Virus record (IMG/VR): IMGVR_UViG_2737471869_000021 | Location: 1-4,274 of that record | Source of the DNA: a virus | Taxonomy: Duplodnaviria > Heunggongvirae > Uroviricota > Caudoviricetes | Length of the DNA: 4,274 nucleotides | Reading direction: 5' to 3' (one strand) | Shown: positions 1 through 4,274 of the stretch, piece after piece | Position numbering within the stretch: the first letter of the stretch is position 1 | Layout of the letters: every line of letters starts with the position of its first letter | Made by a program: the position numbers and the translations under genes | The notes under the pieces: generated by a model | Told to the model about the DNA's origin: nothing | Database searches by the model: none | Seen by the model: the letters and a program-made list of their open reading frames with translations, nothing else

Positions 1-192
1 TCAGGAGCATTTCTGATTAACGCCACCGTTAAGAATCCACCCTTCAACAGCTTCACGAAGGTATGATTTGGGGTGGGTTCTGACTGGCTTCGGAAATCCG
101 TGTCGTTTGGTATAGTTCCAGATTGTCTGACGTGATGAAACACCGAGCTTGTTCATCACTTCTTTCTCAGGAATCAGGCTGGTATCGGTCAT
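1..192 (-). CDS. AlpA-family helix-turn-helix DNA-binding protein, putative prophage excisionase / regulator (63 aa)
   Basis: Complete ORF with ATG at 192..190 and TGA at 3..1. A GGAG Shine-Dalgarno sits 7 nt upstream (minus-strand 'ctGGAGaattaagATG'). The protein (MTDTSLIPEKEVMNKLGVSSRQTIWNYTKRHGFPKPV...EAVEGWIL) has the AlpA/Xis-like pattern of short HTH, 'FPKP' and a conserved W near the C-terminus. Its position at the distal end of the ea region matches the xis slot upstream of int in P22-like phages. Confidence 0.7.
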   Translation of the reverse strand: MTDTSLIPEKEVMNKLGVSSRQTIWNYTKRHGFPKPVRTHPKSYLREAVEGWILNGGVNQKCS

Positions 193-206
193 CTTAATTC
201 TCCAGG

Positions 207-230
207 CAAAAAGAAACCGCCATCAGGCGG
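207..230 (-). terminator. Putative intrinsic (rho-independent) terminator, minus strand
   Basis: Minus-strand RNA would form a GC-only stem CCGCC-UGAU-GGCGG (plus 217..230), extendable by A-U and G-U pairs, followed directly by UUUCUUUUUG (plus 216..207). It lies between the 55-aa ORF and the AlpA-like gene. The plus-strand orientation has no U-tract. Confidence 0.45.
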
Positions 231-390
231 CTTGGTGTTCTTTCAGTTCTTCAATTCGAATATTTGTTACGTCTGCATGCGCTATCTGCGCCCATATCAT
301 CCAGTGGTTATAGCAGTCGTTGATGTCCTCTGCTTCGATAACCCTGTCGAATGGCTCTCCATTCCATTCACCTGTGACTCGGAAGTGCAT
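223..390 (-). CDS. Hypothetical small protein (55 aa), below the ORF-track size cutoff
   Basis: Manual translation: ATG at 390..388, TGA at 225..223, giving MHFRVTGEWNGEPFDRVIEAEDINDCYNHWMIWAQIAHADVTNIRIEELKEHQAA. A GGAG Shine-Dalgarno sits 7 nt upstream ('tatGGAGatgataaATG'). The stop codon lies in the loop of the downstream terminator hairpin. The residue composition looks protein-like. I recognise no family. Confidence 0.4.
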   Translation of the reverse strand: MHFRVTGEWNGEPFDRVIEAEDINDCYNHWMIWAQIAHADVTNIRIEELKEHQAA

Positions 391-401
391 TTATCATCTC
401 C

Positions 402-428
402 ATAAAACAAAACTCGCCGTAGCGAGTT
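402..428 (-). terminator. Putative intrinsic terminator, minus strand, downstream of the DUF551 gene
   Basis: Perfect 7-bp stem AACTCGC / GCGAGTT with a 4-nt loop (plus 411..428). On the minus-strand transcript it is followed immediately by UUGUUUUAU (plus 410..402). The T-tract runs into the Shine-Dalgarno of the 55-aa ORF. Confidence 0.5.
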
Positions 429-490
429 CAGATAAAAGAAATCCCCGCGAGTGCGAGGATTGTTATTCACCTTTGACGGCAAGTTGCAGG

Positions 491-1084
491 TTAGCCACGG
501 TTAACCTCCTGAGGCGGTTCTGGTAGCGGCATCCAGTGGGTTACTCCATGCCATATACCAGTTGAGGTTTCAAACCTTGGCTCTCTGCCTTTCTGTGTCT
601 TGGCATATTCATTCCTTGTATATACGCATTGTCTAACTGCATATCCATTCCATCCAATAACTGTTTGTCTAATTTCTGGCATTCGCTCACTACAGCTTAT
701 CCAGCTATCCTTAATGCCACTATCTTGACTCTGAAGCATGGCGGCACGACAGGCGTTCCAGCCTCTCACCTCTGCAATAGCGGCAACAGCATCGACCGCG
801 TACATTTTAAGAGGGTTAGGCATTGGTTTTTCTTCAGGTACTACTGGAATGGGTGGGGCGGCGTAGACCTCAATAATTCCATTATCAATAGGCCATTCTC
901 CATCCTTGAGGTAGTCACTTGTGCCGTCAACTTGCTGTTCTGCAATGTGGAATGCACCTATTGGTTTTGCCTCAAGCGATGCCAGTGCAATTCGTGCCAG
1001 TTCCATTTGTTCGCCACGGGTAAGCCCGTTTTCAAGCGGGGATTTAATGAACAATTCGATACGTTCTTTAGTGATAGTGCTCAT
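491..1084 (-). CDS. DUF551-domain phage protein (197 aa from ATG 1084; the track's longer 224-aa form from 1165 is less likely)
   Basis: The C-terminus carries the DUF551 hallmark (...WISCSERMPE...GIWHGVTHWMPLPEPPQEVNRG). The preferred start MSTITKERIELFIK has a strong Shine-Dalgarno (minus 'AAAGGAGagtgatATG'). That start lies 1 nt after the upstream gene's TGA (1088..1086), so the two genes are coupled. The 1165 start would overlap the Ea22-like gene by about 80 nt out of frame. Confidence 0.7.
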   Translation of the reverse strand: MSTITKERIELFIKSPLENGLTRGEQMELARIALASLEAKPIGAFHIAEQQVDGTSDYLKDGEWPIDNGIIEVYAAPPIPVVPEEKPMPNPLKMYAVDAVAAIAEVRGWNACRAAMLQSQDSGIKDSWISCSERMPEIRQTVIGWNGYAVRQCVYTRNEYAKTQKGREPRFETSTGIWHGVTHWMPLPEPPQEVNRG

Positions 1085-1085
1085 A

Positions 1086-1784
1086 TCACTCTCCTTTGAT
1101 GCGAATGCCAGCGGCGCGTGGCACATTAACTTCCACGATGCGCACTGTTGGTTTGTACATCTCAATCGCTGTCAGCCAGTCAGCTCCTGCCATGCGCTTT
1201 TCCGCATCGCCATTAGTCCACTGAACCGGTACACCAATAGCCTTCATCGCGATTTCTATTTCCCCGGCAATGGCGCTTTTTCCGCAACCAGTAAAACCAG
1301 AAACAACGACAAGAACTTCGCCTTTGGCTGGTTTTATTTCCCGCGCTTCCAGTTTTGCTATGCGCTTCTCTGATGCTTCAAGTAACGCCTGCTTATCGCG
1401 TAGCGCTTCTTCCAGTTCAGCAACATGGCACTCACTATCAATAAGGTTGTTCTCTGCGGCTTCCAGCTCAACGCGCAACTTCCCTACCGTTAACGCAATC
1501 TCCTCGTTCTCCTGGTCGCGGCGTTTGATGTATTGCTGGTTTCTTTCCCGTTCATCCAGTAGCGCCTGCACTACTTCAGGGTTGAAAGCTGCGATATAAC
1601 GAGCGTTGTTCTCTGCGTTTTTCTGTCCATCAAAGCCGGTCCATTTGATAACGTCTTCACATCGTTTATCACCGGGCGTATGCACCGCATACGTACCAGT
1701 ACCAGACGAAATAAATGCGACCCATTCGCCCGGTGTTGCCTGTTTTGCTATCTCACGCAGTGCCTGATAATTAATTTCGCTCAC
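1086..1784 (-). CDS. ea22: Ead/Ea22-like family phage protein (232 aa), GTG start; central coiled coil and a C-terminal Walker-A-like motif
   Basis: An in-frame TAA lies immediately upstream of GTG 1784..1782, so this is the first possible start. It is preceded by a strong Shine-Dalgarno ('gcAAAGGAGGctgtaaGTG'). The N-terminus ([24 protein letters not shown]...AAFNPEVVQALLDE) matches my recollection of the Ead/Ea22-like N-terminal domain. The centre is a heptad-rich coiled coil (RERNQQYIKRRDQENEEIALTVGKLRVELEAAENNL...EEALRDKQALLEASEKRIAKLEA). The C-terminus contains VLVVVSGFTGCGKSAIAG. Confidence 0.7.
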   Translation of the reverse strand: MSEINYQALREIAKQATPGEWVAFISSGTGTYAVHTPGDKRCEDVIKWTGFDGQKNAENNARYIAAFNPEVVQALLDERERNQQYIKRRDQENEEIALTVGKLRVELEAAENNLIDSECHVAELEEALRDKQALLEASEKRIAKLEAREIKPAKGEVLVVVSGFTGCGKSAIAGEIEIAMKAIGVPVQWTNGDAEKRMAGADWLTAIEMYKPTVRIVEVNVPRAAGIRIKGE

Positions 1785-2266
1785 TTACAGCCTCCTTTGC
1801 GAAGCTCTGCAGCGAAATATACAGCTGCGGAAACAATAGCTGCATGTCGGCATTCACCATCAGAAAATAAAGAATCTCCCTTAAGTGCATTGACGATACT
1901 CTGATGATTTTTTGCCAGCATCTCAACCCCCTGCGCCCGGACTTCAGCCAGGAAAGCATCGGTGGCTGGGGTGTCTGATTGCAGAGACTTTGCGCGATAG
2001 TCATTCCACCCTCTTGCATACATGGGATTAACTCGCACTCCATCTTTTACGCAATATGCCTGACCTCCACGGTTGATAACCTTGATTTCGTCCATAGCGC
2101 CAGACTTCAGCCCCGCATTCTCCGCCGCCAGCGCCGCGCACTTGGCCTCCGCTTCAGCAAATTTACGCACCAGATATTCAGCGTTTGTTTCGTTAACCTT
2201 TAAATCACTTGGGATGCATTTACCTTTCAGAAAACCATCCATCTCAATTAGTGACATTAGTTTCAT
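1781..2266 (-). CDS. Hypothetical phage protein (161 aa), ea-region gene of unknown function
   Basis: ORF with ATG at 2266..2264 and a moderate Shine-Dalgarno (GGAG/GGGAAG upstream). Its TGA (1783..1781) overlaps the GTG start of the Ea22-like gene as GTGA. The protein ([16 protein letters not shown]...[35 protein letters not shown]...[19 protein letters not shown]...) has no family I can name. Confidence 0.6.
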
Positions 2267-2385
2267 TTCTTCCCACTCCGCAACATCGCATTCAGATATT
2301 TGTTTTGATTCACTGATGGAAAAGAATTTCTCTTAAGCAATTCCTCTCTCGATGGCATTGGCTTTACGCGTTGGCGAATAATCAT
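2263..2385 (-). CDS. Possible small ORF (40 aa) in the abc2-to-161-aa intergenic gap; weak
   Basis: Manual translation: ATG 2385..2383 gives [40 protein letters not shown], ending at TGA 2265..2263. That TGA overlaps the ATG of the 161-aa gene as ATGA. There is no convincing Shine-Dalgarno and several rare Arg codons. The ATGA overlap is the only real support. Confidence 0.2.
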
Positions 2386-2437
2386 TTCTGCCGGAAGAAT
2401 GCCGGGATTGTATGCAAGTCATCTCATGGTAAATTCC

Positions 2438-2734
2438 TCAGTCATTACTGATAGCGCCATAGCGTGAGCGGTAATTACGCAGGCGCGGGTCGATATATTC
2501 AGGGAATTTGTCTATTGTCGCTTTTCGCAACGGTCTCATTGCTGTTTCGTTTGTTCGGTCCTTCTCCTGTTTTAGCGCGAGTTGTATATCGCGTCGGTAC
2601 ATCCGTTCTGCTTTTGTTTCTGGTGTCAGAGCAAGAAACGCGTCGAAATTGTTTTTGATATTTTCCAGCACCTCCGCCTTGGAGCTACCGGAGCAATTGC
2701 GCGGGTCATCCGCACCATACAGAGGCGCTGGCAT
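2438..2734 (-). CDS. abc2: Probable anti-RecBCD protein Abc2-like (98 aa)
   Basis: Clean ORF with ATG 2734..2732 and a good Shine-Dalgarno ('AAGGAttccattATG'). The size is close to the roughly 97 aa I recall for P22 Abc2, and it lies downstream of erf in transcription order. The N-terminus MPAPLYGADDPR... matches what I recall of Abc2-family proteins. This is an assignment from memory and synteny, not a search. Confidence 0.5.
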   Translation of the reverse strand: MPAPLYGADDPRNCSGSSKAEVLENIKNNFDAFLALTPETKAERMYRRDIQLALKQEKDRTNETAMRPLRKATIDKFPEYIDPRLRNYRSRYGAISND

Positions 2735-2757
2735 AATGGAATCCTTATTTTGCTAAT

Positions 2758-3141
2758 TTAGAAGGGAATTGAATCGTCGTATTCAGGATGATTTTGATGA
2801 TTGCTACTTTGTTGCTGTTGGCTGTTTCCTGAAGTTGCAAATCCAATCTTTGCATTCAGTAATTCAAGAGTGATTGATTGACCATTTTGCCCCTGATAAA
2901 CATCAACCCTGATGTTTTCTCCGGTAATTTCTACAATTCCACCTTCAACAAGAACACTACGGTAGTAATCCGCTTGCGCTCCCGGCTTGGCAAATACAAC
3001 GGCGCTGTAGTTTGTCCATTCTTTCTTTTTTGTCTGGCGATCGTAATACTGAACGCCAGCACGGATGTTGAATCCGATATTTTCCCCGGCCTGAAACTCT
3101 CTTGCGGGCTTGTTTAGTCTTACAGTAATCGAATGTGCCAT
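2758..3141 (-). CDS. ssb: Phage single-stranded-DNA-binding (SSB-like) protein, minimal OB-fold with C-terminal acidic tip DDSIPF (127 aa)
   Basis: The protein ends ...SGNSQQQQSSNHQNHPEYDDSIPF, a Gln-rich linker plus a D-D-x-I-P-F tip like the C-terminus of bacterial SSB (...DDDIPF). The core (KEWTNYSAVVFAKPGAQADYYRSVLVEGGIVEITGENIRVDVYQGQNGQSITLE) resembles the SSB OB-fold segment ([32 protein letters not shown]...). Its ATG (3141..3139) overlaps the erf TAA (3143..3141) as TAATG. Confidence 0.7.
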   Translation of the reverse strand: MAHSITVRLNKPAREFQAGENIGFNIRAGVQYYDRQTKKKEWTNYSAVVFAKPGAQADYYRSVLVEGGIVEITGENIRVDVYQGQNGQSITLELLNAKIGFATSGNSQQQQSSNHQNHPEYDDSIPF

Positions 3142-3746
3142 TAAGCAGCCGCTCCTTCTAATTCATCTCGTCTGATGTTGTAAACGTCCTGCGCTTTGTG
3201 CTGCTCCGGTGTGCCTTCGAGCATCTTCCACGCTTTGGCGAACGCCTGTTTAAGCTCTTCCACGTTGTTTTTCTGCATTGCTGCGTCAGTGAATGCTTTT
3301 AGAACCTGTTCAGGTGTAGGTGATGGTTTTGATTGCTTTGCTGCTGCGTTCTGCTGATGTTTATGCTCGTCTGTATCTGCATCTTTCGCATCATCAATGC
3401 CGAATAAACCATTGAGGCAATACTTGCGTGCATAAGAGCTTGTAGCTCCCGTAACTTGTGCAGAATCCATTCCTTTCTTGCTTTCTTCCTCTCGTGCAAG
3501 AGCGGTTGCCGTATGACTGTTTTCGCCATCGGTAATAGTTGCCGTGGCTTTCACGTAATACCGATCACCAATCAACACAACTTCATCGCTGATTGATAAA
3601 AACAGGCCATTCAGTAACGGTTTAACACCTTCAAGAATATCTTCGCAGCTTCTGTATTTATATTTACCGAATGAGTTGTAATGATTTTTTGGCGCGTTCA
3701 GATTCTCCTGAATAGCTGCCAGTCTTGCGTAAAATTCTTTGCTCAT
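3141..3746 (-). CDS. erf: Erf-family single-strand annealing recombinase (201 aa from ATG 3746)
   Basis: The N-terminus MSKEFYARLAAIQENLNAPKNHYNSFGKYKYRSCEDILEGVKPLLNGLFLSISDEVVLIGDRYYVKATATITDGENSH... closely matches P22 Erf as I recall it. The track's 211-aa form begins at a TTG (3776) that adds MGHVHSENKH; the ATG at 3746 is the likelier start. Confidence 0.85.
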   Translation of the reverse strand: MSKEFYARLAAIQENLNAPKNHYNSFGKYKYRSCEDILEGVKPLLNGLFLSISDEVVLIGDRYYVKATATITDGENSHTATALAREEESKKGMDSAQVTGATSSYARKYCLNGLFGIDDAKDADTDEHKHQQNAAAKQSKPSPTPEQVLKAFTDAAMQKNNVEELKQAFAKAWKMLEGTPEQHKAQDVYNIRRDELEGAAA

Positions 3747-3756
3747 ATGTTTGTTC

Positions 3757-3927
3757 TCAGAATGGACATGGCCCAAGTAAATAACGCTGATTTAATACTT
3801 CAGTCTTTGCCGCATTTAAAAATACGCGAACACCTTCACGATCTCCCTTCTGGCGATACATTAACGCCTGCTGCGTGTACATGCGTCTCTGTAACTTGCT
3901 CTCCTTCACTGTGGTTGCAAGTGACAT
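3757..3927 (-). CDS. Small protein (56 aa) immediately upstream of erf; positional candidate for an Arf-like accessory gene
   Basis: Manual translation: ATG 3927..3925 with a very strong Shine-Dalgarno ('cgaAGGAGatattcATG'). Protein MSLATTVKESKLQRRMYTQQALMYRQKGDREGVRVFLNAAKTEVLNQRYLLGPCPF, TGA at 3759..3757, 10 nt before the erf ATG. It is below the ORF-track cutoff. It overlaps ORF 3836..4006 out of frame by 92 nt. Confidence 0.45.
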   Translation of the reverse strand: MSLATTVKESKLQRRMYTQQALMYRQKGDREGVRVFLNAAKTEVLNQRYLLGPCPF

Positions 3928-4006
3928 GAATATCTCCTTCGTTACCGATTAAATCTTTCATCTGACGAATGAATTCTTCGTCTGACCAGTTATCTGTAAA
4001 ACTCAT
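3836..4006 (-). CDS. Alternative small ORF (56 aa) coupled to kil; conflicts with ORF 3757..3927
   Basis: ATG 4006..4004 overlaps the Kil-like TGA (4005..4003) as ATGA. Protein MSFTDNWSDEEFIRQMKDLIGNEGDIHVTCNHSEGEQVTETHVHAAGVNVSPEGRS. The N-terminal half looks protein-like; the C-terminal half is low-plausibility and lies in the overlap. The Shine-Dalgarno is weak. The track's 61-aa version starts at a GTG (4021) with no Shine-Dalgarno. Confidence 0.25.
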   Translation of the reverse strand: MSFTDNWSDEEFIRQMKDLIGNEGDIHVTCNHSEGEQVTETHVHAAGVNVSPEGRS

Positions 4007-4155
4007 TTCCTGCGATACCACGGAAGGTTGATAGCTGATTTCATCGCTTTATTTGCTTCAAACCACATTTTGGAATCACCAATAAATCTGGCTATTACTG
4101 CTTTGTTTTGTGCAGCACGAAGCATCTGATGATTTATGGCTATTTCATTGCGCAT
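4003..4155 (-). CDS. kil: Kil-like host cell-division inhibitory peptide (50 aa)
   Basis: Manual translation: ATG 4155..4153 with a GGAGG Shine-Dalgarno 4 nt upstream ('ctGGAGGcattATG'). Protein MRNEIAINHQMLRAAQNKAVIARFIGDSKMWFEANKAMKSAINLPWYRRK. It lies immediately downstream of cIII and overlaps its 3' end, matching the cIII-kil order in lambda and P22. The ...IA.FIGD..M..EA... core matches my recollection of lambda Kil, but this is unverified. Confidence 0.5.
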   Translation of the reverse strand: MRNEIAINHQMLRAAQNKAVIARFIGDSKMWFEANKAMKSAINLPWYRRK

Positions 4156-4274
4156 AATGCCTCCAGTTGTTTCTTTGCTGCTCTGATTAATTGTTTAACT
4201 CGGCGTGATAATTCAGATTCGTGCGGGTAGAAAGCGGACATGACGCCGCTACCCGCGAGCTGAAAGTGCATCAT
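4140..4274 (-). CDS. cIII: CIII-like regulatory protein (FtsH/HflB inhibitor), 44 aa; start codon at the window edge
   Basis: Manual translation from the ATG at 4274..4272 (a second ATG at 4271..4269): MMHFQLAGSGVMSAFYPHESELSRRVKQLIRAAKKQLEALCAMK, ending at TAG 4142..4140. It resembles lambda CIII (MQYAIAGWPVAGCPSESLLERITRKLRDGWKRL...), sharing the xAG segment and the P-x-ES-x-L...R..+.L amphipathic helix. The Shine-Dalgarno lies outside the window. Confidence 0.65.
   Translation of the reverse strand: MMHFQLAGSGVMSAFYPHESELSRRVKQLIRAAKKQLEALCAMK

Follow-up and report, generated by a model that had tools for sequence, protein, structure and literature searches.

We consider the small gene orf55 of the lambdoid phages. 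In phage lambda it is, according to Sergueev 2002 (cited in PMC3824215), the last of the seven open reading frames (ORFs) of the exo-xis region. The gene has had a name since the era in which lambda and phage 434 were sequenced. Its lambda copy (29121..29285, lambdap35, NP_597778) carries the RefSeq label 'hypothetical protein, predicted by GeneMark', the record of 434 (M60848) lists it as 'ORF55', and the record of HK022 labels its homolog 'undocumented homolog present in lambda'; the gene is absent from phi24B (PMC8614690). A fold model of the lambda protein was published in 2021, together with the suggestion of a role like that of T7 Gp2 (PMC8614690). A later paper that cites Sergueev 2002 (PMC9239242) attributes to earlier work a link between a lambda fragment with orf73, ea22, ea8.5 and orf55 and the inhibition of host replication initiation.

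The present study concerns a stretch of viral DNA of 4,274 nucleotides, the whole of which is called the window. Three hairpins that flank orf55 in the window are called A, B and C, where A and B lie ahead of the gene and C lies at its end, and all three have counterparts in the described phages. The lambda terminators t3, t4 and t5 predicted by ARNold (Table 4 of Bloch et al. 2014, PMC4195576) have the sequences that hairpins A, B and C, in that order, take in lambda. In the 434 record (M60848) the terminator t-L4 is annotated exactly over the homolog of hairpin A, while t'-I, the positional equivalent of hairpin C, is annotated just ahead of xis. The record of HK140 (JQ086370) has a rho-independent terminator at the equivalent of window positions 208..230, that is, at hairpin C. 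The literature that we found holds predictions and annotations only, and no direct termination measurements, for tL4, t4 and t'I. The gene being named, its fold modelled and its flanking terminators predicted and annotated, its occurrence in the window is an ordinary finding.

The reading that we prefer, to which we give a probability of about 0.8, is that positions 205..461 of the window (minus strand) form a lambdoid orf55 cassette at the far end of a pL-type operon. The cassette would consist of tandem terminators, orf55 itself and a terminator that has the stop codon of the gene in its loop, and its expression would be gated by antitermination.

Results

All the substantial genes of the window are on the minus strand. 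These are the genes for an ERF recombinase (erf, 3141..3746), an SSB-like protein (2758..3141), the anti-RecBCD protein Abc2 (2438..2734), a 161-aa protein (1781..2266), an Ead/Ea22-like protein (1086..1784) and a DUF551 protein (491..1084), followed by orf55 and by an AlpA-like, excisionase-type gene (1..192, with a Shine-Dalgarno sequence GGAG at 203..200 and its ATG at 192..190). As in an early-left operon, erf, abc2 and the Ead/Ea22 gene share one strand. The window holds the distal genes of such a lambdoid early leftward operon, where orf55 lies downstream of the erf, abc2, Ead/Ea22 and DUF551 genes and directly before the excisionase-type gene. The product of the latter matches Pfam AlpA at E = 0.003, below the gathering score, and the excisionase family PHROG 66 at E = 1.9e-8; the HK140 counterpart is named 'AlpA family regulatory protein' in RefSeq. 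On the plus strand, the end of an integrase gene (RSISD*, the last five codons and the stop) occupies 3..20, with the rest of the gene beyond the window. The HK140 integrase ends at the equivalent of window position 20, and in three related loci (L001, L040 and L077) a 392-aa integrase ORF ending in ...RSISD is on the opposite strand. In every relative that has the orf55/AlpA junction and enough flank, the integrase is convergent and overlaps the AlpA-like gene by 20 nt.

The gene orf55 (223..390, minus strand) encodes the 55-aa protein MHFRVTGEWNGEPFDRVIEAEDINDCYNHWMIWAQIAHADVTNIRIEELKEHQAA and ends with a TGA at 225..223. Read from the sequence, a Shine-Dalgarno GGAG at 398..401 stands 7 nt ahead of the ATG. 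A reading made beforehand from the sequence alone had proposed this frame, with a good Shine-Dalgarno sequence, at 390..223, and had ascribed its omission from the ORF track to a size cutoff; both points hold, the default of the ORF tool being 60 aa. That reading called the gene unannotated, which is true only of its own ORF track. By its sequence matches, the small gene of the window is lambda orf55, or PHROG 676, which is already catalogued and not new. In a PHROG profile search, residues 1-55 match profile positions 1-55 of 55 of PHROG 676 at E = 5.4e-39. The protein has 94.5% amino acid identity over all 55 residues with the translated lambda gene (tblastn), and likewise 94.5% with ORF55 of 434. 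Of 5426 complete E. coli genomes, 2174 carry the 276-nt cassette at a coverage of at least 80%, and among the matches listed the E. coli RefSeq name for the gene is 'hypothetical protein'. Searches of Pfam, NCBIfam and PADLOC with the 55-aa protein gave no family, and a profile search of the PDB sequences gave nothing under E = 0.19.

A gene of this size could be a chance ORF, with the RNA elements around it as the sole functional parts of the locus. The lack of a Pfam or NCBIfam family for the frame would fit such a reading, as would the fact that a function of the product is without experimental demonstration. The pattern of variation, however, is that of a coding sequence. We compared 53 distinct nucleotide versions from 103 related loci, leaving out of the selection analysis the frameshifted or chimeric E. 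coli fragments that a word-index protein search had returned. The variable sites are distributed 11/3/20 over the three codon positions, mostly at the third, and the pooled pN/pS of 0.20 is the lowest among the six frames. The ORF, whose conservation in related prophages had been proposed as a check on it, is thus kept in the relatives under purifying selection, and orf55 is a real gene. Its Shine-Dalgarno sequence and the spacing of the latter are also conserved, full-length homologs of 51-57 aa at 36-62% identity retain an invariant tryptophan and an acidic E..D motif, and the protein yields a confident structure model. Taken together, these data on selection, homologs, fold and Shine-Dalgarno sequence have effectively refuted the chance ORF already, and we regard its probability as next to negligible.

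The Orf55 family is a narrow, enterobacterial one. Of 1.84 billion cluster representatives searched exhaustively with HMMER, only 52 match, some of them full-length (51-57 aa) at about 41-57% identity. Homologs at 36-55% identity are present in phage records from a bat-faeces siphovirus, phage 15G, a Proteus phage and a Morganella phage. In the family alignment W9, E19 and D22 are invariant and the motif WNGEPF...IEAEDExDC is conserved. As a side observation, the matches from a scan of species-representative genomes are mostly lambda DNA that contaminates unrelated assemblies, and they bring no added diversity. A single-sequence AlphaFold2 model has a mean pLDDT of 88, with strands at residues 2-9, 12-19 and 41-49 and a helix at 23-36; residues 53-55 alone fall below 50. 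This beta-beta-alpha-beta fold of three strands and one helix agrees with the published model of lambda Orf55 (PMC8614690).

The published analogy with T7 Gp2 fares less well. In a structural comparison with Orf55, Gp2 ranks 40th and 42nd only, behind PurS, eL20 and many others. T7 Gp2 is an inhibitor of host RNA polymerase. When viral models are searched with Foldseek, none matches at E <= 0.001, and Gp2-like inhibitors appear at E of about 0.1. An hhalign comparison of the Orf55 profile with the Gp2 sequence returns a probability of 1.7%. The residue R45 in strand 3, proposed as the counterpart of the key Gp2 arginine, is H, E, N or D in other Orf55 members. With no Foldseek match at that threshold, such a low profile probability and no conservation of R45, we judge the analogy, which may still hold, weak and unsupported. 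Orf55 is a small acidic protein and most likely a binder or modulator of a host protein in early lytic growth.

We turn to the RNA around the gene. Hairpin A, found by a terminator scan at 440..461 (minus strand), has a 9-bp stem, AAUCCUCGC-ACUC-GCGGGGAUU, followed at 439..430 by the tail UCUUUUAUCU (also written TCTTTTATCT). Hairpin B (410..429, minus strand) reads GAACUCGC-UACG-GCGAGUUU, where 429..422 pairs with 417..410 in an 8-bp stem, and its tail UGUUUUAUGG (also written TGTTTTATGG) at 409..400 runs into the orf55 Shine-Dalgarno sequence. With A and B both ahead of it, orf55 is preceded by a tandem pair of hairpins. Hairpin C (214..233, minus strand) reads AAGCCGCC-UGAU-GGCGGUUU, with an 8-bp stem of 233..226 and 221..214 and the tail CUUUUUGCC (also written CTTTTTGCC) at 213..205. 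Its 5' arm encodes the C-terminal Ala-Ala of Orf55, and its loop UGAU (225..222) contains the TGA of the gene. The folding energies are -13.1 kcal/mol for A (z = -5.4), -11.9 kcal/mol for B (z = -4.4, with 0 of 200 dinucleotide shuffles as stable) and -13.0 kcal/mol for C (z = -3.3, with 1 of 200 as stable). The sequence-only reading had bracketed the gene with two terminators and had suggested a comparison of their folding energies. That comparison supports both of its hairpins: the downstream one has the TGA (225..223) in its UGAU loop as described, and the upstream one is present with its tail running into the Shine-Dalgarno sequence, though with a stem of 8 bp and not 7. The count of two was too low, as it overlooked hairpin A (461..440), which is equally strong.

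The three hairpins have the features of intrinsic terminators, namely G+C-rich stems of 8-9 bp, 4-nt loops, a position on the transcribed strand and a U-rich tract directly 3'. The U-tracts (UCUUUUAU, UGUUUUAU and CUUUUUG) are each broken by one non-U residue, and the efficiency of each putative terminator may for that reason be modest. Over the whole window the scan finds 8 terminator-like sites where 4.9 +/- 2.4 are expected, an unremarkable total; of the four minus-strand sites, however, three lie within the roughly 130 nt flanking orf55. Both the minimum free energy fold and the centroid fold of 490..195 contain three independent hairpins only, with no competing antiterminator structure, and a leader-peptide attenuator was rejected on the ground that these folds hold no alternative of that kind. 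A role of hairpins A and B as boxB/nut or put-like elements was rejected as well: their loops, ACUC and UACG, are tetraloops and not pentaloops of the GNRA-like kind, both hairpins come with a U-tract of their own, and Rfam offers no match. The single Rfam hit at E <= 1, to Leu_leader, is meaningless: it is on the wrong strand and scores 20.8 bits (E = 0.57), where the gathering score is 50.

Since the integrase converges on this region, one may ask if hairpin C is bidirectional, so that on the plus strand it would also terminate an integrase transcript running antisense through the AlpA-like gene. The plus-strand integrase of the closest relatives, ending at window position 20, would supply such a transcript, and the scan does give two terminator-like sites on that strand (217..230 and 221..237). 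The plus-strand fold, however, reaches -11.7 kcal/mol with z = -1.3, and with 18 of 200 shuffles as stable it is no better than shuffled sequence; the plus-strand tail CUUGGUGUUC is a poor U-tract; and lambda and 434, whose int is co-directional, have this hairpin too. We therefore hold a second, plus-strand role of hairpin C to be improbable.

The promoter scan bears on how the genes behind the hairpins would be transcribed. We find no sigma-70-like promoter within or around the cassette and none near 390-520; the sole promoter-like site of the whole window by the consensus scan is at 4000..3973. The intergenic region upstream of orf55 is filled by two of the terminator-like hairpins. The T-tract of hairpin C ends just 4 nt ahead of the Shine-Dalgarno sequence of the AlpA-like gene, and a promoter would not fit behind this hairpin. 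The window contains no antiterminator gene and no nut or put site.

The hairpins are maintained among relatives. Of 73 distinct cassettes, 72 have a hairpin with a T-tract at site C, 70 have one at site B and 65 have one at site A. Together with the folds and z-scores, this conservation upholds the earlier impression that the hairpins resemble intrinsic terminators on the transcribed strand. The variants of hairpin B keep their pairing (U-A to U-G), and hairpin A of 434 has a U-A pair in place of a U-G wobble. In one cassette (L074) both sides of the hairpin A stem have changed, from AAUCC/GGAUU to AAACC/GGUUU, turning a U-A pair into A-U. In several loci (L065 and L100, and the L066 group) hairpin A is replaced by an unrelated hairpin with a near-identical T-tract behind it. 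The Shine-Dalgarno GGAG is identical in all cassettes that have hairpin B directly upstream; two others (L034 and L101) have an insert between hairpin B and orf55 and bring their own GGAG. Hairpin C of 434 is damaged (GGCGG to GGAGG, -7.3 kcal/mol), and there an extra gene, ORF114, comes next and is followed by the intact t'-I, an exception that fits the pattern. For the hairpin C family, RNAalifold gives a consensus of 7 bp, one pair of which occurs as A-U (6 sequences), G-C (5) or G-U (4). Compensatory changes are thus observed; the close relatives diverge little, and most pairs are uninformative for that reason.

We also examined 19 more distant relatives, at roughly 36-85% protein identity. 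In 15 of the 19 the stop codon is in the loop, or at the loop edge, of a hairpin with a T-tract, and such hairpins are kept down to about 47% identity. Examples are AGGCUGCC-UAAU-GGCGGCCU, GGCCGC-CUAACAA-GCGGCU, GAAGCCGCC-CGCUGA-GGCGGUUUU and GGGUCGCU-AACU-AGCGGCUU. The upstream terminators are not conserved across the family in these 19 relatives. The homologs of the Proteus and Morganella phages have no flanking hairpins, which indicates that the terminators are not needed for the function of the Orf55 protein. In the Proteus, Morganella and Tbat2_3 phages the homolog is near kil, cIII, ssb or a repressor gene and not beside xis, and in Tbat2_3 an N-like gene is also near.

The persistence of the stop codon in the loop suggests a more elaborate role for hairpin C, that of a translation-sensing terminator. 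A ribosome that finishes orf55 a short way behind the polymerase would cover the 5' arm and block formation of the hairpin, so that read-through into the excisionase-type gene would be coupled to translation of orf55, and the Ala-Ala end of the protein would be dictated by the RNA stem. The arrangement is indeed kept in those 15 relatives despite a coding identity of only about 47-62%, the register of the hairpin shifting by a few nt only. Moreover, position 54 varies between A, T, S and D in close relatives and residues 53-55 are modelled at low confidence (pLDDT below 50), which suggests that RNA rather than protein is constrained at the C-terminus. An overlap of stop codon and terminator, on the other hand, is to be expected anyway from a compact genome, and an unrelated 216-aa upstream gene in one locus (L116) likewise ends with ...QAA* within a hairpin. 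The downstream gene is not xis in the distant relatives, so that no regulatory target is conserved, and an antiterminated polymerase would read through regardless. We consider such translational gating unlikely, and keep to hairpin C as an ordinary putative terminator that overlaps the end of its gene.

Lambdoid modules have long been thought to be exchanged at short shared boundary sequences. Around orf55, homology between relatives sets in at hairpin A, within it, or between it and hairpin B, and stops within a few nt of the T-tract that follows hairpin C. Upstream we counted no fewer than ten different neighbours, and downstream five genes: lambda xis, an ORF114-type gene, a 66-aa gene (MQHELQPDSLV...), a 71-aa gene and the AlpA type of the window. 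Two cassettes are instructive for the last of these. In L042 and L046 orf55 and the AlpA-like gene are separated by an extra gene, behind which comes a second hairpin, AGCCGC-UAUAU-GGCGG-UUUCUUUUUGCCUGGAGAAUUAAGAUG, that shares its 3' arm and tail with hairpin C of the window. By this arrangement, the 3' arm of hairpin C, its tail and the Shine-Dalgarno sequence behind it belong to the AlpA module and its 5' arm to orf55. By this sequence comparison, hairpin C of the window is a recombinant, a chimera of two terminators, which agrees with module exchange at short boundary sequences.

It may then be asked if the hairpins are mainly recombination linkers at module boundaries, with any terminator activity incidental. 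The chimeric hairpin and the breaks of homology exactly at the hairpin edges, with so many upstream contexts starting from hairpin A and five genes right after the T-tract of hairpin C, are what such linkers would produce. They would not, however, account for the compensatory and wobble changes that maintain the stems, for a T-tract that is always kept and always on the transcribed strand, or for the frequent replacement of a lost hairpin A by an unrelated hairpin before a near-identical T-tract. This pattern of stem and T-tract points to selection on the function of the RNA. The two roles are not exclusive, and a mainly recombinational one appears very unlikely to us; the hairpins are better read as putative terminators at which module boundaries also fall.

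Discussion

In the reading that we prefer, an antitermination-gated cassette at the end of a pL-type operon, unmodified RNA polymerase would stop at the three hairpins and only a polymerase that the antitermination machinery of the phage has modified would read through; lambda and 434 have N/nut for this, and HK022 has put RNA. The two genes behind the hairpins, orf55 and the AlpA-like excisionase gene, would through this stop and antiterminated read-through become delayed-early genes, shielded from stray transcription from upstream. In evolution, orf55 travels as a unit with the putative terminator that overlaps its stop codon, and the hairpins coincide with the break points of lambdoid module exchange. 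Our comparisons show which gene this is, that it is under coding selection, and that the hairpins exist, are conserved and covary. We infer both termination at the hairpins in vivo and its override by antitermination from the sequence and from the analogy with the lambda pL operon.

By that analogy, expression of orf55 and the AlpA-like gene would most plausibly need read-through by an antiterminated polymerase, given that there is no promoter between the hairpins and only the 4-nt gap before the Shine-Dalgarno sequence of the AlpA-like gene. The sequence-only reading had likewise made the small gene and a downstream xis/int pair depend on read-through. This most plausibly stands for the AlpA-like gene. 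It fails for int, whose gene in the closest relatives is convergent on the opposite strand and whose expression thus cannot depend on read-through of the hairpins. The alternative that it offered, a local promoter, finds no promoter-like site in or near the cassette. Its choice of N-type antitermination proves too specific. HK022 is known to antiterminate via put RNA and not via an N protein, and the same cassette is found in HK022 as well as in lambda and 434. Its occurrence with N/nut as well as with put suggests ordinary terminators, overridden by whichever antitermination system a given phage has. To call the locus a regulated insulator goes beyond the evidence, in that we find no alternative RNA structure and no sensor. 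On the whole, the earlier observation is correct and slightly incomplete, and its interpretation broadly matches the lambda pL operon and is wrong on the integrase.

The wide distribution of the cassette gives these points some reach. About 40% of complete E. coli genomes carry it, so that a function established for Orf55 would hold for very many prophages. In the same way terminators that silence an excisionase until antitermination, if shown, would apply to many prophages, those of Shiga-toxin phages included.

We close by placing the locus among known systems. A moron is a promoter-gene-terminator unit that is inserted between conserved genes. The orf55 cassette resembles morons in being a small accessory gene with its own downstream terminator (here a predicted one), in being present or absent among relatives and in its mosaic junctions. 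It differs from them in that no promoter of its own is detected for orf55, and there are putative terminators upstream instead. With terminators ahead of it and no promoter of its own, orf55 would be silent in a repressed prophage and not expressed.

The closest likeness is with orf55 of lambda itself. The window and lambda share the same Shine-Dalgarno sequence, the tandem hairpins upstream, the hairpin whose loop contains the stop codon, and the position directly before an excision gene, where the early leftward operon ends. Three residues of the protein differ. The upstream neighbour is the DUF551 gene in the window and ea8.5 in lambda. Behind hairpin C the difference is larger. In lambda this hairpin is directly followed by TTGCGTGTAATTGCGGAG, which is the TTGC-N6-TTGC cII site of promoter pI. 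Compared with the terminators of lambda, 434 and HK140, the tail UUUCUUUUUGCC of hairpin C in the window belongs to the AlpA module and not to the lambda pI region. The cassette of the window thus leads into an AlpA-type gene with a convergent integrase, whereas that of lambda leads into xis-int with the cII-dependent pI promoter.

Hairpins upstream of orf55

The region upstream of orf55, the 55-aa gene of the lambda Orf55 family (window 223..390, minus strand), contains the terminator-like hairpins A (461..440) and B (429..410). In many of the minimum free energy folds, the UUAUCU linker between the two hairpins (window 431..436, minus strand) pairs with AGAUGA (392..397, minus strand), which is located just 3' of the orf55 GGAG. 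Hairpin B would lie inside this predicted 6-bp helix, which would also mask part of the ribosome-binding region. The two strands of the helix are almost invariant among the relatives that keep the hairpins, and covariation therefore provides no test of the helix.

Some of the related loci contain an additional small gene in this region. In L034 and L101 it is carried by an insert of about 320 nt that separates the start of orf55 from hairpin B. In L066, L084, L098 and L104 the insert is about 810 nt long and is preceded by a copy of hairpin A and followed by a hairpin that replaces it. In each of these loci, the terminator sequence is partly duplicated and flanks the insert on both sides.

Other sites in the window

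A fourth minus-strand terminator-like site, CGUGAAGGUGUUCGCG followed by UAUUUUUAAA (window 3825..3840), is located within a 56-aa ORF (3757..3927) upstream of erf. Between erf and abc2, the 127-aa protein (window 2758..3141, minus strand) matches PHROG 44, a single-strand DNA-binding protein family (E = 2e-28), and has no Pfam family match. The HK022 gene of the same size and at the same position is annotated as "likely analog of P22 Abc1". The two annotations would conflict if these 127-aa genes are homologous. The 161-aa gene is separated from abc2 by a gap of about 170 nt (window 2267..2437), for which no family was detected and whose sole content is a 40-aa ORF (2263..2385).

Hairpin C and the downstream genes

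Hairpin C (window 233..214, minus strand) holds the orf55 stop codon in its loop. The Ala-Ala-stop-in-hairpin arrangement is not unique to orf55, because the 216-aa gene that precedes a distant orf55 homolog in L116 (2310..2960) is unrelated but ends in the same manner, with the terminus QAA and its stop codon within a GGCUGC/GCGGCC hairpin followed by a T-tract (L116 2950..2968).

Assemblies labelled Shewanella, Pseudomonas, Kitasatospora, Oceanobacillus, Bradyrhizobium and others contain copies of orf55 identical to that of lambda (L006-L021), and several of these copies are on contigs that have low coverage and a length of about 48.4-48.5 kb. These copies are almost certainly contaminating lambda DNA (e.g., spike-in or control DNA) and do not indicate real hosts.

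Downstream of hairpin C, the stop-codon end of the excisionase-type AlpA-like gene (window 1..192, minus strand) is overlapped by 20 nt by an integrase gene that converges on it. The window starts within the 3' end of this integrase gene, and the final codons, RSISD and the stop, occupy window 3..20 on the plus strand; in the relative L001 the integrase gene spans 1342..2520. This differs from lambda xis-int, since in the window the two genes are transcribed towards each other.

In the related loci L042 and L046, an extra gene separates orf55 from the AlpA-like gene, and a second hairpin is located about 390-430 nt downstream of orf55. Because this second hairpin has its 3' arm, T-tract and Shine-Dalgarno in common with hairpin C of the window (3' arm and T-tract at window 205..221), hairpin C appears to have arisen by recombination between two terminators. 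The same relation is seen between phage 434 and lambda.

Follow-up and report, generated by a model that had tools for sequence, protein, structure and literature searches.

A mosaic EaA-type DUF551 gene in the early leftward operon of a lambda-like Escherichia coli prophage

The gene at positions 491-1084 on the minus strand of the 4,274-nucleotide stretch of viral DNA analyzed here (the window) is an ordinary accessory gene of a lambda-like Escherichia coli prophage, already catalogued, whose product, as judged from DNA comparisons, has been put together by recombination from about five modules. The gene lies in the early leftward (PL) operon of a lambdoid prophage of the HK022/HK106/P22-like type, and the explanation of the whole that we hold, with slightly better than even confidence, is that of a mosaic accessory gene of this operon encoding a putative non-enzymatic binding or adaptor protein. 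Public databases already list this very protein under the same name, and both the family and the mosaicism of the region are already known: DUF551 has been recognized for a long time, and this part of lambda-like phage genomes is well known for its mosaic make-up. As a catalogued member of a long-known family, the gene in itself is of little weight. What has been gained is the resolution of an annotation ambiguity over start site and domain count, together with a view of near-invariant flanks around many unrelated domain cores, carried on interchangeable chassis, that makes function experimentally approachable.

The coding sequence, stop codon included, extends from an ATG at 1084-1082 to a stop codon at 491-493 and specifies an EaA-N/DUF551 protein of 197 amino acids (MSTITKE...THWMPLPEPPQEVNRG; by its ends, MSTITKERIELF...GVTHWMPLPEPPQEVNRG). 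An identical protein (P0001), with the same start called in four assemblies, is carried by 33 public contigs and is named 'DUF551 domain-containing protein [Escherichia coli]' by NCBI. At the DNA level, 80% or more of the gene was found in one place in none of 50,697 phage records and in none of 5,426 complete E. coli genomes, and pieces of it are present in 2039 of those 5426 genomes. DUF551 was the sole Pfam family matched by the whole protein; searches of NCBIfam and PADLOC were without match, and a PHROG search led to function-unknown families only. Sequence searches of the PDB with the protein, with a profile of the N-terminal module (A5) and with a DUF551 profile (A3) returned nothing credible, the best matches (CSF1R, the MMP-14 hemopexin domain, and LAMTOR1) having E values above 0.1 and being dismissed as chance. 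Since its reading frame, Pfam match, composition, and linker were all reproduced here, the description given in an earlier sequence-only reading of this DNA can be regarded as accurate; it was in the interpretation of the N-terminal region and of the number of domains that it needed revision.

Every gene of the window is on the minus strand. Their order begins with cIII/kil-like ORFs, erf (PF04404), an ssb-like gene (phrog_44), and the anti-RecBCD gene abc2 (PF11043), and continues with a DUF2737 gene, a 161-aa ORF, an Ead/Ea22-like gene, and the gene under study, after which come a 55-aa ORF (phrog_676) and an AlpA/Xis-like ORF. The gene directly upstream of the target matches the Pfam family Ead_Ea22 with E = 1.5e-39. 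Four contigs that carry the identical protein (L001-L004) display a complete lambdoid early region in which cII, cro, and cI are followed by cIII, kil, erf, abc2, Ea22, the target, and xis; a DUF2737 gene precedes Ea22 on the contigs bearing P0001, and on three of the four (L001-L003) an integrase gene and host sbcB come next. One contig bearing P0001 agrees with the window at 99.9% identity. Among phages, the window is matched best by HK106, HK022, and Stx-converting phages, each of which covers at most 69% of it. In the annotation of HK106, PL and N stand upstream of the homologous block. From this annotation and the contig gene order, the target can be placed among the accessory genes (the 'ea' or exo-xis block) of the early left operon; on L001-L004 and in HK106 the location falls between the recombination genes and xis/int, and the target itself sits between the Ead/Ea22-like gene on one side and a small orf55-like gene, xis, and int on the other. 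A scan for sigma-70 promoters over positions 1-1400 of the window found no site, so nothing points to independent expression in the lysogen. Two terminator-like hairpins just 3' of the stop codon (minus strand, 410-461, comprising 461-440 and 429-410) are consensus-scan matches only. Homology of the target to the neighboring 161-aa ORF was considered and set aside, the two sharing only a 13-residue RGWN..RA..LQS motif with a pairwise E of 0.003, which is too weak.

The frame is open on the minus strand from a TTG at 1165 to the stop codon at 491-493, and the arithmetic of the sequence-only reading, by which the choice between 1084 and 1165 changes the product by 27 residues (to 224 aa), was right; a third possible start in the same frame, ATG 1126, for a product 14 residues longer (211 aa), had been overlooked. 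By comparison of sequences, translation begins at ATG 1084, and the question is settled in this way without the proteomics that had been proposed for it. A ribosome-binding site, AAGGAG (1091-1096, minus strand), lies 6 nt before this ATG and is part of a recurring junction, AAAGGAGAGTGATATGA, that is also present in L001, L003, and L006, and in two copies in L010. The Ead/Ea22-like gene upstream has its stop codon (TGA; 1086-1088, minus strand) one base before the ATG, and this TGA-T-ATG layout suggests that translation of the target is probably coupled to termination in the preceding gene. The NCBI entry for P0001 uses the same start. That the real product is longer, beginning at TTG 1165 or ATG 1126, is scarcely credible. 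The open frame does reach 1165, and the equivalent upstream ATG is used by some automatic gene callers in relatives (P0011 and others), but the 27- and 14-residue extensions are DNA of the Ea22-like gene read in another frame and would impose an overlap of 42-80 nt with it. Moreover, the upstream ATG at -42 is absent from L006, and in L008, where the upstream gene is a different one, the product begins MTTFTKE and is preceded by an in-frame stop 15 nt upstream with no start codon between. Homologue alignments all begin at M[ST]T[IF]TKE, even where the upstream gene differs, and a strong ribosome-binding site is found before 1084 only. Both longer starts were rejected on the comparison of the L006 and L008 junctions.

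The N-terminal region had been regarded as uncharacterised; it is instead an EaA-type module, an assignment made because residues 1-80 match eaa of phage P22 (55% identity, E = 3e-16, tblastn) and because close relatives are named 'Eaa/EaA protein' in several sources. Phage vB_EcoM_TH18 is 78% identical over residues 27-77, and the module is recognized by the features MTTITKE..., RIALASLEA, and ...VYAAPP. The module is widespread: a scan of 1.84 billion representative proteins, with clusters defined at 50% identity, recovered it in 1059 clusters at E ≤0.001 and in 535 at E ≤1e-10. Its partners are DUF551, DUF550, Ead_Ea22, and many unnamed C-termini; among the best 147 of those representatives, 43 also contain DUF551, five contain DUF550 (dATP/dGTP pyrophosphohydrolase, PF04447), five contain Ead_Ea22, and the rest are without a Pfam domain. 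A stand-alone version of ~122 aa exists as well, and in L010 a separate DUF551 gene starts one base after it. No match to the N-terminal region was found in Pfam, NCBIfam, or PDB sequences, and a literature search on the function of phage EaA returned nothing relevant. The first 120 residues are acidic, as previously described, and mildly so (pI 4.73, 17 D+E versus 11 K+R, net charge about -6), and the proline-rich linker that had also been pointed out is present, with seven prolines among the 17 residues 75-91 (AAPPIPVVPEEKPMPNP; window 812-862).

Prediction of the domain structure, which had been recommended for this protein, succeeded for one part and failed for the whole. An AlphaFold2 (AF2) model of the full-length protein, built from a 47-sequence alignment of close relatives, was unusable, with a mean pLDDT of 51.5, values below 50 for residues 37-108, and values of 33-43 for residues 41-110; tentative helices at residues 6-14, 23-38, 98-107, and 109-119 were predicted with low confidence. 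Because the N-terminal 120 residues are not confidently modelled, the scaffold or oligomerisation roles considered for them below are guesses. The DUF551 domain modelled alone (residues 117-197, with 31 diverse sequences) was by comparison well behaved, yielding an all-beta structure with a pLDDT of 78.9 and a pTM of 0.66, of which the conserved flanks were the most confident parts.

A two-domain protein, as it had been proposed, is too simple a picture, since DNA breakpoints divide the gene into at least five exchangeable segments. In DNA comparisons these breakpoints are sharp and fall at gene nucleotides of approximately -39, 80, 350, 410, and 530. Sliding identity to L008 is 30-46% up to gene nt ~80, 93% at nt 81-110, and 100% from nt 111; identity to L010 is 100% from upstream through the start, 83-100% to nt ~350, and then ~30-45%; and identity to L006 is 83-100% to nt ~410, 23-43% over nt 411-530, and 66-73% over nt 531-590. 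The same picture was obtained at the protein level by BLASTP against 120 relatives, in which blocks are inherited independently: many relatives are 91-97% identical over residues 1-121, carry an insert of 60-100 residues, and are just 31-48% identical in DUF551, and others are 99% identical over residues 27-197 with a different head. The segments, all on the minus strand, can be described in order. Segment A (residues 1-26, MSTITKERIELFIKSPLENGLTRGEQ; 1007-1084) is a variable head, predicted with low confidence by AF2 to be helical and exchanged among relatives in alignments, for which at least 12 alternative versions are found ahead of the RIALASLEA junction and the breakpoint with L008 lies at gene nt ~80. 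Segment B (residues 27-74, ELARIALASLEAKPIGAFHIAEQQVDGTSDYLKDGEWPIDNGIIEVY; 863-1006) is the conserved core of the EaA-type module and is nearly invariant in alignments A1 and A5. The proline-rich linker (residues 75-92, AAPPIPVVPEEKPMPNPL; 809-862), delimited by sequence and composition, is followed by segment D (residues 93-120, KMYAVDAVAAIAEVRGWNACRAAMLQSQ; 725-808), a helical GWNACRAAML module according to AF2 and the alignments, of which at least four alternative versions exist, all ending in GWNACRAAML, and in which the breakpoint with L010 lies at gene nt ~350. The remaining exchanges concern the DUF551 domain itself.

The C-terminal DUF551 module that had been recognized by its motif is genuine: the Pfam profile PF04448 is matched over its full length (positions 1-68 of 68) by residues 127-192 (509-706, minus strand), with 58.6 bits (cut-off, 22) and E = 1.2e-15, well outside what chance would give. 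The terminal signatures of the family are present, W-I..SERMP at residues 128-136 and THWMPLPEPP at residues 182-191, and alignments A2 and A3 show little or no variation in either. When the lone-domain model was compared with BFVD by Foldseek, ten matches were obtained at E ≤0.001 (TMq 0.56-0.67), the named ones among them being DUF551 proteins from a variety of phages. Comparison with the PDB gave a best E of 0.4, TM values of 0.24-0.47, and 5-16% identity; Tudor/SH3-like barrels dominate this list, and none is significant. The matches include the UHRF1 tandem Tudor domain (5yy9), the PHF20 Tudor domain (3p8d), and 53BP1 (2g3r), which like the model are five-stranded all-beta domains of ~60 residues, but with E ≥0.4 and the TM and identity values just given the resemblance is one of fold only, and of a model. 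DUF551 may thus be a small all-beta barrel, with a Tudor/SH3-like resemblance that is weak and does not amount to membership. The domain is near neutral (pI 8.0, net +1). DUF551 occurs in about 38% of complete E. coli genomes, Shiga-toxin phages included.

The exchange of sequence within DUF551 follows a particular pattern. In relatives, the two flanks (DGWISCSERMP and VTHWMPLPEPP) are almost invariant, and the core of 33-64 residues between them is replaced wholesale. According to the relatives' alignments, the 5' flank of the present protein comprises residues 126-136 (DSWISCSERMP; 677-709, minus strand) and the 3' flank residues 181-191 (VTHWMPLPEPP; 512-544); the variable core cassette, residues 137-180 (545-676), was delimited by core comparisons and coincides with the stretch of low identity to L006. 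There are 15 core types among 263 proteins and at least 24 among 84 DNA loci of enteric phages. Average identity between cores of different types is 28%, against 27% for shuffled controls, and flank identity stands at 83-85%. At flank positions where two different cassette types agree in the amino acid, they also agree in the codon in 80% (5') and 64% (3') of comparisons, raw figures taken without a codon-usage null; this agreement suggests shared DNA ancestry of the flanks, or exchange at them. The cassette of the target is that of the C-terminus of HK106 gp32, an Ead_Ea22 protein, with 96% identity over residues 125-193, and gene nt 375-579 are found, at ~96% identity, in many Stx2a phages. 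These matches accord with the description of an Ea22 'V2' variant of Stx phages that carries DUF551 (PMC10834534). Conserved termini around variable cores are typical of the whole DUF551 family, distant phages included. Hypervariation of the DGR type was ruled out, the cassettes varying in length (33-64 aa) and being unrelated throughout; neither the window nor any inspected contig encodes a reverse transcriptase.

Co-occurrence of DUF551 with Ea22-like genes, which had been suggested as a check, is real and partial. Of 80 DUF551 ORFs on viral contigs, 72 had enough upstream sequence to be assessed, and for 35 of these 72 an Ea22-like N-terminal domain is encoded by the ORF itself or no more than 1.5 kb upstream of it; the association is frequent and not obligatory. 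An EaA-type N-terminal module is found on 49 of the 80. The target and HK106 gp32 (with Ea22 V2 of Stx phages) illustrate the two ways in which these parts are combined. The DUF551 cassette and the operon block are shared, but in HK106 gp32 and Ea22 V2 the domain is the C-terminal part of an Ea22 coiled-coil protein (PMC10834534), whereas at the present locus a separate upstream Ea22-like gene has a different C-terminus with a Walker-A-like motif, and DUF551 is borne on an EaA-type N-terminus; accordingly, the Ead_Ea22 domain (PF13935) is absent from the target in the Pfam search.

Comparison with other known systems is similarly a matter of parts. With P22 EaA and eaA of phage UAB_Phi20 the target shares the N-terminal module and a place in the 'ea' block between recombination genes and xis; unlike UAB_Phi20 eaA, which is annotated as a DUF550 (MazG-like) protein, it is without PF04447, a domain that is present in some of its relatives (e.g., P0009), and the segments past residue 80 differ. 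With YfdS of E. coli K-12 it shares the full-length HMM match, the terminal signatures, the predicted fold, and carriage by a prophage, whereas YfdS has another N-terminal part and belongs to another gene cluster (yfdQRST). Like lambda Ea22, Ea8.5, Orf60a, Orf61, Orf63, and Orf73, the target is encoded by an early accessory gene between the recombination functions and xis, but it has no sequence similarity to any of those proteins. The exo-xis genes of lambda are non-essential and sway the lysis-lysogeny decision (PMC7093339; PMC3824215).

The sequence-only reading gave the DUF551 family no established function, and we agree. YfdS is the only DUF551 protein with experiments to its name; it takes part, alongside YfdQ and YfdR, in inhibiting the initiation of replication, and cells that lack it are sensitive to H2O2, the data on YfdS being drawn from overexpression and the unrelated YfdT being able to replace it (PMC4776307). 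In the explanation that we narrowly favor, the protein would be produced within the first minutes after infection or induction, and DUF551 would act as an SH3/Tudor-like beta-barrel that touches a host or phage macromolecule. The EaA module could provide a scaffold, or a second surface for interaction or oligomerisation, with the flexible linker keeping the parts from one another. The effect would be to modulate host physiology or the balance between lysis and lysogeny, as other genes of the exo-xis region do, and the gene would be expected to be dispensable for plaque formation. A portable interaction module is argued for by the joining of DUF551 to many N-terminal partners, among them Ea22, MazG-like DUF550, EaA-N, and several short unrelated heads (cf. 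PMC10834534), and a modulator of host physiology fits the phenotypes of YfdS. Missing catalytic signatures may still be compatible with catalysis in a family that is without a characterised member.

Other functions can be proposed from the same observations. The replacement of cores that resemble one another no more than shuffled sequences, between flanks whose protein sequence and codons are largely retained, is what would be expected of a counter-defence effector in which the DUF551 core is a specificity cassette that blocks an immunity protein of the host or of a rival prophage and the flanks are recombination handles. The anti-RecBCD gene abc2, ~1.4 kb upstream in the same early operon, and the MazG-like dNTP pyrophosphohydrolase domains on relatives would suit such a role. 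We nevertheless consider it rather unlikely: a literature search found no tie between DUF551 and anti-defence, PADLOC gave no match (although its library is one of defence systems and not of anti-defence proteins), and core variability is family-wide and could reflect weak constraint on a tiny barrel. A more general form of this idea, in which DUF551 is a 'plug-in' recognition domain whose swapped interior retargets the protein to factors of the host or of rival phages, such as immunity proteins, is speculative and somewhat less probable again. On that reading the two invariant terminal strands would both hold the fold and serve as handles for homologous recombination, with EaA-N, Ea22, and MazG-like domains as interchangeable chassis, and, if true, DUF551 would constitute a recombination-driven counterpart of hypervariable binding scaffolds.

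The fusions of DUF551 to PF04447, which recur in P0009, P0240, P0255, and others, point in a different direction, toward a nucleotide-pool or replication accessory in which DUF551 directs or regulates dNTP-hydrolysing enzymes or inhibitors of replication initiation and the catalytic part is missing or supplied in trans. The annotation of eaA of the P22-like phage UAB_Phi20 as a DUF550 protein is in keeping with this, as is the nature of YfdR, the partner of YfdS, an HD-domain protein that binds DnaA (PMC4776307). It is distinctly improbable here, given that neither a DUF550 nor an HD domain is present in the protein or encoded elsewhere in the window, that PF04447 accompanies just five of the 147 best representatives of the N-terminal module, and that YfdS is dispensable when YfdT is present. 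Some SH3-like, Tudor-like, and KOW-like domains bind DNA or RNA, and the fold neighbors of the DUF551 model, together with the proximity of the recombination genes erf, the ssb-like gene, and abc2, would allow the barrel to be a nucleic-acid-binding regulator that tunes early phage transcription or recombination; DUF551 has also been reported together with helix-turn-helix proteins (PMC10834534). The near-neutral charge of the domain and the acidity of the N-terminal part speak against this, no known DNA- or RNA-binding family was matched, and we rate it as very unlikely. Finally, the extreme mosaicism, and the failure to find this exact combination in the phage records and complete E. coli genomes searched, might be taken to mean that the gene has no function, having arisen as a by-product of recombination in a hypervariable stretch and persisting by hitch-hiking only. 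There is hardly any room for this explanation, since the ORF is intact and identical on its 33 contigs, open frames, conserved junctions, and translational coupling are maintained in thousands of relatives, and distant phage groups retain the DUF551 signature. A binding or adaptor protein of the early operon remains the reading that we prefer.

Genes of the exo-xis region in Shiga-toxin phages affect prophage induction and hence toxin release, which gives the accessory genes of this block a wider relevance. The same set of parts is also met in other surroundings: on two contigs (L010 and L011), a block of Ea22, EaA-N, DUF551, and DUF4752 genes has a replication gene on one side and the gene for the small terminase on the other.

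A block of accessory genes of the ea type, comprising an Ea22-like gene, a free-standing N-terminal module of the P22 EaA type (EaA-N, 122 aa), a DUF551 protein gene and a DUF4752 gene, occupies positions 1837-3721 of two contigs that carry relatives of the 197-aa EaA-N/DUF551 protein (L010 and L011), where its neighbours are a DUF1064-bearing, lambda-P-like replication gene on one side and the small terminase gene on the other. This location lies outside the PL operon, so the whole block travels together from one genomic setting to another. Exchange also has material to act upon within the DUF551 domain: one viral contig (L068, 2512-2900) carries two tandem DUF551 ORFs with unrelated cores and complete E. 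coli genomes each hold up to seven places that match the query, which together are ample substrate for cassette exchange.

The junction AAAGGAGAGTGATATGA, in which a ribosome-binding site, a stop codon, a single base and a start codon follow one another, is found at window 1082-1097 and twice in L010 (2485-2503 and 2855-2873). This conserved sequence reappears at the boundaries of different pairs of ea-block genes, and the mosaic breakpoint at about nucleotide -39 of the DUF551 gene falls at the same place. The junction looks like a recombination linker joining modules. A smaller unit also seems to be common among ea-region proteins, namely a short helical motif that serves as a building block; a 13-residue stretch (1976-2014, minus strand) inside the 161-aa ORF (1781-2266), for which Pfam gave no match, is similar to the RGWNACRAAMLQS helix in the DUF551 protein (pairwise E = 0.003).

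The adjacent Ea22-like protein (1086-1784) consists of an Ead_Ea22 domain, a coiled coil and a C-terminal part of about 80 residues carrying a Walker-A-like motif, GFTGCGKS (residues 163-170; window 1275-1298, minus strand). Its NCBIfam matches to small kinases are weak and sub-threshold, and its C-terminus is unlike those of lambda Ea22 and the DUF551-bearing Ea22 of HK106.

Three terminator-like hairpins lie on the minus strand (214-233 and 410-461), two separating the DUF551 gene from the 55-aa ORF and the third where the latter ends, ahead of xis; they may be N-antiterminated tL-type terminators. Across window 1-1400 there are six terminator-like sites; the expected number is 1.3.

Between erf and abc2 (2758-3141, minus strand), a gene encodes a 127-aa HK97 gp40-like protein that matches the PHROG single-strand DNA-binding protein family (E = 1.8e-28); no Pfam family was matched, and its score for NCBIfam SSB was under the cut-off. 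The DUF2737 gene, flanked by abc2 and the 161-aa ORF, begins ATG AGA TGA (2419-2427, minus strand), with a nonsense codon at codon 3, as against ATG AGA GGA (MRGLAYNPG...) in a 99.9% identical contig (L001), and is probably either inactivated or restarted at an internal ATG (2385) to give 40 aa. One otherwise similar prophage (L003) has an IS605-family OrfB/TnpB (Cas12f-like) gene (3400-4491) inserted upstream of erf in the early left operon.

Follow-up and report, generated by a model that had tools for sequence, protein, structure and literature searches.

A small Walker A-bearing module as an exchangeable C-terminal head of an Ea22-like phage protein

The Ea22-like protein encoded in the window (the whole 4,274-nucleotide stretch of DNA analysed here) ends in an autonomous module of about 65 amino acids, spanning residues ~156-218, which carries a conserved Walker A loop and is found either alone or fused to unrelated phage proteins. 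The module is under strong purifying selection, and it sits on the Ea22 scaffold as an exchangeable C-terminal cassette. The explanation that we consider best, with a probability of roughly 0.55, is that this is a self-contained, horizontally shuffled mini P-loop module, corresponding approximately to the first half of a P-loop NTPase core and functioning as an oligomerization-dependent head for Mg-NTP or another phosphate ligand. The Ea22 part of the protein and the type of motif were known already; what is new is a natural family of P-loop-bearing modules less than half the size of a canonical NTPase domain. The module is unannotated in Pfam, NCBIfam, and PHROGs, and its genes are labelled only "ead/Ea22-like" or "hypothetical".

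The Ea22 scaffold and its exchangeable head

The window comprises the early-left region of an HK022/HK446/P22-like prophage, with all genes on the minus strand (Table 1). The integration site of the prophage adjoins sbcB and the his operon, and the integrase gene follows in the full prophage. As expected of an Ead/Ea22-like gene, the gene under study lies in the early-left position between the recombination genes and xis/int. Its GTG start codon overlaps the TGA stop codon of the upstream gene (GTGA), and the exact 232-aa protein is encoded on at least 24 contigs, in prophages adjoining sbcB/his. An ORF at 3757-3927 was rejected as the homologue of HK446 gp33 after it gave no alignment; the true homologue is the overlapping ORF, in another frame, that is listed in Table 1.

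Table 1. Genes of the window and features of the Ea22-like gene and protein
Feature	Position	Strand	Remarks
cIII-like gene	4140-4274	-	
kil-like gene	4003-4155	-	
gp33 homologue (HK446)	3836-4006	-	
erf	3141-3776	-	
SSB-like gene	2758-3141	-	
abc2	2438-2734	-	
Oad2/EaE-like gene, 161 aa, upstream of the Ea22-like gene	1781-2266	-	Related to HK446 gp27 (40% identity, E = 2e-34)
Ea22-like gene, 232 aa	1086-1784	-	GTG start
Ea22-type N-terminal region, residues 1-69	1578-1784	-	PF13935; BLASTP against lambda Ea22
Central coiled-coil region, residues ~70-150	1335-1577	-	Coiled-coil-type family matches; comparison with lambda Ea22
5' cassette joint, residues 141-156 (KRIAKLEAREIKPAKG)	1317-1364	-	Last part common to many N-terminal contexts
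Mini P-loop module, residues 156-218 (EVLVVVSGFTGCGKSAIAGEIEIAMKAIGVPVQWTNGDAEKRMAGADWLTAIEMYKPTVRIVE)	1131-1319	-	Homologue searches, alignment, selection
Walker A motif, G163-F-T-G166-C-G168-K169-S170	1275-1298	-	Invariant G/G/K/S/A; AlphaFold helix start
E-K-x-x-T-[HG]-A-D-W motif, residues 195-203	1176-1202	-	Conservation; EKRMAGADW in the window copy
Hydrophobic stretch TVRIVE, residues 213-218, ending in Glu	1131-1148	-	Candidate Walker-B-like element
C-terminal tail and 3' cassette joint (VNVPRAAGIRIKGE)	1089-1130	-	AGIRIKGE common to lambda Ea22
AAGGAG, Shine-Dalgarno sequence of the downstream gene	1091-1096	-	Inside the Lys-Gly-Glu codons of Ea22; read from the sequence
DUF551 gene, 197 aa, downstream of the Ea22-like gene	491-1084	-	Called from ATG at 1084 in other assemblies
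Small ORF	223-390	-	
AlpA-like gene	1-192	-	

Pfam Ead_Ea22 (PF13935) matched residues 2-146 of the protein with a score of 136.1 bits (E = 1.5e-39; cut-off, 27 bits), and coiled-coil-type families matched residues ~71-150. BLASTP revealed that the N-terminal region starts as lambda Ea22 does and has an insertion relative to it, and that the coiled coils of the two proteins have in common LLDERERNQQYIKRRDQENE.IALTVGKLRVELE and KRIAKLE. The Walker A motif is contained in VLVVVSGFTGCGKSAIAG (residues 157-174), and 62 residues follow S170. These results bear out the layout proposed in a sequence-only reading of this DNA, namely an Ea22-type N-terminus, a coiled coil, and a Walker A motif with about 60 residues behind it. 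The C-terminal module is acidic, with a pI of ~5.0.

Ea22 has been described as an N-terminal region and a coiled coil followed by a variable C-terminal domain, of which the variants lambda, V1, V2 (DUF551), and V3 have been distinguished (Goddard et al. 2024, PMC10834534). The window protein follows the same three-part plan with a variable acidic head (pI ~5), and it resembles lambda Ea22 in its N-terminal start, its central coiled coil, and its last eight residues, AGIRIKGE (35% identity, with long identical blocks), as well as in its genomic slot between the recombination genes and xis/int. By contrast, the C-terminal cores of the two proteins are unrelated: when the module profile was compared with the lambda C-terminal domain, hhalign returned a probability of 0.2%. 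On this ground a C-terminal domain of the lambda type, a beta-beta-alpha-beta-beta-alpha dimer (PMC10834534), was rejected for the window protein. The lambda-type domain is diagnostic of the lambda variant alone and not of PF13935 as a whole.

Searches with the full-length protein and with the head indicate how the two parts travel. With the full Ea22-like protein, tblastn matched 387 phage records, most of them over residues 1 to ~110-150 only. On 80 viral contigs, the C-terminal region is at least 93% identical behind at least 15 different upstream sequences, all of which converge on the joint RIAELEAREIKPAKG / RIAELEAREIKPAKGEV. Given that these upstream sequences share the joint and that lambda Ea22 shares both flanks, the cassette is bounded by two conserved joints. 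None of the phages that define V1-V3 (933W, Sakai, 24B, and P27) is among the 27 phage records found to carry the module, and the module head is thus a further Ea22 variant. Literature searches on Ea22 with Walker A or P-loop, and on exo-xis with ATP-binding, retrieved no description of it.

Spread, conservation, and selection of the module

The 27 records were found when 50,697 phage records were searched by tblastn with residues 150-232; 14 of them are of enterobacterial type, with genes annotated as "Ea22-like" or hypothetical (phiV10, D6, JL22, O157 typing phages 9 and 10, and others). In gp37 of Burkholderia phage BcepC6B the module forms the N-terminus of a 199-aa protein, and in Ralstonia and Burkholderia jumbo phages it lies in the middle of a protein of 347 aa. 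A word-index search with the gp37 segment retrieved 83 proteins, many of which are complete at 68-90 aa; when the divergent domain of the Ralstonia jumbo phages served as the query, no candidates were retrieved. The 69-aa protein P0124 (MSKVTITVSGRVGSGKSAICGEIEILCKALGLKVEWIDGQQEKNLTHADWTEALEMYKPHVVLIESIEK) is an example of a module encoded alone. We also searched a family profile made from 90 sequences (alignment A1) against 1.84 billion cluster representatives (50% identity clusters), and obtained 556 matches at E <= 1e-3, 444 at E <= 1e-10, and 268 at E <= 1e-30. As judged from sequence profiles, the mini P-loop family is discrete and sharply bounded, and does not merge into the general P-loop superfamily.

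Of the 218 sequences sorted by architecture, 105 end in the module, 65 begin with it, seven carry it internally, and 41 consist of it alone; standalone examples are 68-75 aa long. Few of its partners are recognized by Pfam: Ead_Ea22 was found in 15 of 135 proteins, a DnaJ-type zinc finger in three, Lar and anti-TRAP in two each, and DUF4406 in one. In betaproteobacterial proteins, the module is often tethered through a linker rich in Ala, Pro, and Gln. A scan of one genome per species detected 14 loci, located in gamma-, beta-, and alphaproteobacteria, and the hosts are as different as Escherichia, Methylobacterium, and Ralstonia. Within E. coli, module DNA is present in 647 of 5,426 complete genomes, and 147 of the places are on plasmids. 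Since standalone genes stop at ~70 aa in many contexts, we rejected the possibility that the window gene is a split gene or encodes a truncated NTPase; the split-NTPase reading is also ruled out by the downstream DUF551 protein, which is without NTPase features.

The standalone genes occupy places comparable to that of the window gene. They are located between Erf/RecT plus exonuclease genes and xis/int in Achromobacter prophages, in the early region of a Mu-like element, next to DUF551 genes in other prophages, and, in one case, in a chimallin-encoding jumbo phage. Across the module loci examined, there is no constant neighbour gene that points to a pathway. In three unrelated contexts (the window and loci L105 and L106), a DUF551 gene is a direct or close neighbour, and an N6/N4 methyltransferase gene follows the module gene in Achromobacter prophages; neither association is universal.

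Alignment A1, whose members range down to 30% identity to the window copy, revealed 12 invariant residues: G166, G168, K169, S170, A171, E175, I176, E177, I178, E195, D202, and P212. Conserved in at least 90% of its sequences are G163, G174, A182, G184, K196, T199, A201, W203, V214, and E218, of which G163, K196, T199, W203, and E218 come close to invariance. A second alignment of 135 representatives (A2) agrees with A1, and E218 (E69 in domain numbering), which is nearly invariant in A1, is invariant in A2. The family signature that emerges from the sequences is GxxGxGKSAxxGEIEI ... EKxxT[HG]ADW ... YxPxVxxxE. The divergent Ralstonia jumbo-phage branch is without GEIEI and HADW and keeps GxxGxGKSA, the Trp, and RIVE. 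At the coding level, the median dN/dS was 0.057 over 1,213 pairs drawn from 58 distinct module coding sequences. The window copy has Ala at position 199, which is occupied by Thr or Ser in 334 of the 338 sequences collected; because the exact protein recurs on the contigs counted above, this copy is an established allele and not an error.

The Walker A motif by itself is weak evidence, and it is conservation that decides its meaning. A string of this kind could arise by chance in a C-terminal tail with no relation to P-loops, and the loose pattern [AG]xxxxGK[ST] did appear in 1.7% of 200,000 shuffles of the Ea22-like protein. However, the strict pattern, a hydrophobic run followed by GxxGxGK[ST], appeared in a fraction of only 5e-6 of the 200,000 shuffles, and the motif is invariant down to ~30% identity and across three classes of Proteobacteria. 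Together with the discreteness of the family and the retention of the Walker lysine in 336 of 338 collected sequences, this invariance rules out a chance match, to which we attach a negligible probability. The sequence-only reading had left open a degenerate module, a novel small one, or chance. The autonomy of the ~65-aa unit and its standalone genes support the novel small module, and the invariant motif and the low dN/dS rule out both chance and a decaying remnant. That reading had also proposed that conservation of the lysine be checked among Ea22-like homologues. Conservation held within the module family, but as a comparison of Ea22 homologues the check is ill-posed, because the C-terminal domain is a swappable cassette present in far fewer phage records (27) than match the Ea22 protein (387).

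Predicted structure and relation to P-loop NTPases

[quoted passage not shown] The first model (pLDDT 82.3, pTM 0.69) has predicted helices at 20-33, 45-49, and 54-61 in domain numbering, and the second (pLDDT 88.3, pTM 0.75) has them at 16-29, 39-46, and 50-57. In both, the Walker lysine is the first residue of helix 1, which is also the arrangement seen in genuine P-loops. The segment before the Walker A loop is non-helical in the models, and DSSP assigns zero beta-strands in either of them. The EKxxT[HG]ADW stretch is modelled as one short helix plus the beginning of the helix after it; D202, at a helix N-terminus in the models, may be purely structural. Low pLDDT values (53-67) were assigned to the C-terminal tail of the window protein. 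The Walker A segment itself was modelled as neither helical nor disordered, either of which, according to the sequence-only reading, would have spoken against a P-loop.

Comparisons of these models with known folds gave faint matches. A Foldseek search of the PDB with the window model found nothing at E <= 0.001 (best E = 2.4), and the top fold match for the P0124 model was an unrelated helical domain. The weak matches to P-loop folds were mostly to SIMIBI-class proteins, including Cfd1 (3.8 A), dethiobiotin synthetase (3.1-3.4 A), GPN-loop GTPase (2.8-3.4 A), SRP54 (2.4-3.3 A), ArsA, ParA, the MinD-like FlhG, and MipZ. With SIMIBI proteins (dethiobiotin synthetase, GPN-loop GTPase, SRP54/FtsY, and MinD/ParA/Mrp), the likeness consists of a local superposition of 44-55 residues at 2.3-3.9 A. 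Our reading is that the models predict a locally P-loop-like geometry in a domain whose small size keeps a single copy from forming the canonical sandwich; its sheet may be completed solely in an oligomer. The nucleotide-binding module suggested from the sequence is therefore upheld in part: in the models the loop runs straight into a helix beginning at the Lys, but the models contain no DSSP beta-strand and match P-loop folds weakly, and nucleotide binding itself is a prediction.

Sequence databases gave a concordant picture. In scans of Pfam and NCBIfam, no model reached threshold for the module. The PHROG scan gave matches to "unknown function" families only, and none for the standalone members, and PADLOC reported nothing significant (best match, Avs2, E = 0.008, 11.7 bits) and zero matches for standalone members. 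Below threshold, almost all Pfam and NCBIfam matches were to P-loop families; over 90 members, Pfam gave AAA_16 (38), nSTAND_NTPase5 (37), AAA_18 (30), APS_kinase (26), AAA_30 (25), and ATPase_2 (19). Most of these alignments are confined to the loop, the first strand-like segment before it, and helix 1 after it; those to nSTAND_NTPase5 are ~60 residues long and reach the conserved Glu.

Like canonical P-loop NTPases, the module has a GxxGxGK[ST] loop behind a hydrophobic segment, a predicted helix that begins at the Lys, and, 49 residues past the Lys, an acidic residue that follows a later hydrophobic segment. In compact ASCE ATPases, Walker A and Walker B are separated by a similar distance. 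The candidate Walker B element, TVRIVE, has a single Glu, E218, and is not of the form hhhhD[DE]. Unlike canonical P-loop NTPases, the module is without strands 4-5, base-recognition elements, and a lid, and has its own GEIEI in helix 1 and EKxxT[HG]ADW motif. It also does not form a complete three-layer alpha/beta core with at least five strands, and the smallest canonical P-loop NTPase domains are of ~150 residues or more, as against ~65 in the module.

No PDB sequence was matched significantly by the family profile, and the best hits, 9jix (E = 0.024) and 6c2u (E = 0.039), are engineered proteins: 6c2u belongs to the minimal P-loop prototypes of the Tawfik laboratory, and 9jix is the de novo ATPase PL2x4_2. 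The module is like them in size and in its consensus-like beta-(P-loop)-alpha arrangement, but they are laboratory constructs, whereas the module is a natural family under selection and has extra invariant acidic residues. This likeness is to the consensus and is not useful homology.

Proposed function and significance

In the mechanism that we favour, the module would run from an extended hydrophobic segment through the Walker A sequence GxxGxGKS and helix 1 to a second extended segment, then through a pair of short helices with EKxxT[HG]ADW to a third hydrophobic segment that closes with the conserved Glu. Two features suggest that the loop would bind a ligand through its phosphate, the ligand most probably being Mg-NTP: the Lys-Ser pair is invariant, and a conserved Glu lies 49 residues downstream. 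K169 and S170 would hold the phosphates and metal, and E218 would serve as a Walker-B-like acid. Since ~65 residues cannot build a complete nucleotide pocket, the module presumably works as an oligomer. Full-length lambda Ea22 is a tetramer and its C-terminal domain a dimer (PMC10834534); by the same token, the coiled coil of the window protein may bring two to four copies of the module together. Judging from genomic context, the module would be an early-expressed accessory or host-takeover head whose target is the lysis-lysogeny balance or host defence rather than phage replication. In lambda and some Stx phages, Ea22 has a pro-lysogenic effect (PMC7093339, PMC10834534), so the link to the lysis-lysogeny decision that the sequence-only reading mentioned is right for those proteins.

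The surroundings of the gene also bear on host defence. A 2026 preprint proposes the locus as a hotspot of anti-defence genes and notes that domains of the Oad2 type are fused to Ead/Ea22; in HK446, gp33 triggers the defence protein OLD, an ATPase-nuclease, and gp27 (Oad2) inhibits OLD directly (bioRxiv 10.64898/2026.07.10.737580). The module shares its locus and its mosaic, cassette-like evolution with the EaE-related Oad2 and further accessory genes found at the lambdoid recombination locus, but it shows no sequence similarity to Oad2. We hypothesize that the module could have anti-defence activity.

Several other functions can be envisaged for a domain of this kind. One possibility, which we regard as less likely, is that it is a non-catalytic, general binder of phosphate ligands, such as polyphosphate, a phosphoprotein, or the backbone of ssDNA or RNA. 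The engineered beta-(P-loop)-alpha prototypes behave in this way, being functional only as oligomers and binding NTPs, ssDNA, RNA, and polyphosphate (bioRxiv 10.1101/2020.07.30.228619); the module is about as small as they are, its best PDB sequence matches are designed P-loop proteins, and its gene in the window lies among the recombination genes erf, SSB-like, and abc2. On the other hand, an acidic module with a pI of ~5.0 is poorly suited to binding nucleic acid, and the Ser that invariably follows the Lys is expected for Mg-NTP, as is the conserved Glu, whereas a plain anion binder needs neither. Another, unlikely, possibility is a decoy half-site that mimics the Walker A half of a host ATPase (e.g., of the STAND, ABC, or SIMIBI type, in defence or the cell cycle) and poisons its dimer or oligomer, or else a sponge for a nucleotide signal. 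The longest sub-threshold alignments are indeed to the STAND-type families nSTAND_NTPase5 (~60 residues), AAA_16, and ATPase_2; the neighbouring gene is related to a direct OLD inhibitor in a proposed anti-defence hotspot; and modules are occasionally fused to Lar and anti-TRAP-type zinc modules. Yet no significant similarity to any defence protein was found, the Avs2 match at E = 0.008 being the best from PADLOC, and hosts as diverse as those listed above argue for a very conserved target or a small-molecule ligand and not for a fast-evolving defence protein.

A broader formulation, to which we give similarly little weight, treats the module as a natural half P-loop that would complete a nucleotide site through self-association or by docking on another ATPase, and would act as a nucleotide sponge or as a decoy that blocks STAND-, ABC-, or SIMIBI-type defence or cell-cycle ATPases, delivered either by itself or attached to a scaffold, for instance the Ea22 coiled coil. 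It is very unlikely, in our view, that the module is a structural relic of a P-loop NTPase, that is, a dimerization or packing domain whose loop is kept for folding. Such a relic would fit with the other Ea22 C-terminal domains, which are simply dimeric acidic heads (PMC10834534), with AlphaFold models that are without a canonical sheet, and with a window copy that tolerates T199A and is common. However, folding can hardly explain the near-invariance of the ligand-contacting G, G, K, and S and a dN/dS of 0.06, and a glycine-rich loop is structurally unfavourable unless it is used.

Ea22 is a long-standing puzzle of the lambdoid phages, whose variable C-terminal heads are thought to carry its function. 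The variant described here is the first Ea22 head with a recognizable biochemical handle, the Walker A loop. A natural Walker A family of ~65 residues also bears on the minimum size of a functional P-loop protein, a question that has so far been explored only with engineered prototypes. Finally, its presence in a locus proposed to be rich in anti-defence genes makes the module a reasonable candidate for screening against defence systems.

Residue 199 and the C-terminal tail of Ea22

Within the mini P-loop module of Ea22, residue 199 is Ala in the window (codon GCA, 1188-1190), whereas 334 of the 338 collected family sequences carry Thr or Ser at this position, so that the motif reads EKRM-A-GADW in place of the family EKxxT[HG]ADW. 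The exact window protein, including Ala199, is found on at least 24 contigs. The Ala199 version may represent a functionally altered allele.

Ea22 ends in Lys-Gly-Glu, recorded in PMC7093339 as a conserved tripeptide, '+GE', of unclear significance. In the window, the tripeptide and stop (1086-1097) are encoded by AAA GGA GAG TGA, and the Lys-Gly-Glu codons contain the Shine-Dalgarno sequence AAGGAG, located 6 nt upstream of the ATG of the next gene (1084; codon 1082-1084). Given that these codons hold the Shine-Dalgarno sequence of the following gene, and that the entire AGIRIKGE tail is common to the Ea22 proteins of lambda and the window, the tripeptide may owe its retention to translational coupling and to a role as recombination joint rather than to what the protein does.

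Neighboring genes and hairpins

A mechanical ORF call placed the DUF551 gene at 491-1165 on the minus strand, with a TTG start and 224 aa, running into the end of Ea22. PHROG alignments to this ORF start only at residue 28, and the gene is called as 197 aa in other assemblies; we therefore rejected the TTG-start version in favor of the shorter gene. The terminator-like hairpins flank a small ORF (223-390) and precede an AlpA-like gene; the whole window contains eight terminator-like sites versus a shuffle expectation of 4.9, a small excess.

Features of the window, with positions and strands
Feature	Position	Strand	Remarks
DUF551 gene	491-1084	minus	start MSTITKERIELF
Three terminator-like hairpins with T-runs	214-233, 410-429, 440-461	minus	downstream of DUF551 gene
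Oad2-like gene, 161 aa	1781-2266	minus	directly upstream of Ea22; similarity to HK446 gp27
Gp33 homologue, 56 aa	3836-4006	minus	ATG internal to listed ORF 3836-4021

Two products of phage HK446 have been linked to the defence protein OLD: HK446_033 ('Gp33') is reported to trigger it, and gp27, named Oad2, to inhibit it (2026 preprint, bioRxiv 10.64898/2026.07.10.737580). The Oad2-like protein is 40% identical to gp27 overall (E = 2e-34), with the first ~36 residues near-identical and the C-terminal half diverged; on this alignment, it is a mosaic relative of gp27. HK446_033 is near-identical to the 56-aa ORF product, and ORF 3757-3927, which overlaps it in another frame, showed no similarity to HK446_033.

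Module copies elsewhere

Proteins P0192 and P0203 (locus L108, 6001-6411), from a jumbo phage that encodes a chimallin, contain the module fused to a C-terminal segment that matches PF04957, ribosome modulation factor, below threshold (21.5 bits against a cut-off of 27.9; E = 2.5e-4). A 3-kb contig (L012, JAIHTM010000290.1), labelled Collinsella sp. MAG and binned as actinobacterial, carries another copy, which shares 98% identity with the E. coli-type cassette; most probably this contig is a piece of an enterobacterial phage that was assigned to the wrong bin. Variovorax phage VarioGold, which also has an Ead/Ea22-like gene, encodes in its early region, next to the SSB gene, the 98-aa VG_p38, described as 'AAA+-type ATPase / P-loop ATPase family' (PMC9658991). 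VG_p38 is possibly a further member of the mini P-loop family.

Follow-up and report, generated by a model that had tools for sequence, protein, structure and literature searches.

What is encoded by the 161-codon reading frame that sits between the recombination genes and xis in this stretch of a Caudoviricetes virus (record IMGVR_UViG_2737471869_000021; the whole stretch of 4,274 nucleotides is referred to here as the window), and is it related to anything that has been studied before? The original prediction described this frame, hereafter the focal gene, as an orphan of no recognised family, considered its surroundings the most likely place in the window for an undescribed function, and raised an anti-defence role as a possibility. 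On its sequence, the focal gene is a member of the large EaE family, which comprises P22 eaE, HK97 gp37, HK620 hkaH and PHROG 614. With the EaE/Oad2 family identified, the function is no longer wholly undescribed, and since the focal protein is homologous over its full length to the OLD inhibitor Oad2, an anti-defence role is plausible.

The focal ORF is a real gene on the minus strand, with 161 codons and a stop. It and the neighbours that matter for the argument are the following.

1086 to 1784, minus strand: Ead/Ea22-like gene of 232 aa, downstream of the focal gene and translationally coupled to it (PF13935, E = 1.5e-39)
1781 to 2266, minus strand: focal CDS of 161 aa, EaE/Oad2-family protein (PHROG 614), from the ORF list, the PHROG match and BLASTP
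2263 to 2427, minus strand: DUF2737 gene of the P22 orf56/HK97 gp38 type, the upstream partner (PF10930, E = 1.1e-20)
2438 to 2734, minus strand: Abc2 anti-RecBCD gene (PF11043, E = 1.5e-35; PHROG 656)
3836 to 4006, minus strand: gp33 homologue of 56 aa, 95% identical to HK446 gp33 and 98% to HK75 gp33

The translation signals are as normal, and the coupling to the downstream gene as tight, as originally described. The ATG start codon (2266-2264) has a Shine-Dalgarno sequence, GGAG (2279-2276), nine nucleotides upstream and overlaps the TGA of the DUF2737 gene as ATGA (2266-2263), while the TGA of the focal gene overlaps the GTG start of the Ead/Ea22-like gene as GTGA (1784-1781). The Shine-Dalgarno sequence of that downstream gene, AAGGAGG (1797-1791), lies within the final codons of the focal gene, where the codons for its LRKGG tail, cgc-aaa-gga-ggc, double as the ribosome-binding signal of the next gene. 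Pooled dN/dS against 78 related phage ORFs falls between 0.24 and 0.70 in every one of five segments, which fits coding sequence.

Pfam and PHROG matches give the gene order in the window as Erf-SSB-Abc2-DUF2737-focal gene-Ead-DUF551-orf55-xis. The focal gene had been correctly placed between the recombination genes (Erf, the 127-aa SSB-like protein and Abc2) and xis, in what is the ea region of a lambdoid/P22-like early-left operon. Since there are no promoter-like or terminator-like sites on the minus strand from about 500 to 3800 of the window, the focal gene lies inside one long leftward operon, and it is expressed in the early-left (PL) operon directly behind the recombination and anti-RecBCD module. 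Erf and gp31 of the window are 99% identical to their HK446 counterparts, and Abc2 is 61% identical to Abc2 of P22, HK446 and HK75. The DUF2737 gene carries a nonsense codon at codon 3 (2419-2421; GGA to TGA relative to L007 and HK446), with a remnant ORF of 40 aa at 2263-2385. In 71 of 80 viral loci the EaE homologue comes right after a DUF2737 gene, and the focal gene, directly behind its DUF2737 neighbour, occupies the canonical eaE slot; the same slot, directly after DUF2737 and downstream of abc2, is found in P22 (orf56-eaE), HK446 (gp28-gp27) and HK75 (gp29-gp28).

The description of the gene as an orphan does not hold. PHROG 614 matches the focal protein over its full length (aa 1-158, E = 4.9e-51), and there are at least 7,742 homologues at E ≤ 1e-3, with 1,023 family clusters at 50% identity. 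Relatives occur in Salmonella, Shigella, Stx-converting and other lambdoid phages, and in several phage records they are annotated as "EaE protein". In the assembly collection, 92 indexed blocks contain the identical protein, and parts of the gene are present in 1,192 of 5,426 complete E. coli genomes, about a fifth; some prophage copies are truncated or frameshifted. By BLASTP, the focal protein matches HK446 gp27/Oad2 (40% identity, E = 2e-34), HK75 gp28 (46%, E = 7e-35) and P22 EaE (35%, over aa 19-113 only, E = 1e-10). The focal protein shares with P22 EaE (NP_059592.1), HK97 gp37 and HK620 HkaH the same operon position (erf-abc-DUF2737-eaE ... xis), and with P22 EaE the coiled-coil core, a 13-residue invariant motif and the LRKG tail, but P22 EaE has another N-terminus and a longer, different C cassette. 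A P22 deletion spanning eaC to eaE gave no viable particles, but many genes were removed (PMC11016777). None of the matches is to a characterised family with a housekeeping phage role.

Other assignments did not hold up. The focal protein has no family match in Pfam (E ≤ 0.1) or NCBIfam, and no family among the PADLOC defence-system models matches it at E ≤ 0.1. Membership of the Ead/Ea22 family was rejected, as there is no match to the PF13935 N-terminal domain (Pfam, E ≤ 0.1) and the protein does not resemble its PF13935 neighbour. A few homologues are named "HNH endonuclease", among them P0026, for which no Pfam domain is precomputed and whose alignment is that of an ordinary EaE; Pfam and NCBIfam find no HNH nuclease domain in the focal protein, so this identity was rejected, and the name probably derives from fusions of the EaE N-terminus to HNH domains, such as epsilon34 gene 31. 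Literature searches on HK97 gp37/gp38, DUF2737, phrog_614 and hkaH returned nothing relevant, the results being swamped by tail-fibre gp37/38 and intimin "eae".

The functional data on this family come from one preprint, on a protein 40% identical to the focal one, and from these we infer the role of the latter. According to that July 2026 preprint (bioRxiv 10.64898/2026.07.10.737580), gp27 of Escherichia phage HK446 (AFH20655.1; Oad2, OLD anti-defense 2) attaches to the abortive-infection nuclease P2 OLD (PDB 23RJ) and prevents its activation, rescuing OLD toxicity in a recB-deficient host and abolishing OLD defence. The same source describes a stable Oad2-OLD complex and reports that Oad2 inhibits the tRNA cleavage of the OLD tetramer and not that of dimeric mutants. 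It further reports that gp33 is the trigger of P2 OLD, that the Rec locus (gp33, Erf, gp31, Abc2) triggers OLD without gp27, and that gp27 alone is enough to inhibit it. A comparable activity is described for Oad1 of vibriophage ICP1, which inhibits a Class 1 OLD nuclease of Vibrio cholerae (PMC12392090). Oad1 resembles Oad2 in that a phage protein directly inhibits a nuclease of the OLD family; it belongs to another phage group and host, and we do not assume homology.

How far the homology to Oad2 can be carried depends on which parts of the protein are shared. Aligned with its relatives, the focal gene divides into five segments.

2159 to 2266, minus strand: constant N-module, aa 1-36, 89% identical to Oad2 and to HK75 gp28
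2096 to 2158, minus strand: constant coiled-coil segment, aa 37-57, about 81% identical to Oad2
1979 to 2095, minus strand: variable middle cassette M, aa 58-96, unrelated to the middle cassettes of Oad2 and HK75
1925 to 1978, minus strand: constant motif, aa 97-114, opening the C-terminal helical hairpin, recognised by its invariance in the alignment
1781 to 1924, minus strand: variable C cassette (aa 115-156), conserved LRKGG tail and stop, differing from the C cassettes of Oad2 and HK75

The focal protein is like Oad2 in its full-length homology, in the N-module, the coiled-coil core and the aa 97-114 motif (93% identical), in the LRKGG tail, and in adjoining a DUF2737 gene within an operon that also encodes gp33, Erf, gp31 and Abc2. 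It is unlike Oad2 in its M and C cassettes, which are unrelated or strongly diverged, and in missing a 25-aa extension of the central helix that is present in both Oad2 and HK75 gp28. The Oad2-type cassettes (M, Oad2 aa 76-118; C, Oad2 aa 133-168) do not match the focal protein, and within the phage database only HK446 has the complete Oad2 allele.

These segments behave as units well beyond the three proteins. The N-module is present in 100 of 150 cluster representatives, the constant motif in 117 and the M cassette of the focal type in 41, and the cassettes reassort freely across these 150 representatives and 78 viral ORFs. In alignment A1, where P22 EaE, Oad2 and HK75 gp28 are among the sequences, columns T99-Q112 of the motif and L155-G158 of the LRKG(G) tail are invariant. 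The focal-type M cassette is at least 88% conserved wherever it is present, which includes positions following Ead/Ea22 N-domains and preceding DUF551 domains, and the motif together with the C cassette is also found as stand-alone proteins of 78-106 aa and, at 88% identity, in the virulent phage Av-05. The N-module is the sole shared part in some phages, for instance fused to HNH endonucleases. Across other phages, modules of the focal protein are fused to Ead/Ea22, DUF551, HNH and Acb1-like domains, and their role could be that of generic oligomerisation or scaffold units. The particular combination of M and C carried by the focal gene is rare: at full length, it occurs in only 4 of the 5,426 complete E. 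coli genomes, and deposited phages lack it.

Remote-homology search and structure prediction, the checks originally proposed, led to the EaE/Oad2 family and to an all-helical AF2 model with an Oad2-like helix order. The model of the focal protein (pLDDT 73.7) has helices at 7-13, 19-67, 81-95, 100-128 and 136-157, and that of Oad2 (pLDDT 77.1) at 6-13, 26-97, 107-117, 121-149 and 152-170. At this medium confidence, the two are predicted to share an all-helical arrangement with a long central helix and a C-terminal alpha-hairpin. Confidence is low in the N-module, 78-87 over the long helix 19-67 to which the coiled-coil segment belongs, and 90-95 in the constant motif. Fold searches with the focal protein gave no independent support. 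A sequence search of the PDB (phmmer) returned only T4 fibritin at E = 1.3, and a search with the family profile yielded nothing beyond compositional similarities, among them de novo designed coiled coils. The fibritin likeness was rejected: a 17-residue stretch after the coiled coil resembles the foldon EAPRDGQAYVRKDGEWV, but the similarity is not significant and the foldon Trp is not conserved. A more sensitive profile of the M cassette could not be built for comparison with the foldon, as this cassette is too invariant (at least 88%).

The comparison with HK75 indicates which segments are likely to matter. HK75 gp28 (ADO67655.1) is like the focal protein in its constant segments, its slot and a similar start of the C cassette (GVEM...), and unlike it in having different M and C cassettes and the helix extension. 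It is near-identical to Oad2 in all constant segments and differs from it only in M and C. We find 54% identity between HK446 gp27 and HK75 gp28, the figure printed in the preprint (bioRxiv 10.64898/2026.07.10.737580), so the correct proteins have been compared. That preprint describes HK75 as OLD-sensitive, and the inactivity of its homologue is there deduced from the sensitivity of the phage. Because HK75 gp28 has the constant segments and HK75 is OLD-sensitive, these segments alone do not give OLD resistance. Because the segments that the focal protein shares with Oad2 are those also found in HK75 gp28, homology transfers the kind of activity and not the immune target, and activity of the focal protein against P2 OLD is, judged from its cassettes, doubtful.

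The explanation we favour, with moderate confidence, is that the focal protein is a cassette-shuffled anti-defence binder of the EaE/Oad2 family with exchangeable specificity cassettes, most likely directed at an immune target other than P2 OLD. If it acts as its homolog does, this small all-helical binder would attach directly to an abortive-infection sensor of the host or a prophage and hold it in an inactive state. The sensor could be an OLD-type ABC-ATPase/TOPRIM nuclease or another RecBCD-guarding system, and were the inhibitor missing, the phage's own RecBCD-manipulating proteins, gp33 and Abc2, would set off cell suicide. The mosaic pattern suggests that the N-module, the coiled coil, the aa 97-114 motif and the LRKGG tail form a constant scaffold and that M and C would set specificity. 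Because both cassettes differ from those of Oad2, the allele most likely neutralises a different variant or system and not P2 OLD. The link to a particular trigger is not strict, since gp33 accompanies the EaE homologue in 53 of 70 surveyed loci and is absent from 17, and since the identical focal protein also stands behind RecT/Gp157 modules without Abc2 in the assembly collection.

A wider form of this explanation, which we put forward tentatively, is that the EaE family is a combinatorial library of anti-immune binders and that the focal protein inhibits a defence system that has no known phage inhibitor. The scaffold may present exchangeable M and C cassettes, with a different abortive-infection sensor as the target of each, and candidate sensors may include OLD alleles, the ATPase-nucleases of Gabija, PARIS, Septu or Lamassu, and RecBCD-guarding retrons. 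The stand-alone proteins made of the motif and a C cassette, that of Av-05 included, would then be minimal inhibitors.

It is unlikely that the focal gene instead modulates the lysis-lysogeny decision, in either direction, as lambda Ea22 and other exo-xis genes do, and serves no role in defence. The gene does lie in the region equivalent to exo-xis and is coupled to an Ead/Ea22-like gene, and Ea22 has been reported to favour lysogeny (PMC7093339, PMC10834534). Lambda Ea22 and P22 EaD (PF13935), a neighbouring family in the same accessory region, are modular and contain coiled coils as the focal protein does, and in P0040 and P0048 an Ead/Ea22 N-domain is naturally fused directly to the counterpart of focal aa ~39-161, both halves being combined in PHROG 368. 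Against this, the focal protein, unlike Ea22 and EaD, lacks a PF13935 match and resemblance to its Ead/Ea22-like neighbour, there is no solved Ea22 chain among its PDB sequence matches, and the sole direct experiment on a family member indicates anti-defence.

We consider it quite improbable that the focal protein is an accessory factor of the recombination/anti-RecBCD module, acting on DNA ends or RecBCD together with Erf, the SSB-like protein, Abc2 or gp33. The gene is co-transcribed with abc2 and gp33, and although the upstream modules of its homologues vary between Erf, RecT/Gp157 and Rad52-like types, the position directly downstream of them is conserved. The same allele beside three unrelated recombinase types argues against a specific physical partnership with any of them, however. 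The reported triggering of OLD by the Rec locus without gp27 and the sufficiency of gp27 alone for inhibition also speak against an accessory factor; nor do Pfam and NCBIfam detect a DNA-binding or nuclease family in the focal protein.

There is little chance that the gene is mainly a recombination junction or selfish mosaic element, its constant segments being homology patches or homing-endonuclease sites and its protein having little function. Some features do look like junctions. The N-module keeps about 92% protein conservation when everything else in the gene has been exchanged, as with HNH endonucleases; crossover with DUF551 proteins takes place at the GWN-YRA motif, and homology to the neighbouring DUF551 protein is confined to the short GWN..RA..LQS joint; and because the LRKGG tail coincides with the Shine-Dalgarno sequence of the next gene, its conservation may be partly that of a nucleotide-level junction. 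Decayed prophage copies fit as well. Yet all five segments have a dN/dS below 1, intact homologues number in the thousands, cassettes keep at least 88% conservation from one context to another, and one family member, Oad2, has a clear biochemical activity. Finally, a chance ORF, in whose favour stands only the absence of Pfam and NCBIfam matches, was rejected as having practically no probability in view of the homologues and clusters, with full-length family matches, the coding-type substitution pattern, the Shine-Dalgarno sequence and start/stop overlaps on both sides, and the identical protein called in many assemblies.

For annotation, a gene at this position that is listed as "hypothetical protein", or misnamed "HNH endonuclease", should be labelled "EaE/Oad2-family protein". 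Activity has been demonstrated for only one allele of the family, Oad2, even though parts of the focal gene recur so widely in complete E. coli genomes, and comparing Oad2, its HK75 homologue and the focal protein localises the likely determinants of specificity to two exchangeable cassettes, which is a concrete design for chimera experiments. The hundreds of natural cassette combinations could be mined for proteins that inhibit RecBCD-guarding defences, those of the OLD family and others, and gp33 together with the EaE allele may predict the fate of a prophage against P2-type OLD.

The 161-aa gene belongs to a single operon of a lambdoid/P22-like prophage, read leftward (minus strand), with these genes in transcription order:

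4140-4274 (-), CIII (partial)
4003-4155 (-), Kil, 98% identical to HK446
3836-4006 (-), gp33-like 56-aa gene between kil and erf, 95% identical to HK446 gp33 and 98% to HK75 gp33
about 3141-3746 (-), Erf, 99% identical to HK446
2758-3141 (-), 127-aa SSB-like gene (gp31), 99% identical to HK446
2438-2734 (-), Abc2, 61% identity, allele different from that of HK446
2263-2427 (-), DUF2737 gene, interrupted, 94% identical to HK446
1781-2266 (-), the 161-aa gene, intact, 161 codons
1086-1784 (-), Ead/Ea22-like gene (232 aa)
491-1084 (-), DUF551 gene
223-390 (-), 55-aa gene
1-192 (-), AlpA-type excisionase

The mechanical TTG starts of erf (3776; 3141-3776, -) and of the DUF551 gene (1165; 491-1165, -) are too far upstream, and homologues point to ATG 3746 (201 aa) and ATG 1084 (197 aa), the latter overlapping the Ead/Ea22 stop. 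A terminator-like hairpin at 3840-3825 (-) overlaps the last codons and stop (3836-3838) of the gp33 gene (3836-4006). The last ~80 aa of the Ead/Ea22-like protein (1086-1334, -) make up a small domain in which GFTGCGKS resembles a Walker A motif; APS kinase and AAA P-loop families match it weakly, below threshold, and it was seen at just 5 of the 80 related viral loci.

The ATG of the 161-aa gene (2266-2264) follows GGAG with a spacing of 9 nt and shares the sequence ATGA with the end of the DUF2737 frame. At its other end GTGA combines its stop with the GTG of the Ead/Ea22-like gene, whose AAGGAGG Shine-Dalgarno sequence falls inside the last codons of the 161-aa gene. Pooled dN/dS against 78 related phage ORFs was 0.24-0.70 in each of five segments, and no promoter-like or terminator-like signals interrupt the operon stretch around the gene. 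Because the ORF is intact, the Shine-Dalgarno and overlap signals are present, the operon is uninterrupted and dN/dS falls in this range, the gene and its translational coupling are real, as the original prediction held. In the DUF2737 gene (P22 orf56/HK97 gp38 type), judged against the otherwise near-identical copies in HK446 and the related locus L007, codon 3 is a nonsense codon (GGA to TGA, 2419-2421, -) that leaves an ORF of just 40 aa, starting at an internal ATG (2385), and upstream coupling into the 161-aa gene may therefore be weakened in the window copy.

The same prediction called the protein an orphan without a recognised family, an impression explained by the silence of Pfam, NCBIfam and PADLOC, none of which matched it. 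Remote-homology search instead places it in a large family: PHROG 614 matches aa 1-158 (E=4.9e-51), PHROGs 492, 368, 583 and 14548 match portions, and P22 EaE aligns with it (E=1e-10). A word-indexed search scoring 8,000 candidates gave at least 7,742 homologues at E<=1e-3, one of them identical and present on 70 contigs; scanned exhaustively with HMMER, the representatives at 50% identity yielded 1,023 clusters with E<=1e-3, of which 340 had E<=1e-10. Of 5,426 complete E. coli genomes, 1,192 contain pieces of the gene, and 221 deposited phage records have relatives by tblastn (Escherichia, Stx-converting, Salmonella, Shigella, Klebsiella and Pectobacterium phages), several under the names "EaE protein", HK97 Gp37 or HK620 hkaH. 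Since the P22 order is erf-abc1-abc2-orf56(DUF2737)-eaE-...-xis, the gene also occupies the eaE slot.

A full-text search for EaE and P22 found the preprint "OLD sentinel" of 10 July 2026 (bioRxiv 10.64898/2026.07.10.737580), on the P2 abortive-infection nuclease OLD. It reports an HK446 library screen in which gp27 (Oad2) alone was enough to relieve the toxicity of P2 OLD for a host deleted for recB. Oad2 is further described there as abolishing OLD defence, forming, in purified form, a stable complex with OLD, and inhibiting tRNA cleavage by the OLD tetramer and not by constitutively active dimer mutants, so that it seems to block OLD activation. The preprint also names gp33 of HK75 and HK446 as a new OLD trigger, sufficient for P2 OLD toxicity and suggested as a possible new RecBCD inhibitor or manipulator, and states that HK75, which is OLD-sensitive, has an Oad2 homologue of 54% identity giving no protection (bioRxiv 10.64898/2026.07.10.737580). 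HK446_027 (AFH20655.1) and HK75_28 (ADO67655.1) are exactly 54% identical and are thus the proteins meant. The 161-aa protein is 40% identical to Oad2 over its full length (E=2e-34) and 46% identical to HK75 gp28 (E=7e-35). With a gp33 95-98% identical to those of HK446 and HK75, the window phage therefore has the reported OLD trigger plus an EaE/Oad2-family gene.

The AlphaFold2 model (116-sequence alignment; mean pLDDT 73.7, pTM 0.59) is all-helical, with helices predicted at 7-13, 19-67, 81-95, 100-128 and 136-157; confidence is high for the C-terminal hairpin (pLDDT 88-95), and the N-module and M cassette are poorly defined. Elements follow in the same order in the Oad2 model (pLDDT 77.1), with helices at 6-13, 26-97, 107-117, 121-149 and 152-170. 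Right after the coiled coil, aa 63-79 (2030-2080, -) resemble the T4 fibritin foldon EAPRDGQAYVRKDGEWV (PDB 1aa0), a likeness that might point to a hairpin for oligomerisation; at E=1.3 it is not significant, conservation does not extend to the Trp of the foldon, and in the model this stretch is unstructured, with low confidence. Sequence, motifs, position and predicted architecture together make membership of the EaE/Oad2 family close to certain.

An alignment including P22 EaE, Oad2 and HK75 gp28, together with a BLAST census made segment by segment over 150 cluster representatives, divides the protein into five parts.

Segments of the 161-aa protein, with identity to Oad2 and occurrence among the 150 representatives
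N-module, aa 1-36: constant, 89% identity, 100
Coiled-coil core, aa 37-57: constant, 81% identity, 100
M cassette, aa 58-96: variable, no identity, 41
Motif, aa 97-114: constant, 93% identity, 117
C cassette, aa 115-156: variable, none or diverged, 17

The C-terminus is the conserved tail LRKGG. Oad2 and HK75 gp28 have all constant segments in common and differ only in M and C; the 161-aa protein lacks a 25-aa central-helix extension that both possess, and its M and C cassettes are each of a third type. Wherever it is found, its type of M cassette is at least 88% identical, so the cassettes behave as discrete, reassorting alleles. All five of its segment types together occur in none of 78 related IMG/VR ORFs, the full allele was not found among deposited phages, and only 4 of the 5,426 complete E. 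coli genomes have it over at least 80% of the gene. In the phage database the full Oad2 allele is confined to HK446, the next full-length match being 57% identical.

The motif and C cassette also occur as stand-alone proteins of 78-106 aa, two hybrids (P0040, P0048) join an Ead/Ea22 N-domain to aa ~39-161, and a third (P0128, 296 aa) joins the EaE N-module, coiled coil and M cassette to a DUF551 domain; among 116 relatives scanned, PF13935 was found in 5, DUF551 in 2 and an Acb1-like domain in 1. The stretch at 1979-2011 (-) resembles RGWNACRAAMLQS of the DUF551 protein of the same operon (721-765, -; E=0.003), and P0128 changes from EaE to the DUF551 C-domain exactly at this common motif, which points to a joint at which ea-region genes have recombined repeatedly. 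At 1791-1797 (-) the family's LRKGG tail is encoded by cgcAAAGGAGGc, which lies 6 nt before the next GTG as its Shine-Dalgarno sequence, and here protein-tail and ribosome-binding-site conservation cannot be told apart. Since this tail is the next Shine-Dalgarno sequence and the GWN-YRA motif is the DUF551 crossover joint, the "constant" segments may owe some of their conservation to the nucleotide sequence.

In the virulent 121-kb Vequintavirinae phage Av-05 (NC_025830.1, 2249-2707), the C-terminal 67 aa of a hypothetical gene are 88% identical to the motif and C cassette, so the cassette has moved between temperate lambdoid and virulent phages. In a related prophage of E. coli P393-F10 (NZ_CP076274.1, 950-2977), many truncated or frameshifted ea genes, among them a partial Ead/Ea22 and several pseudogenes, lie 3' of the EaE homologue together with an HNH endonuclease, which illustrates rapid decay and turnover of the accessory region.

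E. coli prophages encoding the identical protein carry one or another of three recombination modules (Erf+SSB-like+Abc2, RecT+Gp157 or Rad52-like+SSB+Abc2), occupy different integration sites and invariably keep the order DUF2737, 161-aa gene, Ead/Ea22-like gene. Three related loci (L007, L010, L011) have the window's gene order, and DUF2737 is directly upstream in 71 of 80 related IMG/VR loci. Where at least 3.5 kb of upstream sequence was present, gp33 occurred in 53 of 70 loci and Abc2 in 50; this co-occurrence is compatible with a trigger/antidote pairing and does not prove it, because synteny alone could give the same counts.

If the protein acts as Oad2 does, it would be a small helical binder that holds an abortive-infection sensor inactive, with its specificity residing in the M and/or C cassettes. 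The chance that it serves anti-defence by binding an OLD-type system, or another one that guards RecBCD, is about even; P2 OLD is probably not the target of the window allele, because everything that this allele has in common with Oad2 is present in the HK75 homologue too. An Ea22-like lysis-lysogeny modulator, for a gene adjoining Ead/Ea22-like genes and fused to their N-domain in hybrids, seems unlikely, and a recombination or RecBCD accessory factor, in an operon with Erf and Abc2, a shade more so. A largely functionless mosaic or junction element, as the hybrids might have it, is improbable for a gene with such dN/dS values, and a chance ORF with these overlaps scarcely conceivable.

The preprint already notes the EaE/Oad2 family and its modularity (bioRxiv 10.64898/2026.07.10.737580). 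Added here are the assignment of the 161-aa protein to that family, a segment map that puts the Oad2/HK75 difference in two cassettes, and an allele that sits beside the OLD trigger yet is without either Oad2 cassette. Though not surprising to a specialist, the protein supplies an allele that can be tested directly and a design for chimeras.

Follow-up and report, generated by a model that had tools for sequence, protein, structure and literature searches.

The erf, SSB-like and abc2 genes examined here form, with a probability that we put at about 0.85, the homologous-recombination (Rec) module of an HK97/HK022-type lambdoid prophage, one that would work by hijacking RecBCD with its own Erf and SSB. 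They lie in a stretch of viral DNA of 4,274 nucleotides, which we refer to as a whole as the window. The cassette is an ordinary, already catalogued Rec module of the HK97/HK022/HK446 type, and nothing in it is new. Its discovery value is small, the module being annotated in HK97, HK022, HK446 and many other phages and having been classified systematically in 2025; its practical value is that of a correctly annotated example of a strategy that hijacks RecBCD rather than blocking it, with a possible use in recombineering tests of Erf with its cognate SSB.

Gene content and operon setting

An ORF check recovered all three genes that an earlier note on this DNA had called (Erf, SSB-like and Abc2) on the minus strand, at the positions listed in the table together with two small upstream ORFs; the family assignments of all three are much stronger than chance would give. 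The surrounding operon is the early-left one of a lambdoid prophage (cIII-kil-...-xis). The stop codon of erf and the start of the SSB-like gene share one base (TAATG), a junction built like that of erf and abc1 in P22, and a Shine-Dalgarno AAGGA sits 7 nt before abc2. The start of erf is an ATG, and the Erf proteins of P22, HK97 and HK446 likewise begin MSKEFY...; the mechanical ORF list runs erf out to a TTG at 3776.

Features of the recombination module and the ORFs upstream of it
Feature	Position in window	Strand	Product and remarks
abc2	2438..2734	-	98 aa; anti-RecBCD protein 2, by family a putative RecC-binding RecBCD modifier; minority sequence type
SSB-like gene (HK97 gp40 type, 'SSB-1b')	2758..3141	-	127 aa; predicted OB fold, disordered Q/N/S-rich linker, DDSIPF tip
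erf	3141..3746 (from ATG)	-	201 aa; Erf-family single-strand annealing protein (predicted)
orfB	3757..3927	-	56-aa ORF; PHROG 1723
orfA	3836..4006	-	56-aa acidic small protein; P22 arf position; PHROG 2123

A promoter scan of the window returned no promoter-like site within erf-ssb-abc2, the sole match in the whole window falling at 3973-4000, inside orfA. A terminator search inside the module gave none that was convincing, an Rfam scan of the window found no RNA family, and Pfam and PHROG profile searches found no nuclease family among the window's ORFs. By gene order and families, the module belongs to the HK97/HK75 functional type, and this combination of anti-RecBCD, SSB and SAP functions with no nuclease is a recognised functional type of Rec module (Zheng et al., 2025; PMC12315714).

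The modules of HK97, HK022, HK446 and Sf101 share with the window their genes, order, overlaps and flanks (kil and gp42-like small ORFs upstream, DUF2737 downstream); the DNA is 92-94% identical over 2400-3800, and the proteins are 99% (Erf) and 94-100% (SSB) identical. The seeming oddity of 99-100% Erf protein identity against ~93% regional DNA identity reflects mosaicism and is no anomaly, the erf gene differing at 7 of its 606 nt and the regional divergence sitting in abc2 and the orfB region. Most phages of this type differ from the window in carrying a P22-type Abc2, which is 92-95% identical to that of P22 and ~62% identical to that of the window, and HK97 gp40 ends in DDSNPILI where the window's SSB-like protein ends in DDSIPF. 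HK75 shares the window's gene order, but its Erf is of the PHROG 1097 subtype and its SSB is a canonical SSB-1.

The earlier note had likened the cassette to the P22 system, and the likeness holds for the components but not for their arrangement. Homologues of both Erf and Abc2 are present, the genes in both phages follow cIII-kil without an exonuclease, and the strategy is presumably common to the two, RecBCD being modified through RecC and combined with the phage's own annealase. The order is not that of P22 proper (arf-erf-abc1-abc2), however, but that of HK97/HK022: Abc1 is absent, with the SSB-like gene in its slot, and a P22-type Arf is not recognisable, with orfA and orfB found instead. 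A contrast with lambda Gam/Exo/Bet, also drawn in that note, was borne out. The lambda Red/Gam genes (exo-bet-gam) resemble the window in operon position and in their purpose, phage-directed and RecA-independent recombination with RecBCD neutralised, but lambda blocks RecBCD fully with the DNA mimic Gam and brings its own 5'-3' exonuclease, neither of which the cassette contains; unlike lambda, the window's module would borrow the nuclease and helicase of RecBCD.

Erf and the SSB-like protein

As shown by its sequence and predicted fold, the window's Erf is a predicted Rad52-like, ring-forming single-strand annealing protein. It matches Pfam PF04404 (E=3.9e-44) and P22 Erf (74% identity, E=2e-110), the N-terminal 130 residues being 91% identical to those of P22 and the C-terminal 71 residues only 45%. 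P22 Erf forms a ring oligomer and has ssDNA-annealing activity; a sequence search for solved Erf structures found none. The protein is 99-100% identical to that of 80 IMG/VR loci and has histidine in place of glutamine within a conserved motif (Q22H), a change absent from P22 Erf and from the loci compared residue by residue (L003 and L165).

We also considered whether the type of Erf C-terminal domain co-varies with the neighbouring gene, which would imply contact between Erf and the SSB tip. Among the IMG/VR loci, the window-type domain always stands beside SSB-1b or canonical SSB-1 and the P22 type beside Abc1. In a phage collection, however, C-terminal domains 63-77% identical to that of P22 adjoin either Abc1 (ST64T, ST104, BTP1) or SSB-1 (Sf6, mEp235). 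We dropped the idea because of these counterexamples, the domain type not cleanly tracking its neighbour, and simple physical linkage accounts for the rest.

The product of the middle gene, which the earlier note had described as SSB-like, is shown in the same manner to be a putative diverged SSB of the bacterial type, in which an OB fold is followed by a disordered linker and a DDSIPF tip, the PHROG profile, the predicted fold and the C-terminal tip all agreeing. Over residues 2-127 it matches PHROG 44, 'single strand DNA binding protein' (E=1.8e-28), and it is 94% identical to HK97 gp40; no Pfam family was found, even at E<=10, and its best PDB sequence match, to an SSB, is not significant (E=0.042). 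In the AlphaFold2 model (mean pLDDT 84.8, with 92 residues above 90), a beta-barrel extends over residues 3-103 with one helix at 55-63, and residues 107-121 are disordered with pLDDT below 50. The best 50 Foldseek PDB matches of this model (E<=1e-3) are every one an SSB or PriB, at moderate similarity (TM 0.37-0.57, rmsd 5-6 Å, identity to solved SSBs at most 18%). The C-terminus consists of a Q/N/S-rich linker, SGNSQQQQSSNHQNHPE, followed by YDDSIPF; DDSIPF ends 40 of the 120 homologues and D/E-x-x-[IP]-P-F most of the others, making the tip the best conserved feature after the barrel. HK97 gp40 was named 'SSB-1b' from predicted structure only, and Sf6 and ES18 SSB-1, SSBs of lambdoid Rec modules, are described as experimentally unstudied (Zheng et al., 2025; PMC12315714).

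It is improbable that this protein is not a working SSB at all, acting instead as a decoy whose DDSIPF end titrates host SSB-interacting proteins (RecO, RecQ, ExoI, PriA) or as an Abc1-like RecBCD accessory with a chance OB fold. Its gene does occupy the exact abc1 slot, with the identical one-base overlap with erf, and the lack of a Pfam SSB match, the low identity to solved SSBs and a tip conservation second only to that of the barrel could all be read in this sense. Against this, the structural and PHROG 44 matches are to SSB/PriB OB folds and SSBs, respectively, the OB-linker-tip architecture is complete, and at two loci (L093 and L094) canonical SSB-1 genes stand in for the SSB-like gene beside near-identical Erf genes, a replacement that speaks for its being functionally equivalent to a true SSB. 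Nor does the protein resemble Abc1: profile searches make P22 Abc1 an HTH/sigma-r4-like protein, it gave no alignment with the window's protein, and a search for Abc1 in 80 sister loci returned no match.

An annealase with an SSB of its own has a parallel in HK620, whose hkaM-sak4-ssb-abc2 module (PMC5928155) resembles that of the window in combining an annealase, a cognate phage SSB whose C-terminal tip is hydrophobic/acidic, and Abc2, with a small orphan ORF first. There, the annealase is stimulated by the SSB that is cognate to it, via the last six residues of the latter (Hutinet et al., 2018; PMC5928155). The HK620 annealase is the RecA-like Sak4, whereas that of the window is the Rad52-like Erf, and Zheng et al. 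(PMC12315714) state that the HK620 SSB ('SSB-2') and bacterial SSB are not homologues.

Abc2 and the proposed use of RecBCD

The earlier note made its Abc2 assignment depend on an alignment with P22 Abc2, and the two proteins proved 61% identical over their full length (E=7e-43). The window's protein also matches Pfam PF11043 at 121.7 bits (gathering cut-off 25 bits; E=1.5e-35; residues 1-98 against positions 1-97 of the 97-position model), PHROG 656 (E=5e-45) and the cryoEM chain PDB 8B1T_A (E=3.7e-32). It is a minority allele, diverged in what would be the RecC-contact helices and retaining most predicted contact residues as well as Pro68. This second allele, 100% identical in 51 phage records, is the one carried by JEP4, TL-2011a and many Stx2a phages.

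Over residues 17-66, which form the helices lying on RecC, identity to P22 Abc2 is only 40%. We scored the eight side-chain contacts to RecC from the 8B1T structure (PMC9836394, Fig. 4 source data); in the window's protein six of them, and Pro68 as well, are either unchanged or exchanged conservatively: E39, K41 and R47 are unchanged, K44R and H48R are conservative, and R13 (R13N) and Y30 (Y30F) are lost. The window's protein agrees with that of P22 throughout the backbone-contact stretch C14-S15-G16, and the R-P-[FL]-R-K-A-T motif is kept, its proline being position 68, which is inferred to insert into the active site of PpiB (PMC9836394).

P22 Abc2 lies on RecC, leaves the helicase uninhibited and has been proposed to redirect loading to Erf (Wilkinson et al., 2022; PMC9836394). 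In vitro it has no substantial effect on the helicase of RecBCD, and in vivo the exonuclease is retained; the combination of RecC binding with loss of Chi-dependent, RecA-loading recombination while the nuclease is still active is established for P22 Abc2 only (PMC9836394). Chi-independent recombination by the cassette, which the earlier note expected, would be an extrapolation from the P22 experiments.

These observations bear on a different view of Abc2, under which its main role would be anti-defence: it would simply inhibit RecBCD, as lambda Gam or T7 gp5.9 does, and so shield linear phage DNA from degradation, with Erf and the SSB working independently of RecBCD. We consider this unlikely. 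'Anti-RecBCD' is indeed the database label of the Abc2 family, Zheng et al. (PMC12315714) group Abc2 with Gam as an anti-RecBCD function, and a MuGam-like end-protection protein takes its place in sister prophages. Yet the P22 protein leaves helicase and exonuclease working as described above, and since the module brings no exonuclease, the DNA for Erf must be resected by something else. According to a 2026 preprint, Gp33 by itself set off OLD no less strongly than the complete HK75 locus did; its authors state that known RecBCD inhibitors are lacking in HK75.

In the hijacking scheme that we favour, the Rec module would be transcribed leftward from pL within the cIII-kil-...-xis early operon. 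By analogy with P22, Abc2 would leave the RecBCD helicase and nuclease running and block the Chi/RecA-loading outcome, so that RecBCD would provide the resected ssDNA that Exo supplies in lambda. As modelled on P22 and HK620, the phage SSB would coat this ssDNA and help to recruit Erf via its C-terminal tip, and Erf would anneal the coated strand to its complement. The expected outcome is RecA- and Chi-independent recombination, which may aid circularisation and concatemerisation of the phage genome.

Tight gene packing, translational coupling and operon context were counted for the Rec-module reading, and the divergence of Abc2 (40% at 17-66), its lost R13 and Y30, an SSB without a Pfam match and with moderate structural matches, an Erf C-terminal domain type that does not cleanly track its neighbour, the naming of Gp33 and not Abc2 as the HK75 trigger of OLD, which blurs how orfA and Abc2 would share the work, and the Q22H change in Erf were counted against it.

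The Chi octamer, which the earlier note had failed to find by eye, is absent from both strands in a computed scan of the window. Chance would place only ~0.09 sites in a 4274-base sequence of such composition, so its absence is uninformative, and we set aside Chi avoidance as evidence. Sites with one mismatch are likewise no more frequent than chance (2 in the window, against a mean of 2.5 in shuffles). At least four Chi sites occur in 11 of 27 phages of the window's functional type (Zheng et al., 2025; PMC12315714).

Upstream ORFs, neighbours and distribution

The module probably starts upstream of erf at orfA, a fourth member that lay outside the span covered by the earlier note and whose product is probably an accessory component also acting on or near RecBCD. 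Its ATG overlaps the kil stop codon (ATGA), and its product matches PHROG 2123 (E=6e-40) and is identical at 55 of 56 residues (98%) to HK75 Gp33. According to the 2026 preprint, Gp33 is sufficient to trigger P2 OLD toxicity, and Gp33, not Abc2, is the RecBCD-related OLD trigger of HK75. The orfA product resembles P22 Arf weakly, though in register (blastp E=0.013, PHROG Arf E=0.013, hhalign probability 32%), the only shared motif being of the DxWSDEEFI type (WSDEEFI in orfA, FSDEEFI in Arf); Pfam Phage_Arf gave no match for orfA, and one nr source names a protein 96% identical to it 'accessory recombination function protein'.

The second small ORF, orfB, overlaps orfA by 92 nt in a different frame, with GGAG 8 nt before its ATG. 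It matches PHROG 1723 (E=1e-32), and HK75, HK446, HK022 and many others carry it at 98% identity. HK97 differs in that orfA is fused in frame with the C-terminal part of orfB as gp42, the two being separate ORFs in the window.

A further-reaching proposal, which we regard as doubtful and advance only tentatively, is that orfA/Gp33-like protein, Erf, SSB-1b and Abc2 form a four-part unit, in which orfA would be the P22 Arf counterpart, acting directly on RecBCD and sensed by abortive-infection systems such as P2 OLD. Its second part is that the divergent Abc2 allele and a mosaic Oad2-like downstream gene might reflect an arms race around RecBCD surveillance and not neutral mosaicism.

That the cassette is a decaying, non-functional remnant in a defective prophage is very improbable. 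The adjacent DUF2737 gene is interrupted by a stop at codon 3 when compared with a 99.9%-identical relative, and this together with the Q22H change in Erf could suggest decay. Every ORF of the module is intact, however, and of full length when compared with the functional phages HK97, HK446 and JEP4; many viral contigs encode Erf and SSB proteins 99-100% identical to the window's, and near-identical loci carry integrase, xis, cIII, kil and the repressor region.

Window positions 1-4006 match a public assembly at 99.9% identity, and of 5426 complete E. coli genomes, 559 (~10%) contain the module at a coverage of at least 80%. In otherwise near-identical prophages at the same site, positions 2439-3956 are swapped for a RecT and MuGam-like cassette, which indicates that annealase and anti-RecBCD functions swap as a unit. 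A relative of the OLD inhibitor Oad2 and a 98% match to the reported OLD trigger travel with the cassette.

Identity and layout of the module

An earlier note had placed an Erf-type annealase, an SSB-like gene and an Abc2-like gene at 2438-3746, and the three ORFs lie exactly there. All sizeable, family-supported ORFs of the window are on the minus strand and form a segment of a lambdoid early-left (pL) operon.

Features of the window
Feature	Position	Strand	Remarks
cIII	4140-4274	-	Pfam cIII, E = 2e-30
kil	4003-4155	-	PF06301
orfA	3836-4006	-	small ORF overlapping orfB; 56 aa, acidic
orfB	3757-3927	-	small ORF overlapping orfA
erf	3141-3746	-	PF04404
SSB-like gene, 127 aa	2758-3141	-	PHROG 44
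abc2	2438-2734	-	PF11043
DUF2737 gene	2263-2427	-	downstream of abc2
161-aa gene	1781-2266	-	PHROG 614
Ead/Ea22 gene, DUF551 gene, then 55-aa ORF		-	between 161-aa gene and AlpA/Xis-like gene
AlpA/Xis-like gene	1-192	-	family match; last of segment

The annealase was borne out by its Pfam match (PF04404, E = 3.9e-44) and by 74% overall identity to P22 Erf; this identity is a mosaic, 91% over the first 130 residues and 45% over the last 71. Its start is the ATG at 3746 (MSKEFYARL...), matching P22, HK97 and HK446; an upstream TTG from a mechanical ORF list was rejected because Erf starts with ATG in all three phages. Codon 22 (window 3681) encodes His within the conserved NAPKNQYN motif (Q22H), a position occupied by Gln in P22 Erf and in both loci whose residues were compared one by one (L003 and L165).

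The 98-aa protein belongs to the Abc2 family, as the note had supposed: PF11043 spans the entire protein (E = 1.5e-35), the PHROG 'abc2 anti-RecBCD' profile matches at E = 5e-45, and alignment with P22 Abc2 gives 61% identity with one single-residue gap (E = 7e-43). It also matches, over its full length, chain A of the cryoEM structures of RecBCD-Abc2 (PDB 8B1T/8B1U). The ribosome-binding site of abc2 is AAGGA.

Several lines of sequence and modelling evidence support an SSB-like assignment for the 127-aa protein between them. It had no Pfam match even at E ≤ 10 and no similarity to P22 Abc1, an HTH/sigma-region-4-like protein, but matched the phage SSB profile PHROG 44 (E = 1.8e-28) and is 94% identical to HK97 gp40. 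AlphaFold2, run on a 43-sequence alignment, predicted a confident beta-barrel (92 residues with pLDDT above 90) followed by a disordered tail, and every one of the 50 PDB structures that Foldseek matched at E ≤ 1e-3 was an SSB or PriB OB fold, with modest TM-scores (0.37-0.57). The C-terminus is a Q/N/S-rich linker leading to a DDSIPF tip that mirrors the DDDIPF of E. coli SSB; this ending is identical in 40 of 120 homologues, and most others carry D/E-x-x-[I/P]-P-F. The assignment agrees with that of HK97 gp40, named 'SSB-1b' from its predicted fold (Zheng et al., 2025; PMC12315714). In two loci (L093 and L094) a canonical SSB ending in DFDDDIPF, with or without a DnaQ-like nuclease, follows a near-identical Erf at the same place, which argues for functional equivalence. 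The canonical tip is missing from HK97 gp40 itself (L001, 2851-3240), which ends in ...YDDSNPILI where the window protein and the majority of homologues have ...DDSIPF; this reflects either a variant or an error in the old record's sequence.

We also considered whether each type of Erf C-terminal domain goes with a particular next gene (SSB or Abc1), which would have hinted at a contact between Erf and the SSB tip. Among IMG/VR loci the domain type looked consistent with such pairing; in the phage collection, P22-related C-domains stood beside both Abc1 and SSB-1. We dropped the idea as not supported, because both neighbours occur and adjacency alone explains the remaining pattern.

The genes are tightly arranged. 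erf and the SSB-like gene overlap by one base (TAATG), and no promoter-like site or convincing terminator was found in the erf-ssb-abc2 interior. The sole promoter-like match (3973-4000) falls inside orfA, and orfB contains a weak terminator-like hairpin (3825-3840). Better ones occur far downstream, at 410-461 and 214-233, where the coding strand has three terminator-like hairpins with T-tracts, 3' of the DUF551 gene, around the 55-aa ORF and ahead of xis; HK97 has an annotated putative terminator at a comparable position. An Rfam scan of the window matched no family. In the DUF2737 gene, codon 3 is TGA (base 2421) and GGA (Gly) in the 99.9%-identical locus L165, and all that remains open is a 40-aa frame starting at an internal ATG (2385); the stop is possibly an inactivating mutation or a sequencing error.

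Proposed mechanism and Abc2 alleles

The earlier note had set this cassette against lambda Gam/Exo/Bet, and the contrast holds. Our observations on the module comprise the homology and predicted fold of its three proteins, a tight operon and the absence of an exonuclease and of Gam; they confirm what the note had seen and support its interpretation as a RecBCD-redirecting system. In P22, Abc2 leaves helicase activity substantially unaltered, its Pro68 recruits host PpiB, and a proposed role is to steer recombinase loading away from RecA and towards Erf (Wilkinson et al., 2022; PMC9836394). By analogy with P22 and HK620 work, Abc2 would bind RecC and suppress the Chi/RecA-loading outcome while RecBCD still unwinds and degrades DNA, so that this host enzyme would be the source of resected ssDNA. 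Phage SSB would coat this ssDNA and its C-terminal tip may help to load the annealase, as reported for HK620 Sak4 and its cognate SSB, where deletion of the last six residues lowered recombineering about tenfold (PMC5928155); Erf would then anneal the strand to complementary ssDNA. A computational scan of both strands found 0 Chi octamers, in line with the note's inspection by eye; this absence says nothing, because about 0.09 sites are expected in the window by chance.

We mapped the RecC-contact table of PMC9836394 onto the window Abc2. The C14-S15-G16 backbone stretch, E39, K41, R47 and P68 are identical to P22, K44R and H48R are conservative, and two side-chain contacts are lost through R13N and Y30F. 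Residues 1-16 are 94% and residues 67-98 81% identical, and the value drops to 40% in 17-66; judged from this sequence pattern, the protein is a second sequence type, whose divergence falls specifically in the helices that face RecC. Of 80 viral contigs whose Erf is nearly identical, 76 carried P22-type Abc2 and 4 the window type or a recombinant. The allele is not new, being 100% identical in 51 deposited phage records (JEP4, TL-2011a and many Stx2a-converting phages). It is also found beside P22-type Erf and Abc1 (L083-L085), which indicates that Abc2 alleles assort independently of the other genes in the module. Recombinants between the two types exist (e.g. L040). In L093-L097 the gene after canonical SSB-1 encodes a third and much more distant type (28-35% identical).

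Relatives and exchange of the cassette

The erf-ssb-abc2 module is an already described system, correctly identified, since it is annotated in relatives, common in E. coli and classified in the literature. Positions 2400-3800 align end to end at 92-94% identity with Sf101, HK544, HF4s, mEp213, mEp043, HK022, HK633, HK97, HK542, HK106 and many Stx phages; the genes are annotated as abc2, gp40 and erf in HK97, and as Abc2, 'similar to HK97 gp40' and Erf in HK446. Of 5426 complete E. coli genomes, 559 contained segment 2438-4006 at a coverage of at least 80%. 'Anti-RecBCD + SSB + SAP, no nuclease' is one of 13 functional types of Rec module and accounts for 27 of the 325 phages in the panel (Zheng et al., 2025; PMC12315714). 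An NCBI draft assembly (GCA_023641965.1; L165) is 99.9% identical across window 1-4006, its prophage adjoining the host exonuclease I gene sbcB. The near-identical prophages of L165 and L167 are integrated beside sbcB (about 8247-11031 in these loci), with the integrase adjacent to it.

Two further prophages (L166 and L168) occupy the same chromosomal site and are near-identical elsewhere, but there window 2439-3956 is cleanly replaced (about 3727-5830 in these loci), from directly after the abc2 stop to within the conserved orfA start. The orfA tail, orfB, erf, ssb and abc2 give way to a 35-aa acidic peptide with the same 16-aa N-terminus, a 102-aa ORF, RecT, a MuGam-like protein of the end-protection type and an Abc1-family protein (PHROG 323). 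This clean swap is an independent argument that 'annealase + anti-RecBCD' is a selected unit.

orfA, orfB and the Oad2-like neighbor

Three threads, namely orfA with its resemblance to Gp33, the divergent allele of Abc2 and an Oad2-like neighbor, lie partly beyond the reported finding, and their basis is others' very recent experiments. orfA, directly upstream of erf and missed by the earlier note, occupies the position of P22 arf and overlaps the kil stop codon. Its product is identical to HK75 Gp33 at 55 of 56 residues. A preprint of July 2026 (doi 10.64898/2026.07.10.737580) reports that Gp33 by itself is enough to make the P2 OLD abortive-infection nuclease toxic, to the same degree as the complete HK75 locus (Gp33, Erf, Gp31 and Abc2); its authors suggest that Gp33 is a new RecBCD inhibitor or manipulator. 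Resemblance to Arf is marginal (blastp E = 0.013; PHROG Arf E = 0.013; hhalign probability 32%), with DNWSDEEFI in OrfA and HEFSDEEFI in Arf equally far from the N-terminus. Only the 16 N-terminal residues of OrfA, MSFTDNWSDEEFIRQM, are invariant; in databases they are followed by many alternative C-termini, one being the 35-aa highly acidic form preceding the RecT cassette. For 92 nt, orfA and orfB run over each other in two different frames, both open; in HK97 they are fused in frame as gp42, and numerous database variants have the join at differing points.

The 161-aa protein is a mosaic relative of HK446 gp27 'Oad2', reported as an OLD inhibiting protein in the same preprint (doi 10.64898/2026.07.10.737580). 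It is 40% identical to Oad2, with the N-terminal 37 residues and a C-terminal LRKGG conserved, and 46% identical to its HK75 homologue gp28, which the preprint describes as insufficient to inhibit OLD defence.

Follow-up and report, generated by a model that had tools for sequence, protein, structure and literature searches.

Between kil and erf in this stretch of phage DNA lie two small open reading frames, ORF A and ORF B, that share 92 nt (3927..3836) in different frames. This overlap was read correctly in the first-pass annotation, which offered two explanations for it: either one of the frames is spurious, or the two form a genuine nested pair. The question raised by the locus is thus which of these frames is a gene, and whether the DNA that they share encodes two proteins at once. 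Neither explanation stands whole: two genuine genes are favoured by our analysis, and true dual coding is not. It is likely that these are two separate small genes, the upstream of which, ORF A, is coupled to kil and runs on into an independently translated ORF B; judged from sequence comparison, both ORFs are probably real genes.

The window, by which we mean the whole 4,274-nt stretch analysed here, carries on its minus strand the early-left (PL) operon of a lambdoid, HK022/HK97-like prophage (Table 1). CIII is annotated in HK97 and HK022 at the position aligned with the cIII gene of the window, and the annotated erf of HK97 is aligned with the erf gene in the same manner. The kil product matches Pfam Lambda_Kil (PF06301; E=2.7e-19, 68.8 bits against a cut-off of 27.6) and PHROG 2055 (E=2.4e-35), and PGAP names it 'host cell division inhibitory peptide Kil'. 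The erf product matches Pfam ERF (PF04404; E=3.2e-44, 151 bits against a cut-off of 25). The SSB-like gene downstream of erf is the counterpart of HK97 gp40, for which an SSB-like fold has been predicted (PMC12315714). An E-value-thresholded Rfam scan of the whole window returned nothing relevant, and promoter and terminator counts between positions 3500 and 4274 were at chance level.

Table 1. Features of the kil-erf region and its neighbours in the window.
Feature	Position	Strand	Remarks
cIII	4274..4140	minus	44 aa; overlaps the start of kil; Pfam cIII, E=2e-30
kil	4155..4003	minus	50 aa; TGA stop 4005..4003 overlaps the ORF A ATG
ATGA stop/start	4003..4006	minus	kil stop and ORF A start, read from sequence
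ORF A	4006..3836	minus	56 aa; ATG 4006..4004, stop 3838..3836
ORF A, constrained part	3929..4006	minus	codons 1-26, MSFTDNWSDEEFIRQMKDLIGNEGDI; weak Arf-like motif
ORF A, tail	3836..3928	minus	codons 27-56 and TGA stop; -1 frame of ORF B
ORF B Shine-Dalgarno (AAGGAG)	3934..3939	minus	inside ORF A codons 23-24 (E-G); 6 nt before the ORF B ATG
ORF B	3927..3757	minus	56 aa
erf	3746..3141	minus	201 aa; ATG at 3746, 10 nt past the ORF B stop
SSB-like gene	3141..2758	minus	no Pfam match
abc2 homologue	2734..2438	minus	PF11043

What had been claimed beforehand about the signals of the two frames holds throughout. ORF A does start in an ATGA shared with the kil stop, and its Shine-Dalgarno is indeed weak, the sole candidate upstream being an AGGA 2 nt from the ATG. 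The Shine-Dalgarno of ORF B is near-consensus as described (AAGGAG with a 6-nt spacer), and the coordinates confirm that this ORF ends 10 nt before erf. Because 4006-3927 = 79, ORF B is in the +1 frame relative to ORF A. At 92 nt, their overlap is long compared with the 1-4 nt shared at the kil/ORF A (ATGA) and erf/SSB-like (ATG-over-TAA) junctions.

The gene pair is not new, being already annotated in several model phages. Both ORFs are present in the GenBank annotations of HK022 (HK022_42.1 and HK022_42) and of Sf6 (genes 30 and 29), and each has a PHROG family to itself: ORF A matches PHROG 2123, the HK97 gp42.1 / Sf6 gp30 family, over residues 1-52 of a 52-position profile (E=6.3e-40), and ORF B matches PHROG 1723, the HK97 gp42 / Sf6 gp29 family, over residues 1-56 (E=9.6e-33). 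Proteins of HK022-type phages are 96-100% identical to those of the window and those of Sf6 80-90%; HK022 itself differs from the window by point substitutions only, and the kil-erf position and the 79-nt offset between the start codons are the same in HK022, HK97 and Sf6. Matches to the 501 bases around the pair occur in 118 phage records, the region is matched in 1114 of 5426 complete E. coli genomes (about one fifth), and a genome-collection scan with ORF B found six loci. In E. coli chromosomes PGAP annotates ORF B alone, as WP_000050554.1, and does not call ORF A. Both families carry the label 'recombinase' in RefSeq and PHROGs, which nothing that we examined supports. Our search of the literature on gp42/gp42.1 and on the Arf/Erf/kil overlap found nothing specific, and a 2025 survey of lambdoid recombination modules mentions Arf, not the ORF A/ORF B pair (PMC12315714).

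More divergent relatives allow the two ORFs to be compared part by part. The layout of the window recurs in Enterobacter phage vB_Ecl_MII_001 and in 14 related viral contigs (L098-L112), with kil, an ATGA junction, an ORF A of 53-54 aa and an ORF B ATG placed 79 or 76 nt past that of ORF A. ORF B is full length in both the E. coli and the Enterobacter type and 55% identical between them. The first 26 residues of ORF A (MSFTDNWSDEEFIRQMKDLIGNEGDI in the E. coli type, MSIADTWSEDAFVRLMQDLIGSEGGL in the Enterobacter type) are alignable, and its tails (HVTCNHSEGEQVTETHVHAAGVNVSPEGRS and HAADNNNRREPESTPRDDDAGSAVALQG, respectively) barely so. Elsewhere the two ORFs occur apart. ORF B is found without ORF A in Salmonella phage S9-5-type contigs, preceded there by an unrelated 120-aa gene and an intergenic spacer, and in Erwinia phage vB_EhrS_59, in which the ORF B start shares an ATGA with the end of a different 49-aa ORF; as a homologue of ORF A this 49-aa ORF was rejected (hhalign probability 1.9%). 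The N-terminal module of ORF A is found without ORF B in HK140-type phages, as a 35-aa peptide (MSFTDNWSDEEFIRQMKEMLNQHKEQEKDDDSDSE) that has a different acidic ending, is ATGA-coupled to the preceding gene and overlaps the following one by ~20 nt. For polymorphism we used 118 viral contigs selected by a 29-nt DNA anchor in the A-only region, a choice blind to the overlap that replaces a set of near-identical loci ranked by ORF B identity and so biased toward ORF B. ORF A and ORF B are split in 105 of these contigs and fused in one (HK97); ten have a different ORF A variant of 35-36 aa without ORF B, and the remaining two are other indel variants.

The rival that survives best, although we consider it unlikely, holds that ORF B is the only gene of the pair: frame A would be open by chance, and the 79 nt that separate kil from ORF B would be an untranslated leader containing the ribosome-binding site of ORF B. 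PGAP's choice of ORF B alone in E. coli genomes, the poor Shine-Dalgarno of ORF A and the lack of a coding signature in its tail all agree with this, as does variation at the N-terminus, where the anchor-selected E. coli prophages have 15 nonsynonymous and 8 synonymous polymorphisms in codons 1-26 and one prophage allele has a stop at codon 8, so that constraint on these codons within E. coli prophages is only modest. Against it stands the comparison of divergent sequences, for which pN/pS was obtained from Nei-Gojobori counts on representative sequences, with ranges that span the comparisons within the Enterobacter type and between the E. coli and Enterobacter types. In the codon-aligned A-only region, pN/pS is 0.35-0.54 in frame A, and the controls are 1.27-1.33 in frame B and 0.85-0.98 in the third frame (in round figures, 0.35-0.5 against 1.0-1.3 in the other frames). 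Moreover, every indel in this region is in frame: 3 nt as the difference between clade subtypes, 15 nt as a deletion in Klebsiella phiKp_30, and 21 and 42 nt as tandem duplications. The ATGA junction before ORF A is kept in the Enterobacter-type clade, and also with two different genes upstream, in Klebsiella phiKp_30 and in HK140, and is a probable site of translational coupling from kil to ORF A. The first 26 residues alone still match PHROG 2123 (E=2e-18), and the N-terminal module, common to PHROGs 2123 and 17766, is joined to another acidic C-terminus in the HK140-type phages. AlphaFold2 models ORF A as a single helix (residues 9-20, pLDDT 70-80) followed by low-confidence coil. Conservation of codons 22-26 could come in part from the ribosome-binding site of ORF B that they contain.

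Granting that ORF A is probably a gene, the overlap could still be a case of genuine dual coding, the ORF A tail being a functional overprinted domain across all 92 nt. We hold this to be improbable, more so than a solitary ORF B. Within the overlap, pN/pS is 0.36-0.40 in frame B, a value that may tilt slightly toward ORF B conservation in the between-clade comparison because those loci were found by ORF B peptide patterns, 1.6-1.7 in frame A and ~0.9 in the third frame, which served as a control. In the B-only region the corresponding values are 0.11-0.24 for frame B and, as controls, 2.0-4.8 for frame A and ~0.9 for the third frame; frame A in the overlap thus resembles a non-coding alternative frame of ORF B, at the level of the off-frame controls. 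Polymorphism in the anchor-selected sample agrees: 12 changes in the overlap alter ORF A only, one alters ORF B only and five alter both, so that 12 of the 13 changes silent in a single frame are silent in ORF B, against a neutral share of 0.47 (one-sided binomial P ~9e-4). Nor is the synonymous divergence of ORF B lower in the overlap than in its B-only part. Inside the overlap only frame B is under purifying selection, and the pattern is not that of dual coding. The check proposed in the first-pass annotation, in which frame-specific conservation for just one ORF would have removed the other, therefore gives a split result: frame A is conserved only before the start codon of ORF B, and frame B alone is conserved within the overlap.

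We re-coded each ORF B protein synonymously, drawing codons from the usage of the window itself, and frame A stayed open for at least 80 nt past the ORF B start in 27-57% of re-codings and for at least the observed length in 9-35%. Because long openings are this frequent, the length of the tail is unremarkable in any one lineage, and the same simulation gave no significant avoidance of stop codons in the tail. The ORF A stop lies 32, 80, 86, 92 or 137 nt past the ORF B start depending on lineage, and arises from whichever pair of ORF B codons gives T+GA or T+AA; in the window the TGA is formed by the Arg30-Glu31 codons of ORF B (CGT GAA). One prophage allele (L073) truncates ORF A at codon 37 and leaves ORF B intact. 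An observation favourable to dual coding is that, one allele excepted, frame A is open for 80-137 nt into ORF B in the lineages that have ORF A and closes after 14 and 23 nt in the two that lack it. This early closure is suggestive, on a sample far too small to weigh as evidence; taking the lineages as independent gives a joint chance probability of ~0.05, and weak selection may act on tail length. The tail is also acidic and polar in all clades, as are the C-terminal parts of P22 Arf and of the HK140-type peptide. Set against these points are the absence of constraint described above, the variable and even truncated end of the tail, its chance-level length and its low model confidence (pLDDT 61, declining to 46 over its course). 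The 30-codon tail is an unconstrained run-on, most likely a by-product without a selected sequence, and the 'odd C-terminal half' that had been remarked on in ORF A is accounted for in this way, AlphaFold2 predicting disorder there as well. By the re-coding simulation, two open frames alone are not beyond chance; what is beyond chance is the frame-specific conservation of the first 26 codons of ORF A and of the whole of ORF B. The locus resembles the run-on overlaps of compact phage operons, in which the tail of one partner is unconstrained: no stop closes the upstream gene ahead of the downstream start codon, the upstream coding sequence harbours the ribosome-binding site of the downstream gene, and selection is detectable in one frame only within the overlap.

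A close homologue that merges the two frames had been named beforehand as a pointer to a sequencing frameshift. Such a homologue exists in HK97, and a sequencing error in the window is not indicated. Gp42.1 of HK97 is an 83-aa ORF that extends from the kil ATGA to the ORF B stop, and Gp42 is an in-frame internal start within it. Relative to the window, HK97 has two 1-nt insertions, between 3879/3878 and between 3873/3872, which join ORF A residues 1-43 to ORF B residues 17-56. Since HK97 is two bases longer than the consensus, its fused form is the derived state. A second fusion allele (P0051) has a 1-nt deletion, occurs in 36 contigs, and looks like an independent natural fusion. Fusion proteins in the databases are otherwise joined at assorted positions, nearly all are singleton clusters, and many come from Logan read-run or ENA metagenome assemblies; junctions scattered in this manner are the pattern expected from random indel errors. 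All fusions delete the first 16-18 residues of ORF B, including T6, E9, S10 and R15, which are invariant in a six-sequence alignment.

These fusions could be taken to mean that ribosomes undergo a programmed +1 (or -2) shift in the overlap, giving an A-B product of the HK97 Gp42.1 kind, and that the separate products are by-products. HK97 encodes exactly such a fusion as one ORF, P0051 is an independent instance, and an SD-like AGGGAG lies directly upstream of the TCG-TGA at which ORF A stops. The re-pairing that a +1 slip of the prfB type would need here, from TCG to CGU, is nevertheless unfavourable, and the E. coli-type and Enterobacter-type clades have no conserved slippery or stall motif in common, the synonymous sites of the overlap varying freely. 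ORF B has a consensus Shine-Dalgarno and an ATG in all clades, those that lack ORF A among them, and each ORF is found without the other; this separability, the Shine-Dalgarno of ORF B and the lack of a conserved shift site argue against programmed frameshifting. Genomic fusions are moreover rare (1 of the 118 anchor-selected contigs) and cost ORF B its invariant N-terminal columns. We therefore rate a programmed frameshift as very improbable. Least credible of all is that the window holds a sequencing or mutational frameshift of a single ~83-aa gene, as a pseudogene or an error, in keeping with the merged frame of HK97 and the many singleton proteins fused at assorted junctions, for the identical split occurs in HK022, Sf6 and dozens of independent prophage contigs, the region is matched in those 1114 complete E. 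coli genomes, the split persists in a clade at ~55% protein identity, HK97 with its two extra bases is derived, and singletons with assorted junctions are what random indel errors would give.

Having favoured two separate genes, we turn to what each might be. It had been thought that one of them corresponds to the arf gene of P22, which encodes 47 aa (MQHEFSDEEFIALISPEIEEE...) and occupies the kil-erf slot as ORF A does. P22 arf shares 11 nt with kil and 4 nt with erf, and ORF A likewise overlaps its neighbours, following kil directly with an ATGA overlap. ORF A and P22 Arf have in common a (F/W)SDEEFI motif near the N-terminus and an acidic composition, and the C-terminal two thirds of ORF A are unrelated to Arf. 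Pfam PF17585 (Phage_Arf) has no match at E<=10 in ORF A, ORF B, the HK97 fusion or the ORF A variants, while P22 Arf itself scores 121 bits. Matches at the level of profiles are marginal: PHROG 2445 (Arf) aligns with ORF A residues 5-26 at E=0.0059-0.045, and hhalign of the ORF A N-terminal module against an Arf profile gives 23% probability (E=9e-4, 17 columns). One public metagenome annotation does call an ORF A cluster 'accessory recombination function protein'. Arf aids recombination, and its molecular function is stated as unknown (PMC12315714). On these comparisons ORF A may be described as 'Arf-positioned, weakly Arf-like' and outside the Arf family; the proposed correspondence holds weakly for ORF A, by its slot and its SDEEFI motif, and fails for ORF B, which appears unrelated to Arf by sequence. 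P22 has no homologue of ORF B (tblastn, E<=0.01).

ORF B is strongly conserved. GAAGGAG(A/G)T upstream of its start is conserved in the E. coli-type and Enterobacter-type clades, and phages in which ORF A is missing upstream still have an SD-like GGAG before it, so that in every clade ORF B has a Shine-Dalgarno of its own. The RNA around this ribosome-binding site folds with modest stability only (z=-2.3), and the junction between ORF B and erf gives no stable fold (z=+0.6). AlphaFold2 models ORF B as a two-helix hairpin (helices 7-27 and 30-51, pLDDT 90.9), and a Foldseek search with this model against the PDB and BFVD found generic helical hairpins only, none at E<=0.001. A profile search of 1.84 billion representatives found 20 members of the family at E<=0.001; those aligned or inspected all belong to phages or prophages of enterobacteria or their relatives, and the homologue in the Erwinia phage is 46% identical. 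In a 14-sequence alignment S10, A21, E43, P55 and F56 are invariant, so the protein always ends in Pro-Phe, and the F-L-G just before is nearly invariant. A recombinase gene always follows ORF B at a distance of 7-13 nt, with an HNH gene inserted between the two in S9-5, and these recombinase genes represent three superfamilies: two divergent ERF types, Rad52_Rad22 (Sf6 gp28) and a Sak4-like AAA_24 ATPase. This fixed place before three unrelated recombinase families makes ORF B a reasonable candidate for an accessory of recombination or for interaction with the host. We infer that it acts independently of the recombinase core and most likely assists the recombination module as an accessory, its target being, for instance, a host factor or a shared partner. 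The erf gene is without a clear Shine-Dalgarno, and translation of ORF B may in addition feed ribosomes into this weakly initiated gene.

Taken together, these observations suggest how the locus would be read. Ribosomes that terminate on kil would reinitiate at the ATGA junction to translate ORF A, whose first ~26 residues would be the functional part and form a single amphipathic and acidic helix with the motif shared with Arf. Because ORF A has no stop before the ORF B start, such a ribosome would continue for 30 more codons, reading ORF B in its -1 frame, and end at the TGA within ORF B codons, leaving the tail as a by-product. ORF B would be initiated independently, from its near-consensus Shine-Dalgarno inside ORF A codons 23-24, and would serve as the fixed 'leader' gene of the recombinase slot, whether that slot holds an ERF, a Rad52-like or a Sak4-like AAA_24 recombinase.

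Annotation pipelines currently disagree about this region: PGAP calls only ORF B, the GenBank records of HK022 and Sf6 call both ORFs, and that of HK97 contains the fusion. Both ORFs should be annotated, the last 30 codons of ORF A should be marked as an unconstrained tail, and the label 'recombinase' should be dropped. A bolder proposal, to which we give little weight, makes ORF B a general accessory factor in the single-strand-annealing recombination of phages, able to cooperate with any recombinase core. Its partner might be the ~55-aa C-terminal module common to the ERF, Rad52-like and Sak4-like recombinases that follow ORF B or, alternatively, a host SSB-interacting protein contacted through the invariant C-terminal Pro-Phe-COOH of ORF B. 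If this were true, the ORF A helix would be the equivalent of Arf and act together with ORF B, and the natural fusions in HK97 and P0051 would be Rosetta-stone evidence for their partnership. ORF B is a very common and well-conserved small protein at the head of the recombinase slot in lambdoid phages, and the interest that remains lies in its role there.

Two independent natural alleles join the N-terminus of ORF A, the small frame following kil, to the C-terminal ~40 residues of ORF B, the overlapping frame that precedes erf. In HK97 (L001 995..1246) the fusion arises through two 1-nt insertions, and in a related database protein represented in 36 contigs (P0051) through a 1-nt deletion; residues 1 to 16-18 of ORF B are missing from both. 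Length variation in the N-terminal part of ORF A is in frame. A 21-nt unit at codons ~11-17 is tandemly duplicated in certain prophages of E. coli and Salmonella, whose ORF A product then contains EFIRQMK repeated two or three times (proteins P0024 and P0031), and Klebsiella phage phiKp_30 (L013 637..780) has a 15-nt deletion.

A terminator-like hairpin (Table) coincides with the ORF A stop codon, inside ORF B. The scan gave one site of this kind where chance alone predicts 0.5, and HK97 diverges from the window at the corresponding aligned position. Because the 82-aa ORF antisense to ORF B was unannotated in the related records examined, we set it aside as a chance ORF.

Table. Features in the window and the recombinase module at related loci.
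Feature	Position	Strand	Remark
Terminator-like hairpin	3825..3840	-	CGTGAA-GGTG-TTCGCG, then TATTTTTAAA
82-aa ORF	3681..3929	+	antisense to ORF B and the erf start
~55-aa recombinase module	~3314..3144	-	Erf C-terminus
~55-aa recombinase module	L005, L100, L112		in the recombinase that follows the ORF B homologue of each locus

The C-terminus of ORF B (3757..3774, - strand) reads ...FLGxxPF-COOH, a motif that is invariant across the ORF B family. Its neighbour, the 127-aa SSB-like protein, ends in ...EYDDSIPF (2758..2785, - strand), the canonical SSB tip. The ORF B tail is non-acidic, and its likeness to this tip is therefore loose. These sequences suggest that the ORF B C-terminus could interact with SSB-tip binding pockets.

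Recombinases encoded after ORF B homologues belong to three Pfam superfamilies (ERF, Rad52_Rad22 and AAA_24/Sak4-like), and common to them is a C-terminal module of ~55 aa with the consensus LK.F.D.A...EL...W..L.G...Y..R..EL..AA. The same module is also present at the C-terminus of P22 Erf (L006).

The gap between ORF B homologues and the recombinase gene is 7-13 nt in other clades, often with GAGG within it. In the window, no Shine-Dalgarno for erf is recognisable in the 10 nt after the ORF B stop, GAACAAACAT (3747..3756, - strand), which suggests that translation of ORF B may be needed for expression of the recombinase.
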